The notes beneath the pieces are model-generated. The model saw nothing but the letters and a program-made list of their open reading frames with translations. It was not told the origin of the DNA and searched no databases. Below, piece by piece: positions 1 through 32,973 of a stretch of 32,973 nt of DNA. The position numbers and the translations under genes are program-made. The stretch's first letter is position 1. The number at the start of each line of letters is the position of its first letter. The stretch lies in IMG/VR virus record IMGVR_UViG_3300035521_000566. One strand, given 5' to 3'. Source of the stretch: a virus (taxonomy: Duplodnaviria; Heunggongvirae; Uroviricota; Caudoviricetes).

Positions 1-132
1 TTATATCCAGACGATGACTGGAAAACATCAAAAGGTGGTACAGCTGAGTGTATGAGATATGCTAACGACAAAAACAAAAGCATTTATCAGCTTAAATATG
101 AAATTACAAACGGCGAACTTATAATAACATAA
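1..132 (+). CDS. 3' end of a gene, possibly SLOG/YspA (DUF1273)-like (partial)
   Basis: Frame 1 reads LYPDDDWKTSKGGTAECMRYANDKNKSIYQL...IIT*. GGTxxxxxYA resembles the C-terminal SLOG motif. Confidence 0.45.
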   Translation, partial: LYPDDDWKTSKGGTAECMRYANDKNKSIYQLKYEITNGELIIT

Positions 133-141
133 GGTTGCTTA

Positions 142-207
142 TTTACTCAATTACCTGAGTAAACTGAGTAAAATACTCAGTATCAGCGATTTCTACTCAA
201 TTTACTA
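142..207. repeat. Cluster of short TACTCA/TGAGTA repeats in both orientations
   Basis: tttactcaa (142), ctgagtaaa x2 (155, 164), atactcag (173), ctactcaa (193) and a degenerate ttactaa (~202). Confidence 0.7.
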
Positions 208-232
208 ATATGAAAAAAAACAGATAATCAAA

Positions 233-277
233 GAGCCACAGCAGACATAATTTCTACTGTGGCTCATTTTTTTTTTT
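233..277 (+). terminator. Intrinsic terminator between convergent genes
   Basis: GAGCCACAGCAGA/TCTACTGTGGCTC stem (233-265) followed by T11. Confidence 0.85.
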
Positions 278-279
278 CT

Positions 280-1011
280 TTATAAATCAGAACTATCTCT
301 ATGCAAATGTATGTGCATAATGCCAGCAACAAGTGCTGCAAATACTAAAATGTATAAAATCAAAGCAAATGGAACTGTCAACATAGCACCAGGAACAACA
401 AGACCACTGAATACAATTGCAAACAGATTAAAGCCAAAATGCAGTAACACTGGTATAAACAGTTTTCCTGTATAATCATAAATTAAACATAAAAACAGTC
501 CAAACAGAATACCTGTCGGTATATGCACCAGTGTACCATGTAAGATTGCAAATACAATTGGCGACGCAATATATCCAGCCAAAGGACACCACTTTTGCTT
601 TAAAAAGCCAAACCATAGTCCTCTTGTCATAACCTCTTCTGTAAGGGGTGCTATAAAAACAGAAATTACTGCATATAGCATAATATCTGAATTTGCAATA
701 TCCTGATAAGTATCAAAGCTAGAATCCCCTAACACATTGTATATCACGGTGGAAGTAATCTGACATGTAAACCATATAATACATAACGCTCCAACCAACA
801 GAATAACAAATTGTGTTATTGACTTTACGCTTGCTCTTCCGTCCATCTTATTAAATTTGCGAATCAAAACCAGTCCCAAAATTGCAACTGTTATATTATC
901 AATTACTGTTACAATCAGACTATTGCTTGTAAACAGGCTTAATATAATCGCAAATATAATATAAAAAGCTGTAACACCGAACGGAAGTACCAAACTTTTT
1001 AACTTAGACAT
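280..1011 (-). CDS. CPBP family (CAAX/Abi) intramembrane metalloprotease
   Basis: Multi-TM protein with EExxxRG, FAILHG and HxxxN (LLHFGFN) motifs. Confidence 0.9.
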   Translation of the reverse strand: MSKLKSLVLPFGVTAFYIIFAIILSLFTSNSLIVTVIDNITVAILGLVLIRKFNKMDGRASVKSITQFVILLVGALCIIWFTCQITSTVIYNVLGDSSFDTYQDIANSDIMLYAVISVFIAPLTEEVMTRGLWFGFLKQKWCPLAGYIASPIVFAILHGTLVHIPTGILFGLFLCLIYDYTGKLFIPVLLHFGFNLFAIVFSGLVVPGAMLTVPFALILYILVFAALVAGIMHIHLHRDSSDL

Positions 1012-2689
1012 TCTCTACCACCGTCCCTACGAAGTTAAATGTAATGTTACCATTAAATTCAGAGCTCTGAATATTGCCAACAATATAAACTTCTGCTTCA
1101 GAATCAGCAAGAGAAGCATATTGTGCCTGATTCCACAATAAAACCTCGAAACCATAGGCAAGCTTAATCTTAAGATGCTGCTTTGCAGAACCCATAACTG
1201 ACCACTCGCCCTCAGACGCATTGAACTTCAACAATGCCTGCGGAACTGGAAATCCCTTTCCGTATGGCTTATAGTTATTCACTTCACGAAGATATTCAGC
1301 AAATGTCCACAGGTCAATAACTGTATCACCAGTACCATCTGTTGCAATAACAAAATCAGGAACTGCTTCAACTATTTCTGTTACAGCTTTTACATCAGCT
1401 GAATCTTTCTTCACGAAAGCAACAAATGCATCAAGCTCACGCTTATCTGTAATACCAATGCCAAATGCCACATCGTGTCCACCTACATAAAACTTGTCAT
1501 GTACTCTAGTAAAGAATGGATACCACTCTGGAGAACGACCTGAACCATGATACTTGTTTCCATCGTCGTTTACCAATACAACCGTAGGTTCACCTGACGC
1601 AAGCATCAGCTTCTGAGCAATCAGACCTACAATTCCAAGTGGAGCAGTAGTAATATAAGCATATGGAGCATATGGCTGCGGAGTTGAAAGAATCTCCTGT
1701 ATATATTTCTGCTCTAATGCTTTACGCTCATCATTTAAAGCAATTAGATTACTAATCTTCTTTCTAGGCTCTGCATCGAAGAAAACACCGAATGCCTCGG
1801 TCATAGACGCACCCATTCTCTTAATGCTGTTAAATGTAGGAGCTAAATAATAGCCAAAGAACTGCTCGTCAATACTCTCAGAATTGCTAATCTTTCCTGC
1901 TTCAGCAAACGAACAAAGTGTCATAAACAGACCATAAAAAGCACGCCTGTAAATGTCACATCCTGGGATAGAATTTACGATAAAATCATTGCCATCTAAG
2001 TACACAAGTTTGCAAATGTCGATTGCGTCTCGAACCAGCTGTCTATTCTCGTATAATAAAGGCATCATATCAGAAACAGTACCAATTCCTGCAAATACAC
2101 GAAGCCTGTTAATCTGTTCTGACATAAACTTATCACAATAAGTATCTGCAAACTGCTGTAAAATCTGATAGAAAACATATGCTCCACAGATACCTGGGTG
2201 AGAATATGTTTCACCAAACTGCTTAGGGTCTACGACCACATCAGCGTTTAACTGATACTCTTGGATATGGTGGTCTGTAACCAAAACTTCGATACCAAGA
2301 GATTTTGCATAGTTAATACCATCTACACATGAAATACCAACATCACAAGTAATTATTGCTTCTGTTGTAGGATATTGTTGCAGCAATCTCTTGATAGTAG
2401 CCTTTGTAAATCCGTAACCATCATTAGGGTCAGGAATAAATAAAGACACATTAAACCCTAATTCTGCTAAACCTGAAAATCCTGTAACACCTGACATAAT
2501 TCCATCCATATCAAAGTCTGGAATAATAACAATCTGTTTGTGATAATCACGAATAGTCAACAAATGCTGACATAAAATGTCAGAATTCATTAAAACATCA
2601 TGTGCAGGGTTCTCAATTTCTCTTAAAAATGAATCTGTATACTGTCTATTTCTGAACATTGTTTCAATCAATTGATTCATAAAATACAC
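1004..2689 (-). CDS. recJ: RecJ-like ssDNA exonuclease (DHH/DHHA1)
   Basis: PDFDMDG, ITCDVG, TDHH, GTVSDMMPL, GSGRS and GGH motifs; PYGKGFP and HLK in the C-terminal OB region; 561 aa. Confidence 0.85.
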   Translation of the reverse strand: MYFMNQLIETMFRNRQYTDSFLREIENPAHDVLMNSDILCQHLLTIRDYHKQIVIIPDFDMDGIMSGVTGFSGLAELGFNVSLFIPDPNDGYGFTKATIKRLLQQYPTTEAIITCDVGISCVDGINYAKSLGIEVLVTDHHIQEYQLNADVVVDPKQFGETYSHPGICGAYVFYQILQQFADTYCDKFMSEQINRLRVFAGIGTVSDMMPLLYENRQLVRDAIDICKLVYLDGNDFIVNSIPGCDIYRRAFYGLFMTLCSFAEAGKISNSESIDEQFFGYYLAPTFNSIKRMGASMTEAFGVFFDAEPRKKISNLIALNDERKALEQKYIQEILSTPQPYAPYAYITTAPLGIVGLIAQKLMLASGEPTVVLVNDDGNKYHGSGRSPEWYPFFTRVHDKFYVGGHDVAFGIGITDKRELDAFVAFVKKDSADVKAVTEIVEAVPDFVIATDGTGDTVIDLWTFAEYLREVNNYKPYGKGFPVPQALLKFNASEGEWSVMGSAKQHLKIKLAYGFEVLLWNQAQYASLADSEAEVYIVGNIQSSEFNGNITFNFVGTVVENV

Positions 2690-2746
2690 CCTTTCTTGTT
2701 TGTTTTCTTACTGATATATGAGCCTAAAACCCATTTAACTATTCTT

Positions 2747-2775
2747 ATTATATCACGAATCTCCTCATATATCAA
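2747..2775 (-). promoter_or_regulatory. sigmaA promoter for the recJ-CPBP operon
   Basis: Minus strand reads TTGATA-17 bp-TATAAT with an extended -10 TG. Confidence 0.75.
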
Positions 2776-2793
2776 TATATTTTAATAATAATT

Positions 2794-2834
2794 TTGAACA
2801 AACAGAGTCCACTGTCGTGGACTAAGAGCCTCTA
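2794..2834 (+). repeat. 41-bp hairpin-containing motif, copy A
   Basis: TTGAACaAAcagAGTCCACtgtcGTGGACTAAgaGCCTcTA, colinear without gaps with 4390-4430. Confidence 0.7.
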
Positions 2835-2898
2835 AAAGCTTACGCTAATTTTTTAAACAAAAATTTAACCTGAATCAATATATCTAAATCAGAAAGGA

Positions 2899-3198
2899 AT
2901 GAAAAGCATGACACGACAGGAACAAGCCCGTAAATTATGTGAAATGATTCACGGTCCCATTACTGACACTCCGAAAGCTTATCAGCATGAATCTCCGTAT
3001 ATGGAACAGTTATATCCAGTAAAGAAGATGAAAACAAAAGTAAGACAATTTACAGGAAGTCAGGACAGAGTTGCATTACGCATAGAATGCTTCATAAATG
3101 AAAACCAGAATAAACCTGGTTTTAATATTGTGAACCAGTCAATGTGTGCAGCACCAGAAGGCGTGACTGTGATGATAACTTACACAATAATGGAGTAA
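2899..3198 (+). CDS. Hypothetical protein (C-terminal half weakly resembles Cse60/DUF2758-like small proteins)
   Basis: 99-aa ORF. GAAAGGA abuts the first ATG, so the true start may be the ATG at 2908. Confidence 0.6.
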   Translation: MKSMTRQEQARKLCEMIHGPITDTPKAYQHESPYMEQLYPVKKMKTKVRQFTGSQDRVALRIECFINENQNKPGFNIVNQSMCAAPEGVTVMITYTIME

Positions 3199-3283
3199 CA
3201 AACGGCACAATGTGCCGTAAAATCCGTTATGAGTACAAATTGGCACAGGAAGGAGTGCCCAATGAAATTGCAATTCAAAAATT

Positions 3284-3326
3284 GTGTGTGTAGCGGCTAG
3301 TAGAGTTGCTATGCACACTTTTTTTT
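3284..3326 (+). terminator. Intrinsic terminator
   Basis: 15-bp stem GTGTGTGTAGCGGCT/AGTTGCTATGCACAC with G-U pairs, followed by T8. Confidence 0.8.
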
Positions 3327-3370
3327 CTTAAGATTTATGTCATGTGTACTCATAACGAAATCATACTTTG

Positions 3371-4285
3371 AAGCCTTGTACTAAATGCATCAAAAATATG
3401 ATACATTTTTATCCTGATATATCAGTATTTCTAGCATTTTGTATCATTTGTATCAACTTTTTTAAGACATTTTTAAACTGATTTTTAATACTTAATAATG
3501 ATACAAAAAAGTTAGATTAAACAGAATAGATGATTTTACAGGTCAGACCACAATATATTGTGGTAGGAAACCCTCGGTGTCATTTGTATCAACTTTTTTC
3601 AAGTCTTTTTATATATAAAAAATTAAACACACAAAAATAATTATAGAAATTATTTATATAAATAAAATATTTTATCTTTATTATTGACTTATATAAAAAT
3701 GATACAAATGATACAAATAAGCTTAAAGCCTTGATAATAAAGGGTTTTTATGGTATCAACTTTTTTCTGAAGCTCAAAAATATGATACATTTCATTCTTA
3801 CTTATAACCGTAAAAATCTCGCTAACCCTTGTAAAACCTAGCTTTTTCGATTATGTGTCAATGTATCAACTTTTTTCCAAAAGTTGATACATTTTTCTTT
3901 AAATCTTGATTTTCATCTTACTTTTATTCAATTTTACTCACTTTTCACACTTCAAAATTTCAAAATTATGCAACTTTATTAAATATTAAATAATGCTTTA
4001 TTAAGTATTTAATAATCATTTATTTAATCATCATAATTCAAATTAGAAAATTCAAGTAAAAATTTTTATATAGCTAATATGCACAAATGAACCTCTAATT
4101 TATCTGTCTCATTTGTAATATTTTCACAACTGCAAATTTTTGTGTATCAACTTTTCAAAAAAAGTTGATACATTTTGATACCAACCAAAAATTAGCTGAA
4201 AAGACTGATACACAACGCTTTCAGCATTTTTAAGACAAAAGTGTATCATTTTCGGTGTCAACTTTTTTTTCAAAAATGACACCGA
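3371..4285. repeat. Iteron-rich putative replication origin
   Basis: About 20 copies of KGTRTCA in both orientations, often extended to TGTATCAACTTTT. Inverted pairs with 4-bp spacers at 3860-3893 and 4143-4172, and a variant at 4252-4285. CAAAAATATGATACATTT is duplicated at 3391 and 3775. Very AT-rich tracts lie between them and there is no ORF. Confidence 0.7.
3547..3564. promoter_or_regulatory. NrdR-box-like perfect palindrome
   Basis: ACCACAATATATTGTGGT matches the core of the NrdR consensus acaCwAtATaTwGtgt. Confidence 0.65.
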
Positions 4286-4389
4286 TATTTTGTGTTTTTA
4301 GCAACTTGACCAAATAACAAGCTGCTATTATGCATTTATATTCTTTATTAAGTTGAAAACAGCTTATTCTAAGCTTTAAATAATGTACC

Positions 4390-4430
4390 TTGAACCAATC
4401 AAGTCGACACCTGTCGACTAATTGCCTTTA
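4390..4430 (+). repeat. 41-bp hairpin-containing motif, copy B
   Basis: TTGAACcAAtcaAGTCGACacctGTCGACTAAttGCCTtTA, with a compensatory C-G/G-C swap relative to copy A. Confidence 0.7.
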
Positions 4431-4543
4431 TGTCAACGATAATAGATTGTATCTATTCATCTTGATATAATTGCAATTCTAAACGATAGTATAAAGGCTC
4501 AAAGAAACAACGAGCCGATTTTAAACATGGGAGGTTATTGTAT

Positions 4544-5305
4544 ATGAAAATCGGTATAACTGAATGGGGCGACGCTGGCATCGACCTTCGCTGGACTGAG
4601 AAAGTAGATAAGGTCGATGGCATGATACTCATAACAAAAAACTTAAACCCTGTTTTTCAAACGAAAGTTCTTGAGTATCACAGAAGCGGTGTTCCTATTA
4701 TAATACACTGTACCTGCACGGGCTGGGGTCACACTTCATTTGAACCATGCGTGCCTGATTACCGCAAGCAGTTAAACTGGCTGAAAGATTTAATAGATAA
4801 CGGTTTTCCTGCTGAGCAAATTGTGCTTCGCATTGACCCAATTTTTCCATCTGAAGCTGGATTAAATCGTATATTAGAAATGCTTGCATACTTTCAGTCG
4901 CTAAAGCTGCCTGAAAATAAGATACGGTACCGTATGTCAGTGGTCGACGAGTATGCACACGTAAAAGCACGTTATAAAGAACAGGGCTTTATACCGTTAT
5001 ACGGAACGGAATTATATGCAAATGAATCTCAGATGGCACTCGTCGGAGACACACTGTCAAAACTTCCGTATACATTTGGCACATGTGCCGAAGATAAACT
5101 CGCTACCAAATACCCTGATACATTTAAAATCAAAGGTTGCATCAGTAAAGAAGACTTGGAAATACTAGGACTTCAGTATGACCCAACTCTTTTCGAAAAT
5201 CCGCAGAATAGAAGCATGTGTCACTGCTTATCTTGTAAGACCGAAATCTTAACACCAAGAAAAGCCTGTCCACACAGATGCATCTATTGCTTCTGGAAAG
5301 ACTAA
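4544..5305 (+). CDS. DUF1848-like Fe-S protein (related to the SPL/radical SAM fold)
   Basis: TKN, LRIDPI, CAE, GCI, RxxCxC and terminal CPHRCIYCFW motifs. ATG 4544 chosen by GGAGG spacing (TTG 4538 is the alternative). Confidence 0.7.
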   Translation: MKIGITEWGDAGIDLRWTEKVDKVDGMILITKNLNPVFQTKVLEYHRSGVPIIIHCTCTGWGHTSFEPCVPDYRKQLNWLKDLIDNGFPAEQIVLRIDPIFPSEAGLNRILEMLAYFQSLKLPENKIRYRMSVVDEYAHVKARYKEQGFIPLYGTELYANESQMALVGDTLSKLPYTFGTCAEDKLATKYPDTFKIKGCISKEDLEILGLQYDPTLFENPQNRSMCHCLSCKTEILTPRKACPHRCIYCFWKD

Positions 5306-5321
5306 TGATGCAACCATATGC

Positions 5322-5450
5322 ATATCCACAAGTTATGCACATCGTGTGCATAACCTTCTTGTGGACGCAGAAGTTATCCACATATTATCAACAGATTACC
5401 AACATATCCACAAAAAGAATTATCAACAATGTGGACAATTATGTGCATAA
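5322..5450. promoter_or_regulatory. DnaA-box cluster (~10 boxes)
   Basis: Perfect TTWTNCACA at 5333, 5345(-), 5374 and 5442(-); one-mismatch boxes at 5322, 5385, 5404, 5420 and 5430(-); weaker box at 5396. Confidence 0.85.
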
Positions 5451-5468
5451 CATTCTGCATTTTTTCTC

Positions 5469-5497
5469 TTGATTTAGATTATAAAATCAAGTACAAT
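5469..5497 (+). promoter_or_regulatory. sigmaA promoter of the replication operon, overlapped by an inverted repeat
   Basis: TTGATT-17 bp-TACAAT; CTTGATTT...AAATCAAG inverted repeat at 5468-5491. Confidence 0.65.
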
Positions 5498-5564
5498 GAT
5501 GTTAAGTATCCGCTCATTTACGAAAGTAATTTGAGCAATACTAACAGAAAGGAGAAGAGTACGC

Positions 5565-7205
5565 ATGGGCACAACACAGAATGCCGTCCTTGCGTCTGAA
5601 ACAAAGAAATACCTTGAGAACCTTGACCCAAGCAAATCACCCGAAGAAATTGAATCAGATTTGTTAGACAACATTCAGCTGGCATTCGAAGTACATAATG
5701 CAACCGCTGATAAAGGCTATAAATGGAGAATACCCAACTCCTTGAGTCATGCACAAATTGCAGCAATCATGGCTAAGAAATACCCAATCTGCCGTATTGC
5801 CTGTGCTGGCTCTAATTCTGATACAGACTATGATTTGTTGGCAATTTATAAGACCGACGGTCCTGATGAAGGTATCTATGTTACCTCAGACGACGAACTG
5901 CGACGGATTGCAAGGGAATTTAATTACAATTTGACATCTAAAGATTTTAATGAAGTGATTATGGCTTTAAGAGATATGGTACCTCGTAAGAACCGTTGTA
6001 TAGACCCAGATTTGATTGCTGTGAACAACGGTATTTTCAACTATGATACAAAAACCTTACAGCCATTTTCTCCAGACCTTGTCTTCTTAACAAAATCCCG
6101 TGTCAATTATAATCCCAATGCAACAAACATTACAATACATAATAGCACCGACAATACTGATTGGGACATTGAAAGCTGGATTTCTGAGCTTTCTGATGAC
6201 CAAGAAATTGTGAATGTATTATGGGAAATTTTGGGGGCTATTATCCGACCAAATGTAAGGTGGAATAAATCAGCCTGGTTCTATTCTGAAACAGGTAATA
6301 ACGGAAAAGGAACACTTTGTGAACTTATGAGAGAGCTTTGTGGCTCAGGTGCATATGCATCTATTCCGTTATCTGATTTCGGCAAAGACTTTGTTTTGGA
6401 ACCGCTCACAAGAGCGACTGCAATCATCGTAGACGAGAATGATGTTGGTACCTTTATAGATAAGGCAGCTAATGTAAAAGCTGTTATTACCAACGATGTC
6501 ATTCAGATTAACCGTAAATTTAAAACTCCGATAGCTTATCAGTTCTATGGATTCATGGTTCAGTGCCTGAACGAATTCCCTAGAATTAAAGATAAATCGG
6601 ATTCCTTTTATAGAAGACAGCTGTTTATTCCGTTCGATAAGTGCTTCACTGGTCACGAACGAAAGTATATAAAGAACGACTATCTTCACAGAACAGAAGT
6701 TTTGGAATACGTTATGAAGCGTGTTCTTGAAATGAATTATTACTCGTTATCTGAACCAACTGCCTGTAGAAATATTCTGCAGGAATACAAAGCCTTTAAT
6801 GACCCAATCAGACAATTTTGGGAAGAAATATCCAATCAGCTTGTCTGGGATTTAGTTCCATACGGCTTTATTTATAGCTTGTATAAGTCGTGGTTCAAGA
6901 TAAATTCTCCATCAGGAGCTGTACAGGGTAAAAACACATTCGTTAATGATTTATTGAATGTAGTTAAAGACGACCCTGACTGGTATGGTGACAAAAGCAC
7001 AACTGTTAAAGTAGCTCACAGAATGGATAAACCTGAGCTGTTAATCAGTCAGTATGGCTTATCTGACTGGCAAAGAGCAGGCTACAAAGGCGGAGATGTA
7101 AGAATCATGTGTACGCCTGACCTTATGAATACACAAGTATTCAGAGGACTACAAAGAGTAGCATGTACACAGACTGCAGCTATCACTGTATCAAATGATG
7201 ATTAA
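5565..7205 (+). CDS. P4/D5-family primase-associated SF3 helicase
   Basis: D5_N-like LIAVNNGIFN...FSPDLVFLTKSRVNYNP, Walker A TGNNGKGT, Walker B IIVDE, motif C QCLNEFP, and RR..IPF. Confidence 0.9.
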   Translation: MGTTQNAVLASETKKYLENLDPSKSPEEIESDLLDNIQLAFEVHNATADKGYKWRIPNSLSHAQIAAIMAKKYPICRIACAGSNSDTDYDLLAIYKTDGPDEGIYVTSDDELRRIAREFNYNLTSKDFNEVIMALRDMVPRKNRCIDPDLIAVNNGIFNYDTKTLQPFSPDLVFLTKSRVNYNPNATNITIHNSTDNTDWDIESWISELSDDQEIVNVLWEILGAIIRPNVRWNKSAWFYSETGNNGKGTLCELMRELCGSGAYASIPLSDFGKDFVLEPLTRATAIIVDENDVGTFIDKAANVKAVITNDVIQINRKFKTPIAYQFYGFMVQCLNEFPRIKDKSDSFYRRQLFIPFDKCFTGHERKYIKNDYLHRTEVLEYVMKRVLEMNYYSLSEPTACRNILQEYKAFNDPIRQFWEEISNQLVWDLVPYGFIYSLYKSWFKINSPSGAVQGKNTFVNDLLNVVKDDPDWYGDKSTTVKVAHRMDKPELLISQYGLSDWQRAGYKGGDVRIMCTPDLMNTQVFRGLQRVACTQTAAITVSNDD

Positions 7206-7237
7206 ATTTAAAAACTTAGATAAGGAGATAAAACAAT

Positions 7238-7849
7238 ATGTCAGACACAATATCAAACGCTGAGAATACTGAGCTAGTCATATATGTTGATATGGATGGT
7301 GTCATAGTTCAGTACGAACGAGCAGCCTACTGCGGACCCAATCCTCAGTTTATCAGACCTGAATTCCATTATTTCAGAAAGTTAAAGCCAGACAGGAAAA
7401 TGACCAATGTACTGGAACAACTGAATCAGAATCCAAAATGCAAAATCAAGATACTGACATCTGTGTCAAACAAAGGCAGCCTATTCTTAGAACAGGCTAA
7501 CGACAAAATAGAATGGTTACACGAGTTCTGTCCGTTTATCGACACAGATACACAGTTTATTGCAACTGCTTCTAACAAAAGGGCTCTTGTGGAAGCAATC
7601 AGTTCCAACTGTAATCAGTCCATCTTCCCGAATTTTGGAATCAATCATATCTTAATAGATGATTTCAATAAGAACTTAGAGGACTGGAGAAATGCAGGCG
7701 GAACTGCTATTAAGTACATCAATGGCATCAATGACCCAGACTCATATAATGGTCTGATACTGGACATATATATGTCCAGCGATGATATTGTCGAATTGAT
7801 TACAAATCATATTAACTATCTCGCAAGAGAACACCGTAACAATAACTAA
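7238..7849 (+). CDS. HAD-family 5'(3')-deoxyribonucleotidase (NT5C-like)
   Basis: IYVDMDGV, ILTS, KxxWL and ILIDDFNKNLEDW..AGG motifs. Confidence 0.8.
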   Translation: MSDTISNAENTELVIYVDMDGVIVQYERAAYCGPNPQFIRPEFHYFRKLKPDRKMTNVLEQLNQNPKCKIKILTSVSNKGSLFLEQANDKIEWLHEFCPFIDTDTQFIATASNKRALVEAISSNCNQSIFPNFGINHILIDDFNKNLEDWRNAGGTAIKYINGINDPDSYNGLILDIYMSSDDIVELITNHINYLAREHRNNN

Positions 7850-7868
7850 GAAAGGATGATTCGATACT

Positions 7869-10800
7869 ATGAAATTTAATTTTTATGATATTGAGTCGCT
7901 AAAGAACGTATTTACACTTTGTAACGTTAGAGAGAATACAAAGACAGGACCAAATGAGCCAGAACTCATTGCTGATGTATTCTATTTATGTGACGATTTA
8001 TTCCTGCTGTCAGACCCGAACTTTGAAAAGAACCTCAAAGCTCGTGTCTATCAAAAGAATCAGAACTTCAACGGTCCAATTGAGCTCCATGACCTTCGAT
8101 TTGAAGTATCAAACCGCTTATTTGCTACAACATTTGGATTATCAGACGCTTATATGGCAAATGACCCTAAATCTTCGTCATCTTATCCAGCTGACTTTAG
8201 ATTAGTATGCGACACTGACCCTAATTATGACGAAGATGAGCATCCATACCTTATGGGCTACAATAGCTATAACTATGATACAACAATGCTTGCTATGTAC
8301 TTTTACGATACATGGCTGTTAGACAGTAACATGAATGTTTCGTTTCATATGCCGTCTGCCAGTCAGCTTCGTGAATATAATGATGAGTTATTCTCACCCA
8401 GATTCAAAGCAAGTATGCCACGAAGACTTCTTACTACGTACGCTGACCCTACTAAGAGAAGCTGGGCTCCAGATGATTATAGCAGCACTCTTTATCGTAT
8501 CAGACAGAATATGTTGTTTTCAGGCAGACACTTAGATGTAGCCCGATTAAATGAAAAGCAGTCTAAAGTCGGATTGAAGCGATTATTAGGAATGCTTGGT
8601 TATCAGATTCTTGAATCAGATAAGTTGTCCCAGGGGCAAGACCATATTGATACTACTGACCAGCTGTATGACCTGATTGCATATAATATTAGTGACTGTA
8701 TTAACTTGAAGATGTTATTTGGTCACAAATATTATCAAGCTCAGTTCTCTTTAAAGAGAGGACTACTCAAGAGTTATCCAGAGATTATGTATCAGCAGAA
8801 GAATGGAGAATATGCTCCTGACATAAGACCAAGCAAAGTTCGTCGTGACAGACTGACCATTGACTCTTCATCAGCACAGTTTGCCACAAAATCTTTGTGT
8901 CCATATGGTCACTTAACTGATATGCCTGTTGTCAGTTTCATGTATCCATCAGAAGAAAAGTCAAAAGAAACAGGTGTACCAAGAGTTAACATTCTTGAAG
9001 AAAGCAAGAAGTTCTTTTATTCAAAGTTTCAGCAGCCTGAGCTCCGTGCAAAGTTTGACATCATATATGATTACTATAAGAGCATCGAAGGCAAGAACTT
9101 TAATGAAAGCAAGACATATTACGAAGATTATGGCAATACGCCAAAGTACCAAAGACCACATTACTTGAGTGCAATGCCTAAAGCCGACTTATGTATGCCA
9201 TATTATAAAGCAGACGGCACCCCAAGCTCTTGCTTTGTCACTTTTTCTACTGGCGGTATTCACGGTGCTGAGCTAAACAGTAAACTTTTTGAGAGTCATT
9301 TAGCAGCATATCAGTCGCAAGTAGCTGATATGGATTATGTAAAATCTTTATATCCAGACCCTATTGACCTTAAGAAAGTTAAAGAAGTGACACTTCCAGA
9401 TGGAAGGGTAGAAAAAGCCACAAAGTTCTTAAAGTCAGGTTCTACACTGAAATGTGCATCATATAAAGACCTTAAAAAGAACGAACCTGTTTTATTCACG
9501 CTAAAAGACGATGGTTCCACTGAATTGAACAAAAAGTATGTTTATACTTCTTGTGATTTAGCTAACCACGAGGACTTTACTTCATACTATCCAAACCTGT
9601 TAATTCAGATGAGTGCCTTTTTCAATAAAGGTTTAGGCTACGATAGATACAAAGAAATCTTTGACAATAAGCAGAAATATGGCAAGCTTATGAACGATGA
9701 ATCTCTGTCAAAAGATGAGCGTGAGCTTTATAGTGTCCTTCGAGAAGGAACGAAGTTAATTTTAAACTCAGCTTCTGGTGCAGGCGACACTAACTTTGAA
9801 GGCAACATTCGTATGAACAATACGATTATCTCTATGCGAATCATTGGACAGTTATTCTCATGGAGAATCGGTCAGGCTCAGACTATCGAAGGTGCAAAGA
9901 TTACTTCAACCAATACTGATGGTCTTTATTCTGTCTTAGAAGAACAGCTAAACGCTATGATTCTTGAGAGAGAATCTAAGAACATTAACGTTGGAATTGA
10001 GCCAGAGCCAATCTACTTGATTTCGAAGGATTCAAATAATCGTCTTGAGATGAATCCAGACAATGGTAAAATAGTATCTGCCTCAGGTGGCACATTAGGC
10101 TGTCGTAAGGGACCTACACCAACAAAAGCTCTTGCACATCCAGCCATTATAGATTGGGCATTGTCTGAGTATTTAGTTGTAGCAGCTTTGAAAGCTAAAC
10201 CTACACTTGGCATTTACAAGCCATTCGACGATGAAACAGGTATGAATATATTGTTGTCAGCAAAAGACAAATTTGAACCAGTACAATTTCTGACCATGAT
10301 GCAGAATGTTATTGCAAGTTCCGTAGGTTCTATGAACTATATCTTTAACACGAATGATGCAAGCCCTGGAACTCCAATAATTATGCAGCATTACAATCGA
10401 GTATTTATCTTGAAAGATAATACACCTGGCACTGTTCACCTGCGTTCAGCATTTGCAAAGAGCATTACTCCTGCAATGAAGAACAAGCGTGCTAAGTTAG
10501 ACGAGCGTGCTCAGCAGCACGACCCTTTAAGTTTATCTGTATTAAACCAGAATGGTGTTACTCTTGACATGATTCCATCTGATAAAGAGGCTGTAATCAA
10601 GAAAGTAACAAATATCGAAGAAGAATGGTACATGTTCGTTCAGAATAAGGACTTAAATTACTTGTCAGATGAAGAGTACAACTTTATCATTGATAATCTG
10701 GACTATGACAAGTATCTGCAGTTGCTAAGAGACTGTTTTGAAAGTAACTGGCGTAATAAAATGCCAGATGACTATTCTGAAGAGGGTGATGACCCATCAG

Positions 10801-11144
10801 AACTGGAATCAGAATCAGAGCCTGAATCAGAAACAGCTGATACAGAATCAGATACCACTACAGTGGCACCTATTATCACAATAAATGCACCGACAGCACC
10901 AAATGTTGATAACGCTGACGATAATCATGCCGAAGACGATGGCAACACTGAGACTGAAGATGAGTCCACTTCAGATTCATCGGATACAGACAACGACTAT
11001 GATGATATAGATTATAGCGATATGTCTGATGCTGATGTTATGAAACTTGTTGCTGACATTGCATCCAGTGAAGCACTGTCATACTCACAACAGAAAAAGA
11101 AAATCGAGGACATTATATTGTCCTATCCTTACTGGGATGATTGA
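7869..11144 (+). CDS. Family B DNA polymerase with 3'-5' exonuclease (phage type)
   Basis: ExoI YDIES, ExoII GYNSYNYD, ExoIII YNISD; GGIHG; motif A DFTSYYPN, motif B KLILNSASG, motif C NTDG; acidic C-terminal tail. Confidence 0.9.
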   Translation: MKFNFYDIESLKNVFTLCNVRENTKTGPNEPELIADVFYLCDDLFLLSDPNFEKNLKARVYQKNQNFNGPIELHDLRFEVSNRLFATTFGLSDAYMANDPKSSSSYPADFRLVCDTDPNYDEDEHPYLMGYNSYNYDTTMLAMYFYDTWLLDSNMNVSFHMPSASQLREYNDELFSPRFKASMPRRLLTTYADPTKRSWAPDDYSSTLYRIRQNMLFSGRHLDVARLNEKQSKVGLKRLLGMLGYQILESDKLSQGQDHIDTTDQLYDLIAYNISDCINLKMLFGHKYYQAQFSLKRGLLKSYPEIMYQQKNGEYAPDIRPSKVRRDRLTIDSSSAQFATKSLCPYGHLTDMPVVSFMYPSEEKSKETGVPRVNILEESKKFFYSKFQQPELRAKFDIIYDYYKSIEGKNFNESKTYYEDYGNTPKYQRPHYLSAMPKADLCMPYYKADGTPSSCFVTFSTGGIHGAELNSKLFESHLAAYQSQVADMDYVKSLYPDPIDLKKVKEVTLPDGRVEKATKFLKSGSTLKCASYKDLKKNEPVLFTLKDDGSTELNKKYVYTSCDLANHEDFTSYYPNLLIQMSAFFNKGLGYDRYKEIFDNKQKYGKLMNDESLSKDERELYSVLREGTKLILNSASGAGDTNFEGNIRMNNTIISMRIIGQLFSWRIGQAQTIEGAKITSTNTDGLYSVLEEQLNAMILERESKNINVGIEPEPIYLISKDSNNRLEMNPDNGKIVSASGGTLGCRKGPTPTKALAHPAIIDWALSEYLVVAALKAKPTLGIYKPFDDETGMNILLSAKDKFEPVQFLTMMQNVIASSVGSMNYIFNTNDASPGTPIIMQHYNRVFILKDNTPGTVHLRSAFAKSITPAMKNKRAKLDERAQQHDPLSLSVLNQNGVTLDMIPSDKEAVIKKVTNIEEEWYMFVQNKDLNYLSDEEYNFIIDNLDYDKYLQLLRDCFESNWRNKMPDDYSEEGDDPSELESESEPESETADTESDTTTVAPIITINAPTAPNVDNADDNHAEDDGNTETEDESTSDSSDTDNDYDDIDYSDMSDADVMKLVADIASSEALSYSQQKKKIEDIILSYPYWDD

Positions 11145-11160
11145 TTTACACCGTAAATTT

Positions 11161-11188
11161 CAGGCGGTGCTTTGCACCGTCTGTTATT
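11161..11188 (+). terminator. Hairpin/intrinsic terminator after the polymerase
   Basis: CAGGCGGTGC-ttt-GCACCGTCTG followed by TTATT. Confidence 0.65.
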
Positions 11189-11221
11189 AAAAAAAAATAT
11201 AATCAAAAGGAGACATACAAT

Positions 11222-11836
11222 ATGCCAAATTTAAGAAACTTACCAAAAGAGACCATTCAGGAAATAATTCACGATGTAAAGGAGCAGGCTGCTACATTAG
11301 AGAGACTCTATAAGAAGGGTGTACCAGTTGACAAGATTGTTGAGAGCACAGACATGCCTATCGAACTGATTGCTGTACTTACAGATATTCCTATCGAAAA
11401 GAAGGAATACATAGTTCCAGTTCAGGTCATAACTGAAGGTTATGTGAAAGTAAAAGCGATTTCTATTGATGATGCAGTTGCATCTGTCAGTGCAGGACTT
11501 GACAACATCAAGTTTGAAACAGATAAGCTGTCTGTTGATTTATCAGATTCAGATGGTATAGCAGCCAGAGTTGTTGATGACGGAGACATCGTGCAGGCTT
11601 ATACTAAGGCAGGTGAATCATTTGCTAAGAATCAGAAGTTCTTAGATTCTGATATTAAGTCAATAACAGACTTTAGCAAAAACAACATAAACGCAGCTAT
11701 CTACACTTACTTAACAGGTGAATATCCTGATTGTAACAGTTGTTGCTGTTGTTGTGGTGACGATGACGCCGAAGACGACACTGAAATGTATGACGGTGAC
11801 ATAGACTACTACACAGGCGACGACTTAACCGATTAG
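11222..11836 (+). CDS. Hypothetical acidic protein with C-terminal Cys run
   Basis: AAGGAG RBS before ATG 11222; ends with CNSCCCCCG and an acidic tail. Confidence 0.75.
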   Translation: MPNLRNLPKETIQEIIHDVKEQAATLERLYKKGVPVDKIVESTDMPIELIAVLTDIPIEKKEYIVPVQVITEGYVKVKAISIDDAVASVSAGLDNIKFETDKLSVDLSDSDGIAARVVDDGDIVQAYTKAGESFAKNQKFLDSDIKSITDFSKNNINAAIYTYLTGEYPDCNSCCCCCGDDDAEDDTEMYDGDIDYYTGDDLTD

Positions 11837-11870
11837 TCTTAGTCTGGTCATAAATTAACTAGAAAATTAT

Positions 11871-11905
11871 GGGGTGAGTTTAGTGCACTACAAACTCACC
11901 CTTTT
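11871..11905 (+). terminator. Intrinsic terminator
   Basis: GGGGTGAGTTT/AAACTCACCCT stem followed by a T-rich tract. Confidence 0.8.
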
Positions 11906-11982
11906 CTTATACTGCAAGTCTTTTTATTCGTAGACTTTGTCTACTAAACTAAAATAGGGACTTGCCAGGAAAGGAGCACACT

Positions 11983-12282
11983 ATGGGCAAACCAGAGGGA
12001 ACAATTGAATCATACTTAATAAAACAGGCTAAAGCCAACGACTTTTTATGTGAGAAATTCATTTCTGGCAAAAACGGTGTTCCAGACCGTATACTTATTG
12101 GACACAAGAAGACCGTATTTGTAGAAGTCAAGGCACCAGGAGAAAAACCCAGAGAACTTCAGGTTGCCATGATTAAGAAAATGCGTAAGTATGGTGCAAT
12201 TGTTTATGTTGTTGACACAAAAGAGGGTGTCGACGAAATGATACAGGAATTACTGCCAAAGCGGCTACGCAATAAGTCATAA
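11983..12282 (+). CDS. VRR-NUC domain nuclease (phage-type Holliday junction resolvase-like)
   Basis: E..IE, GVPDR, FVEVKAPG and LQ motifs; RBS AAGGAG before ATG 11983. Confidence 0.9.
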   Translation: MGKPEGTIESYLIKQAKANDFLCEKFISGKNGVPDRILIGHKKTVFVEVKAPGEKPRELQVAMIKKMRKYGAIVYVVDTKEGVDEMIQELLPKRLRNKS

Positions 12283-12289
12283 AATACAT

Positions 12290-12363
12290 TGGGCTATCGC
12301 CAAGCGGTAAGGCACAGGACTTTGACTCCTGCATTTTCGTCAGTTCGAATCTGACTAGCCCAG
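12290..12363 (+). tRNA. tRNA-Gln (UUG), CCA not encoded
   Basis: Acceptor TGGGCTA/TAGCCCA, D arm GCCAAGCGGTAAGGC, anticodon arm CAGGA-CTTTGAC-TCCTG, T arm GTCAG-TTCGAAT-CTGAC. Confidence 0.95.
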
Positions 12364-12368
12364 TTTAA

Positions 12369-12550
12369 AACCTTTCGGGTAGGCGACCACGCAACTCCCT
12401 GAAAACAGATTTGGATAAATAGAGCAAAGATGATACCCACTGATTAAACGGTAGGCGATTATAGTTAATATAGTTCCATGACTGGAGTGAGTCTCAAGGT
12501 GAGGTGCCAACAGTGAGTATCATCAAGTGCAGGTAAAAGGTTGTCCTGCC
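12369..12550 (+). ncRNA. Putative structured RNA downstream of tRNA-Gln
   Basis: Hairpin at 12373-12404; 14-bp stem 12429-12442/12511-12524 (one mismatch) enclosing three small hairpins; terminal GCAGG/CCTGC hairpin. Confidence 0.45.
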
Positions 12551-12599
12551 ATTTTGTATTATGAACTTATTGCTATTATTTAGAATAGGGGATGAACTT

Positions 12600-13592
12600 A
12601 TGAAATACAAATTAAGAATATGTGTAACTTTATTGTTGTTAGTCGGTATACTCAATGCATGTACTAACCAAGATGATACTACCACATCTACAATCTATAA
12701 GGTTACGACTACAGATACTACGATTTCTGATATTCTGACTGAATCAGTATCGGAATTAGAATTAGAGATACCAAGTGTATCTACATTTGATAACGAACCT
12801 TATGTAGAAATCAACAACAATGTTCCGTATTTTGATGACGACGAGAAAAGCACCACAACTTCATTTGAAACATACTCTGATTTAGACGATTTAGGTAGAT
12901 GTGGAGTTGCCTATGCTTGTATTGGCAAAGACATTATGCCAACAGAAGAACGAGGAGAAATAGGTTCTGTCAAACCGTCAGGCTGGCATACCGTAAAATA
13001 TCCAGATGTTATATCTGACCTGTATCTATATAATCGCTGTCACCTGATTGCATACTGCTTAACAGGTGAAAATGCAAACGAGAAAAACTTAATCACAGGC
13101 ACCAGATACTTAAACATCACGGGAATGCTGCCGTTTGAAACGAGTGTGGCACAGTATATGGACAATAATCCAGATAACCATGTTCTGTATCGTGTAACAC
13201 CTATCTTCGAAGATGATAACTTAGTTGCTGACGGTGTTCTCATGGAAGGCTATTCTGTCGAAGACAACGGTGCTGGCATTCAGTTTTGCGTATTTTGCTA
13301 TAACGTTCAGCCAAATATTCAGATAGACTATAAGACAGGCGATTCAGCTGAACTTACAGTAAAGCAGACTGATACAACCGAAACGTCTGAAACTGATATT
13401 GACAATACAAGCAATGCAAAAGAATATGTATTGAACTCTAAATCAAAGAAGATACATATGCCAGACTGCTCTGCGTTATCTAACATGAGCGATGGCAACC
13501 GTATTGATACATTGTCTAATTATGATGACTTAATATCCAACGGTTATGAACCATGCGGAATTTGTCATCCAGAATCAAACCAGGAGGAATAA
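12600..13592 (+). CDS. Lipoprotein DNA/RNA non-specific endonuclease (EndA/DNA-entry nuclease-like) with C-terminal Ada-like Zn module
   Basis: Signal peptide with lipobox LNAC; LDDLGRC, YNRCHLI, NLITGTRYLN and YRVTP motifs; C-terminal KIHxxxC...GYEPCGICHP. Confidence 0.9.
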   Translation: MKYKLRICVTLLLLVGILNACTNQDDTTTSTIYKVTTTDTTISDILTESVSELELEIPSVSTFDNEPYVEINNNVPYFDDDEKSTTTSFETYSDLDDLGRCGVAYACIGKDIMPTEERGEIGSVKPSGWHTVKYPDVISDLYLYNRCHLIAYCLTGENANEKNLITGTRYLNITGMLPFETSVAQYMDNNPDNHVLYRVTPIFEDDNLVADGVLMEGYSVEDNGAGIQFCVFCYNVQPNIQIDYKTGDSAELTVKQTDTTETSETDIDNTSNAKEYVLNSKSKKIHMPDCSALSNMSDGNRIDTLSNYDDLISNGYEPCGICHPESNQEE

Positions 13593-13594
13593 AT

Positions 13595-13750
13595 ATGGAT
13601 ATACCAGAATATATGACCTGCATCGTAGATGAATTAAACGAACCCGTATGTTGGTGTAAAAACTATACCGAAGAACAAATTGAACAAATGCTGGACGAAC
13701 ATCCAGAGTGGTCAAGAAGTACGGTTCGTGTGACCAGTTCATTCATGTGA
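13595..13750 (+). CDS. Hypothetical small protein
   Basis: AGGAGG RBS before ATG 13595; 51 aa. Confidence 0.6.
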   Translation: MDIPEYMTCIVDELNEPVCWCKNYTEEQIEQMLDEHPEWSRSTVRVTSSFM

Positions 13751-13770
13751 TAAAATAAAGGAGAATCAAT

Positions 13771-14013
13771 ATGCAAATTATTGTAAACGCCTTAATCGGC
13801 AGAGGCATCAATGGTGTCAAAGAAGTAATAATCACAGTTGATGAAAATACAAAGGTGCCAGTCTTGCAGCAGCTTTGTGATGAAACTCGCTATCCGTATA
13901 TTGATGTTGAAGGTGAAATCAAGAACGGTGATAGTTATTTCAACGCACATCCATTATCAGGAAAACACCGTTGGGTTATAAATCGTGCCCACATTGTTGC
14001 TATAATAGACTAA
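13771..14013 (+). CDS. Hypothetical protein
   Basis: AAGGAG RBS; 80-aa ORF in operon. Confidence 0.7.
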   Translation: MQIIVNALIGRGINGVKEVIITVDENTKVPVLQQLCDETRYPYIDVEGEIKNGDSYFNAHPLSGKHRWVINRAHIVAIID

Positions 14014-14034
14014 TAAAAACGAAAGGATATAGAT

Positions 14035-14889
14035 ATGAGCAAATTAACACTAACCAACGACAATTACTATTCTGCTGACGCTAATAAAGACTATATGTCT
14101 GTTAGTCAGTTTAAAGATTTCGCAGGGACAACCTGTCATTTAAGCTGCGAGGAAACAGCTTTATTAAAATATCAGGGACTAATCCCACAGTTTAAGTCTA
14201 CATCACTTTTAGTAGGTAGCTACGTAGATTCTTACTTTGAAGGCACTCTTGACGCATTCAAAGCTGATAACCCAGACATCTTCAAGAAGACTGGAGACAA
14301 GGGTTTAAAAGCTGAATATTTACAGGCTGAAGAAATTATCAAGCGTTTAGAGCGTGACAATATGTTTATGGACTTTATGTCAGGCGTCAAGCAAAAGATT
14401 ATGACTGCAAACCTGTTCGGTGTAGACTGGAAGATTAAAATGGATTCCTATCTCCCTAATGATAAGATTGTTGACCTGAAGGTCATCAAAGATATGAACC
14501 CTATTTGGAATCCAAGCACACACAGCAAAGTAGACTTCATCCATTTCTGGGGATATGACATCCAGGGTGCCATCTATCAGAAAGTAGTGGAACTTGTAAC
14601 AGGCTATCGTCTGCCATTCTACATTGCCTGTGCTACAAAAGAGAAGATTACTAAGTACGAGTTGATAGAAGTAACACAGCCTCACTTGGATGCAGCTTTA
14701 GAGTTCGTAGAACAGAGAATTCAGCACGTCGTTGACGTCAAGAACGGAGTCGTTCCTCCATCCAGATGTAACGAGTGTGCACATTGCTTAGGCAGCAAAA
14801 CAATTTTAGCACCTATCACAATTGACGATATTATGCCTGTTCAGACAAATAACGAAGATACAGAGTGGATAGACGACGAAGATGAATAG
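14035..14889 (+). CDS. PD-(D/E)XK nuclease, DUF3799/RecE-like, with possible Fe-S cysteines
   Basis: NYYS...YMSVSQFK, KIKMD...IVDLK and GYDIQGAIYQ motifs; N-terminal Cys plus C-terminal CxxCxxC. Confidence 0.8.
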   Translation: MSKLTLTNDNYYSADANKDYMSVSQFKDFAGTTCHLSCEETALLKYQGLIPQFKSTSLLVGSYVDSYFEGTLDAFKADNPDIFKKTGDKGLKAEYLQAEEIIKRLERDNMFMDFMSGVKQKIMTANLFGVDWKIKMDSYLPNDKIVDLKVIKDMNPIWNPSTHSKVDFIHFWGYDIQGAIYQKVVELVTGYRLPFYIACATKEKITKYELIEVTQPHLDAALEFVEQRIQHVVDVKNGVVPPSRCNECAHCLGSKTILAPITIDDIMPVQTNNEDTEWIDDEDE

Positions 14890-14895
14890 TATAAA

Positions 14896-15031
14896 TAATT
14901 AGTGGCGGAATAGGTAGACGCATAGTAAGGCTTTTATAAAGCAACAGATTGACGGGGTAGAGCACGGCAATACGCAGACGAGAGTAGTTAGTCTGGCTAC
15001 TCATGTGAGGTGACAAATCCTCACCTAATTA
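14896..15031 (+). ncRNA. tRNA-like ncRNA, copy 1 (no canonical anticodon arm)
   Basis: Acceptor TAATTAG/CTAATTA, Leu-type D arm TGGCGGAATAGGTAGACGC, ~80-nt insert, T-like arm GTGAGG-TGACAAAT-CCTCAC. Confidence 0.75.
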
Positions 15032-15060
15032 TAACAATACATATTTATCTAAAAGCAATA

Positions 15061-15204
15061 CGATTAGTGGCGGAATAGGTAGACGCTAATAAACGAATAA
15101 GCCTTAGTAGGAGCCGTGGAATAGCTATATGCATTATATTCCCTTGAATTGCGAGACCCTTTCTGAATCTAAGACATGTGGGGTGACAAATCCTCACCTA
15201 ATCA
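15061..15204 (+). ncRNA. tRNA-like ncRNA, copy 2
   Basis: Acceptor GATTAG/CTAATC, identical D arm, unrelated ~90-nt insert, T-like arm GTGGGG-TGACAAAT-CCTCAC. Confidence 0.75.
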
Positions 15205-15231
15205 TATAAAACATAAAAGGAGTGAAAAGTC

Positions 15232-15741
15232 ATGGCTGAATTTGTATCTGAAAATGAACTGGAAGACACAATTTTGTCACTAGCCAATTTCTTTGATAAA
15301 CAGTCAGACGAAAGAAACGCTGAGTTAATCAAGAAACTGCATGACGAATTCGATAAAAACGAAAGCTTATATGAATCCGAAATAACGCTGGCATTCTTGT
15401 ATTTCACGAATTTTGCAGCTATGCCGTGGTTTACTAAGAATCCTCAGGTAACAGACGGCTGGGATAAATCTACAATTCAGTATATCTATAACGGTATACT
15501 GCCACACTTCGTAAGAACTATCATCGAACAAAACGAAGGGACACCTTTCAGCGGTGATAAAGAAAGCTTTATTTTAAATAATATCAAGAAAGCTATTGCT
15601 TCAGGTGAAAATATATCGTTATATGACACATATCCAAATCAGCCCGAAAAACAGGCTTACTGGTCGCCAAGATGCTTCAAAGACACTAACGATGCCATAA
15701 AGCAATTTTGGGACTGGTACAATCTAAAAGAAAAGGAGTAA
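15232..15741 (+). CDS. Hypothetical protein
   Basis: AAGGAG RBS; 169-aa ORF. Confidence 0.75.
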   Translation: MAEFVSENELEDTILSLANFFDKQSDERNAELIKKLHDEFDKNESLYESEITLAFLYFTNFAAMPWFTKNPQVTDGWDKSTIQYIYNGILPHFVRTIIEQNEGTPFSGDKESFILNNIKKAIASGENISLYDTYPNQPEKQAYWSPRCFKDTNDAIKQFWDWYNLKEKE

Positions 15742-15747
15742 AAGATT

Positions 15748-17556
15748 ATGTCAAATAAATATAAAGAACAGGCTAAAACACTTGACGACGTATTGTATAA
15801 GTTAAATAAATACGGAAAGTGTGCCATTATCCGTCCAACAGGATTTGGCAAAACTTTTATATTAACTGAGCTTATTAAGCACTACAAAAAGGTGCTGTAT
15901 CTATACCCGTCTGCTGTTGTACGTGATACGGTCGTAAACCGTTATTATGATAGCATCTATGATGAGAATACAGACGACTACATTGACGAGGACGGTAATA
16001 GCATTGACCCTGAGACGGTTGACACATATATTGCTTTAAAGCAAATCAAAAATGTAGACCTTATGACCTATACAAAGCTGATTCGTCTTACAAACGAAGA
16101 ATTTGATGCTATGGACTATGACCTCATCTTATTCGATGAAGTGCATCGAGTAGGTGGTGCCAAGACTAAAATAGCCGTCAATCATCTCTTTGCAGCAAAT
16201 CCAACGGCTCACTTTGTTGGAGCAACTGCAACACCGACAAGAATGGACAACTTCGATGTTGTATCGGTCTTTTTCTCAGACATCATGACCTACACCTATA
16301 CACTGTTCGATGCGATTGAATCAGGTATGATTAAAAAGCCGAACTACTGTTACTGCACATATGATACTGAGAAAGACTTAAGAGAAGCAGCCCTCACTGC
16401 TGGTGAAAATCCAGATGACGACGACATAAAGACTATCTTAGCATCTAATTTAGTCGAGATTTCAAAGATTAACAATATGCCTAACATCATTCGCACTGTA
16501 TGCGATGAATATGCAGTAACAACCTCATATATGAAGTTTATCGCATTCTTCAGAAACATTCAGCATATGAATGAGTCGTTAGACCAGGTAGTCGACTGGT
16601 ATAAGCAGGCTTATCCAAACCATACTGTATCTGTACTTAAGATTTCCAGTCAGAACAATACAGAGAAAAACAACGTAGAAAAGCTCAATGACTTAAAGCC
16701 AGTTGATAATCACATTGACATCATTGCCTGCATTGATATGATAAACATGGGCTATCATGTTGATAACCTTGCTGGAATTGTTATGTACAGAGGTACTAAA
16801 TCAAATACAATATTCGTGCAGCAGTTAGGAAGAGCGTTATCTGCAGGTGCAAACAACTCTGCTATCGTATTCGATGTAGTAGATAATCTGCACCGTAAGG
16901 CAATTTATGAGCTTCGTGCTTCTCTTGTATCAAAGCGTACAAAGACTGCAAAATCAAAAAGAAGAGCAAAGTCTACATTCTATAAGCTTGATGAAGACAC
17001 ATTGAAGATAGTCGCCGTAGACAGTAAAGGTAAAAAGACTCCATCCATGTATCACATCGACGATGATACAGGACTTATATATGACAACAAGGGCAATTTA
17101 TCAACCCTCGTATGGGACTCTTCCACAAACGAGGTTTATGATAATGGTGCTGATACAGATAAAGACATCAATGTCATTACCAAAGAATGTCTAAATGCAG
17201 TCGGTCATATGGCTACTTATCGTGAGCTGATTGCCAAAGCTGTTGCAGAACCTATGACACAGCGTTGCAAATTTGCACTTGAGATGCATTTCAGGTCATG
17301 GTGCTTAAAGCACAAGATAAAATATCCGATTTCGGATTCTGACCTGGAAAAACTATATGGACGCTCCAAAAACGAGTTCTATGCTGAATTTTGTGACATC
17401 TTGCGTGATAACAAGATAGCATATCCATTACAGGACGCCAAAGAGCTTCTTGCTATCGGCGAGAATGATTCTACTGACGTGCCGCTAAGAATATGTGCAA
17501 AAGCCAGAAACGTTTCTATCAAGCAGATATTAGACGTGTTCGGCTTAACAGCTTAA
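15748..17556 (+). CDS. Superfamily 2 (DEAH/ResIII-like) helicase/ATPase
   Basis: PTGFGKT, FDEVHR, GATATPxRxD, DMINMGYH and QQLGRAL motifs. Confidence 0.9.
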   Translation: MSNKYKEQAKTLDDVLYKLNKYGKCAIIRPTGFGKTFILTELIKHYKKVLYLYPSAVVRDTVVNRYYDSIYDENTDDYIDEDGNSIDPETVDTYIALKQIKNVDLMTYTKLIRLTNEEFDAMDYDLILFDEVHRVGGAKTKIAVNHLFAANPTAHFVGATATPTRMDNFDVVSVFFSDIMTYTYTLFDAIESGMIKKPNYCYCTYDTEKDLREAALTAGENPDDDDIKTILASNLVEISKINNMPNIIRTVCDEYAVTTSYMKFIAFFRNIQHMNESLDQVVDWYKQAYPNHTVSVLKISSQNNTEKNNVEKLNDLKPVDNHIDIIACIDMINMGYHVDNLAGIVMYRGTKSNTIFVQQLGRALSAGANNSAIVFDVVDNLHRKAIYELRASLVSKRTKTAKSKRRAKSTFYKLDEDTLKIVAVDSKGKKTPSMYHIDDDTGLIYDNKGNLSTLVWDSSTNEVYDNGADTDKDINVITKECLNAVGHMATYRELIAKAVAEPMTQRCKFALEMHFRSWCLKHKIKYPISDSDLEKLYGRSKNEFYAEFCDILRDNKIAYPLQDAKELLAIGENDSTDVPLRICAKARNVSIKQILDVFGLTA

Positions 17557-17564
17557 TCAGACCA

Positions 17565-17601
17565 AAGCCCTGACTTGCTACGCAGGTTAGGGCTTCTATT
17601 T
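17565..17601 (+). terminator. Intrinsic terminator
   Basis: AAGCCCTGACTTGC/GCAGGTTAGGGCTT stem followed by CTATTT. Confidence 0.75.
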
Positions 17602-17639
17602 ACTCATATTAGATTATTAAAAATCAGAAAGGAACCACA

Positions 17640-17930
17640 ATGAAACTTCATTTTTATATATTAGATTACGACGACCAAGTGCATTATCAGGCAGCAGAAG
17701 TAAAAGAGACACCTACAATGTACAAACTGATTGATAATGTTCACCACTATTATCATCGAACAATTGCTAAAACAGAAATTGGAAAGATAGTTGACAACTA
17801 TTTATTATGCGTTGTTCTAACTGAGCCAGATTTTGAAAAGGCAAAAGATATTATGATTGAGTATTTGAACAAAAAATTGTTGCCAATTCAGAAGCAACTT
17901 GAAAACATTAAGAACAGTACATTGGAATAA
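17640..17930 (+). CDS. Hypothetical protein
   Basis: GAAAGGA RBS; 96 aa. Confidence 0.7.
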   Translation: MKLHFYILDYDDQVHYQAAEVKETPTMYKLIDNVHHYYHRTIAKTEIGKIVDNYLLCVVLTEPDFEKAKDIMIEYLNKKLLPIQKQLENIKNSTLE

Positions 17931-17972
17931 TTGATTTTGTATATCTAAAAAGAATAATCAGAAAGGATAACA

Positions 17973-18542
17973 ATGGCAAAATTCAAATTCGTCTTAAAAG
18001 ACAAAGGTACAAGGAACCAGGGCTGGTGGCTGCAGCTATCAAGTATAGAAGAACTGACAGCTTATATAGAAAAGACATCACCAACACGCTACGGAAATGT
18101 GTTTGAGAACTTCTTGTTAGGCAAAGAATACAACGACACAAGCAAAGAGCATGTGCCACATCCGACAGAAGCAGACCTCACAGCAGCCATACATCAGTAT
18201 GCAGGTATGCAAAACATGAATTTCATAGATGCTATGATGTCAGTCAGAAATGAAGTGGCATTAAGACAACTACACGAAATACAGGAACACGGAAGTATCT
18301 TCATAAATTGTGTAGGTGGCTATCATAGTGCCTCGAAATATGATAAATGTTATGATATAGTATACAGAGACGATTTAATCTTTCCTAACTTTAAGAAAAG
18401 TGATATAAGAATAACAAAATTTCCGTATGGACAGCATTACTATGCATACATAGACGATATGCAGGTAAAAGACGGAGACACTCTGAAATGGAACACATAC
18501 GAAGAAGCCTATGCACAGGCAGAAAGGATATTAGAGGCGTAA
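17973..18542 (+). CDS. Hypothetical protein
   Basis: GAAAGGA RBS; 189 aa. Confidence 0.75.
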   Translation: MAKFKFVLKDKGTRNQGWWLQLSSIEELTAYIEKTSPTRYGNVFENFLLGKEYNDTSKEHVPHPTEADLTAAIHQYAGMQNMNFIDAMMSVRNEVALRQLHEIQEHGSIFINCVGGYHSASKYDKCYDIVYRDDLIFPNFKKSDIRITKFPYGQHYYAYIDDMQVKDGDTLKWNTYEEAYAQAERILEA

Positions 18543-18546
18543 AAGT

Positions 18547-18735
18547 ATGGGTTTGGTATATGACAGACACGAAGAAGAGATGAAACCACTGCATGAGCAT
18601 TTGACGAAAAATAAAATGAGCTTCAAACAATTTTTGCGGACTGTAAATTTTGCAAGAGATATGACACAAGAACAGTTAAATGCTTATATTGAAGGCTATA
18701 AAAATGGTAAATTTAGTAGACACGGATGGTATTAG
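18547..18735 (+). CDS. Hypothetical protein
   Basis: GAGG RBS; tightly packed after the previous gene; 62 aa. Confidence 0.6.
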   Translation: MGLVYDRHEEEMKPLHEHLTKNKMSFKQFLRTVNFARDMTQEQLNAYIEGYKNGKFSRHGWY

Positions 18736-18775
18736 AGATATAACATTTTTTATATTATAAGAGGAGGTGACAAAT

Positions 18776-19015
18776 ATGCTCAAATTGATTGGCTATACTG
18801 GTAGTTTAAGCTTAAACGAAGAGGACACTGAAAATTGTTATTTCTTTGAAGACAATAATAAAAGATTATACTTTTGGAAAACTCTCACTTCAAATTTCTA
18901 TAATTTATGCACGTATGACGGAAACCAAGTCGGAATAGATGTATTGAATTATATACGAACCAGTCAGAGAGCATTTCATAATGGAAAATGGTTTGATGGG
19001 ATTAAATTTCGATAA
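18776..19015 (+). CDS. Hypothetical protein
   Basis: GAGGAGGTG RBS before ATG 18776. Confidence 0.65.
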   Translation: MLKLIGYTGSLSLNEEDTENCYFFEDNNKRLYFWKTLTSNFYNLCTYDGNQVGIDVLNYIRTSQRAFHNGKWFDGIKFR

Positions 19016-19035
19016 AAGAAAGACAGGTTACAATA

Positions 19036-19428
19036 ATGATTGAGATAAAGTGCTTAACAGATGAGATAGGAGATGAATACTTACCAGAATGGACAGAAAC
19101 CAAACTGTATTCCAAAGAATGTGATTATGGTGACATACCAAAACGACAAGAGCAAATGATTATGTTATACAACGCCATTGTCAAAGCTGAAAATTACTGG
19201 TATATGCATACTCCAACAGCATTTGGAAACCCTGACCATTCAATGTATGTCGGCATAGTGCGTGGTATGATAAGTGGTTTAGGCTGGGATTATCAAGAAA
19301 TAAATCATCAGATTGTCATAAAATCAGGTAAACGAACCATTATGACAATACAAAAGCCTAAAAAGTCACAATCTTATCGGGCTGCTGCAAAAGATAATGC
19401 AGACACATTAAATGAACTGGGATTATAA
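19036..19428 (+). CDS. Hypothetical protein
   Basis: 130-aa ORF co-oriented in the gene run. Confidence 0.7.
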   Translation: MIEIKCLTDEIGDEYLPEWTETKLYSKECDYGDIPKRQEQMIMLYNAIVKAENYWYMHTPTAFGNPDHSMYVGIVRGMISGLGWDYQEINHQIVIKSGKRTIMTIQKPKKSQSYRAAAKDNADTLNELGL

Positions 19429-19544
19429 GGAGAACCCATTATGAATAAAAAAAAGAAGAACTATTAAAAGCGTTTGTACCGTTTTGATGAAATCATTACG
19501 AAAAATAGTTGAAATTTATTAGCAAAAGAAAGGAGCCTAATATC

Positions 19545-19793
19545 ATGAAACACGTAGTAATTTGTTATTCCATTCATAATCGTGAAATTGCCAGTTATGA
19601 CACATTTGATACAATGGACGACGCTAAAGCGTTCTTAGAAAAGGATGCTCAAAACACATATGATGAAGAACTTAACAGTGCCTTAGAAAGTGAAAAAGAC
19701 CAAATAGAGCTTACTATTGATGACGACACAGCCTATTTATCGTCTCACAACGACGAATATTTATGGACCTGGGAAATCATATCAATTTCATAA
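19545..19793 (+). CDS. Hypothetical acidic protein
   Basis: GAAAGGAG RBS before ATG 19545. Confidence 0.7.
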   Translation: MKHVVICYSIHNREIASYDTFDTMDDAKAFLEKDAQNTYDEELNSALESEKDQIELTIDDDTAYLSSHNDEYLWTWEIISIS

Positions 19794-19807
19794 GGAGGTG
19801 AATAGTA

Positions 19808-20569
19808 TTGAAATGTACTGACCATTTAGGCAACGAATTTCCGTCAGTTAGTGCTATGTGCAGATATTGGAAGATAAATAAAAGAACATATAGTCGCAGA
19901 TTAAAAAATGGTCAGTCTGTAGCTGATGCTTTATCAATAAAGACAAAAGCCTCAAACAGAAGTAAAAGTGTTACTGACCATTTAGGTAACGAGTTTCCAT
20001 CTATTAGTGCTATGTGTAGACATTACAATACAAATAGCTCAAGTTACAAATACAAACTTGATAAAGGTTTATCACTTGAAGAAGCCTTAACAAAATCAAG
20101 CCCTATGGCAATATGTGTTACTGACCATTTAGGAAATAAGTTTCCATCTATCAGTGCTATGTGCAAGTATTGGAACATATCTGATAATAGCTATAAAAAG
20201 CGTATGCATCAAGGTTGGACAATGAAAGATGCACTAACGAAAACAGTATATACAAATGTACCAATCATAGACTTATACGGAAATGAATTTTCAAACATAA
20301 AGTCAATATGTGCATATTATAACCTTTCAATACCCACATATAAAGCAAGACTACGAAACAACTATTCTCAGATTGAATGTCTTGGAATAATACCATGCAT
20401 TAACAGTGTATCTTATAATTTAAAGATTATACCTAATCTCACCATTATTAAAAACATTGTTAATGACTATTACTTATGCAACTATCAGAACCATGAAGTT
20501 GCACTACTAAAAGACGATATAATTGAGTTTGCAACAGAATATTTGAAATCACATCAGGAAAGGAGATAA
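19808..20569 (+). CDS. DHxGN-repeat putative DNA-binding protein (4 repeats)
   Basis: Repeats of DHLGNEFPSISAMCxxW/Y...YxxRLxxGxSxxxALT; TTG start after AGGAGGTG. Confidence 0.8.
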   Translation: MKCTDHLGNEFPSVSAMCRYWKINKRTYSRRLKNGQSVADALSIKTKASNRSKSVTDHLGNEFPSISAMCRHYNTNSSSYKYKLDKGLSLEEALTKSSPMAICVTDHLGNKFPSISAMCKYWNISDNSYKKRMHQGWTMKDALTKTVYTNVPIIDLYGNEFSNIKSICAYYNLSIPTYKARLRNNYSQIECLGIIPCINSVSYNLKIIPNLTIIKNIVNDYYLCNYQNHEVALLKDDIIEFATEYLKSHQERR

Positions 20570-20574
20570 ACAAG

Positions 20575-21678
20575 ATGGCTAATCAGCACACAACGCAAAA
20601 GTGGATAGACCATAAGGGTAACGAATTCAAGTCTCTGTCTGCAATGGCACGATATTGGAACATACCGAATTCCACATTGCAAAACAGACTTGTTAGTCGA
20701 CATATGCCAATAGAACAGGCACTTACCCTGACATATGAACAAGCTAAATGCTTAAGCACACAGTGTACAGACCACTTAGGAAACATCTATCCGTCTAAAC
20801 AGGCTATGTGTGATGCTTATCATATTGATAGACAGATATACTTTGGCAGAATCGGTTTAGGCTGGTCGGTAGAAAAAGCACTTACTACGCCAGTCGATTA
20901 TACACCAAAGAACTCTAAAGCTATTATCGACCATCTTGGAAACGAATTCACTTCTATTTCTGATATGTGCAAATTTTGGAATATGACACGCTCTACTTAT
21001 AATGCCAGAATCAAGAACGGCTGGTCAATAGAAAGAGCTCTGACTGAACCTCAAAGACAAGTGAATATGAAACGTCAGAAATGGACTGACCATAAGGGTA
21101 ATGATTTTCCATCATTAAATGCTATGTGTGAGGCTTATGGTATTACCCATCACACATTTCATACCAGAGTTACTAAATTAGGCTGGTCAGTAGAGAAAGC
21201 ACTGACAACGCCTAATATCATAAATGCAACAGAATGTAGTGATAATATGGGACACACTTTTCCGTCTTTGACAGATATGTGCCACTATTATGGAATACCG
21301 CCCTACAGACTACAGGGAAAAACATTAACAGAAGAAAAGCTTCAAACCTGCTTGACATCACATTTTAAAGCCAATACGAAAGTAGGAGATGTTACAGTCG
21401 TAAAATGTATTGAATTTCCATATTATTTGATTAAAAAGGACTCACATGAGTTCGTCATTTCATTCGATGAGTTAGTACAAATATATCACAACGACAACTT
21501 TCATCCAATACCGAAAAACAAACTAAAAGATGAAAATCTTATCATCAAAGAATCAGTTGGTTTTCCGTATTATAATATCGAAATTAACGGAGAGTCTGCC
21601 GTGTGGGATTACTGGCAGATTATTCAATACAGACACGACTCAAACTTCGGACTTTCGTCACTTAGAAAAGGAGAATAG
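20575..21678 (+). CDS. DHxGN-repeat putative DNA-binding protein (5 repeats plus duplicated C-terminal FPYY domain)
   Basis: Five repeats, three ending GWS[VI]E[KR]ALT; two C-terminal FPYY...HxxNF units. Confidence 0.8.
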   Translation: MANQHTTQKWIDHKGNEFKSLSAMARYWNIPNSTLQNRLVSRHMPIEQALTLTYEQAKCLSTQCTDHLGNIYPSKQAMCDAYHIDRQIYFGRIGLGWSVEKALTTPVDYTPKNSKAIIDHLGNEFTSISDMCKFWNMTRSTYNARIKNGWSIERALTEPQRQVNMKRQKWTDHKGNDFPSLNAMCEAYGITHHTFHTRVTKLGWSVEKALTTPNIINATECSDNMGHTFPSLTDMCHYYGIPPYRLQGKTLTEEKLQTCLTSHFKANTKVGDVTVVKCIEFPYYLIKKDSHEFVISFDELVQIYHNDNFHPIPKNKLKDENLIIKESVGFPYYNIEINGESAVWDYWQIIQYRHDSNFGLSSLRKGE

Positions 21679-21679
21679 C

Positions 21680-22741
21680 ATGACAAAACATACGCTTTTT
21701 AGCCGATTAAGAGCACCAAAGACTTCAGACAGAATTTTGCTTCTGACACACACTGATATGGATGGAGCTGGAGCTGCAATCTTAGCAAAGCTTCTCTTTC
21801 CAAACTTAGAAATCAAGCATTGTTCAAACGGCAATATGTCATATGAGATTAAGAATGCCGTAATGAATGCTGAATTAAATAAGAATTTTGACATGTTTAT
21901 TGCATGTGACATCTCATGCAACGAGCATGACGCTGAGGTTATTCAGAAGTCACCAAATTGCAGCAAGCTTGTTGTATTGGACCACCATATGACAGCCTCA
22001 GACTTGAATGAGTATGCTTGGGCTTGTGTAACAAACGCTATACCAGTAGATTCTTACAGATTAACTGAAGGCTATGTCTCTGACAACTGCTCATCTTCAG
22101 GAACATCTCTTATGTATGATTATTTGGATTACTGTGGTCTTATCAAACCTAATATCCCACACCTGGACTTATGTAAAAAGATTGTAGACGCAATTGCTCT
22201 TTACGACACATGGGACTGGGCAAACATATATGACCGTGAATCAACAATTCCATACGAGCTGAATACATTGTTTGATATTTATGATACTGATGCCTTTGAA
22301 GACAGCATGATTTCAAAAATCAAAAATAATTTATGCAATACTATGCTGGATGATACAGACATAATGGTACTCGCTATCGAGCAGCATCGCATCAACAATC
22401 ATCTTGCTGGCGTAGAAAAAGGCTTTCACACAGGCAATCTCAAGATGAATAATAAGTATTATTCAGTCGTATTCTGCAGCAATGACAAGTATCTGAATAA
22501 CACATTTGACCATATGAAAGACATATATCCTGATTATGACTTATACATCATCAATTACGGCAGTGGTATCGGTGTCAGAGCCACAAAGCCAGACATCAAT
22601 GTTGGTGCAATTTTAAAGACCATCGGTGGCGGCGGTCACGCTGGTGCTGGTGGCGTCAAGATTTCACTCGAAAATCAGGCAGCTTATCTTGCAAACGCAC
22701 TTTCAGCTGACTTATATGTCGACGACCCTAAAGACAAATAA
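21680..22741 (+). CDS. DHH/DHHA1 phosphoesterase, NrnB/YngD-like nanoRNase
   Basis: THTDMDG, CDIS, LDHH, YDTWDW and GGGHAGAGG motifs; start moved to ATG 21680 by the AAGGAG RBS. Confidence 0.85.
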   Translation: MTKHTLFSRLRAPKTSDRILLLTHTDMDGAGAAILAKLLFPNLEIKHCSNGNMSYEIKNAVMNAELNKNFDMFIACDISCNEHDAEVIQKSPNCSKLVVLDHHMTASDLNEYAWACVTNAIPVDSYRLTEGYVSDNCSSSGTSLMYDYLDYCGLIKPNIPHLDLCKKIVDAIALYDTWDWANIYDRESTIPYELNTLFDIYDTDAFEDSMISKIKNNLCNTMLDDTDIMVLAIEQHRINNHLAGVEKGFHTGNLKMNNKYYSVVFCSNDKYLNNTFDHMKDIYPDYDLYIINYGSGIGVRATKPDINVGAILKTIGGGGHAGAGGVKISLENQAAYLANALSADLYVDDPKDK

Positions 22742-22789
22742 CACCAGAAGAACTTTTTTATCTATAATGTTTCAAAACAGGAGGTATAC

Positions 22790-23167
22790 ATGCAGACATT
22801 TTATAAAAAGTATCACAACAAGAGTGTAGAAGACGGCATCTCTGTAATGAGCAAAGAAGCCAAAAGCTTTGTCACTGCATTTCGAAATATGTTAAAGCGT
22901 GAGCTTTCACCATACGGAATCGAGGTTCTTTCGTTAAAGCCAAATCATTATGATTGCTCAGGCTTTGTAAAGAAAGATGATAAATATGTTTATATACATT
23001 ATTCGATTCCACGATACGGAACTTATATCAATTTTAAAAATGCAAGCTTTCAGAATGGTGTTCTTATAAGGCTTGCTGACAATGACCATGATTTCAAAGG
23101 TTATGACAACCACTTCAGCAGCATTTATGACCTGCCAACATCTATCAGAAGATTATTGGAGTCATAG
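22790..23167 (+). CDS. Hypothetical protein
   Basis: AGGAGG RBS; 125 aa. Confidence 0.75.
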   Translation: MQTFYKKYHNKSVEDGISVMSKEAKSFVTAFRNMLKRELSPYGIEVLSLKPNHYDCSGFVKKDDKYVYIHYSIPRYGTYINFKNASFQNGVLIRLADNDHDFKGYDNHFSSIYDLPTSIRRLLES

Positions 23168-23180
23168 AAAGGAGTATATT

Positions 23181-23471
23181 ATGGAAGTTACAAAAATGCT
23201 GACACTTTCAACTGCTCACATTACAGAACAAACAGCAAGAGCATTAGACAACGAGCCTGACTCAGACAAGCTAAATCTTTGTGTTTATCCAAAATCAGAA
23301 TTTGGTTGGTATATTGCTATCACTGATAATATTGATGAAATAATCAATGATAAGGGTATGCCTGAAGATTTAGCTGATGCAATTCGACTGACTAAAGACT
23401 TGGATTGCAAGACCTTATGCTTTGACTGTGATTGTGAACCATTATCGTATCTGAAAACATACAGCTGGTAA
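23181..23471 (+). CDS. DUF5983-like protein
   Basis: MLTLSTAHIT...GW...P.DL...FDCD...L..YSW pattern; GAAAGGAG RBS before ATG 23181. Confidence 0.6.
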   Translation: MEVTKMLTLSTAHITEQTARALDNEPDSDKLNLCVYPKSEFGWYIAITDNIDEIINDKGMPEDLADAIRLTKDLDCKTLCFDCDCEPLSYLKTYSW

Positions 23472-23484
23472 AGGAGAATACAGT

Positions 23485-23901
23485 ATGAAATATTATGATA
23501 TTTATATAACAGTAGAAGGCGATAGTAAAGAAGGTTACTCTGTTTTCATAGACGCAGAAGATGAAAAGACAGCAGTTGCTAAACTGAAATCTGAAAACTT
23601 ATGTGAGGACCCTGACGATGTGAATCACATCAAAGCCATCACACCGATTTCACTCACACAGTTCTGTCAGGAAAAAGGAATTCCTGTTCCAACCAGAACC
23701 TTAGATGTAACTTGCACATGTCAAGCATATTATACAAGTAGCATCGAAGTTCCCGCAGATTTTACGCTCAAACAAGCAATAGAGTATGCAAAGGACCATA
23801 TTCGTGACATTCCAATTCAGAGTTCATTAGAATATGTGAGCGAGTCTGATGAACTCGATGAAGAAAATTGCGAATTTGACAACCACTGTCCTGATATGTA
23901 G
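23485..23901 (+). CDS. Hypothetical protein
   Basis: AAGGAG RBS; 138 aa. Confidence 0.7.
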   Translation: MKYYDIYITVEGDSKEGYSVFIDAEDEKTAVAKLKSENLCEDPDDVNHIKAITPISLTQFCQEKGIPVPTRTLDVTCTCQAYYTSSIEVPADFTLKQAIEYAKDHIRDIPIQSSLEYVSESDELDEENCEFDNHCPDM

Positions 23902-23909
23902 GTGATTTT

Positions 23910-24875
23910 ATGAAAAGAAATACTACCAGACGTACAGAATTTATTGACCATAAAAATAACATATTCCAATCTCTTGACGAAATGTGCAATTACTGGAATG
24001 TATCAAAAGGTACTTACCAAGACAGATACCGCAAACATTGGTCAACCGAGGAATGCCTCACAGGTCGCAAGCGTGTTACAGCCCGTTATATAGACTGCAT
24101 TGACCATAAAGGGAATAAATTCTCGTCAGTTAAAGAAATGTGTGATTATTGGAACATCAAATACTCTACATTTCTGGGACGACGTAGACGTGGTTATTCT
24201 ATTGAAGAGGCACTGACATACGCAGGTAACGATAATCAATTTCAAGTGAAAGACCATCTTGGAAACATATTTTCCAGCATAGACGAGATATGTAACCATT
24301 ATGGAATCACTGTTTCTATGTATTATCAGCGTCTCAACAAAGGCTGGTCATTAGAAAAGACGCTGACAACAAGACCTCGATACAAGAAAAAAAGGTTAAA
24401 TGAATCCAAGATAGAACGCACAGACCATAACGGTACAACATATAAATCTGTAAAAGATATGTGCAAAAACCATGGAATCGAAACCTTAACATATCTTCGA
24501 AGATTGGAACGTGGCTGGGACAAAGAACAGGCTTTGACCCAAGAGATAGACACGACAAAACACGGAATGCAAATGGTTGACCCATACGGCAAAACATACC
24601 CTATGCTGAAAGATATGTTAAATGCATATTCCATCAATATGTCAACATATCAGGAACGCAATAGAAAAGGATATTCTTTAGCCGAATGTCTGGGTATTGT
24701 TCCACTTCTAAATGACAAAATAAAGGACTACAAAGTCAACGACAACTTTGTCATATTAGAAGAAATTGAAGAAACAAATGATGATGCAAAACTCTTTTTC
24801 TTATGCATTGTTAACGGTCATGAAGTCATCATGCGTAGAGAAAATGTCATCAACTATTGTCTAAATGCATCATAG
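23910..24875 (+). CDS. DHxGN-repeat putative DNA-binding protein (5 repeats)
   Basis: Five repeats; C-terminal ECLGIVP...FLC...HEV domain shared with 19808..20569. Confidence 0.8.
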   Translation: MKRNTTRRTEFIDHKNNIFQSLDEMCNYWNVSKGTYQDRYRKHWSTEECLTGRKRVTARYIDCIDHKGNKFSSVKEMCDYWNIKYSTFLGRRRRGYSIEEALTYAGNDNQFQVKDHLGNIFSSIDEICNHYGITVSMYYQRLNKGWSLEKTLTTRPRYKKKRLNESKIERTDHNGTTYKSVKDMCKNHGIETLTYLRRLERGWDKEQALTQEIDTTKHGMQMVDPYGKTYPMLKDMLNAYSINMSTYQERNRKGYSLAECLGIVPLLNDKIKDYKVNDNFVILEEIEETNDDAKLFFLCIVNGHEVIMRRENVINYCLNAS

Positions 24876-24883
24876 TTAAGTAC

Positions 24884-24920
24884 AGGGTGTTAGCACATTG
24901 CAATGTGCTAATGCCCTTTA
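24884..24920 (+). terminator. Long palindrome/terminator-like hairpin
   Basis: AGGGTGTTAGCACATTGCAATGTGCTAATGCCCT with a perfect 22-bp palindromic core (24890-24911) and a short T tract. Confidence 0.6.
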
Positions 24921-25020
24921 AAATTCTTAATGTTTCTATAAATCCAATTAGAAACATTAAATAAATAACATTAAATAAATGATTGTATAACAAAATCAAT
25001 AACTAAGAGAGGTATAAGTA

Positions 25021-25350
25021 ATGAATATAAATAACGATACGGAACTTGCCAACATAGTTTGCAATGACCTTAAAGTAATATGTCATCTTGAAAAAGTGTT
25101 AGATATTCTTGAAAGCATCGGCATTGTTATCGAAGGTGATTCTGACGATGGGCATATTGGCTGCCAGCTGTATTCAGCAATATCAGCAGCATACAGTACC
25201 GTCGAAGATTTCATCAATGCCGATGAATCAAAAATTGACAATGCTTCAAATGAAATTGCAGACTTTGTGAATGGTTTTAATTCAGGTCTTAAGACAGACG
25301 CAGACATAATACCATTTCTAATGTCTATGAAGGATAAATACAAGAGGTAA
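25021..25350 (+). CDS. Hypothetical protein
   Basis: GAGGT RBS; 109 aa. Confidence 0.7.
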   Translation: MNINNDTELANIVCNDLKVICHLEKVLDILESIGIVIEGDSDDGHIGCQLYSAISAAYSTVEDFINADESKIDNASNEIADFVNGFNSGLKTDADIIPFLMSMKDKYKR

Positions 25351-25354
25351 AGCT

Positions 25355-25681
25355 ATGTCCAAGACACCAGAAGAAATTGTGGCTCACTTAAACAAAATAA
25401 AGCCCATTATAGAAACTGTAAAACCCTTATTCTCAGAATATGTAAATATGCTATATTCAATTAGCGACGACAGTGAAGATACTTTAGTCTCTTTGTACTG
25501 TATAAGTTTTGCTATTGTGCTGCCTGATACATCTGTTGACTCAAATATCTTATTGACATACGCTGCGAAATACATTGACAAAGATATAGATTTTCAATTC
25601 AGTATATCAGTCAAAGACAAACGCACAGAATTAAAAAACACAGCTGAATATATGCACAAATGGATAGAGAATAAATTATAA
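25355..25681 (+). CDS. Hypothetical protein
   Basis: GAGGT RBS; 108 aa. Confidence 0.7.
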   Translation: MSKTPEEIVAHLNKIKPIIETVKPLFSEYVNMLYSISDDSEDTLVSLYCISFAIVLPDTSVDSNILLTYAAKYIDKDIDFQFSISVKDKRTELKNTAEYMHKWIENKL

Positions 25682-25699
25682 AACAACGAGGTGAAAAAT

Positions 25700-26032
25700 A
25701 TGAAAAGTTCATGTATACTGAACTATGCAATGTTTGATGAAGACTATGAGTTCCGTCTTGAACGCACAACTTATGTAAATGGCAATCTTGCTGTTCTTGC
25801 AACGGATAACAAAACCGAAGAACCGTTCGGAATCATTACAGTCAACACAGGCGTTGACCTTCCAGATGACCAGGCTTGCGTCGACATAAACAACCTACCT
25901 GACATTCTGGATACTATTTTTAAGGCAGGTCTTGCCAAACCAACAATGTATAAAATCAATCCTGGCGGATTTGTTGATTATCCCATTGTTGTGTTTGACT
26001 TAAATAAAATACCTGAAACAAATAACGATTAA
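25700..26032 (+). CDS. DUF4313-like protein
   Basis: Y.NGNLAV...EPFG.ITVN...ACVDINN...G...GFV.YP...FD pattern; ATG 25700 after GAGGTG. Confidence 0.7.
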   Translation: MKSSCILNYAMFDEDYEFRLERTTYVNGNLAVLATDNKTEEPFGIITVNTGVDLPDDQACVDINNLPDILDTIFKAGLAKPTMYKINPGGFVDYPIVVFDLNKIPETNND

Positions 26033-26046
26033 AAGGAGATACATTT

Positions 26047-26544
26047 ATGCTGAAAAACATCACTGCAATTGAACAGGACGGTCTTAACACAAGAGTGCTT
26101 AACATCATTCTCGATGTTAACGATGAAACAATTGACATAGCCGAGGCTGTTCGTAAGGCGTGCACAAAATATGTTGCAACTACTGCTGAAGGCAGAACAA
26201 CATATGATTATAACTGCAACTCATTCAACTGGGCAGATTTTGCACAGTCTGTGCCAAATACAATCTGCCGTGAATTCGGATTTGAGAAAATCTATGATGA
26301 CATAAGCCAGTTAGATGTAAACTGGGACGAACAGCTTGTGAACGATGACGAACTCCCATTATCTGAAGATAAATGGAATCAGTTAAAAGACGCTGTTCGT
26401 GATGACACAGACGCTATCAGTGTTTTCTTAGGATTTCGATATGTTGAATCGAGAGATGCTGATATTCTTGACACACTATTGAACGACGCACTTGCTAAAA
26501 TGCCTGTCAGAAAACAGCAGGAATTTTATAATGAATATTGCTAA
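26047..26544 (+). CDS. Hypothetical protein
   Basis: AAGGAG RBS; 165 aa. Confidence 0.75.
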   Translation: MLKNITAIEQDGLNTRVLNIILDVNDETIDIAEAVRKACTKYVATTAEGRTTYDYNCNSFNWADFAQSVPNTICREFGFEKIYDDISQLDVNWDEQLVNDDELPLSEDKWNQLKDAVRDDTDAISVFLGFRYVESRDADILDTLLNDALAKMPVRKQQEFYNEYC

Positions 26545-26565
26545 ACAATATCAGCGAGGTGAAAC

Positions 26566-27132
26566 ATGAAAAAGAAAGTAGTATTTGACGTTGACGATAT
26601 ATTGTGGGACTTAAATCGTAAAGCAGCTAAATTGGCTGGTATATCGTACAACGACATAATAACATTCTCGTTAAATGAGAACCCTTTACTGACTGACGAT
26701 GAGAAAATACGCCTCAAATCAGTATACGGCAGTGAAGAACTATTCAAAAATATCGAATGGTTCAAAAACATAGACCGTATCAATCATTTGAATGCCGATG
26801 TACATATCTGTTCGAATATTCTTAACCTTGCTGTTGCAGACATAAAACGCAAACAGATTCATCAGGTACTTGATATATCGGACAACAACATTCATTTGAA
26901 TTTTGTGACCAACGGCAAAGTAAAACAGATACCAGATGATACATTTATCTTCGTGGACGACTCACCATACAATATATTAGATTCTACTGCAGAACATAAT
27001 ATTATGTTAGAGCGTCCGTGGAATGTATCAGAAAATGGTATTGCTATTCTCGGTGGCAAACCCAGAATGATGTTTAAACATTTTGACAGCATCATTGACT
27101 GTATCGAAGTGTTATTAGATACAAACCGATAG
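26566..27132 (+). CDS. HAD-family 5'-nucleotidase (NT5C-like), second copy
   Basis: VVFDVDDIL, IFVDDSPYN and RPWN motifs. Confidence 0.75.
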   Translation: MKKKVVFDVDDILWDLNRKAAKLAGISYNDIITFSLNENPLLTDDEKIRLKSVYGSEELFKNIEWFKNIDRINHLNADVHICSNILNLAVADIKRKQIHQVLDISDNNIHLNFVTNGKVKQIPDDTFIFVDDSPYNILDSTAEHNIMLERPWNVSENGIAILGGKPRMMFKHFDSIIDCIEVLLDTNR

Positions 27133-27153
27133 CAAATCATTTAAACGCCTTTT

Positions 27154-27209
27154 AAGGCACTTTTAGCTTAAAGACATAAACTTATACACTTAACAGCTAA
27201 AAGTGTCTT
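27154..27209. other. Intergenic inverted repeat
   Basis: AAGGCACTTTTAGCT / AGCTAAAAGTGTCTT arms (15 bp, one G-T) with a 26-nt loop. Confidence 0.6.
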
Positions 27210-27257
27210 CACGAGGCTCCTACGTGCTCACAAACGCAAATTATAAAGGAGAGACAT

Positions 27258-27668
27258 ATGAACTTAACTGCAACAGAACTACAGACTATAATAAAATCAA
27301 ATCAAGCTACATTAGAAGCTGAAATGGATAGCATTGATATTGAACTTGCTAAAAATAATTCAATGTCGGCAAAACAGGTGCAGCACTTATCGGATTACAG
27401 AAATGCTATTAAGGTTGAGTGCTACCGTCGAGAGCTCGTGAAAAATAATGTAACTGGTATTATAGATAAACACGGCAAAATGATTAGTGCTGGACACAAA
27501 TTGAAAGACCAATATGGTGGTATTATCGTAATTGACAATTTTGGTGCATACAAACCTGGTGCATTTACTTATCATCCATATGGTGCCACAAATCTAACAT
27601 CTCATTACTATCTGTCAGACTTGGTTGGATATTATAGTATGATGCCTGATTATGAGATAATAAGATAA
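27258..27668 (+). CDS. Hypothetical protein (YopX-like TGxxDKxG motif)
   Basis: AAGGAG RBS; TGIIDKHGKMI. Confidence 0.65.
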   Translation: MNLTATELQTIIKSNQATLEAEMDSIDIELAKNNSMSAKQVQHLSDYRNAIKVECYRRELVKNNVTGIIDKHGKMISAGHKLKDQYGGIIVIDNFGAYKPGAFTYHPYGATNLTSHYYLSDLVGYYSMMPDYEIIR

Positions 27669-27692
27669 ATACAATCAGACGGGAGGTATATT

Positions 27693-28460
27693 ATGTATGA
27701 AGTAAACATTGACCATCCATTTCATAAGATGGCAAAATTATATAACAATCCGAACATCGAATCTGAAAATTGGAAAGTCAGTACATTCACAATATCATAT
27801 CCGCTTAACTGGTATGTTATGTATGAACAGGGTATCCCATCAGGGACATATGTAATGCTATCATGCAAAAATCCATATGAGTTCAATATGGACCAGAGCT
27901 GTATGATGTCAGATACACCGATGGAGAAATTTACGAACCAACGGTTCTTAAATGACGCTAAAGGAGATGTGTTGATTGCAGGTCTGGGCATAGGCTTGCT
28001 TCCAGCGTCTCTTGCAGAAAAAGATGATGTAACATCTATTACTATAATAGAACTGCATCAAGAAGTCATAGACCTAGTGGAGCCACTAATTCGTAAACAC
28101 ATAAAGAACGCTGATAAAATCAAGATTATACAGGGTGATGCATACAAATATCCAAAAGACCATCCAAAGGAACATTATGATTATGCATATCTGGATATTT
28201 GGGACTCATTCCCAGGCTCATCTGATGATTTGGATATGCTGAATGAAATCATCTCTCTTTATGACAATATTATTCCATCAGGCAACACCACAACATGGGG
28301 CTACGAATATGCATTAAACGAACAGGACGATAATCCAGTTACAGTTGAAGCATACGGCAAATATTGTGGAGAATTGTATAGCTGGGAAAGAAAATTAAAA
28401 GAGTTTGACAAAGAAGCATTTGACAATATGTGCAAATATACTGATGAAATGCTACGATAA
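27693..28460 (+). CDS. Class I SAM-dependent methyltransferase / spermidine-synthase-like protein
   Basis: MMSDTPME, DVLIAGLGIG, IIE...VIDLV, GDA and YLDIW motifs. Confidence 0.8.
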   Translation: MYEVNIDHPFHKMAKLYNNPNIESENWKVSTFTISYPLNWYVMYEQGIPSGTYVMLSCKNPYEFNMDQSCMMSDTPMEKFTNQRFLNDAKGDVLIAGLGIGLLPASLAEKDDVTSITIIELHQEVIDLVEPLIRKHIKNADKIKIIQGDAYKYPKDHPKEHYDYAYLDIWDSFPGSSDDLDMLNEIISLYDNIIPSGNTTTWGYEYALNEQDDNPVTVEAYGKYCGELYSWERKLKEFDKEAFDNMCKYTDEMLR

Positions 28461-28473
28461 GGAGATATAGAAA

Positions 28474-28668
28474 ATGAAAACAAATCTTGAAATATTTGAT
28501 AGTGTACTTGCAATCAGAAAGGATTATGCAAAAAAACTGAAGACCACAACGGACAAGCAGCAAAGGCTCATTATCAAAGCCAAAATTATTGCTCTGGGCG
28601 AAGCTCTGGACACAATGGAGCATCAAGAGCAAGAATCAGACTTAGATGAATTAGTCAATGAACTTTAA
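28474..28668 (+). CDS. Hypothetical small protein
   Basis: AAGGAG RBS; 64 aa. Confidence 0.6.
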   Translation: MKTNLEIFDSVLAIRKDYAKKLKTTTDKQQRLIIKAKIIALGEALDTMEHQEQESDLDELVNEL

Positions 28669-28682
28669 AAGAGGTGTGAACT

Positions 28683-28965
28683 ATGATGAGAAATCCAGAA
28701 GAACACATTAACGAGTTATATAAAAAAAAAACGTCTTGCCTTCAAGAAGATTAAACCATTATTTACTTATCACACCTGCTGTTGCTGCGGAATGCAATTC
28801 AGAAAAGAACCAATGTGGGAATGCTCATATCAATATGAAATATCAAGGGCGTTACTCGATATAATGGCTTACGAACAAGGCTGCATTCATTGTTTCCCTG
28901 AAATGAACGACTTTCGTGAATATTTAGAGACTAATAATATTATACGAAAAGTATCGCAATCATAA
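28683..28965 (+). pseudogene. Frameshifted Zn-ribbon-like protein, paralog of 32347..32613
   Basis: A10 tract at 28722-28731. Removing one A gives a 93-aa ORF (MMRNP...CCCCGMQFRKEPMW...GCIHCFPEMNDFREYL) aligning with MMRDP...CLKCGMEYKLEPVW...GCKHCFPSVKDFRDYL. Confidence 0.8.
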
Positions 28966-28992
28966 TCAGGATTCAGAAAGTGAGACCACAAT

Positions 28993-29220
28993 ATGAACAA
29001 ATACAAATGTATTAAGGATATTAGAATCTTTATGTATGATAAAAATAATAATCCGACAAATGAATATCGGATGATACACAAAGGCGATATATTCGAATAT
29101 GCAACGGGTTATATCGGCAATTCCGATATAAGATTATATTCAGAAAATGGAGACGATGACGACGGATATATTGATATTACTTATGATATATTATCCAAAC
29201 ATTTTAAACAAATAGTATAA
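28993..29220 (+). CDS. Hypothetical protein
   Basis: 75-aa ORF in the gene run. Confidence 0.65.
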   Translation: MNKYKCIKDIRIFMYDKNNNPTNEYRMIHKGDIFEYATGYIGNSDIRLYSENGDDDDGYIDITYDILSKHFKQIV

Positions 29221-29222
29221 TC

Positions 29223-29359
29223 ATCAGTGGGTACATTTGCAACGACTAAGAGCGGTCTCATTGCTGGCGTTGCCCTGGCGAGAGAAGACGAGTGCAAGTC
29301 TCGTAAATCGGAAAAGCCGACAAAAGTAAGAATAGGTTCGAGTCCTATCGCCCACTGAT
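29223..29359 (+). ncRNA. tRNA-like structured ncRNA with two T-loop hairpins
   Basis: Closing stem ATCAGTGGGT/GCCCACTGAT; canonical T arm ATAGG-TTCGAGT-CCTAT; second arm ACGAG-TGCAAGT-CTCGT; additional GCAACG/CGTTGC and TCGG/CCGA stems. Confidence 0.7.
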
Positions 29360-29408
29360 TTTAATATAACCAAAATACTTAATAAAAAAAGAATAGAGGT
29401 GAGAAACC

Positions 29409-30143
29409 ATGGTACATAACAATGATTTAGAAAAATTTAAAGAGCTTATAAATAATGCAAAACATATAGCCTTCTTCGGTGGTGCAGGCGTATCAACTGA
29501 AAGCGGAATACCAGACTTCAGAAGTCCAGACGGTTTATATAACCAGCGTGATACAAAATATCAGCCTGAGTATATGTTAAGCCATGAATGTTTATTTCGC
29601 CATCCAAAGGATTTCTATGAATTTTATCGTACGAAAATGGATTGTCGAAATTTCGAGCCAAATGTTGTGCATACAAAACTTGCTGAATGGGAGCAAAACG
29701 GCAAGCGTGTCTCTGTAATGACTCAGAATATAGACGGGTTACATCAAAAAGCAGGCAGTAAAGAAGTATATGAACTGCATGGGACCACACGTAAAAATTA
29801 TTGTACGAAATGTGGTCGTGAGTTTCCAGAAAATGCTGTTTTTGACTCTGATGAACCGATACCACGCTGCCCAGATTGCAAAGGCGTTGGTTTCATAAGA
29901 CCTGCAGTAACTTTGTATGGGGAGCAATTACCACCTGCATTTACAAAAGCAGCAGAGGTATTGCATCATGCTGATTTGATGATAGTCGCAGGAACATCCC
30001 TTACTGTATATCCTGCTGCAAATATGATTGCTGACTTTTATGGGGAGCATCTTGTTATAATAAATCATGACCCCACTGATTATGACGGATATGCTAATTT
30101 AATATTTCACGAAAATTTAGGTGACATATTCTCAAAACTGTAA
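29409..30143 (+). CDS. cobB: Sir2-family NAD-dependent protein deacylase
   Basis: GGAGVSTESGIPDFRS, TQNIDGLHQKAGS, ELHG, two CxxC and GTSLxVYPAA motifs. Confidence 0.92.
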   Translation: MVHNNDLEKFKELINNAKHIAFFGGAGVSTESGIPDFRSPDGLYNQRDTKYQPEYMLSHECLFRHPKDFYEFYRTKMDCRNFEPNVVHTKLAEWEQNGKRVSVMTQNIDGLHQKAGSKEVYELHGTTRKNYCTKCGREFPENAVFDSDEPIPRCPDCKGVGFIRPAVTLYGEQLPPAFTKAAEVLHHADLMIVAGTSLTVYPAANMIADFYGEHLVIINHDPTDYDGYANLIFHENLGDIFSKL

Positions 30144-30191
30144 AGGAGATTATCAGTTATATTTGAAGATTCGTGAAAAGGAGTGAAAAAA

Positions 30192-30671
30192 ATGACTGTT
30201 AAAGAATACAAAGAAAAACTGCAGCATTTGCACGATGTAATTAAAAACAATCCTTTTCGCAAAGACTATGAAACACACATCAAATACGGAAAAGGATATT
30301 ATGACGTTCTCTACAGCTTCGCAGAAACATTCTATCATTTAACTGACGACATTCGAAAAGACAGACTCAAAGATGTTTCAGAAAATGATAGACCACTAAC
30401 AAACGTAGCAAATGACTGTTTATTTATTCATGACTTTTATGGTTCTATTAATCGAAGTCTAAATGCAATACTGAGTCATGAAGGTTCTAATGACCCAAAA
30501 ATAATAGACATTTTGCATAACGAAGAAGAATTGATAGAACTATATCTTTCTTGCATTCATTGTTATCTTGATACAGGTTATTTCAACCGTTATCCATTCA
30601 AATACCGTGGAGCAATCAAATGGGCTGAATGGAATTATGACAGAAAGGAATATATTATTGACATAAAATGA
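30192..30671 (+). CDS. Hypothetical protein
   Basis: AAGGAG RBS before ATG 30192. Confidence 0.7.
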   Translation: MTVKEYKEKLQHLHDVIKNNPFRKDYETHIKYGKGYYDVLYSFAETFYHLTDDIRKDRLKDVSENDRPLTNVANDCLFIHDFYGSINRSLNAILSHEGSNDPKIIDILHNEEELIELYLSCIHCYLDTGYFNRYPFKYRGAIKWAEWNYDRKEYIIDIK

Positions 30672-30718
30672 AAAGCGTAGCAATGAAATAAATAAAATAG
30701 ATATGAAAGGAGATTACT

Positions 30719-31165
30719 ATGTACACAAATCCCATACCAAACCTTGATGATGAAATTACATCAAAGAAAGTAACAATGTCATTTGACTTTGAAAATCCTG
30801 TCACACAAGCAGAAGCTGCTGAATCACTTAACAATATGCTTGGTACAGCTAAAATTGAACCAGACTGGTGTCATTTATGTGGTCCGACAGAAATTCGTTT
30901 TGCCGAAAAGCAGCCACAAAAGACAACCCTGCTTCGTTTTATTGATGCAAATGCCGACGGTTGTGGTACCGATGTTACAGTATTTGTAATCGTCAAAAGA
31001 TATATGTCTAATGACGAGATAGACGCATTACAGAGAAAGACCAATAAGATTCTATGCGAAGAAGAAGATTGGGATTTCGATAGCATCATTGATGAAATCT
31101 TAGACGCATATTTTGATAATCCGAACGATTATATCATAATATCAGCATCAGATATATCACTATAG
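30719..31165 (+). CDS. Hypothetical protein
   Basis: GAAAGGAG RBS; 148 aa. Confidence 0.7.
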   Translation: MYTNPIPNLDDEITSKKVTMSFDFENPVTQAEAAESLNNMLGTAKIEPDWCHLCGPTEIRFAEKQPQKTTLLRFIDANADGCGTDVTVFVIVKRYMSNDEIDALQRKTNKILCEEEDWDFDSIIDEILDAYFDNPNDYIIISASDISL

Positions 31166-31171
31166 CAACAT

Positions 31172-31206
31172 TTATGCCTGCACATTTGTGCGGGCATAAT
31201 TTATTT
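31172..31206 (+). terminator. Intrinsic terminator-like hairpin
   Basis: TTATGCCTGCAC-attt-GTGCGGGCATAA followed by TTTATTT. Confidence 0.7.
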
Positions 31207-31235
31207 AAAAAAAAGTAAGGAGAAAAGAATATAAA

Positions 31236-32111
31236 ATGTCACAGTTATCATTCAAAGTACAAGGTGAATTTATAACAAAATTAGCTCGTGAAAAATTTTA
31301 TCAGGATAATGATATAAGTTATGCCCTCAAGCTATTACTGAATTGTACCGAAACTGACCAAATTTCCTACGAAGAACGACTAGGCATTTGCATTCAGATA
31401 TTAGACGGAAAAGCTTATTTAGAAGGTACATATCCCAATGAGGATTACGGTCTCGTAGAAACTCCAGATGAAGAACCTCTCGGATTTTGCAACCATATAA
31501 GTGATATAGCCAACAAGCTAAAGGAATCCAAAGACGAACTCAACAATATGTATCGTAAATTCAATTTCTTTGTTTCAAAAGCATGTTTATCAGATTATCA
31601 AATGAACAGAATTGATAATGCATATTTTAGTGAATATGGAGAATATATGTTTGACAATTCAAAAGAACCTGCAGCACCAATGGATTCAGCATTAAACACC
31701 ATGCTTTATTCATTTCTCGACAGAAAACACGCTGAAAATGATAAAAACCTGAATTACAATCCAGAGGAAGACTACGGTTGGCTGGAGCCTAACGGAACAT
31801 ATCATCCTGTTGAATGGGGCGAACATTCCAGCTGGGCACAAAACTATTGTGACGAACATTATCCATTCAAAGAATATGCAGATATGTACTGGAAAACCGA
31901 TGCGAATGGTGAAAGACACCACTATGTTAACGGCGATTTCTTAGTATATTGTCTCGGCTGGGTACTGCTTGATAGCCCATATCAGGGCGTAGCTACACCA
32001 AAATATGACCCATCTCGTAGACTCACAAATGCACAAAGAGAGTTCTTATATGGATACTATATCGACAGGGATATGAAAGAAAGAGCAAACAAAATTTGGA
32101 ACGAAGACTGA
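31236..32111 (+). CDS. Hypothetical phage-type protein
   Basis: AAGGAG RBS; 291 aa; C-terminal GWLxPxG...H...GW...TxAQ motif. Confidence 0.75.
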   Translation: MSQLSFKVQGEFITKLAREKFYQDNDISYALKLLLNCTETDQISYEERLGICIQILDGKAYLEGTYPNEDYGLVETPDEEPLGFCNHISDIANKLKESKDELNNMYRKFNFFVSKACLSDYQMNRIDNAYFSEYGEYMFDNSKEPAAPMDSALNTMLYSFLDRKHAENDKNLNYNPEEDYGWLEPNGTYHPVEWGEHSSWAQNYCDEHYPFKEYADMYWKTDANGERHHYVNGDFLVYCLGWVLLDSPYQGVATPKYDPSRRLTNAQREFLYGYYIDRDMKERANKIWNED

Positions 32112-32126
32112 TATAGGAGAAGACAT

Positions 32127-32327
32127 ATGGCTGTACGTATTTGCACAAGACCGAAAAATAGTTGTAAATCTTGCGAATATTATAAGTTTGATAACGATAG
32201 AAATGACTATGTTTGTTTCATGCCTCCCGAATCCACATTTGAAGATTACAAACAAGCCATAGCAAATAATGACTTAGATGCAGCAAAGCAAATTTACAAC
32301 AAAATATTCAAAAAAAGCACTGATTAA
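32127..32327 (+). CDS. Small Cys-rich hypothetical protein
   Basis: AGGAG RBS; C...CxxC...C. Confidence 0.65.
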   Translation: MAVRICTRPKNSCKSCEYYKFDNDRNDYVCFMPPESTFEDYKQAIANNDLDAAKQIYNKIFKKSTD

Positions 32328-32346
32328 AGAAAGAAGATGAGTAATT

Positions 32347-32613
32347 ATGATGAGAGACCCAAAAATTCAGGAGCAAAAGAGACTTCAGAAGAAAATAAGA
32401 TTTCGGCAAATCACGCCCATAATATTTTATCGTGAATGTCTGAAATGCGGTATGGAATATAAGCTTGAGCCCGTGTGGGAATACAGGGGAGAAGTAAAAT
32501 ATGAATTTCTTCCAGTAAGCGAAGTTTATCACTATCACGGCTGCAAGCATTGCTTTCCGAGTGTGAAAGATTTTCGTGATTATCTGAAGTCACAAAATTG
32601 CATCAACATTTAA
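32347..32613 (+). CDS. Zn-ribbon-like small protein
   Basis: CLKC...CKHC; paralog at 28683. Confidence 0.75.
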   Translation: MMRDPKIQEQKRLQKKIRFRQITPIIFYRECLKCGMEYKLEPVWEYRGEVKYEFLPVSEVYHYHGCKHCFPSVKDFRDYLKSQNCINI

Positions 32614-32630
32614 GAAAAGAGGCAGGATAA

Positions 32631-32973
32631 ATGAAATTCAGAACAAAATACGACTTAATAGCTGCTGACTACAAAGCTGGAGATATAGTATGGGGCTGTG
32701 CATTTGCATCTTTCAAGTCTAAAGAAAAATGTAAATTGCGTCAAGAGCCCCAGCAAGGCATTCTTGCATTAGCGTATACTGAATCAGAAAATAACGAACT
32801 GAGACGAATACTCTCAGATGACGATAAGAAATACGGTATTGCATATTTTGTTCCTGTTCGTAAAAACGGTACGCCAAGCTGGTCAAGAGCTGTTAAAATC
32901 GGTTCGAGACTCTATGCATCCACCAAAGAGGACTGTATTGAACTATACAACGAATGTATACACAAAGAAATTG
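32631..32973 (+). CDS. Hypothetical protein (3' truncated by the window)
   Basis: ATG 32631 opens a frame (MKFRTKYDLIAADY...) that runs to the window end. Confidence 0.7.
   Translation, partial: MKFRTKYDLIAADYKAGDIVWGCAFASFKSKEKCKLRQEPQQGILALAYTESENNELRRILSDDDKKYGIAYFVPVRKNGTPSWSRAVKIGSRLYASTKEDCIELYNECIHKEI

Follow-up and report, generated by a model that had tools for sequence, protein, structure and literature searches.

Tandem tRNA-shaped genes in a phage genome belong to a large RNA family that joins a constant chassis to variable inserts

The DNA analysed here (hereafter the window) is a stretch of 32,973 nucleotides from a virus of the class Caudoviricetes (IMG/VR record IMGVR_UViG_3300035521_000566). 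Between a gene for an exonuclease and a gene of unknown function, it carries two tRNA-shaped units in tandem, which are members of a large phage RNA family (Table 1). Both start exactly where a previous reading of the locus, made from the letters alone (the sequence-only reading), had placed them: at 14896 and 15061, with 165 nt between starts. No clear promoter or terminator was found around the two units.

Table 1. Features of the window in and around the two units
Feature	Position	Strand	Remarks
Genuine tRNA-Gln(UUG)	12289-12364	+	2.5 kb upstream of the units
Gene for a PD-(D/E)XK-type exonuclease (phrog_1227; DUF3799)	14035-14889	+	Upstream gene; stop codon 7 nt before unit 1
Unit 1, complete tRNA-shaped RNA gene, 136 nt	14896-15031	+	Model R1: 76.6 bits, E 7e-19
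Unit 1, terminal (acceptor-like) helix, 5' strand TAATTAG	14896-14902	+	7/7 pairs with 15025-15031; all seven covary family-wide
Unit 1, U8-G9 and Leu-type D arm: GCG stem, loop GAATAGGTAGA, CGC	14903-14921	+	Near-invariant in 76 members
Unit 1, insert (cargo), 81 nt	14922-15002	+	Predicted fold; no relative in the sample
Unit 1, closing hairpin, 9 bp, final 21 nt of the insert, GAGUAGUUA/UGGCUACUC	14982-15002	+	Predicted fold
Unit 1, AU linker	15003-15004	+	By tRNA-Leu numbering, the U would be U48, which in the core of tRNA-Leu is A15's partner
Unit 1, T arm: 6-bp stem GTGAGG/CCTCAC, 8-nt loop TGACAAAT	15005-15024	+	4/6 stem pairs covary
Unit 1, terminal helix, 3' strand CTAATTA	15025-15031	+	
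A/T-rich spacer separating the units, 29 nt	15032-15060	+	No convincing promoter or terminator found
Unit 2, complete tRNA-shaped RNA gene, 144 nt	15061-15204	+	Model R1: 72.2 bits, E 1e-17
Unit 2, terminal helix CGATTAG/CTAATCA	Ends of 15061-15204	+	6/7 pairs; 1:72 is a C.A mismatch
Unit 2, D arm	15068-15086	+	
Unit 2, insert (cargo), 89 nt	15087-15175	+	Read from the sequence; no relative in the sample
Unit 2, closing helix: G-C, C.A mismatch, then CUUAG/CUAAG	15101-15107 with 15169-15175	+	
Unit 2, AU linker	15176-15177	+	
Unit 2, T arm: GTGGGG/CCTCAC, loop TGACAAAT	15178-15197	+	
Gene of unknown function, 169 aa	15232-15741	+	Downstream gene; start 28 nt past unit 2
Helicase gene	15748-17556		After the 169-aa gene

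The two units have the same ends: the 5' part TTAGTGGCGGAATAGGTAGACGC and the 3' part CATGTG(A/G)GGTGACAAATCCTCACCTAAT, both described previously, are present in each. All the parts that had been read into these ends, i.e. an acceptor stem, a Leu-type D arm and a T arm, were found, the 8-nt T loop being a sub-variant: the window loop UGACAAAU is UGCAAAU, the usual 7-nt form, plus one A. The base changes reported between the two units can likewise be read from their sequences: acceptor pair 2:71 passes from A-T to G-C, a compensatory change, and T-stem pair 4 from A-U to G.U. Unit 1 has T-A at pair 1:72, where unit 2 carries a C.A mismatch.

The interiors of the units, by contrast with their ends, are unrelated, as had been claimed: the local alignment score of the 81- and 89-nt inserts lies under that of 472 of 500 shuffles. 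The description of these inserts as self-folding was not borne out by folding energy, the whole-unit MFE z-scores being only -1.7 and -0.2; a conserved insert-closing helix is nonetheless supported family-wide. In unit 1, the closing helix starts with a G, is preceded by an A and is directly followed by the AU linker, an arrangement shared by 99 of 114 family members. Note that the weak z-scores of the window units are a counterpoint to the scaffold reading developed below.

As anticipated in the sequence-only reading, tools that detect tRNAs and named RNA families did not recognize the units. ARAGORN called neither of them, with or without its intron option, and the use of the intron option together with relaxed thresholds yielded only nonsense calls, at very low stringency. 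Rfam 15 left the window units unmatched, whether the gathering threshold or E<=10 was applied, and RF00005 gave no match within 14700-15400, while the real tRNA-Gln of the window scores 57.9 bits on the Rfam tRNA model. ARAGORN also called none of the 114 family units considered below. These results, together with the anticodon-arm assay described below, support the view that the units are tRNA-derived, lack an anticodon and lie outside named families.

Scans of viral and metagenome contigs with two narrow patterns only gave 131 distinct relatives, so that the family comprises at least 131 distinct members. Depending on the analysis, we used all 131 distinct units, 114 non-redundant units or 76 aligned members (alignment A1). 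The association of T arm, D arm and terminal helix is far beyond chance: when the T-arm pattern was used alone and unfiltered, the D-arm motif was present upstream in 79 of 85 database matches, and in all 79 the flanking heptamers pair at 6 or 7 of 7 positions. A covariance model (R1), of the kind proposed in the sequence-only reading for a survey of relatives, recovers members at 72-84 bits vs about 14-16 bits for real class II tRNAs (16 bits for T4 tRNA-Leu and 13.7 bits for T4 tRNA-Ser). The family is defined by a terminal helix, UG, GCG-GAAUAGGUAGA-CGC, an insert closed by a helix that starts with G, AU, and a 6-bp T stem with a UG(N)CAAAU loop; both window units conform to this definition and to the junction consensus. 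Members are 80-280 nt long, the unit of locus L113 being a short one of 80 nt, and large phages carry one to four copies.

The proposal that structure is under selection, which had been based on the two window units, holds family-wide. Indeed, double compensatory changes were observed in 13 of the 16 chassis pairs across the 76 aligned members: all seven pairs of the terminal helix, D-stem pairs 10:26 and 11:25, and four of the six T-stem pairs. In the same alignment, 98.2% of the chassis cells are paired, a value equalled by none of 500 shuffles and to be compared with 34-46% for slid controls. Little or no variation is seen in the tRNA core residues U8, A14, A15, G18-G19 and in the U preceding the T stem, the AT of the linker being found in 127 of the 131 distinct units and its T being invariant in A1. 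The T loop carries a G where tRNAs carry U55: UGCAAAU, UGACAAAU, UGUAAAU and UGCGAAU were seen, with G at position 55 in all of them, and the loop accepts insertions of 1 to about 19 nt at one site.

We assayed the 114 non-redundant units for an anticodon arm, defined as a 5-bp stem and a 7-nt loop with U33, one nucleotide past the D stem. None has such an arm with 5/5 pairs, in agreement with the sequence-only reading, and partial matches (>=4/5 pairs) are as frequent as expected from shuffles (8 observed vs 8.1 expected). The inserts had also been judged too short for group I introns, and they are: they span 26-223 nt, are mostly shorter than 110 nt and contain no anticodon stem halves, whereas a group I intron in the anticodon loop of tRNA-Leu would measure some 200 nt or more and be flanked by such halves. 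No Rfam intron or ribozyme matched the window units or 17 long cargos of other members, and these 17 cargos matched no Rfam family of any kind. The anticodon/variable region had been described as replaced as a whole. The anticodon arm is indeed gone, but the place taken by the insert is mainly that of the long variable arm in class II tRNAs, and the insert ends directly before U48; what stands in place of the anticodon arm is a linker of 8-15 nt ahead of the closing helix. The shortest inserts consist of a 5-7 nt linker and a single 8-bp hairpin.

The partition into a constant scaffold and a variable cargo, inferred at first from the two window units, proved to be real and general: the 114 cargos fall into 95 unrelated clusters, the kind of insert diversity that the covariance-model survey had been meant to reveal, and they are shuffled among chassis. 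Chassis and insert assort independently: the acceptor and T arm GTGCTTG bears six unrelated cargos at a syntenic locus with ~95% identity over the 100 nt upstream, and related cargos also occur in different acceptors. The structure of the cargo is under selection too, as judged from covariation in pairs of sequences rather than in deep alignments; for instance, seven cargo base pairs are kept via double changes between the cargos of loci L056 and L107. Note that the extreme diversity of the cargos also fits cargos of no importance, a second counterpoint to the scaffold reading.

The family is widespread in phages of Bacillota: the hosts include Bacillus and Oscillospiraceae, and members were also found in rumen and gut phages. 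Among named phages, R1 finds one member each in SPP1 (76.3 bits), phi3T (73.3 bits) and Grass (73.1 bits), and none in SPbeta. The phi3T member is at 50192-50326 on the minus strand. The SPP1 member, of about 109 nt at 6647-6755, lies under the doubtful 'gene 10' annotation, just upstream of the scaffold and capsid genes; the re-annotation of SPP1 contains no mention of tRNA or non-coding RNA genes, nor any discussion of what lies upstream of gene 11 (PMC6316719). SPP1 and the unrelated myovirus Grass carry the same cargo (the region is ~84% identical) within acceptor stems that differ by compensatory changes. In the close relatives of SPP1 049ML001, 279BB001, Ray17 and PM1, the corresponding spacer gives no match with R1 and contains other acceptor/T-arm minihelices. 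The presence of members in SPP1 and phi3T makes their processing, their partners and their effect on infection testable in Bacillus subtilis.

We found no protein gene linked to the family, in that no protein family is common to more than 10 of the 114 units within 3 kb. In the case of the window, the sole result of blastn against cultured phages was a distant match of 290 nt in another part of the query, the units themselves being unmatched. The exonuclease led to one distant locus, with no unit there, and the downstream ORF led to identical copies of the same element as well as to homologues in other contexts without an adjoining unit.

The reading of the terminal helix as an acceptor stem is correct as regards the 7-bp helix, which is real and covaries, but not as regards its end, which is not tRNA-like. 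Only 21 of 111 units have G1-C72. There is no conserved discriminator, base 73 being A in 55 units, T in 46, C in 6 and G in 4, and no family unit encodes CCA. In addition, an eighth pair (-1:73) forms in 68% of the units vs 43% in controls. A terminal helix devoid of tRNA end features argues against standard CCA addition and aminoacylation. Moreover, pairing between leader and trailer hinders bacterial RNase P, so that processing may use another route. The sole observation that points towards tRNA-type processing is the co-orientation with tRNA arrays: a tRNA gene lies within 300 nt of 47 of the 114 units, and on the same strand in all 47 cases.

Taken together, these data lead us to favor, as reasonably probable, the view that the window units are genes for non-decoding scaffold RNAs that derive from class II tRNA-Leu and bear modular payloads. 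The chassis (terminal helix, U8, Leu D arm, U48 and T arm) should fold into the L-shape of a tRNA, with the D-loop/T-loop elbow intact, a short linker instead of the anticodon arm and, at the position of the variable arm, a helix leading to a structured module that differs from gene to gene. The units would be transcribed together with the neighbouring phage genes or tRNA arrays and excised by tRNA-processing enzymes, and the closed terminal helix and compact fold would protect the RNA. In trans, the constant chassis would then serve as a handle, while the insert would set what each RNA does and to what target; recombination within the invariant sequences of the D and T arms would create new combinations.

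A more ambitious version of this scaffold reading, which we put forward tentatively, is that phages of Gram-positive bacteria run a natural, modular RNA scaffold whose invariant elbow handle docks on a universal host machine able to read the shape of a tRNA; candidates are the ribosome, RNase P, T-box leaders, LeuRS and a tRNA-targeting defence enzyme. The cargos would be interchangeable, shuffled by D/T-arm recombination and endowed each with its own activity, e.g. as decoys or inhibitors of host defence. If so, the family would be a fast-evolving RNA arsenal with a logic like that of anti-CRISPR and anti-defence protein islands.

An unlikely alternative is that the units act in cis as punctuation: the chassis would solely recruit RNase P or RNase Z, or else RNase III by way of the extended terminal helix, to cut polycistronic phage transcripts and thereby uncouple the stability or translation of the flanking genes. 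The insert would be tolerated filler, because RNase P, RNase Z and RNase III leave the anticodon side untouched. The units do lie within strings of co-directional genes, often at 50 nt or less from an ORF (46/106 upstream, 32/104 downstream); those of the window stand between the exonuclease gene and the next gene without a clear promoter or terminator, and that of SPP1 just ahead of the scaffold and capsid genes. Hypervariable cargos and the lack of a detected partner protein gene also fit such a role. It would not explain, however, why compensatory changes preserve cargo helices, or why one cargo is kept across unrelated Bacillus phages despite the divergence of the acceptor. In addition, tandem units would be redundant, as would units placed in tRNA arrays, where cleavage sites are already available, and the D and T loops are far more invariant than those of real phage tRNA-Leu from the same loci, which are cut by RNase P as well.

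The near-invariance of the D and T loops across phages of very different Bacillota, at loci where real tRNA-Leu vary, would also be accounted for by an adaptor or decoy that binds a conserved, elbow-recognizing host factor (RNase P, the ribosome, T-box leaders, tRNA-modifying enzymes or a tRNA-targeting defence nuclease), with the cargo tethering or distracting a second partner in the manner of Y RNAs. The occurrence of several units with differing cargos in one phage fits this possibility, which we nevertheless consider improbable. Indeed, no gene for a Ro-like or other linked protein was found (none of the 30 window ORFs scanned matched TROVE or Ro), the topology is unlike that of YrlA, and no target can be named. 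Shine-Dalgarno-like motifs are not enriched in the cargos (z -0.6 to 1.2), and neither sense nor antisense matches between the window cargos and the rest of the window are longer than those given by shuffles.

It is more doubtful still that the units are chargeable mimics of tRNA-Leu, which, once CCA-tailed and leucylated, would work like tmRNA, serve as substrate of a tRNA-dependent transferase, or titrate LeuRS or sensors of uncharged tRNA. On this view, the chassis retains what bacterial LeuRS reads, i.e. the core and elbow (U8, A14, A15, G18-G19 and U48 are invariant) but neither the anticodon nor the variable arm, and neither of these two arms is reportedly needed for charging by the E. 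coli enzyme; the layout of the chassis, with an acceptor, a T arm, a helix in the variable direction and no anticodon arm, resembles the tRNA-like domain of tmRNA. But only about one unit in two has A73, the principal identity element for Leu, base 73 mostly pairs with -1, G1 is rare and CCA is not encoded, the G55 and the 13-bp acceptor/T stack are unlike those of elongator tRNAs, there is no tag-like ORF, and the window units have no G3.U70.

Finally, it is very improbable that the units are intron-bearing or otherwise unconventional genes spliced into a working tRNA-Leu: bacterial tRNA-Leu genes host group I introns, and the D arm has an exact counterpart in a genuine phage tRNA-Leu(CAA) of locus L064, but no anticodon arm is found in any of the 114 units, inserts of 26 nt cannot hold an anticodon arm plus an intron, group I introns would be longer and less diverse than the inserts, which match no Rfam intron or ribozyme, the intron mode of ARAGORN came back empty, and the T loop with G55 and the 6-bp T stem are not tRNA-like.

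This phage RNA family is apparently undescribed. Full-text literature searches gave no description of it; a catalogue of 10,006 candidate viral structured RNAs includes some tRNA-like candidates (PMC10690425). Phage genomes are usually annotated with protein genes and a few tRNAs. To these the family, all of whose members are missed by standard tRNA and Rfam tools, would add structured RNA genes as a large class that has stayed hidden. Its members also show a natural reuse of the tRNA fold as a carrier of other RNA modules, a principle for which tmRNA, Y RNAs and laboratory 'tRNA scaffolds' are, to our knowledge, the main examples so far. The invariant chassis is a simple handle for surveying the diversity of cargos across viromes, and the cargos themselves form a pool of unexplored structured RNAs.

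Among known RNAs, tRNA-Leu (RF00005) shares with the family the 7-bp terminal helix, U8, the 3-bp D stem with loop GAAUAGGUAGA, G18-G19, U48, the T arm and the position of the variable arm; the class II core (U8, A14, A15, G18-G19, U48 and a 3-bp D stem) is thus present, and the D stem covaries. The family differs by the lack of an anticodon arm, by a 6-bp T stem where the canonical one has 5 bp, by a loop with G55 and optional insertions instead of the 7-nt T54-U55-C56 loop, and by the absence of conserved G1, A73 and CCA.

The tRNA-like domain of tmRNA (RF00023) likewise combines an acceptor and T-arm module with a helix in the variable direction that leads to a large non-tRNA insert, without an anticodon arm. 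However, the family has a full D stem and neither a tag ORF, for which inserts of 26 nt leave no room, nor a series of pseudoknots; it measures 80-280 nt vs about 360 nt, and the window units lack the G3.U70 alanine identity pair. Neither RF00023 nor the tmRNA search of ARAGORN called the window units, and in locus L039 a real phage tmRNA adjoins a family unit and is clearly distinct from it.

The YrlA RNAs are said to be circularly permuted with respect to tRNA, their two ends joining on the anticodon side into the stem that binds Ro. In the family, by contrast, the parts stand in the order of a tRNA, no Ro60/Rsr gene was found nearby and no Rfam Y RNA matched. What YrlA-type bacterial and phage Y RNAs have in common with the family is that they are non-coding mimics of the D/T elbow of tRNA, which is used as a handle (Chen et al. 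2014, PMC4201824).

The rnaC and rnaD RNAs of T4 (species 1 and 2) are likewise small, stable and of unknown function, their genes lying in a tRNA cluster and on the tRNA strand, and rnaC ends with a T-arm-like hairpin followed by an acceptor-like 3' strand. Both were rejected as members: when R1 was run unfiltered on the T4 tRNA region, rnaC scored 4.3 bits and the rnaD strand gave nothing above chance. They have neither the Leu D arm nor the UGCAAAU loop, and the host of T4 is Gram-negative.

The tRNA scaffold engineered by Ponchon and Dardel is designed on the same lines, in that a foreign RNA grafted on the anticodon side reportedly benefits from the folding, processing and nuclease resistance of the tRNA. 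Whereas that scaffold is a laboratory construct, the family is natural and widespread, places its cargo at the position of the variable arm, has a modified T arm and would exchange its cargos by recombination.

Both window units follow one plan, which reads, from 5' to 3', a 7-nt strand, UG, a Leu-type D arm (GCG-GAAUAGGUAGA-CGC), an insert (81 nt in unit 1 and 89 nt in unit 2), AU, a T arm (6-bp stem, loop UGACAAAU, returning 6-bp strand) and a last 7-nt strand complementary to the first. The sequence-only reading had described an A-T to G-C change in the acceptor and an A-U to G.U change in the T stem between the units, as well as unrelated inserts, and comparison of the two units confirmed all three. 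It had also anticipated pseudo or undetermined calls, or no hit, from tRNA detectors and Rfam; ARAGORN (intron mode included) called nothing at either unit and Rfam 15 reported nothing there down to E<=10.

The window looks like an early/replication region of a phage or prophage, and a 184-kb metagenome contig carries an identical copy of it. The + strand carries the exonuclease gene, the two units and the next gene, with no convincing promoter or terminator between them. The leftmost part of the window, on the minus strand, may represent another module or host DNA. At 280-2689 (-) and 21530-22741 (+), the window encodes two RecJ-like DHH/DHHA1 proteins, of 561 and 403 aa, as well as an Rce1-like CAAX protease. 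The spacer upstream of the Sir2 gene holds a third, different tRNA-like candidate (29224-29360, +), with an 8-bp terminal helix (CAGUGGGU/GCCCACUG), a canonical T arm (AUAGG-UUCGAGU-CCUAU) directly 5' of the 3' strand, no Leu D arm and an MFE z-score of -1.9; neither ARAGORN, Rfam (E<=5) nor R1, the covariance model of the family, matched it.

Features of the window, and scores of R1 in the window and in cultured phages
Sequence	Feature	Coordinates	Strand	R1 (bits)	Remark
Window	Primase gene	5565-7205			
Window	NS-type endonuclease gene				
Window	tRNA-Gln	12289-12364			one genuine tRNA gene
Window	PD-(D/E)XK exonuclease gene	14035-14889	+		stop codon 7 nt before unit 1
Window	Unit 1	14896-15031	+	76.6	then 29-nt spacer
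Window	Unit 2	15061-15204	+	72.2	28 nt before start of next gene
Window	Helicase gene	15748-17556			
Window	HNH protein gene				
Window	Sir2 gene				
SPP1	Unit	6647-6755		76.3	
Grass	Unit			73.1	
phi3T	Unit	50192-50326	-	73.3	
SPbeta					no R1 match
T4	tRNA-Leu			16	
T4	tRNA-Ser			13.7	
T4	rnaC			4.3	

A first scan, which used the T-arm pattern alone and demanded no other feature of its matches, recovered 66 metagenome loci and 17 IMG/VR loci. A D-arm motif lay upstream in 79 of 85 matches, and in all 79 the flanking heptamers, which represent many different acceptor sequences, formed 6 or 7 of 7 pairs. Further copies at these loci displayed other T-loop types, and a scan for the 7-nt-loop version gave at least 119 loci. 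A generic parse of the matches listed gave at least 187 units, at least 131 of them distinct, with the T loops UGCAAAU (79 distinct units), UGACAAAU (40), UGUAAAU (7), UGCGAAU (4) or a loop with an inserted 19-nt hairpin (1). The 8-nt T loop reported earlier is thus real in the window, but the common loop has 7 nt, to which the window loop adds one A at an insertion-tolerant site. Position 55 is G in all members among the matches listed, whereas tRNAs have U. Large phage genomes carry one to four copies, and the hosts assigned are Oscillibacter, a Clostridiales isolate, an Oscillospiraceae MAG and, via SPP1, phi3T and Grass, Bacillus. The hairpin-bearing unit (locus L039, 2601-2773) is directly followed on its 3' side by a phage-encoded tmRNA (2788-3193, +; RF00023, 91 bits). 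At another locus (L016, oriented), a truncated chassis remnant, TTGCGGTGGCGGGCCGCAG, lies about 40 nt upstream of the unit; its acceptor 5' strand and D-arm start are folded back on themselves, which suggests decay or a recombination scar.

R1 recognizes both window units and sets the family apart from real class II tRNAs, as judged from the scores in the table. The SPP1 unit sits between genes 9 and 11, beneath a doubtful minus-strand 'gene 10', and is absent from the SPP1 re-annotation paper (PMC6316719). Note that in SPP1 (X97918, 6552-6914) and its relatives (L218, L219, L220 and L222) the gene 9-11 spacer contains further acceptor-plus-T-arm minihelices (e.g. ACGGAC...CGGGTTCAATTCCCG...GTCCGT), which are swapped between the relatives; these are devoid of a Leu-chassis unit. 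Immediately 5' of the unit, SPP1 and Grass share a conserved hairpin, GGGTTCGGGGATAGCCCGGACGA.

The structure of the family units is under selection, as had been proposed from the two window copies. In an alignment of 76 members, double changes occurred in 13 of 16 chassis pairs, none of 500 shuffles reached the observed values, and sliding the partner strand by 1-3 columns left only 34-46% pairing. Standard pairs filled 98.2% of chassis cells, a figure partly built in because the parse demanded a paired T stem and 6 of 7 acceptor pairs; the covariation and the unfiltered 79/85 result are not. U8, A14, A15, G18-G19, A21 and the U before the T stem were invariant or nearly so, showing that the tertiary core of tRNA-Leu is kept. 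By contrast, the D loop is much more variable in genuine tRNA-Leu genes at the same loci, every one of which has a T loop of the ordinary UUC type.

The anticodon arm, on the other hand, is gone. The sequence-only reading had noted that the window units have no 7-nt anticodon loop where one is expected; across the family, none of 114 non-redundant units has a 5-bp stem and 7-nt loop in the canonical position, and weaker matches were at chance level. Instead, the insert begins with a linker, usually of 8-15 nt, that often starts with UAA, UUA or UAG and ends in A. A closing helix (first pair G-C in 56 and G.U in 36 of the 99 units where it is clear) has its 3' strand stop directly before the AU linker, and therefore sits where a class II tRNA has its long variable arm. 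Both window units match this plan, and the shortest members (L113, L118) are reduced to a 5-7 nt linker and one 8-bp hairpin.

The insert diversity for which a survey had been proposed proved large: blast split the 114 cargos into 95 clusters, of which 85 had a single member. A single acceptor and T arm (GTGCTTG/CAAGCAC) is combined with six mutually unrelated cargos, 29-92 nt long; the 100 nt upstream of this locus are about 95% identical between phages. Related cargos also occur in chassis differing in acceptor, D stem and T loop. Chassis and cargo thus recombine, and the simplest route for this would be the D-arm and T-arm sequences, which are invariant. In one pair of loci (L056/L107), seven cargo base pairs are preserved by two-sided changes. 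Herelleviridae phages that infect B. subtilis but are unrelated to SPP1 match the region of its unit, with the cargo, at about 84% identity, while most acceptor positions differ in a compensatory manner. Together with the swaps, these comparisons show that cargos are structured and selected. Searches with the window cargos gave no relative in the sample, nothing in cultured phages and no antisense target within the window. Rfam matched neither the window units nor 17 long cargos of other members, and Shine-Dalgarno-like motifs were not enriched in cargos across the family.

ARAGORN, which called none of the 114 units themselves, placed a tRNA gene within 300 nt of 47, always on the same strand; many units are separated from the flanking ORFs by 50 nt or less. 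Within 3 kb, none of the protein families was common to more than 10 of the 114 units, the most-shared cases being close relatives of one another. The commonest tRNA neighbours are tRNA-Trp and tRNA-Gln(UUG), and the adjacent arrays (L011 1865-1957 (-) and many other loci) often hold unusual anticodons, for example tRNA-Ser(ACU), many tRNA-Ile(UAU) and one tRNA-Pyl-like CUA call. In the same phage arrays, tRNA genes matching the full Rfam model over 103-140 nt (L208 2156-2295 and 2435-2556, L039 2117-2245, L056 301-403) carry long internal insertions, either introns or giant variable arms. Five loci (L116, L130, L137, L171 and L152) share a conserved element of about 59 nt, some 50-110 nt upstream of the unit, with a 7-bp acceptor (ATCGCTG/CGGCGAT), a D arm, a 10-nt linker, a canonical T arm and no anticodon arm; not called by ARAGORN, it is a second kind of anticodon-less tRNA-like gene.

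The best-supported reading of these sequences, which we consider probable, is that of a family of non-decoding scaffold RNAs derived from tRNA-Leu and carrying modular cargo. The units would be transcribed with neighbouring genes or tRNA arrays, the RNA would be excised by tRNA-processing enzymes, and its closed fold would protect it. The main rival, a purely cis-acting cleavage signal with the cargo as filler, would account for the position of units inside operons and for cargo diversity; we regard it as unlikely, for it fits neither the cargo covariation nor the conserved Bacillus cargo, and units in tandem or inside tRNA arrays would be redundant. An adaptor or decoy docking through the elbow is likewise doubtful. 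A chargeable tRNA-Leu mimic is quite improbable given the non-tRNA ends. Indeed, 86% of units form pair 1:72 (seldom as G-C), A and U are about equally frequent at base 73, and no unit encodes CCA. Moreover, a -1:73 pair is found in 68% of units (43% in the control) and the next pair in 59% (47%), in both orientations for the former, so that the terminal helix is often 8-9 bp long with no free discriminator, which argues against charging. A tRNA interrupted by an intron is all but excluded.

Class II tRNA-Leu, the evident ancestor of the favoured scaffold family, is also among the systems closest in form, along with the tmRNA tRNA-like domain, the T4 species 1 and 2 RNAs, YrlA-type Y RNAs and the engineered tRNA scaffold; in membership tests, the family lacked tested defining features of each. 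Rfam 15 has no model for it, and full-text literature searches found no description; a 2023 catalogue of viral structured-RNA candidates (PMC10690425) may contain fragments of it. The family belongs to a known kind, the tRNA-derived non-coding RNAs, among which it is notable for being large and modular and for occurring in tractable model phages.

Follow-up and report, generated by a model that had tools for sequence, protein, structure and literature searches.

The helix-turn-helix (HTH) module considered here is already known as the tether of homing endonucleases such as I-TevI (PDB 1T2T/1I3J) and I-HmuI (PDB 1U3E), where one or a few copies accompany a nuclease. It is also used without a nuclease, in the Paulinella protein sCTP-23166 (PDB 8B6E), whose DNA binding has been shown experimentally, and sCTP, I-TevI and I-HmuI share one common fold, its second helix being the one placed in the major groove (PMC10319021). 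PVL ORF-50-like proteins (PF07768) of staphylococcal and Bacillus phages occur in phage early/replication regions (PMC12323379). Here the module is strung together into long tandem arrays that lack a nuclease, an arrangement that recurs in thousands of proteins from phages and mobile elements; we found no description of it in the literature searched and no curated family in Pfam, NCBIfam or PADLOC. We focus on three such proteins, A, B and C, encoded in a DNA stretch of 32,973 nucleotides (the window) from a large uncultured phage of gut or rumen by three ORFs, each with a good ribosome-binding site. Our preferred reading, to which we give a probability of roughly 55%, is that they are nuclease-free monomeric arrays of I-TevI/I-HmuI-type HTH modules that bind DNA sequence-specifically. 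The features are as follows.

19808..20569, plus strand: gene A, 253 aa, TTG start after AAGGAGG, four units and a C-terminal domain, pI 9.25
19814..20395, plus strand: array of A, units at 19814-19945, 19970-20101, 20117-20248 and 20264-20395
20396..20569, plus strand: small C-terminal domain of A (..YYLC..HE..), stop codon included in the coordinates
20575..21678, plus strand: gene B, 367 aa, five units (the last degenerate) and two C-terminal domains
20602..21366, plus strand: array of B, units at 20602-20733, 20764-20895, 20923-21054, 21082-21213 and 21235-21366
21367..21534, plus strand: C-terminal domain of B, copy 1 (..FPYYLI..HE..)
21523..21678, plus strand: C-terminal domain of B, copy 2 (..FPYYNI..)
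23910..24875, plus strand: gene C, 321 aa, five units and a C-terminal domain
23940..24704, plus strand: array of C, units at 23940-24071, 24096-24227, 24246-24377, 24417-24548 and 24573-24704
24705..24875, plus strand: small C-terminal domain of C, four strands and a helix at residues 272-320 of the AlphaFold model

The motif scan and alignment give 14 units (4+5+5) of 44 aa, and a unit HMM run against the six-frame translation of the window recovers exactly those 14 and no further units elsewhere, which bears out the four, five and five copies that a first-pass annotation had counted in these ORFs. The consensus is xxDHxGNxFPSxxxMCxYYNIxxxTYxxRxxxGWSxExALT, with D3 and L40 invariant, and the units recur every 49-57 aa with short linkers between them. 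The second half of the fifth unit of B is degenerate, and an LQGK motif is kept there in B orthologues. The whole of A can be aligned, in the same order, to units 2-5 and the tail of C (36% identity, E 6e-51), so the two genes are whole-gene paralogues, and the arrays carry no tandem repeat at the DNA level and are therefore old. The stop of B overlaps the start of a DHH phosphoesterase gene (21677-22741), which together with three small ORFs makes up the unrelated genes inside 19808-24875; the small ORFs neighbouring A, B and C are all orphans.

The AlphaFold2 model of the unit (pLDDT 92) is a beta-hairpin followed by three helices, so that the HTH fold anticipated from the sequence is indeed predicted, and the model of the whole of C (pLDDT 85) contains only the units plus the C-terminal beta domain. 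When the unit model was compared with 48,161 PDB chains for solved look-alikes, the first rank went to the DNA-binding sCTP (8b6e_B; Z 3.5, 39 of 44 aa, rmsd 2.1, 20% identity), the second to the I-TevI HTH (residues 205-240; Z 3.0, 36 aa, rmsd 2.1) and the third to that of I-HmuI (residues 123-166; Z 2.9, 40 aa, rmsd 2.5); the absolute Z values (2.9-3.5) are low because the domain is tiny, at 44 residues. The resemblance to NUMOD1-type modules proposed earlier thus stands, since the model superposes on both endonuclease modules. Foldseek gave no significant match in the PDB and 13 matches at E<=0.001 among viral models (BFVD), the named ones being mostly intron-associated, HNH and GIY-YIG endonucleases and one NUMOD1 protein, with homing-endonuclease matches reaching a probability of 1.0. 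In sequence-profile searches, A, B and C all stay under the Pfam NUMOD1 cut-off of 22.8 bits, with 19.5 in A and 13.0 in C, and PVL_ORF50 reaches 22.0 bits in C, under its 27-bit gathering score, with A and B unlisted. Among relatives, one (P0065) lies above the Pfam cut-offs for both I-TevI_DNA-bd (PF20987, 29.6 vs 27) and PVL_ORF50 (74 bits), four more (P0066, P0135, P0197, P0105) score 19-25 bits against the I-TevI-type HTH profile, and PVL_ORF50 scores range from 29 to 74 bits. A metal site built from the conserved His and Cys, raised in the first-pass annotation, is unlikely, as each unit has one His and one Cys; Cys16, for which 16% of units have Ala or Leu, is the neighbour of Met15 in helix 1 and, by rough position only, falls near core Ala23/Ala24 of the solved sCTP (PMC10319021).

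A pattern suggestive of specificity is seen on helix 2. When 1,668 units are compared, the highest variability among the 43 unit positions is found at four (23, 24, 27 and 28; entropy 3.66-3.85 bits), and all of them lie on this helix, for which the chance, C(9,4)/C(43,4), is about 0.001, and conserved positions (25, 26, 29 and 30) alternate with them. The idea of a constant scaffold carrying a variable recognition-helix segment therefore holds family-wide, as the variability peak coincides with helix 2, and the variable positions are rich in Ser, Arg, Lys, Tyr and Asn. Across seven C orthologues, these positions are 43% identical within the same unit and 11.5% between different units, compared with 37% and 21% at other surface positions; the excess on helix 2 is a matter of degree, because exposed positions of any small domain vary. 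Such unit-by-unit conservation fits the expectation for unit-specific recognition. Part of the conservation between orthologous units reflects common descent.

How far this variability amounts to a code is another matter. The 1,657 units yield 1,437 distinct four-residue helix signatures, against 1,565 when the columns are shuffled, and the few recurrent ones probably stem from closely related proteins of ~900 aa. These numbers contradict a small TALE-like alphabet, and a simple TALE-like form of the per-module code proposed earlier is not supported. A broader version, in which the arrays are a widespread natural modular reader, would have four or five helix-2 residues of each unit contact a short block of bases near-independently, the order of units spell out the target, and interchangeable heads be attached, be it the small beta domain, a DUF2726-type or GIY-YIG nuclease, an SF2 helicase or sigma region 2. 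Such arrays would be a third programmable scaffold for protein-DNA recognition, next to zinc fingers and TALEs; we consider this quite unlikely. The opposite extreme is that many weak HTH units gain avidity in low-specificity DNA coating or compaction, by which the phage DNA would be shielded or the nucleoid of the host reorganised. Base-specific contacts are few in the I-TevI HTH, the three proteins are basic (pI 8.3-9.3) and arrays of 15-17 units occur, all of which would suit coating, but each unit has a modest net charge of 0 to +5 and helix-2 conservation that follows the unit across orthologues would be unexpected of non-specific binding, so we regard this explanation as very unlikely. 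A third suggestion, that the proteins read putative tRNA-like RNAs of the same window, is extremely improbable: all structural relatives bind double-stranded DNA (PMC10319021), no RNA-binding family was matched, and array relatives also occur at loci without such RNAs.

Neither the Pfam, PHROGs, NCBIfam and PADLOC searches with the three proteins nor the AlphaFold model of C reveals a catalytic nuclease domain, in agreement with the earlier statement that no HNH or GIY-YIG nuclease is attached. The family to which they belong is not peculiar to this element and has thousands of members, some with nuclease-like domains: a unit profile search returned 6,719 protein clusters, 1,535 of them at E<=1e-30, and single proteins contain as many as 17 units. 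Most of the sampled members by far have no nuclease, a DUF2726-type nuclease-like fusion with conserved RxDF / IExDGxQH / DxxK motifs is found in 16 of 211, and one relative (P0073) carries a GIY-YIG fusion (TIGR01453, 1.4e-17). A unit that is a homing-endonuclease HTH, together with the existence of nuclease-bearing relatives, invites the view that the three proteins descend, as relics or derivatives, from homing endonucleases that lost their nuclease, and are either decaying selfish genes or protectors that only bind, occupying the homing site and blocking cutting by nuclease-bearing relatives. The three genes are wedged tightly among unrelated genes, as free-standing homing-endonuclease genes are, and they move relative to their neighbours, since B- and C-type orthologues, both of which persist there, lie side by side in one related phage fragment (L002) whereas B and C are 2.2 kb apart in the window. 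Against this, the ORFs are intact, A/B/C-type orthologues are 44-60% identical with identical architecture (44-55% for those of C, all built like C), and conservation is unit-specific, which speaks for lasting selection rather than decay; nuclease-free forms dominate the sampled family, and the unit HMM finds no cognate nuclease-bearing paralogue in the window. An origin by nuclease loss is, in our judgement, improbable.

Fusions in relatives, whether to nuclease-like domains, to sigma-70 region 2 (P0196) or to a helicase, point to use of the array as a targeting module elsewhere. A, B and C might likewise be targeting adaptors for a separate enzyme, above all the conserved nuclease-free SF2 helicase encoded at 15748-17556, with the array marking sites and recruiting or loading the motor, perhaps via the C-terminal beta domain. 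A ResIII-type SF2 helicase carries five units within one protein (P0068), and at another locus (L018) a helicase 33% identical to that of the window (E 6e-69) stops one base ahead of a gene for an array of 11 units; the longest listed contigs of helicase homologues and of array proteins are also equal in length (7,408; 16,466; 53,104; 193,288 bp), which suggests that they are the same contigs. The distance from the window's helicase gene down to A is 2.2 kb, but the two are kept apart by a terminator-like hairpin of 14 pairs (17565-17595) and by six to seven small ORFs. Array domains are present in none of the best 120 helicase homologues, no array lies near the distant homologues on four fecal phage scaffolds, and L018 alone among roughly 20 other array loci has the helicase. 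Co-occurrence would also be explained by shared synteny of related phages without a functional link. We hold the adaptor role to be fairly unlikely.

The C-terminal domain (~41 aa; ~55 aa in the AlphaFold model of C) may be where a partner is met. A single HMM family takes in the domain of A, that of C and the two copies of B, confirming that a related small domain closes all three proteins and is duplicated in B, and about a quarter of sampled array relatives have it. It has no Pfam match and, among C orthologues, no invariant acidic or His residues. A fold search gave a best Z of 4.3, with many Tudor and SH3-like barrels among the matches, and RNA-polymerase-interacting folds score lower (CarD 3.8/3.6, C-terminus of UvrD 3.6/3.3 and of PcrA 3.5, Mfd RID 3.2). 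The domain would serve as a partner-contact or dimerisation head.

A, B and C most likely serve the early/replication region of the phage as factors that bind DNA sequence-specifically. In each unit, helix 2 would enter the major groove, exposed positions 23, 24, 27 and 28 with flanking 22, 31 and 32 would set its preference, and four to five consecutive units would read a long asymmetric site, by our estimate a few tens of base pairs. We infer a regulatory role from the missing nuclease and from the position within a plus-strand run of early/replication genes of a large phage; the proteins may be repressors, activators or markers recruiting another activity to selected sites, rather than endonucleases, and the host-reprogramming role put forward earlier is likewise hypothetical. 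Should every unit prove to read a few bases of its own, the family would account for the marking of long specific DNA sites by large phages of gut and rumen, recognition rules could be read from the natural cleavage sites of the nuclease-bearing relatives, and designed DNA recognition would gain a compact scaffold made of protein alone. If binding is non-specific, they are merely abundant accessory DNA-binding proteins of phages.

We finally compare A, B and C with known systems. First of all, like I-TevI, I-HmuI and NUMOD1 (PF07453/PF20987/PF22083), their units are predicted to consist of a beta-hairpin followed by an HTH, and as in the two endonucleases the modules are strung on flexible linkers. 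They differ in having four to five units (up to 17 in relatives) and no nuclease, a third short helix (SxExALT) where the I-TevI/I-HmuI module has its closing strand, and a family-specific DHxGN hairpin motif. Second, the best sequence-profile matches are PHROGs 1065 (2.6e-31) and 3377 (2.8e-27), and PVL ORF-50-like PF07768 is above cut-off in many array relatives. PVL ORF-50-like proteins share the early/replication setting and apparently have only about two to three HTH units, and three cultured-phage examples of these groups lack the DHxGN hairpin. Three cultured-phage proteins are labelled 'HNH endonuclease', probably via PHROG 3377; Pfam finds no HNH or other nuclease domain in them, so for these three members the label looks wrong. 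Third, Paulinella sCTP-23166 makes the same nuclease-free use of the HTH with a similarly poorly conserved recognition helix (PMC10319021), in single stand-alone eukaryotic modules as opposed to tandem arrays. Finally, unlike TALE-type arrays, A, B and C have no small residue alphabet and give no sign that a unit always reads the same number of base pairs, and they are unrelated in fold (TALE, zinc finger) or family to TALE, C2H2 zinc-finger and Psq/Myb HTH repeats; what they share with these, by analogy only, is a constant scaffold that carries a few variable specificity positions.

We read the three array genes, A, B and C, as encoding predicted sequence-specific, nuclease-free DNA-binding arrays that act in the early/replication programme of the phage, a reading to which we assign a probability of roughly 0.55.

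Array genes of the window (coordinates, strand, description)
19808–20569, plus strand, gene A, ORF with a Shine-Dalgarno sequence
20575–21678, plus strand, gene B, ORF with a Shine-Dalgarno sequence
23910–24875, plus strand, gene C, ORF with a Shine-Dalgarno sequence

All three lie within a single long plus-strand gene run, with A and B separated by 5 nt and three small orphan ORFs upstream of C. First of all, the count of four, five and five copies of a β-hairpin and helix-turn-helix (HTH) unit, proposed by the first-pass annotation, is confirmed by motif scan, alignment and a unit HMM: A has four units, B five and C five, each of 44 aa and with a period of 49–57 aa by motif scan and alignment, and an HMM of these 14 units, run against the six-frame translation of the window, matches those 14 alone. 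A is collinear with units 2–5 and the tail of C (36% identity, E 6e-51), and the final unit of both is a distinct variant (D-L/P-Y-G ... ECLGI-I/V-P); the final unit of B is degenerate, with an LQGK motif kept there in B orthologues. The related small end domain claimed for all three proteins, and said to be doubled in the ORF at 20575, is borne out as one family of ~41-aa C-terminal domains, of which B carries two copies. Seven orthologues of C are 44–55% identical and share the same architecture. The array genes contain no DNA-level tandem repeat, and recent internal duplication is thus rejected.

With a GC content of ~36%, the window represents the replication/early region of a phage that is large and uncultured, and it encodes a D5-type primase-helicase, a PD-(D/E)XK exonuclease (DUF3799), an SF2 helicase, an Endonuclea_NS_2 nuclease and two DHH phosphoesterases; contigs as large as 210 kb are recorded as sources of the gene C protein. 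For a 1,091-aa ORF of the replication operon (7869–11144), neither Pfam nor PHROGs gave a match at E ≤ 0.001, the DNA of 19000–25000 has no DNA-level match in cultured phages, and in IMG/VR no relatives of the C protein or of the DHH protein were found, nor an identical copy of a 38-mer taken from gene C. B and a DHH/DHHA1 phosphoesterase gene (21677–22741) overlap at 21676–21679, the stop codon of the first with the ATG of the second, and are thus probably translationally coupled. The 145-bp gap after C holds a perfect 22-bp palindrome at 24890–24911 (TTAGCACATTG/CAATGTGCTAA) and, at 24953–24980, a 14-bp unit (AACATTAAATAAAT) in two exact tandem copies, which together could be a terminator and/or an operator of the next gene run. 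A promoter scan gave 46 promoter-like sites versus 37.5 ± 5.3 in shuffles, a count that is not informative. On L002, a 9.2-kb metagenome contig from a related phage, B-type and C-type array genes overlap by 4 nt, and after them come a UDG-family gene, an Endonuclea_NS_2 homologue sharing 50% identity with window 12561–13592, and an RRXRR-HNH protein; gene order differs from that of the window, and orthologue protein identity is 45–48% with synonymous sites saturated.

Second, the arrays belong to a large and scattered family. When the unit profile was searched against 1.84 billion representative proteins, 6,719 matched at E ≤ 0.001 and 1,535 at E ≤ 1e-30. Among 210 retrieved array proteins, a sample biased to unit-rich ones, there are between 1 and 17 units per protein, most often 7. 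Where a source is named, which is seldom, it is a Butyrivibrio, Lachnospiraceae, Clostridiales or Acetobacterium MAG. In a sample of 150 other genomes of the order to which one Lachnospiraceae MAG belongs, none has the unit at E ≤ 1e-5, so that a core bacterial gene is rejected. Array genes occur in an ICE-like region, in phage fragments and, at one chromosomal site, after a RumA-type methyltransferase gene; the family is thus sporadic and largely on mobile elements. One 9,977-bp contig (L007) has a four-unit ORF, 184 aa both times, at each of its ends (164–718 and 9344–9898) and may be a circular element or carry a terminal repeat.

Third, the relatives show what arrays can be attached to. 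The small C-terminal domain of the A/B/C type was found in 57 of 211 sampled array proteins, at the extreme end in 53 of the 57 and in two or three copies in 11. It has no Pfam match, and its weak structural look-alikes (best Z 4.3, within the range expected for a common small fold) are Tudor/SH3-like barrels that include CarD, Mfd RID, the UvrD and PcrA C-termini and NusG KOW; the modelled fold would be consistent with a head that contacts RNA polymerase or binds some other partner. Four positions are invariant in this domain among C orthologues and none is obviously catalytic, making a hidden nuclease there unlikely. A different C-terminal domain of ~175 aa, with conserved GE, RxDF, IExDGxQH, DxxK and LRIRxDQ motifs, is present in 16 of the 211 (P0065, P0041, P0031, P0197 and 12 more). 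Seven of 13 members scanned match Pfam DUF2726, two of them above the cut-off of 24.7 (P0065, 25.6; P0041, 25.7), and there is one weak REase_MTES_1575 match. We take DUF2726 to belong to the restriction-endonuclease-like (PD-(D/E)XK) clan and for this reason read the domain as a probable nuclease head; judged from sequence, the DUF2726-type proteins are probably HTH-array-guided nucleases. Further relatives carry a GIY-YIG group-I-intron-type nuclease amid divergent units (P0073; TIGR01453, 1.4e-17), a ResIII-type helicase with five units (P0068), an AAA/PDDEXK_9 part with two units (P0074) and sigma-70 region 2 with six units (P0196), the last of which may be a sigma-like protein with an array in place of region 4. 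Eleven others (P0105, P0125, P0148, P0171 and 7 more) end in a Cys-rich tail, FEDG ... HP ... CxCxxCG ... H, that has no family match. With heads this varied (nuclease-like, helicase, sigma and other), the unit behaves as a general DNA-targeting module, with A, B and C representing its 'no enzyme' form.

The helicase fusion bears on the main rival, or extension, of this reading, which links the arrays to the nuclease-free SF2 helicase of the window (15748–17556) and which we rank below it. The helicase part of P0068 is 23% identical to the window's enzyme, and in a Lachnospiraceae MAG (L018:5279–8653) a helicase 33% identical to it (E 6e-69) stops one base short of an 11-unit array gene. In four cases, moreover, the longest contig recorded for a helicase homologue and for an array protein is of the same length, including one of 7.4 kb, which suggests shared contigs. 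However, many large phages have this ~600-aa helicase as a conserved core gene, and a terminator-like hairpin and several ORFs separate it from A in the window. General helicase adjacency of arrays was not seen: none of the 120 best helicase homologues is fused to an array and four fecal scaffolds with distant helicase homologues have no array.

The annotation of related proteins as nucleases also bears on the reading of A, B and C as DNA-binding arrays. Pfam gives A, B and C sub-threshold matches only (HTH_36, PVL_ORF50 and NUMOD1), and NCBIfam and PADLOC give none, so that membership of a defence system or curated bacterial family is rejected on those databases. They match strongly PHROG 1065, of unknown function, and PHROG 3377, which carries the label 'HNH endonuclease', and B matches three cultured-phage proteins annotated in the same way: Bacillus phage B83 gp49, BMBtp14 gp31 and Acetoanaerobium phage CDS56.

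Loci of the three 'HNH endonuclease'-annotated proteins of cultured Bacillus and Acetoanaerobium phages
L001:3055–3573, cultured-phage protein annotated 'HNH endonuclease'
L016:1450–1944, cultured-phage protein annotated 'HNH endonuclease'
L017:1477–1986, cultured-phage protein annotated 'HNH endonuclease'

Pfam finds no HNH domain in any of the three, which leads us to reject the nuclease reading that comes through PHROG 3377; the unit HMM scores just one or two units per protein, and about three HTH repeats, without the hairpin, can be read from the translations, so that all three resemble short HTH-repeat proteins. We treat the label as unreliable for these proteins, and it has probably spread from PHROG 3377. 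The earlier claim that no nuclease is attached to A, B and C is supported.

Finally, the pattern of variation within units speaks to what they may recognize. Across 1,668 units, D3, H4, G6, F/Y9, M15, C16, Y19, R29, G33, L40 and T41 are strongly conserved, and the four positions of highest entropy (23, 27, 28 and 24; 3.66–3.85 bits) all fall in helix 2, in agreement with the proposed conserved scaffold and variable recognition helix. Positions 25, 26, 29 and 30, interspersed with these, are conserved, and the variable ones form an i, i+1, i+4, i+5 stripe on one helical face, dominated by Ser, Arg, Lys, Tyr and Asn. In the seven C orthologues, identity at the variable helix-2 positions is 43% between orthologous units versus 11.5% between different units (37% versus 21% at other surface positions); helix-2 identity is thus retained unit by unit, consistent with unit-specific recognition. 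A programmable-reader or regulator function is plausible. The TALE-like per-module code that had been suggested is unlikely in its simple form, with 1,437 distinct four-residue signatures among 1,657 units rather than a small residue alphabet. Nor is a metal site at the conserved His and Cys, also raised earlier, supported: each unit has one of each, and in 16% of units Ala or Leu takes the place of Cys16.

The predicted fold of the unit resembles known DNA-binding modules. In the AlphaFold2 model of C (mean pLDDT 85), every unit is a β-hairpin with helices of 7, 9 and 6 residues and the tail has four strands and one helix; the relative placement of units is undefined, as pTM is 0.40. Foldseek against the PDB returned nothing significant for the whole C model, which is beads on a string, or for a single unit, which is too short, and PDB sequence and profile searches with B, the unit profile and P0065 gave chance matches only. 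Against predicted viral structures, Foldseek gave 13 matches at E ≤ 0.001, and among those with a name, endonucleases (intron-associated, HNH and GIY-YIG) prevail, alongside one 'Nuclease-associated modular DNA-binding 1' protein. P0065 scores above the cut-off for both PVL_ORF50 (74 bits) and I-TevI_DNA-bd (29.6 versus 27), which ties the unit to homing-endonuclease HTHs by sequence too. When the single-unit model (pLDDT 92) was compared with 48,161 PDB representatives by VIA-align, the DNA-binding Paulinella short chromatophore-targeted protein sCTP-23166 ranked first (8b6e_B; Z 3.5, rmsd 2.1, 39 residues), followed by the I-TevI HTH (residues 205–240; Z 3.0) and the I-HmuI HTH (residues 123–166; Z 2.9), the Z-scores being low in absolute terms owing to the very small size of the domain. 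In its structural part, an HTH of I-TevI/NUMOD1 type, the earlier proposal is supported. Independently, the authors of the sCTP structure describe sCTP and the I-TevI and I-HmuI HTHs as one common fold, whose second helix sits in the major groove and shows the least conservation (PMC10319021).
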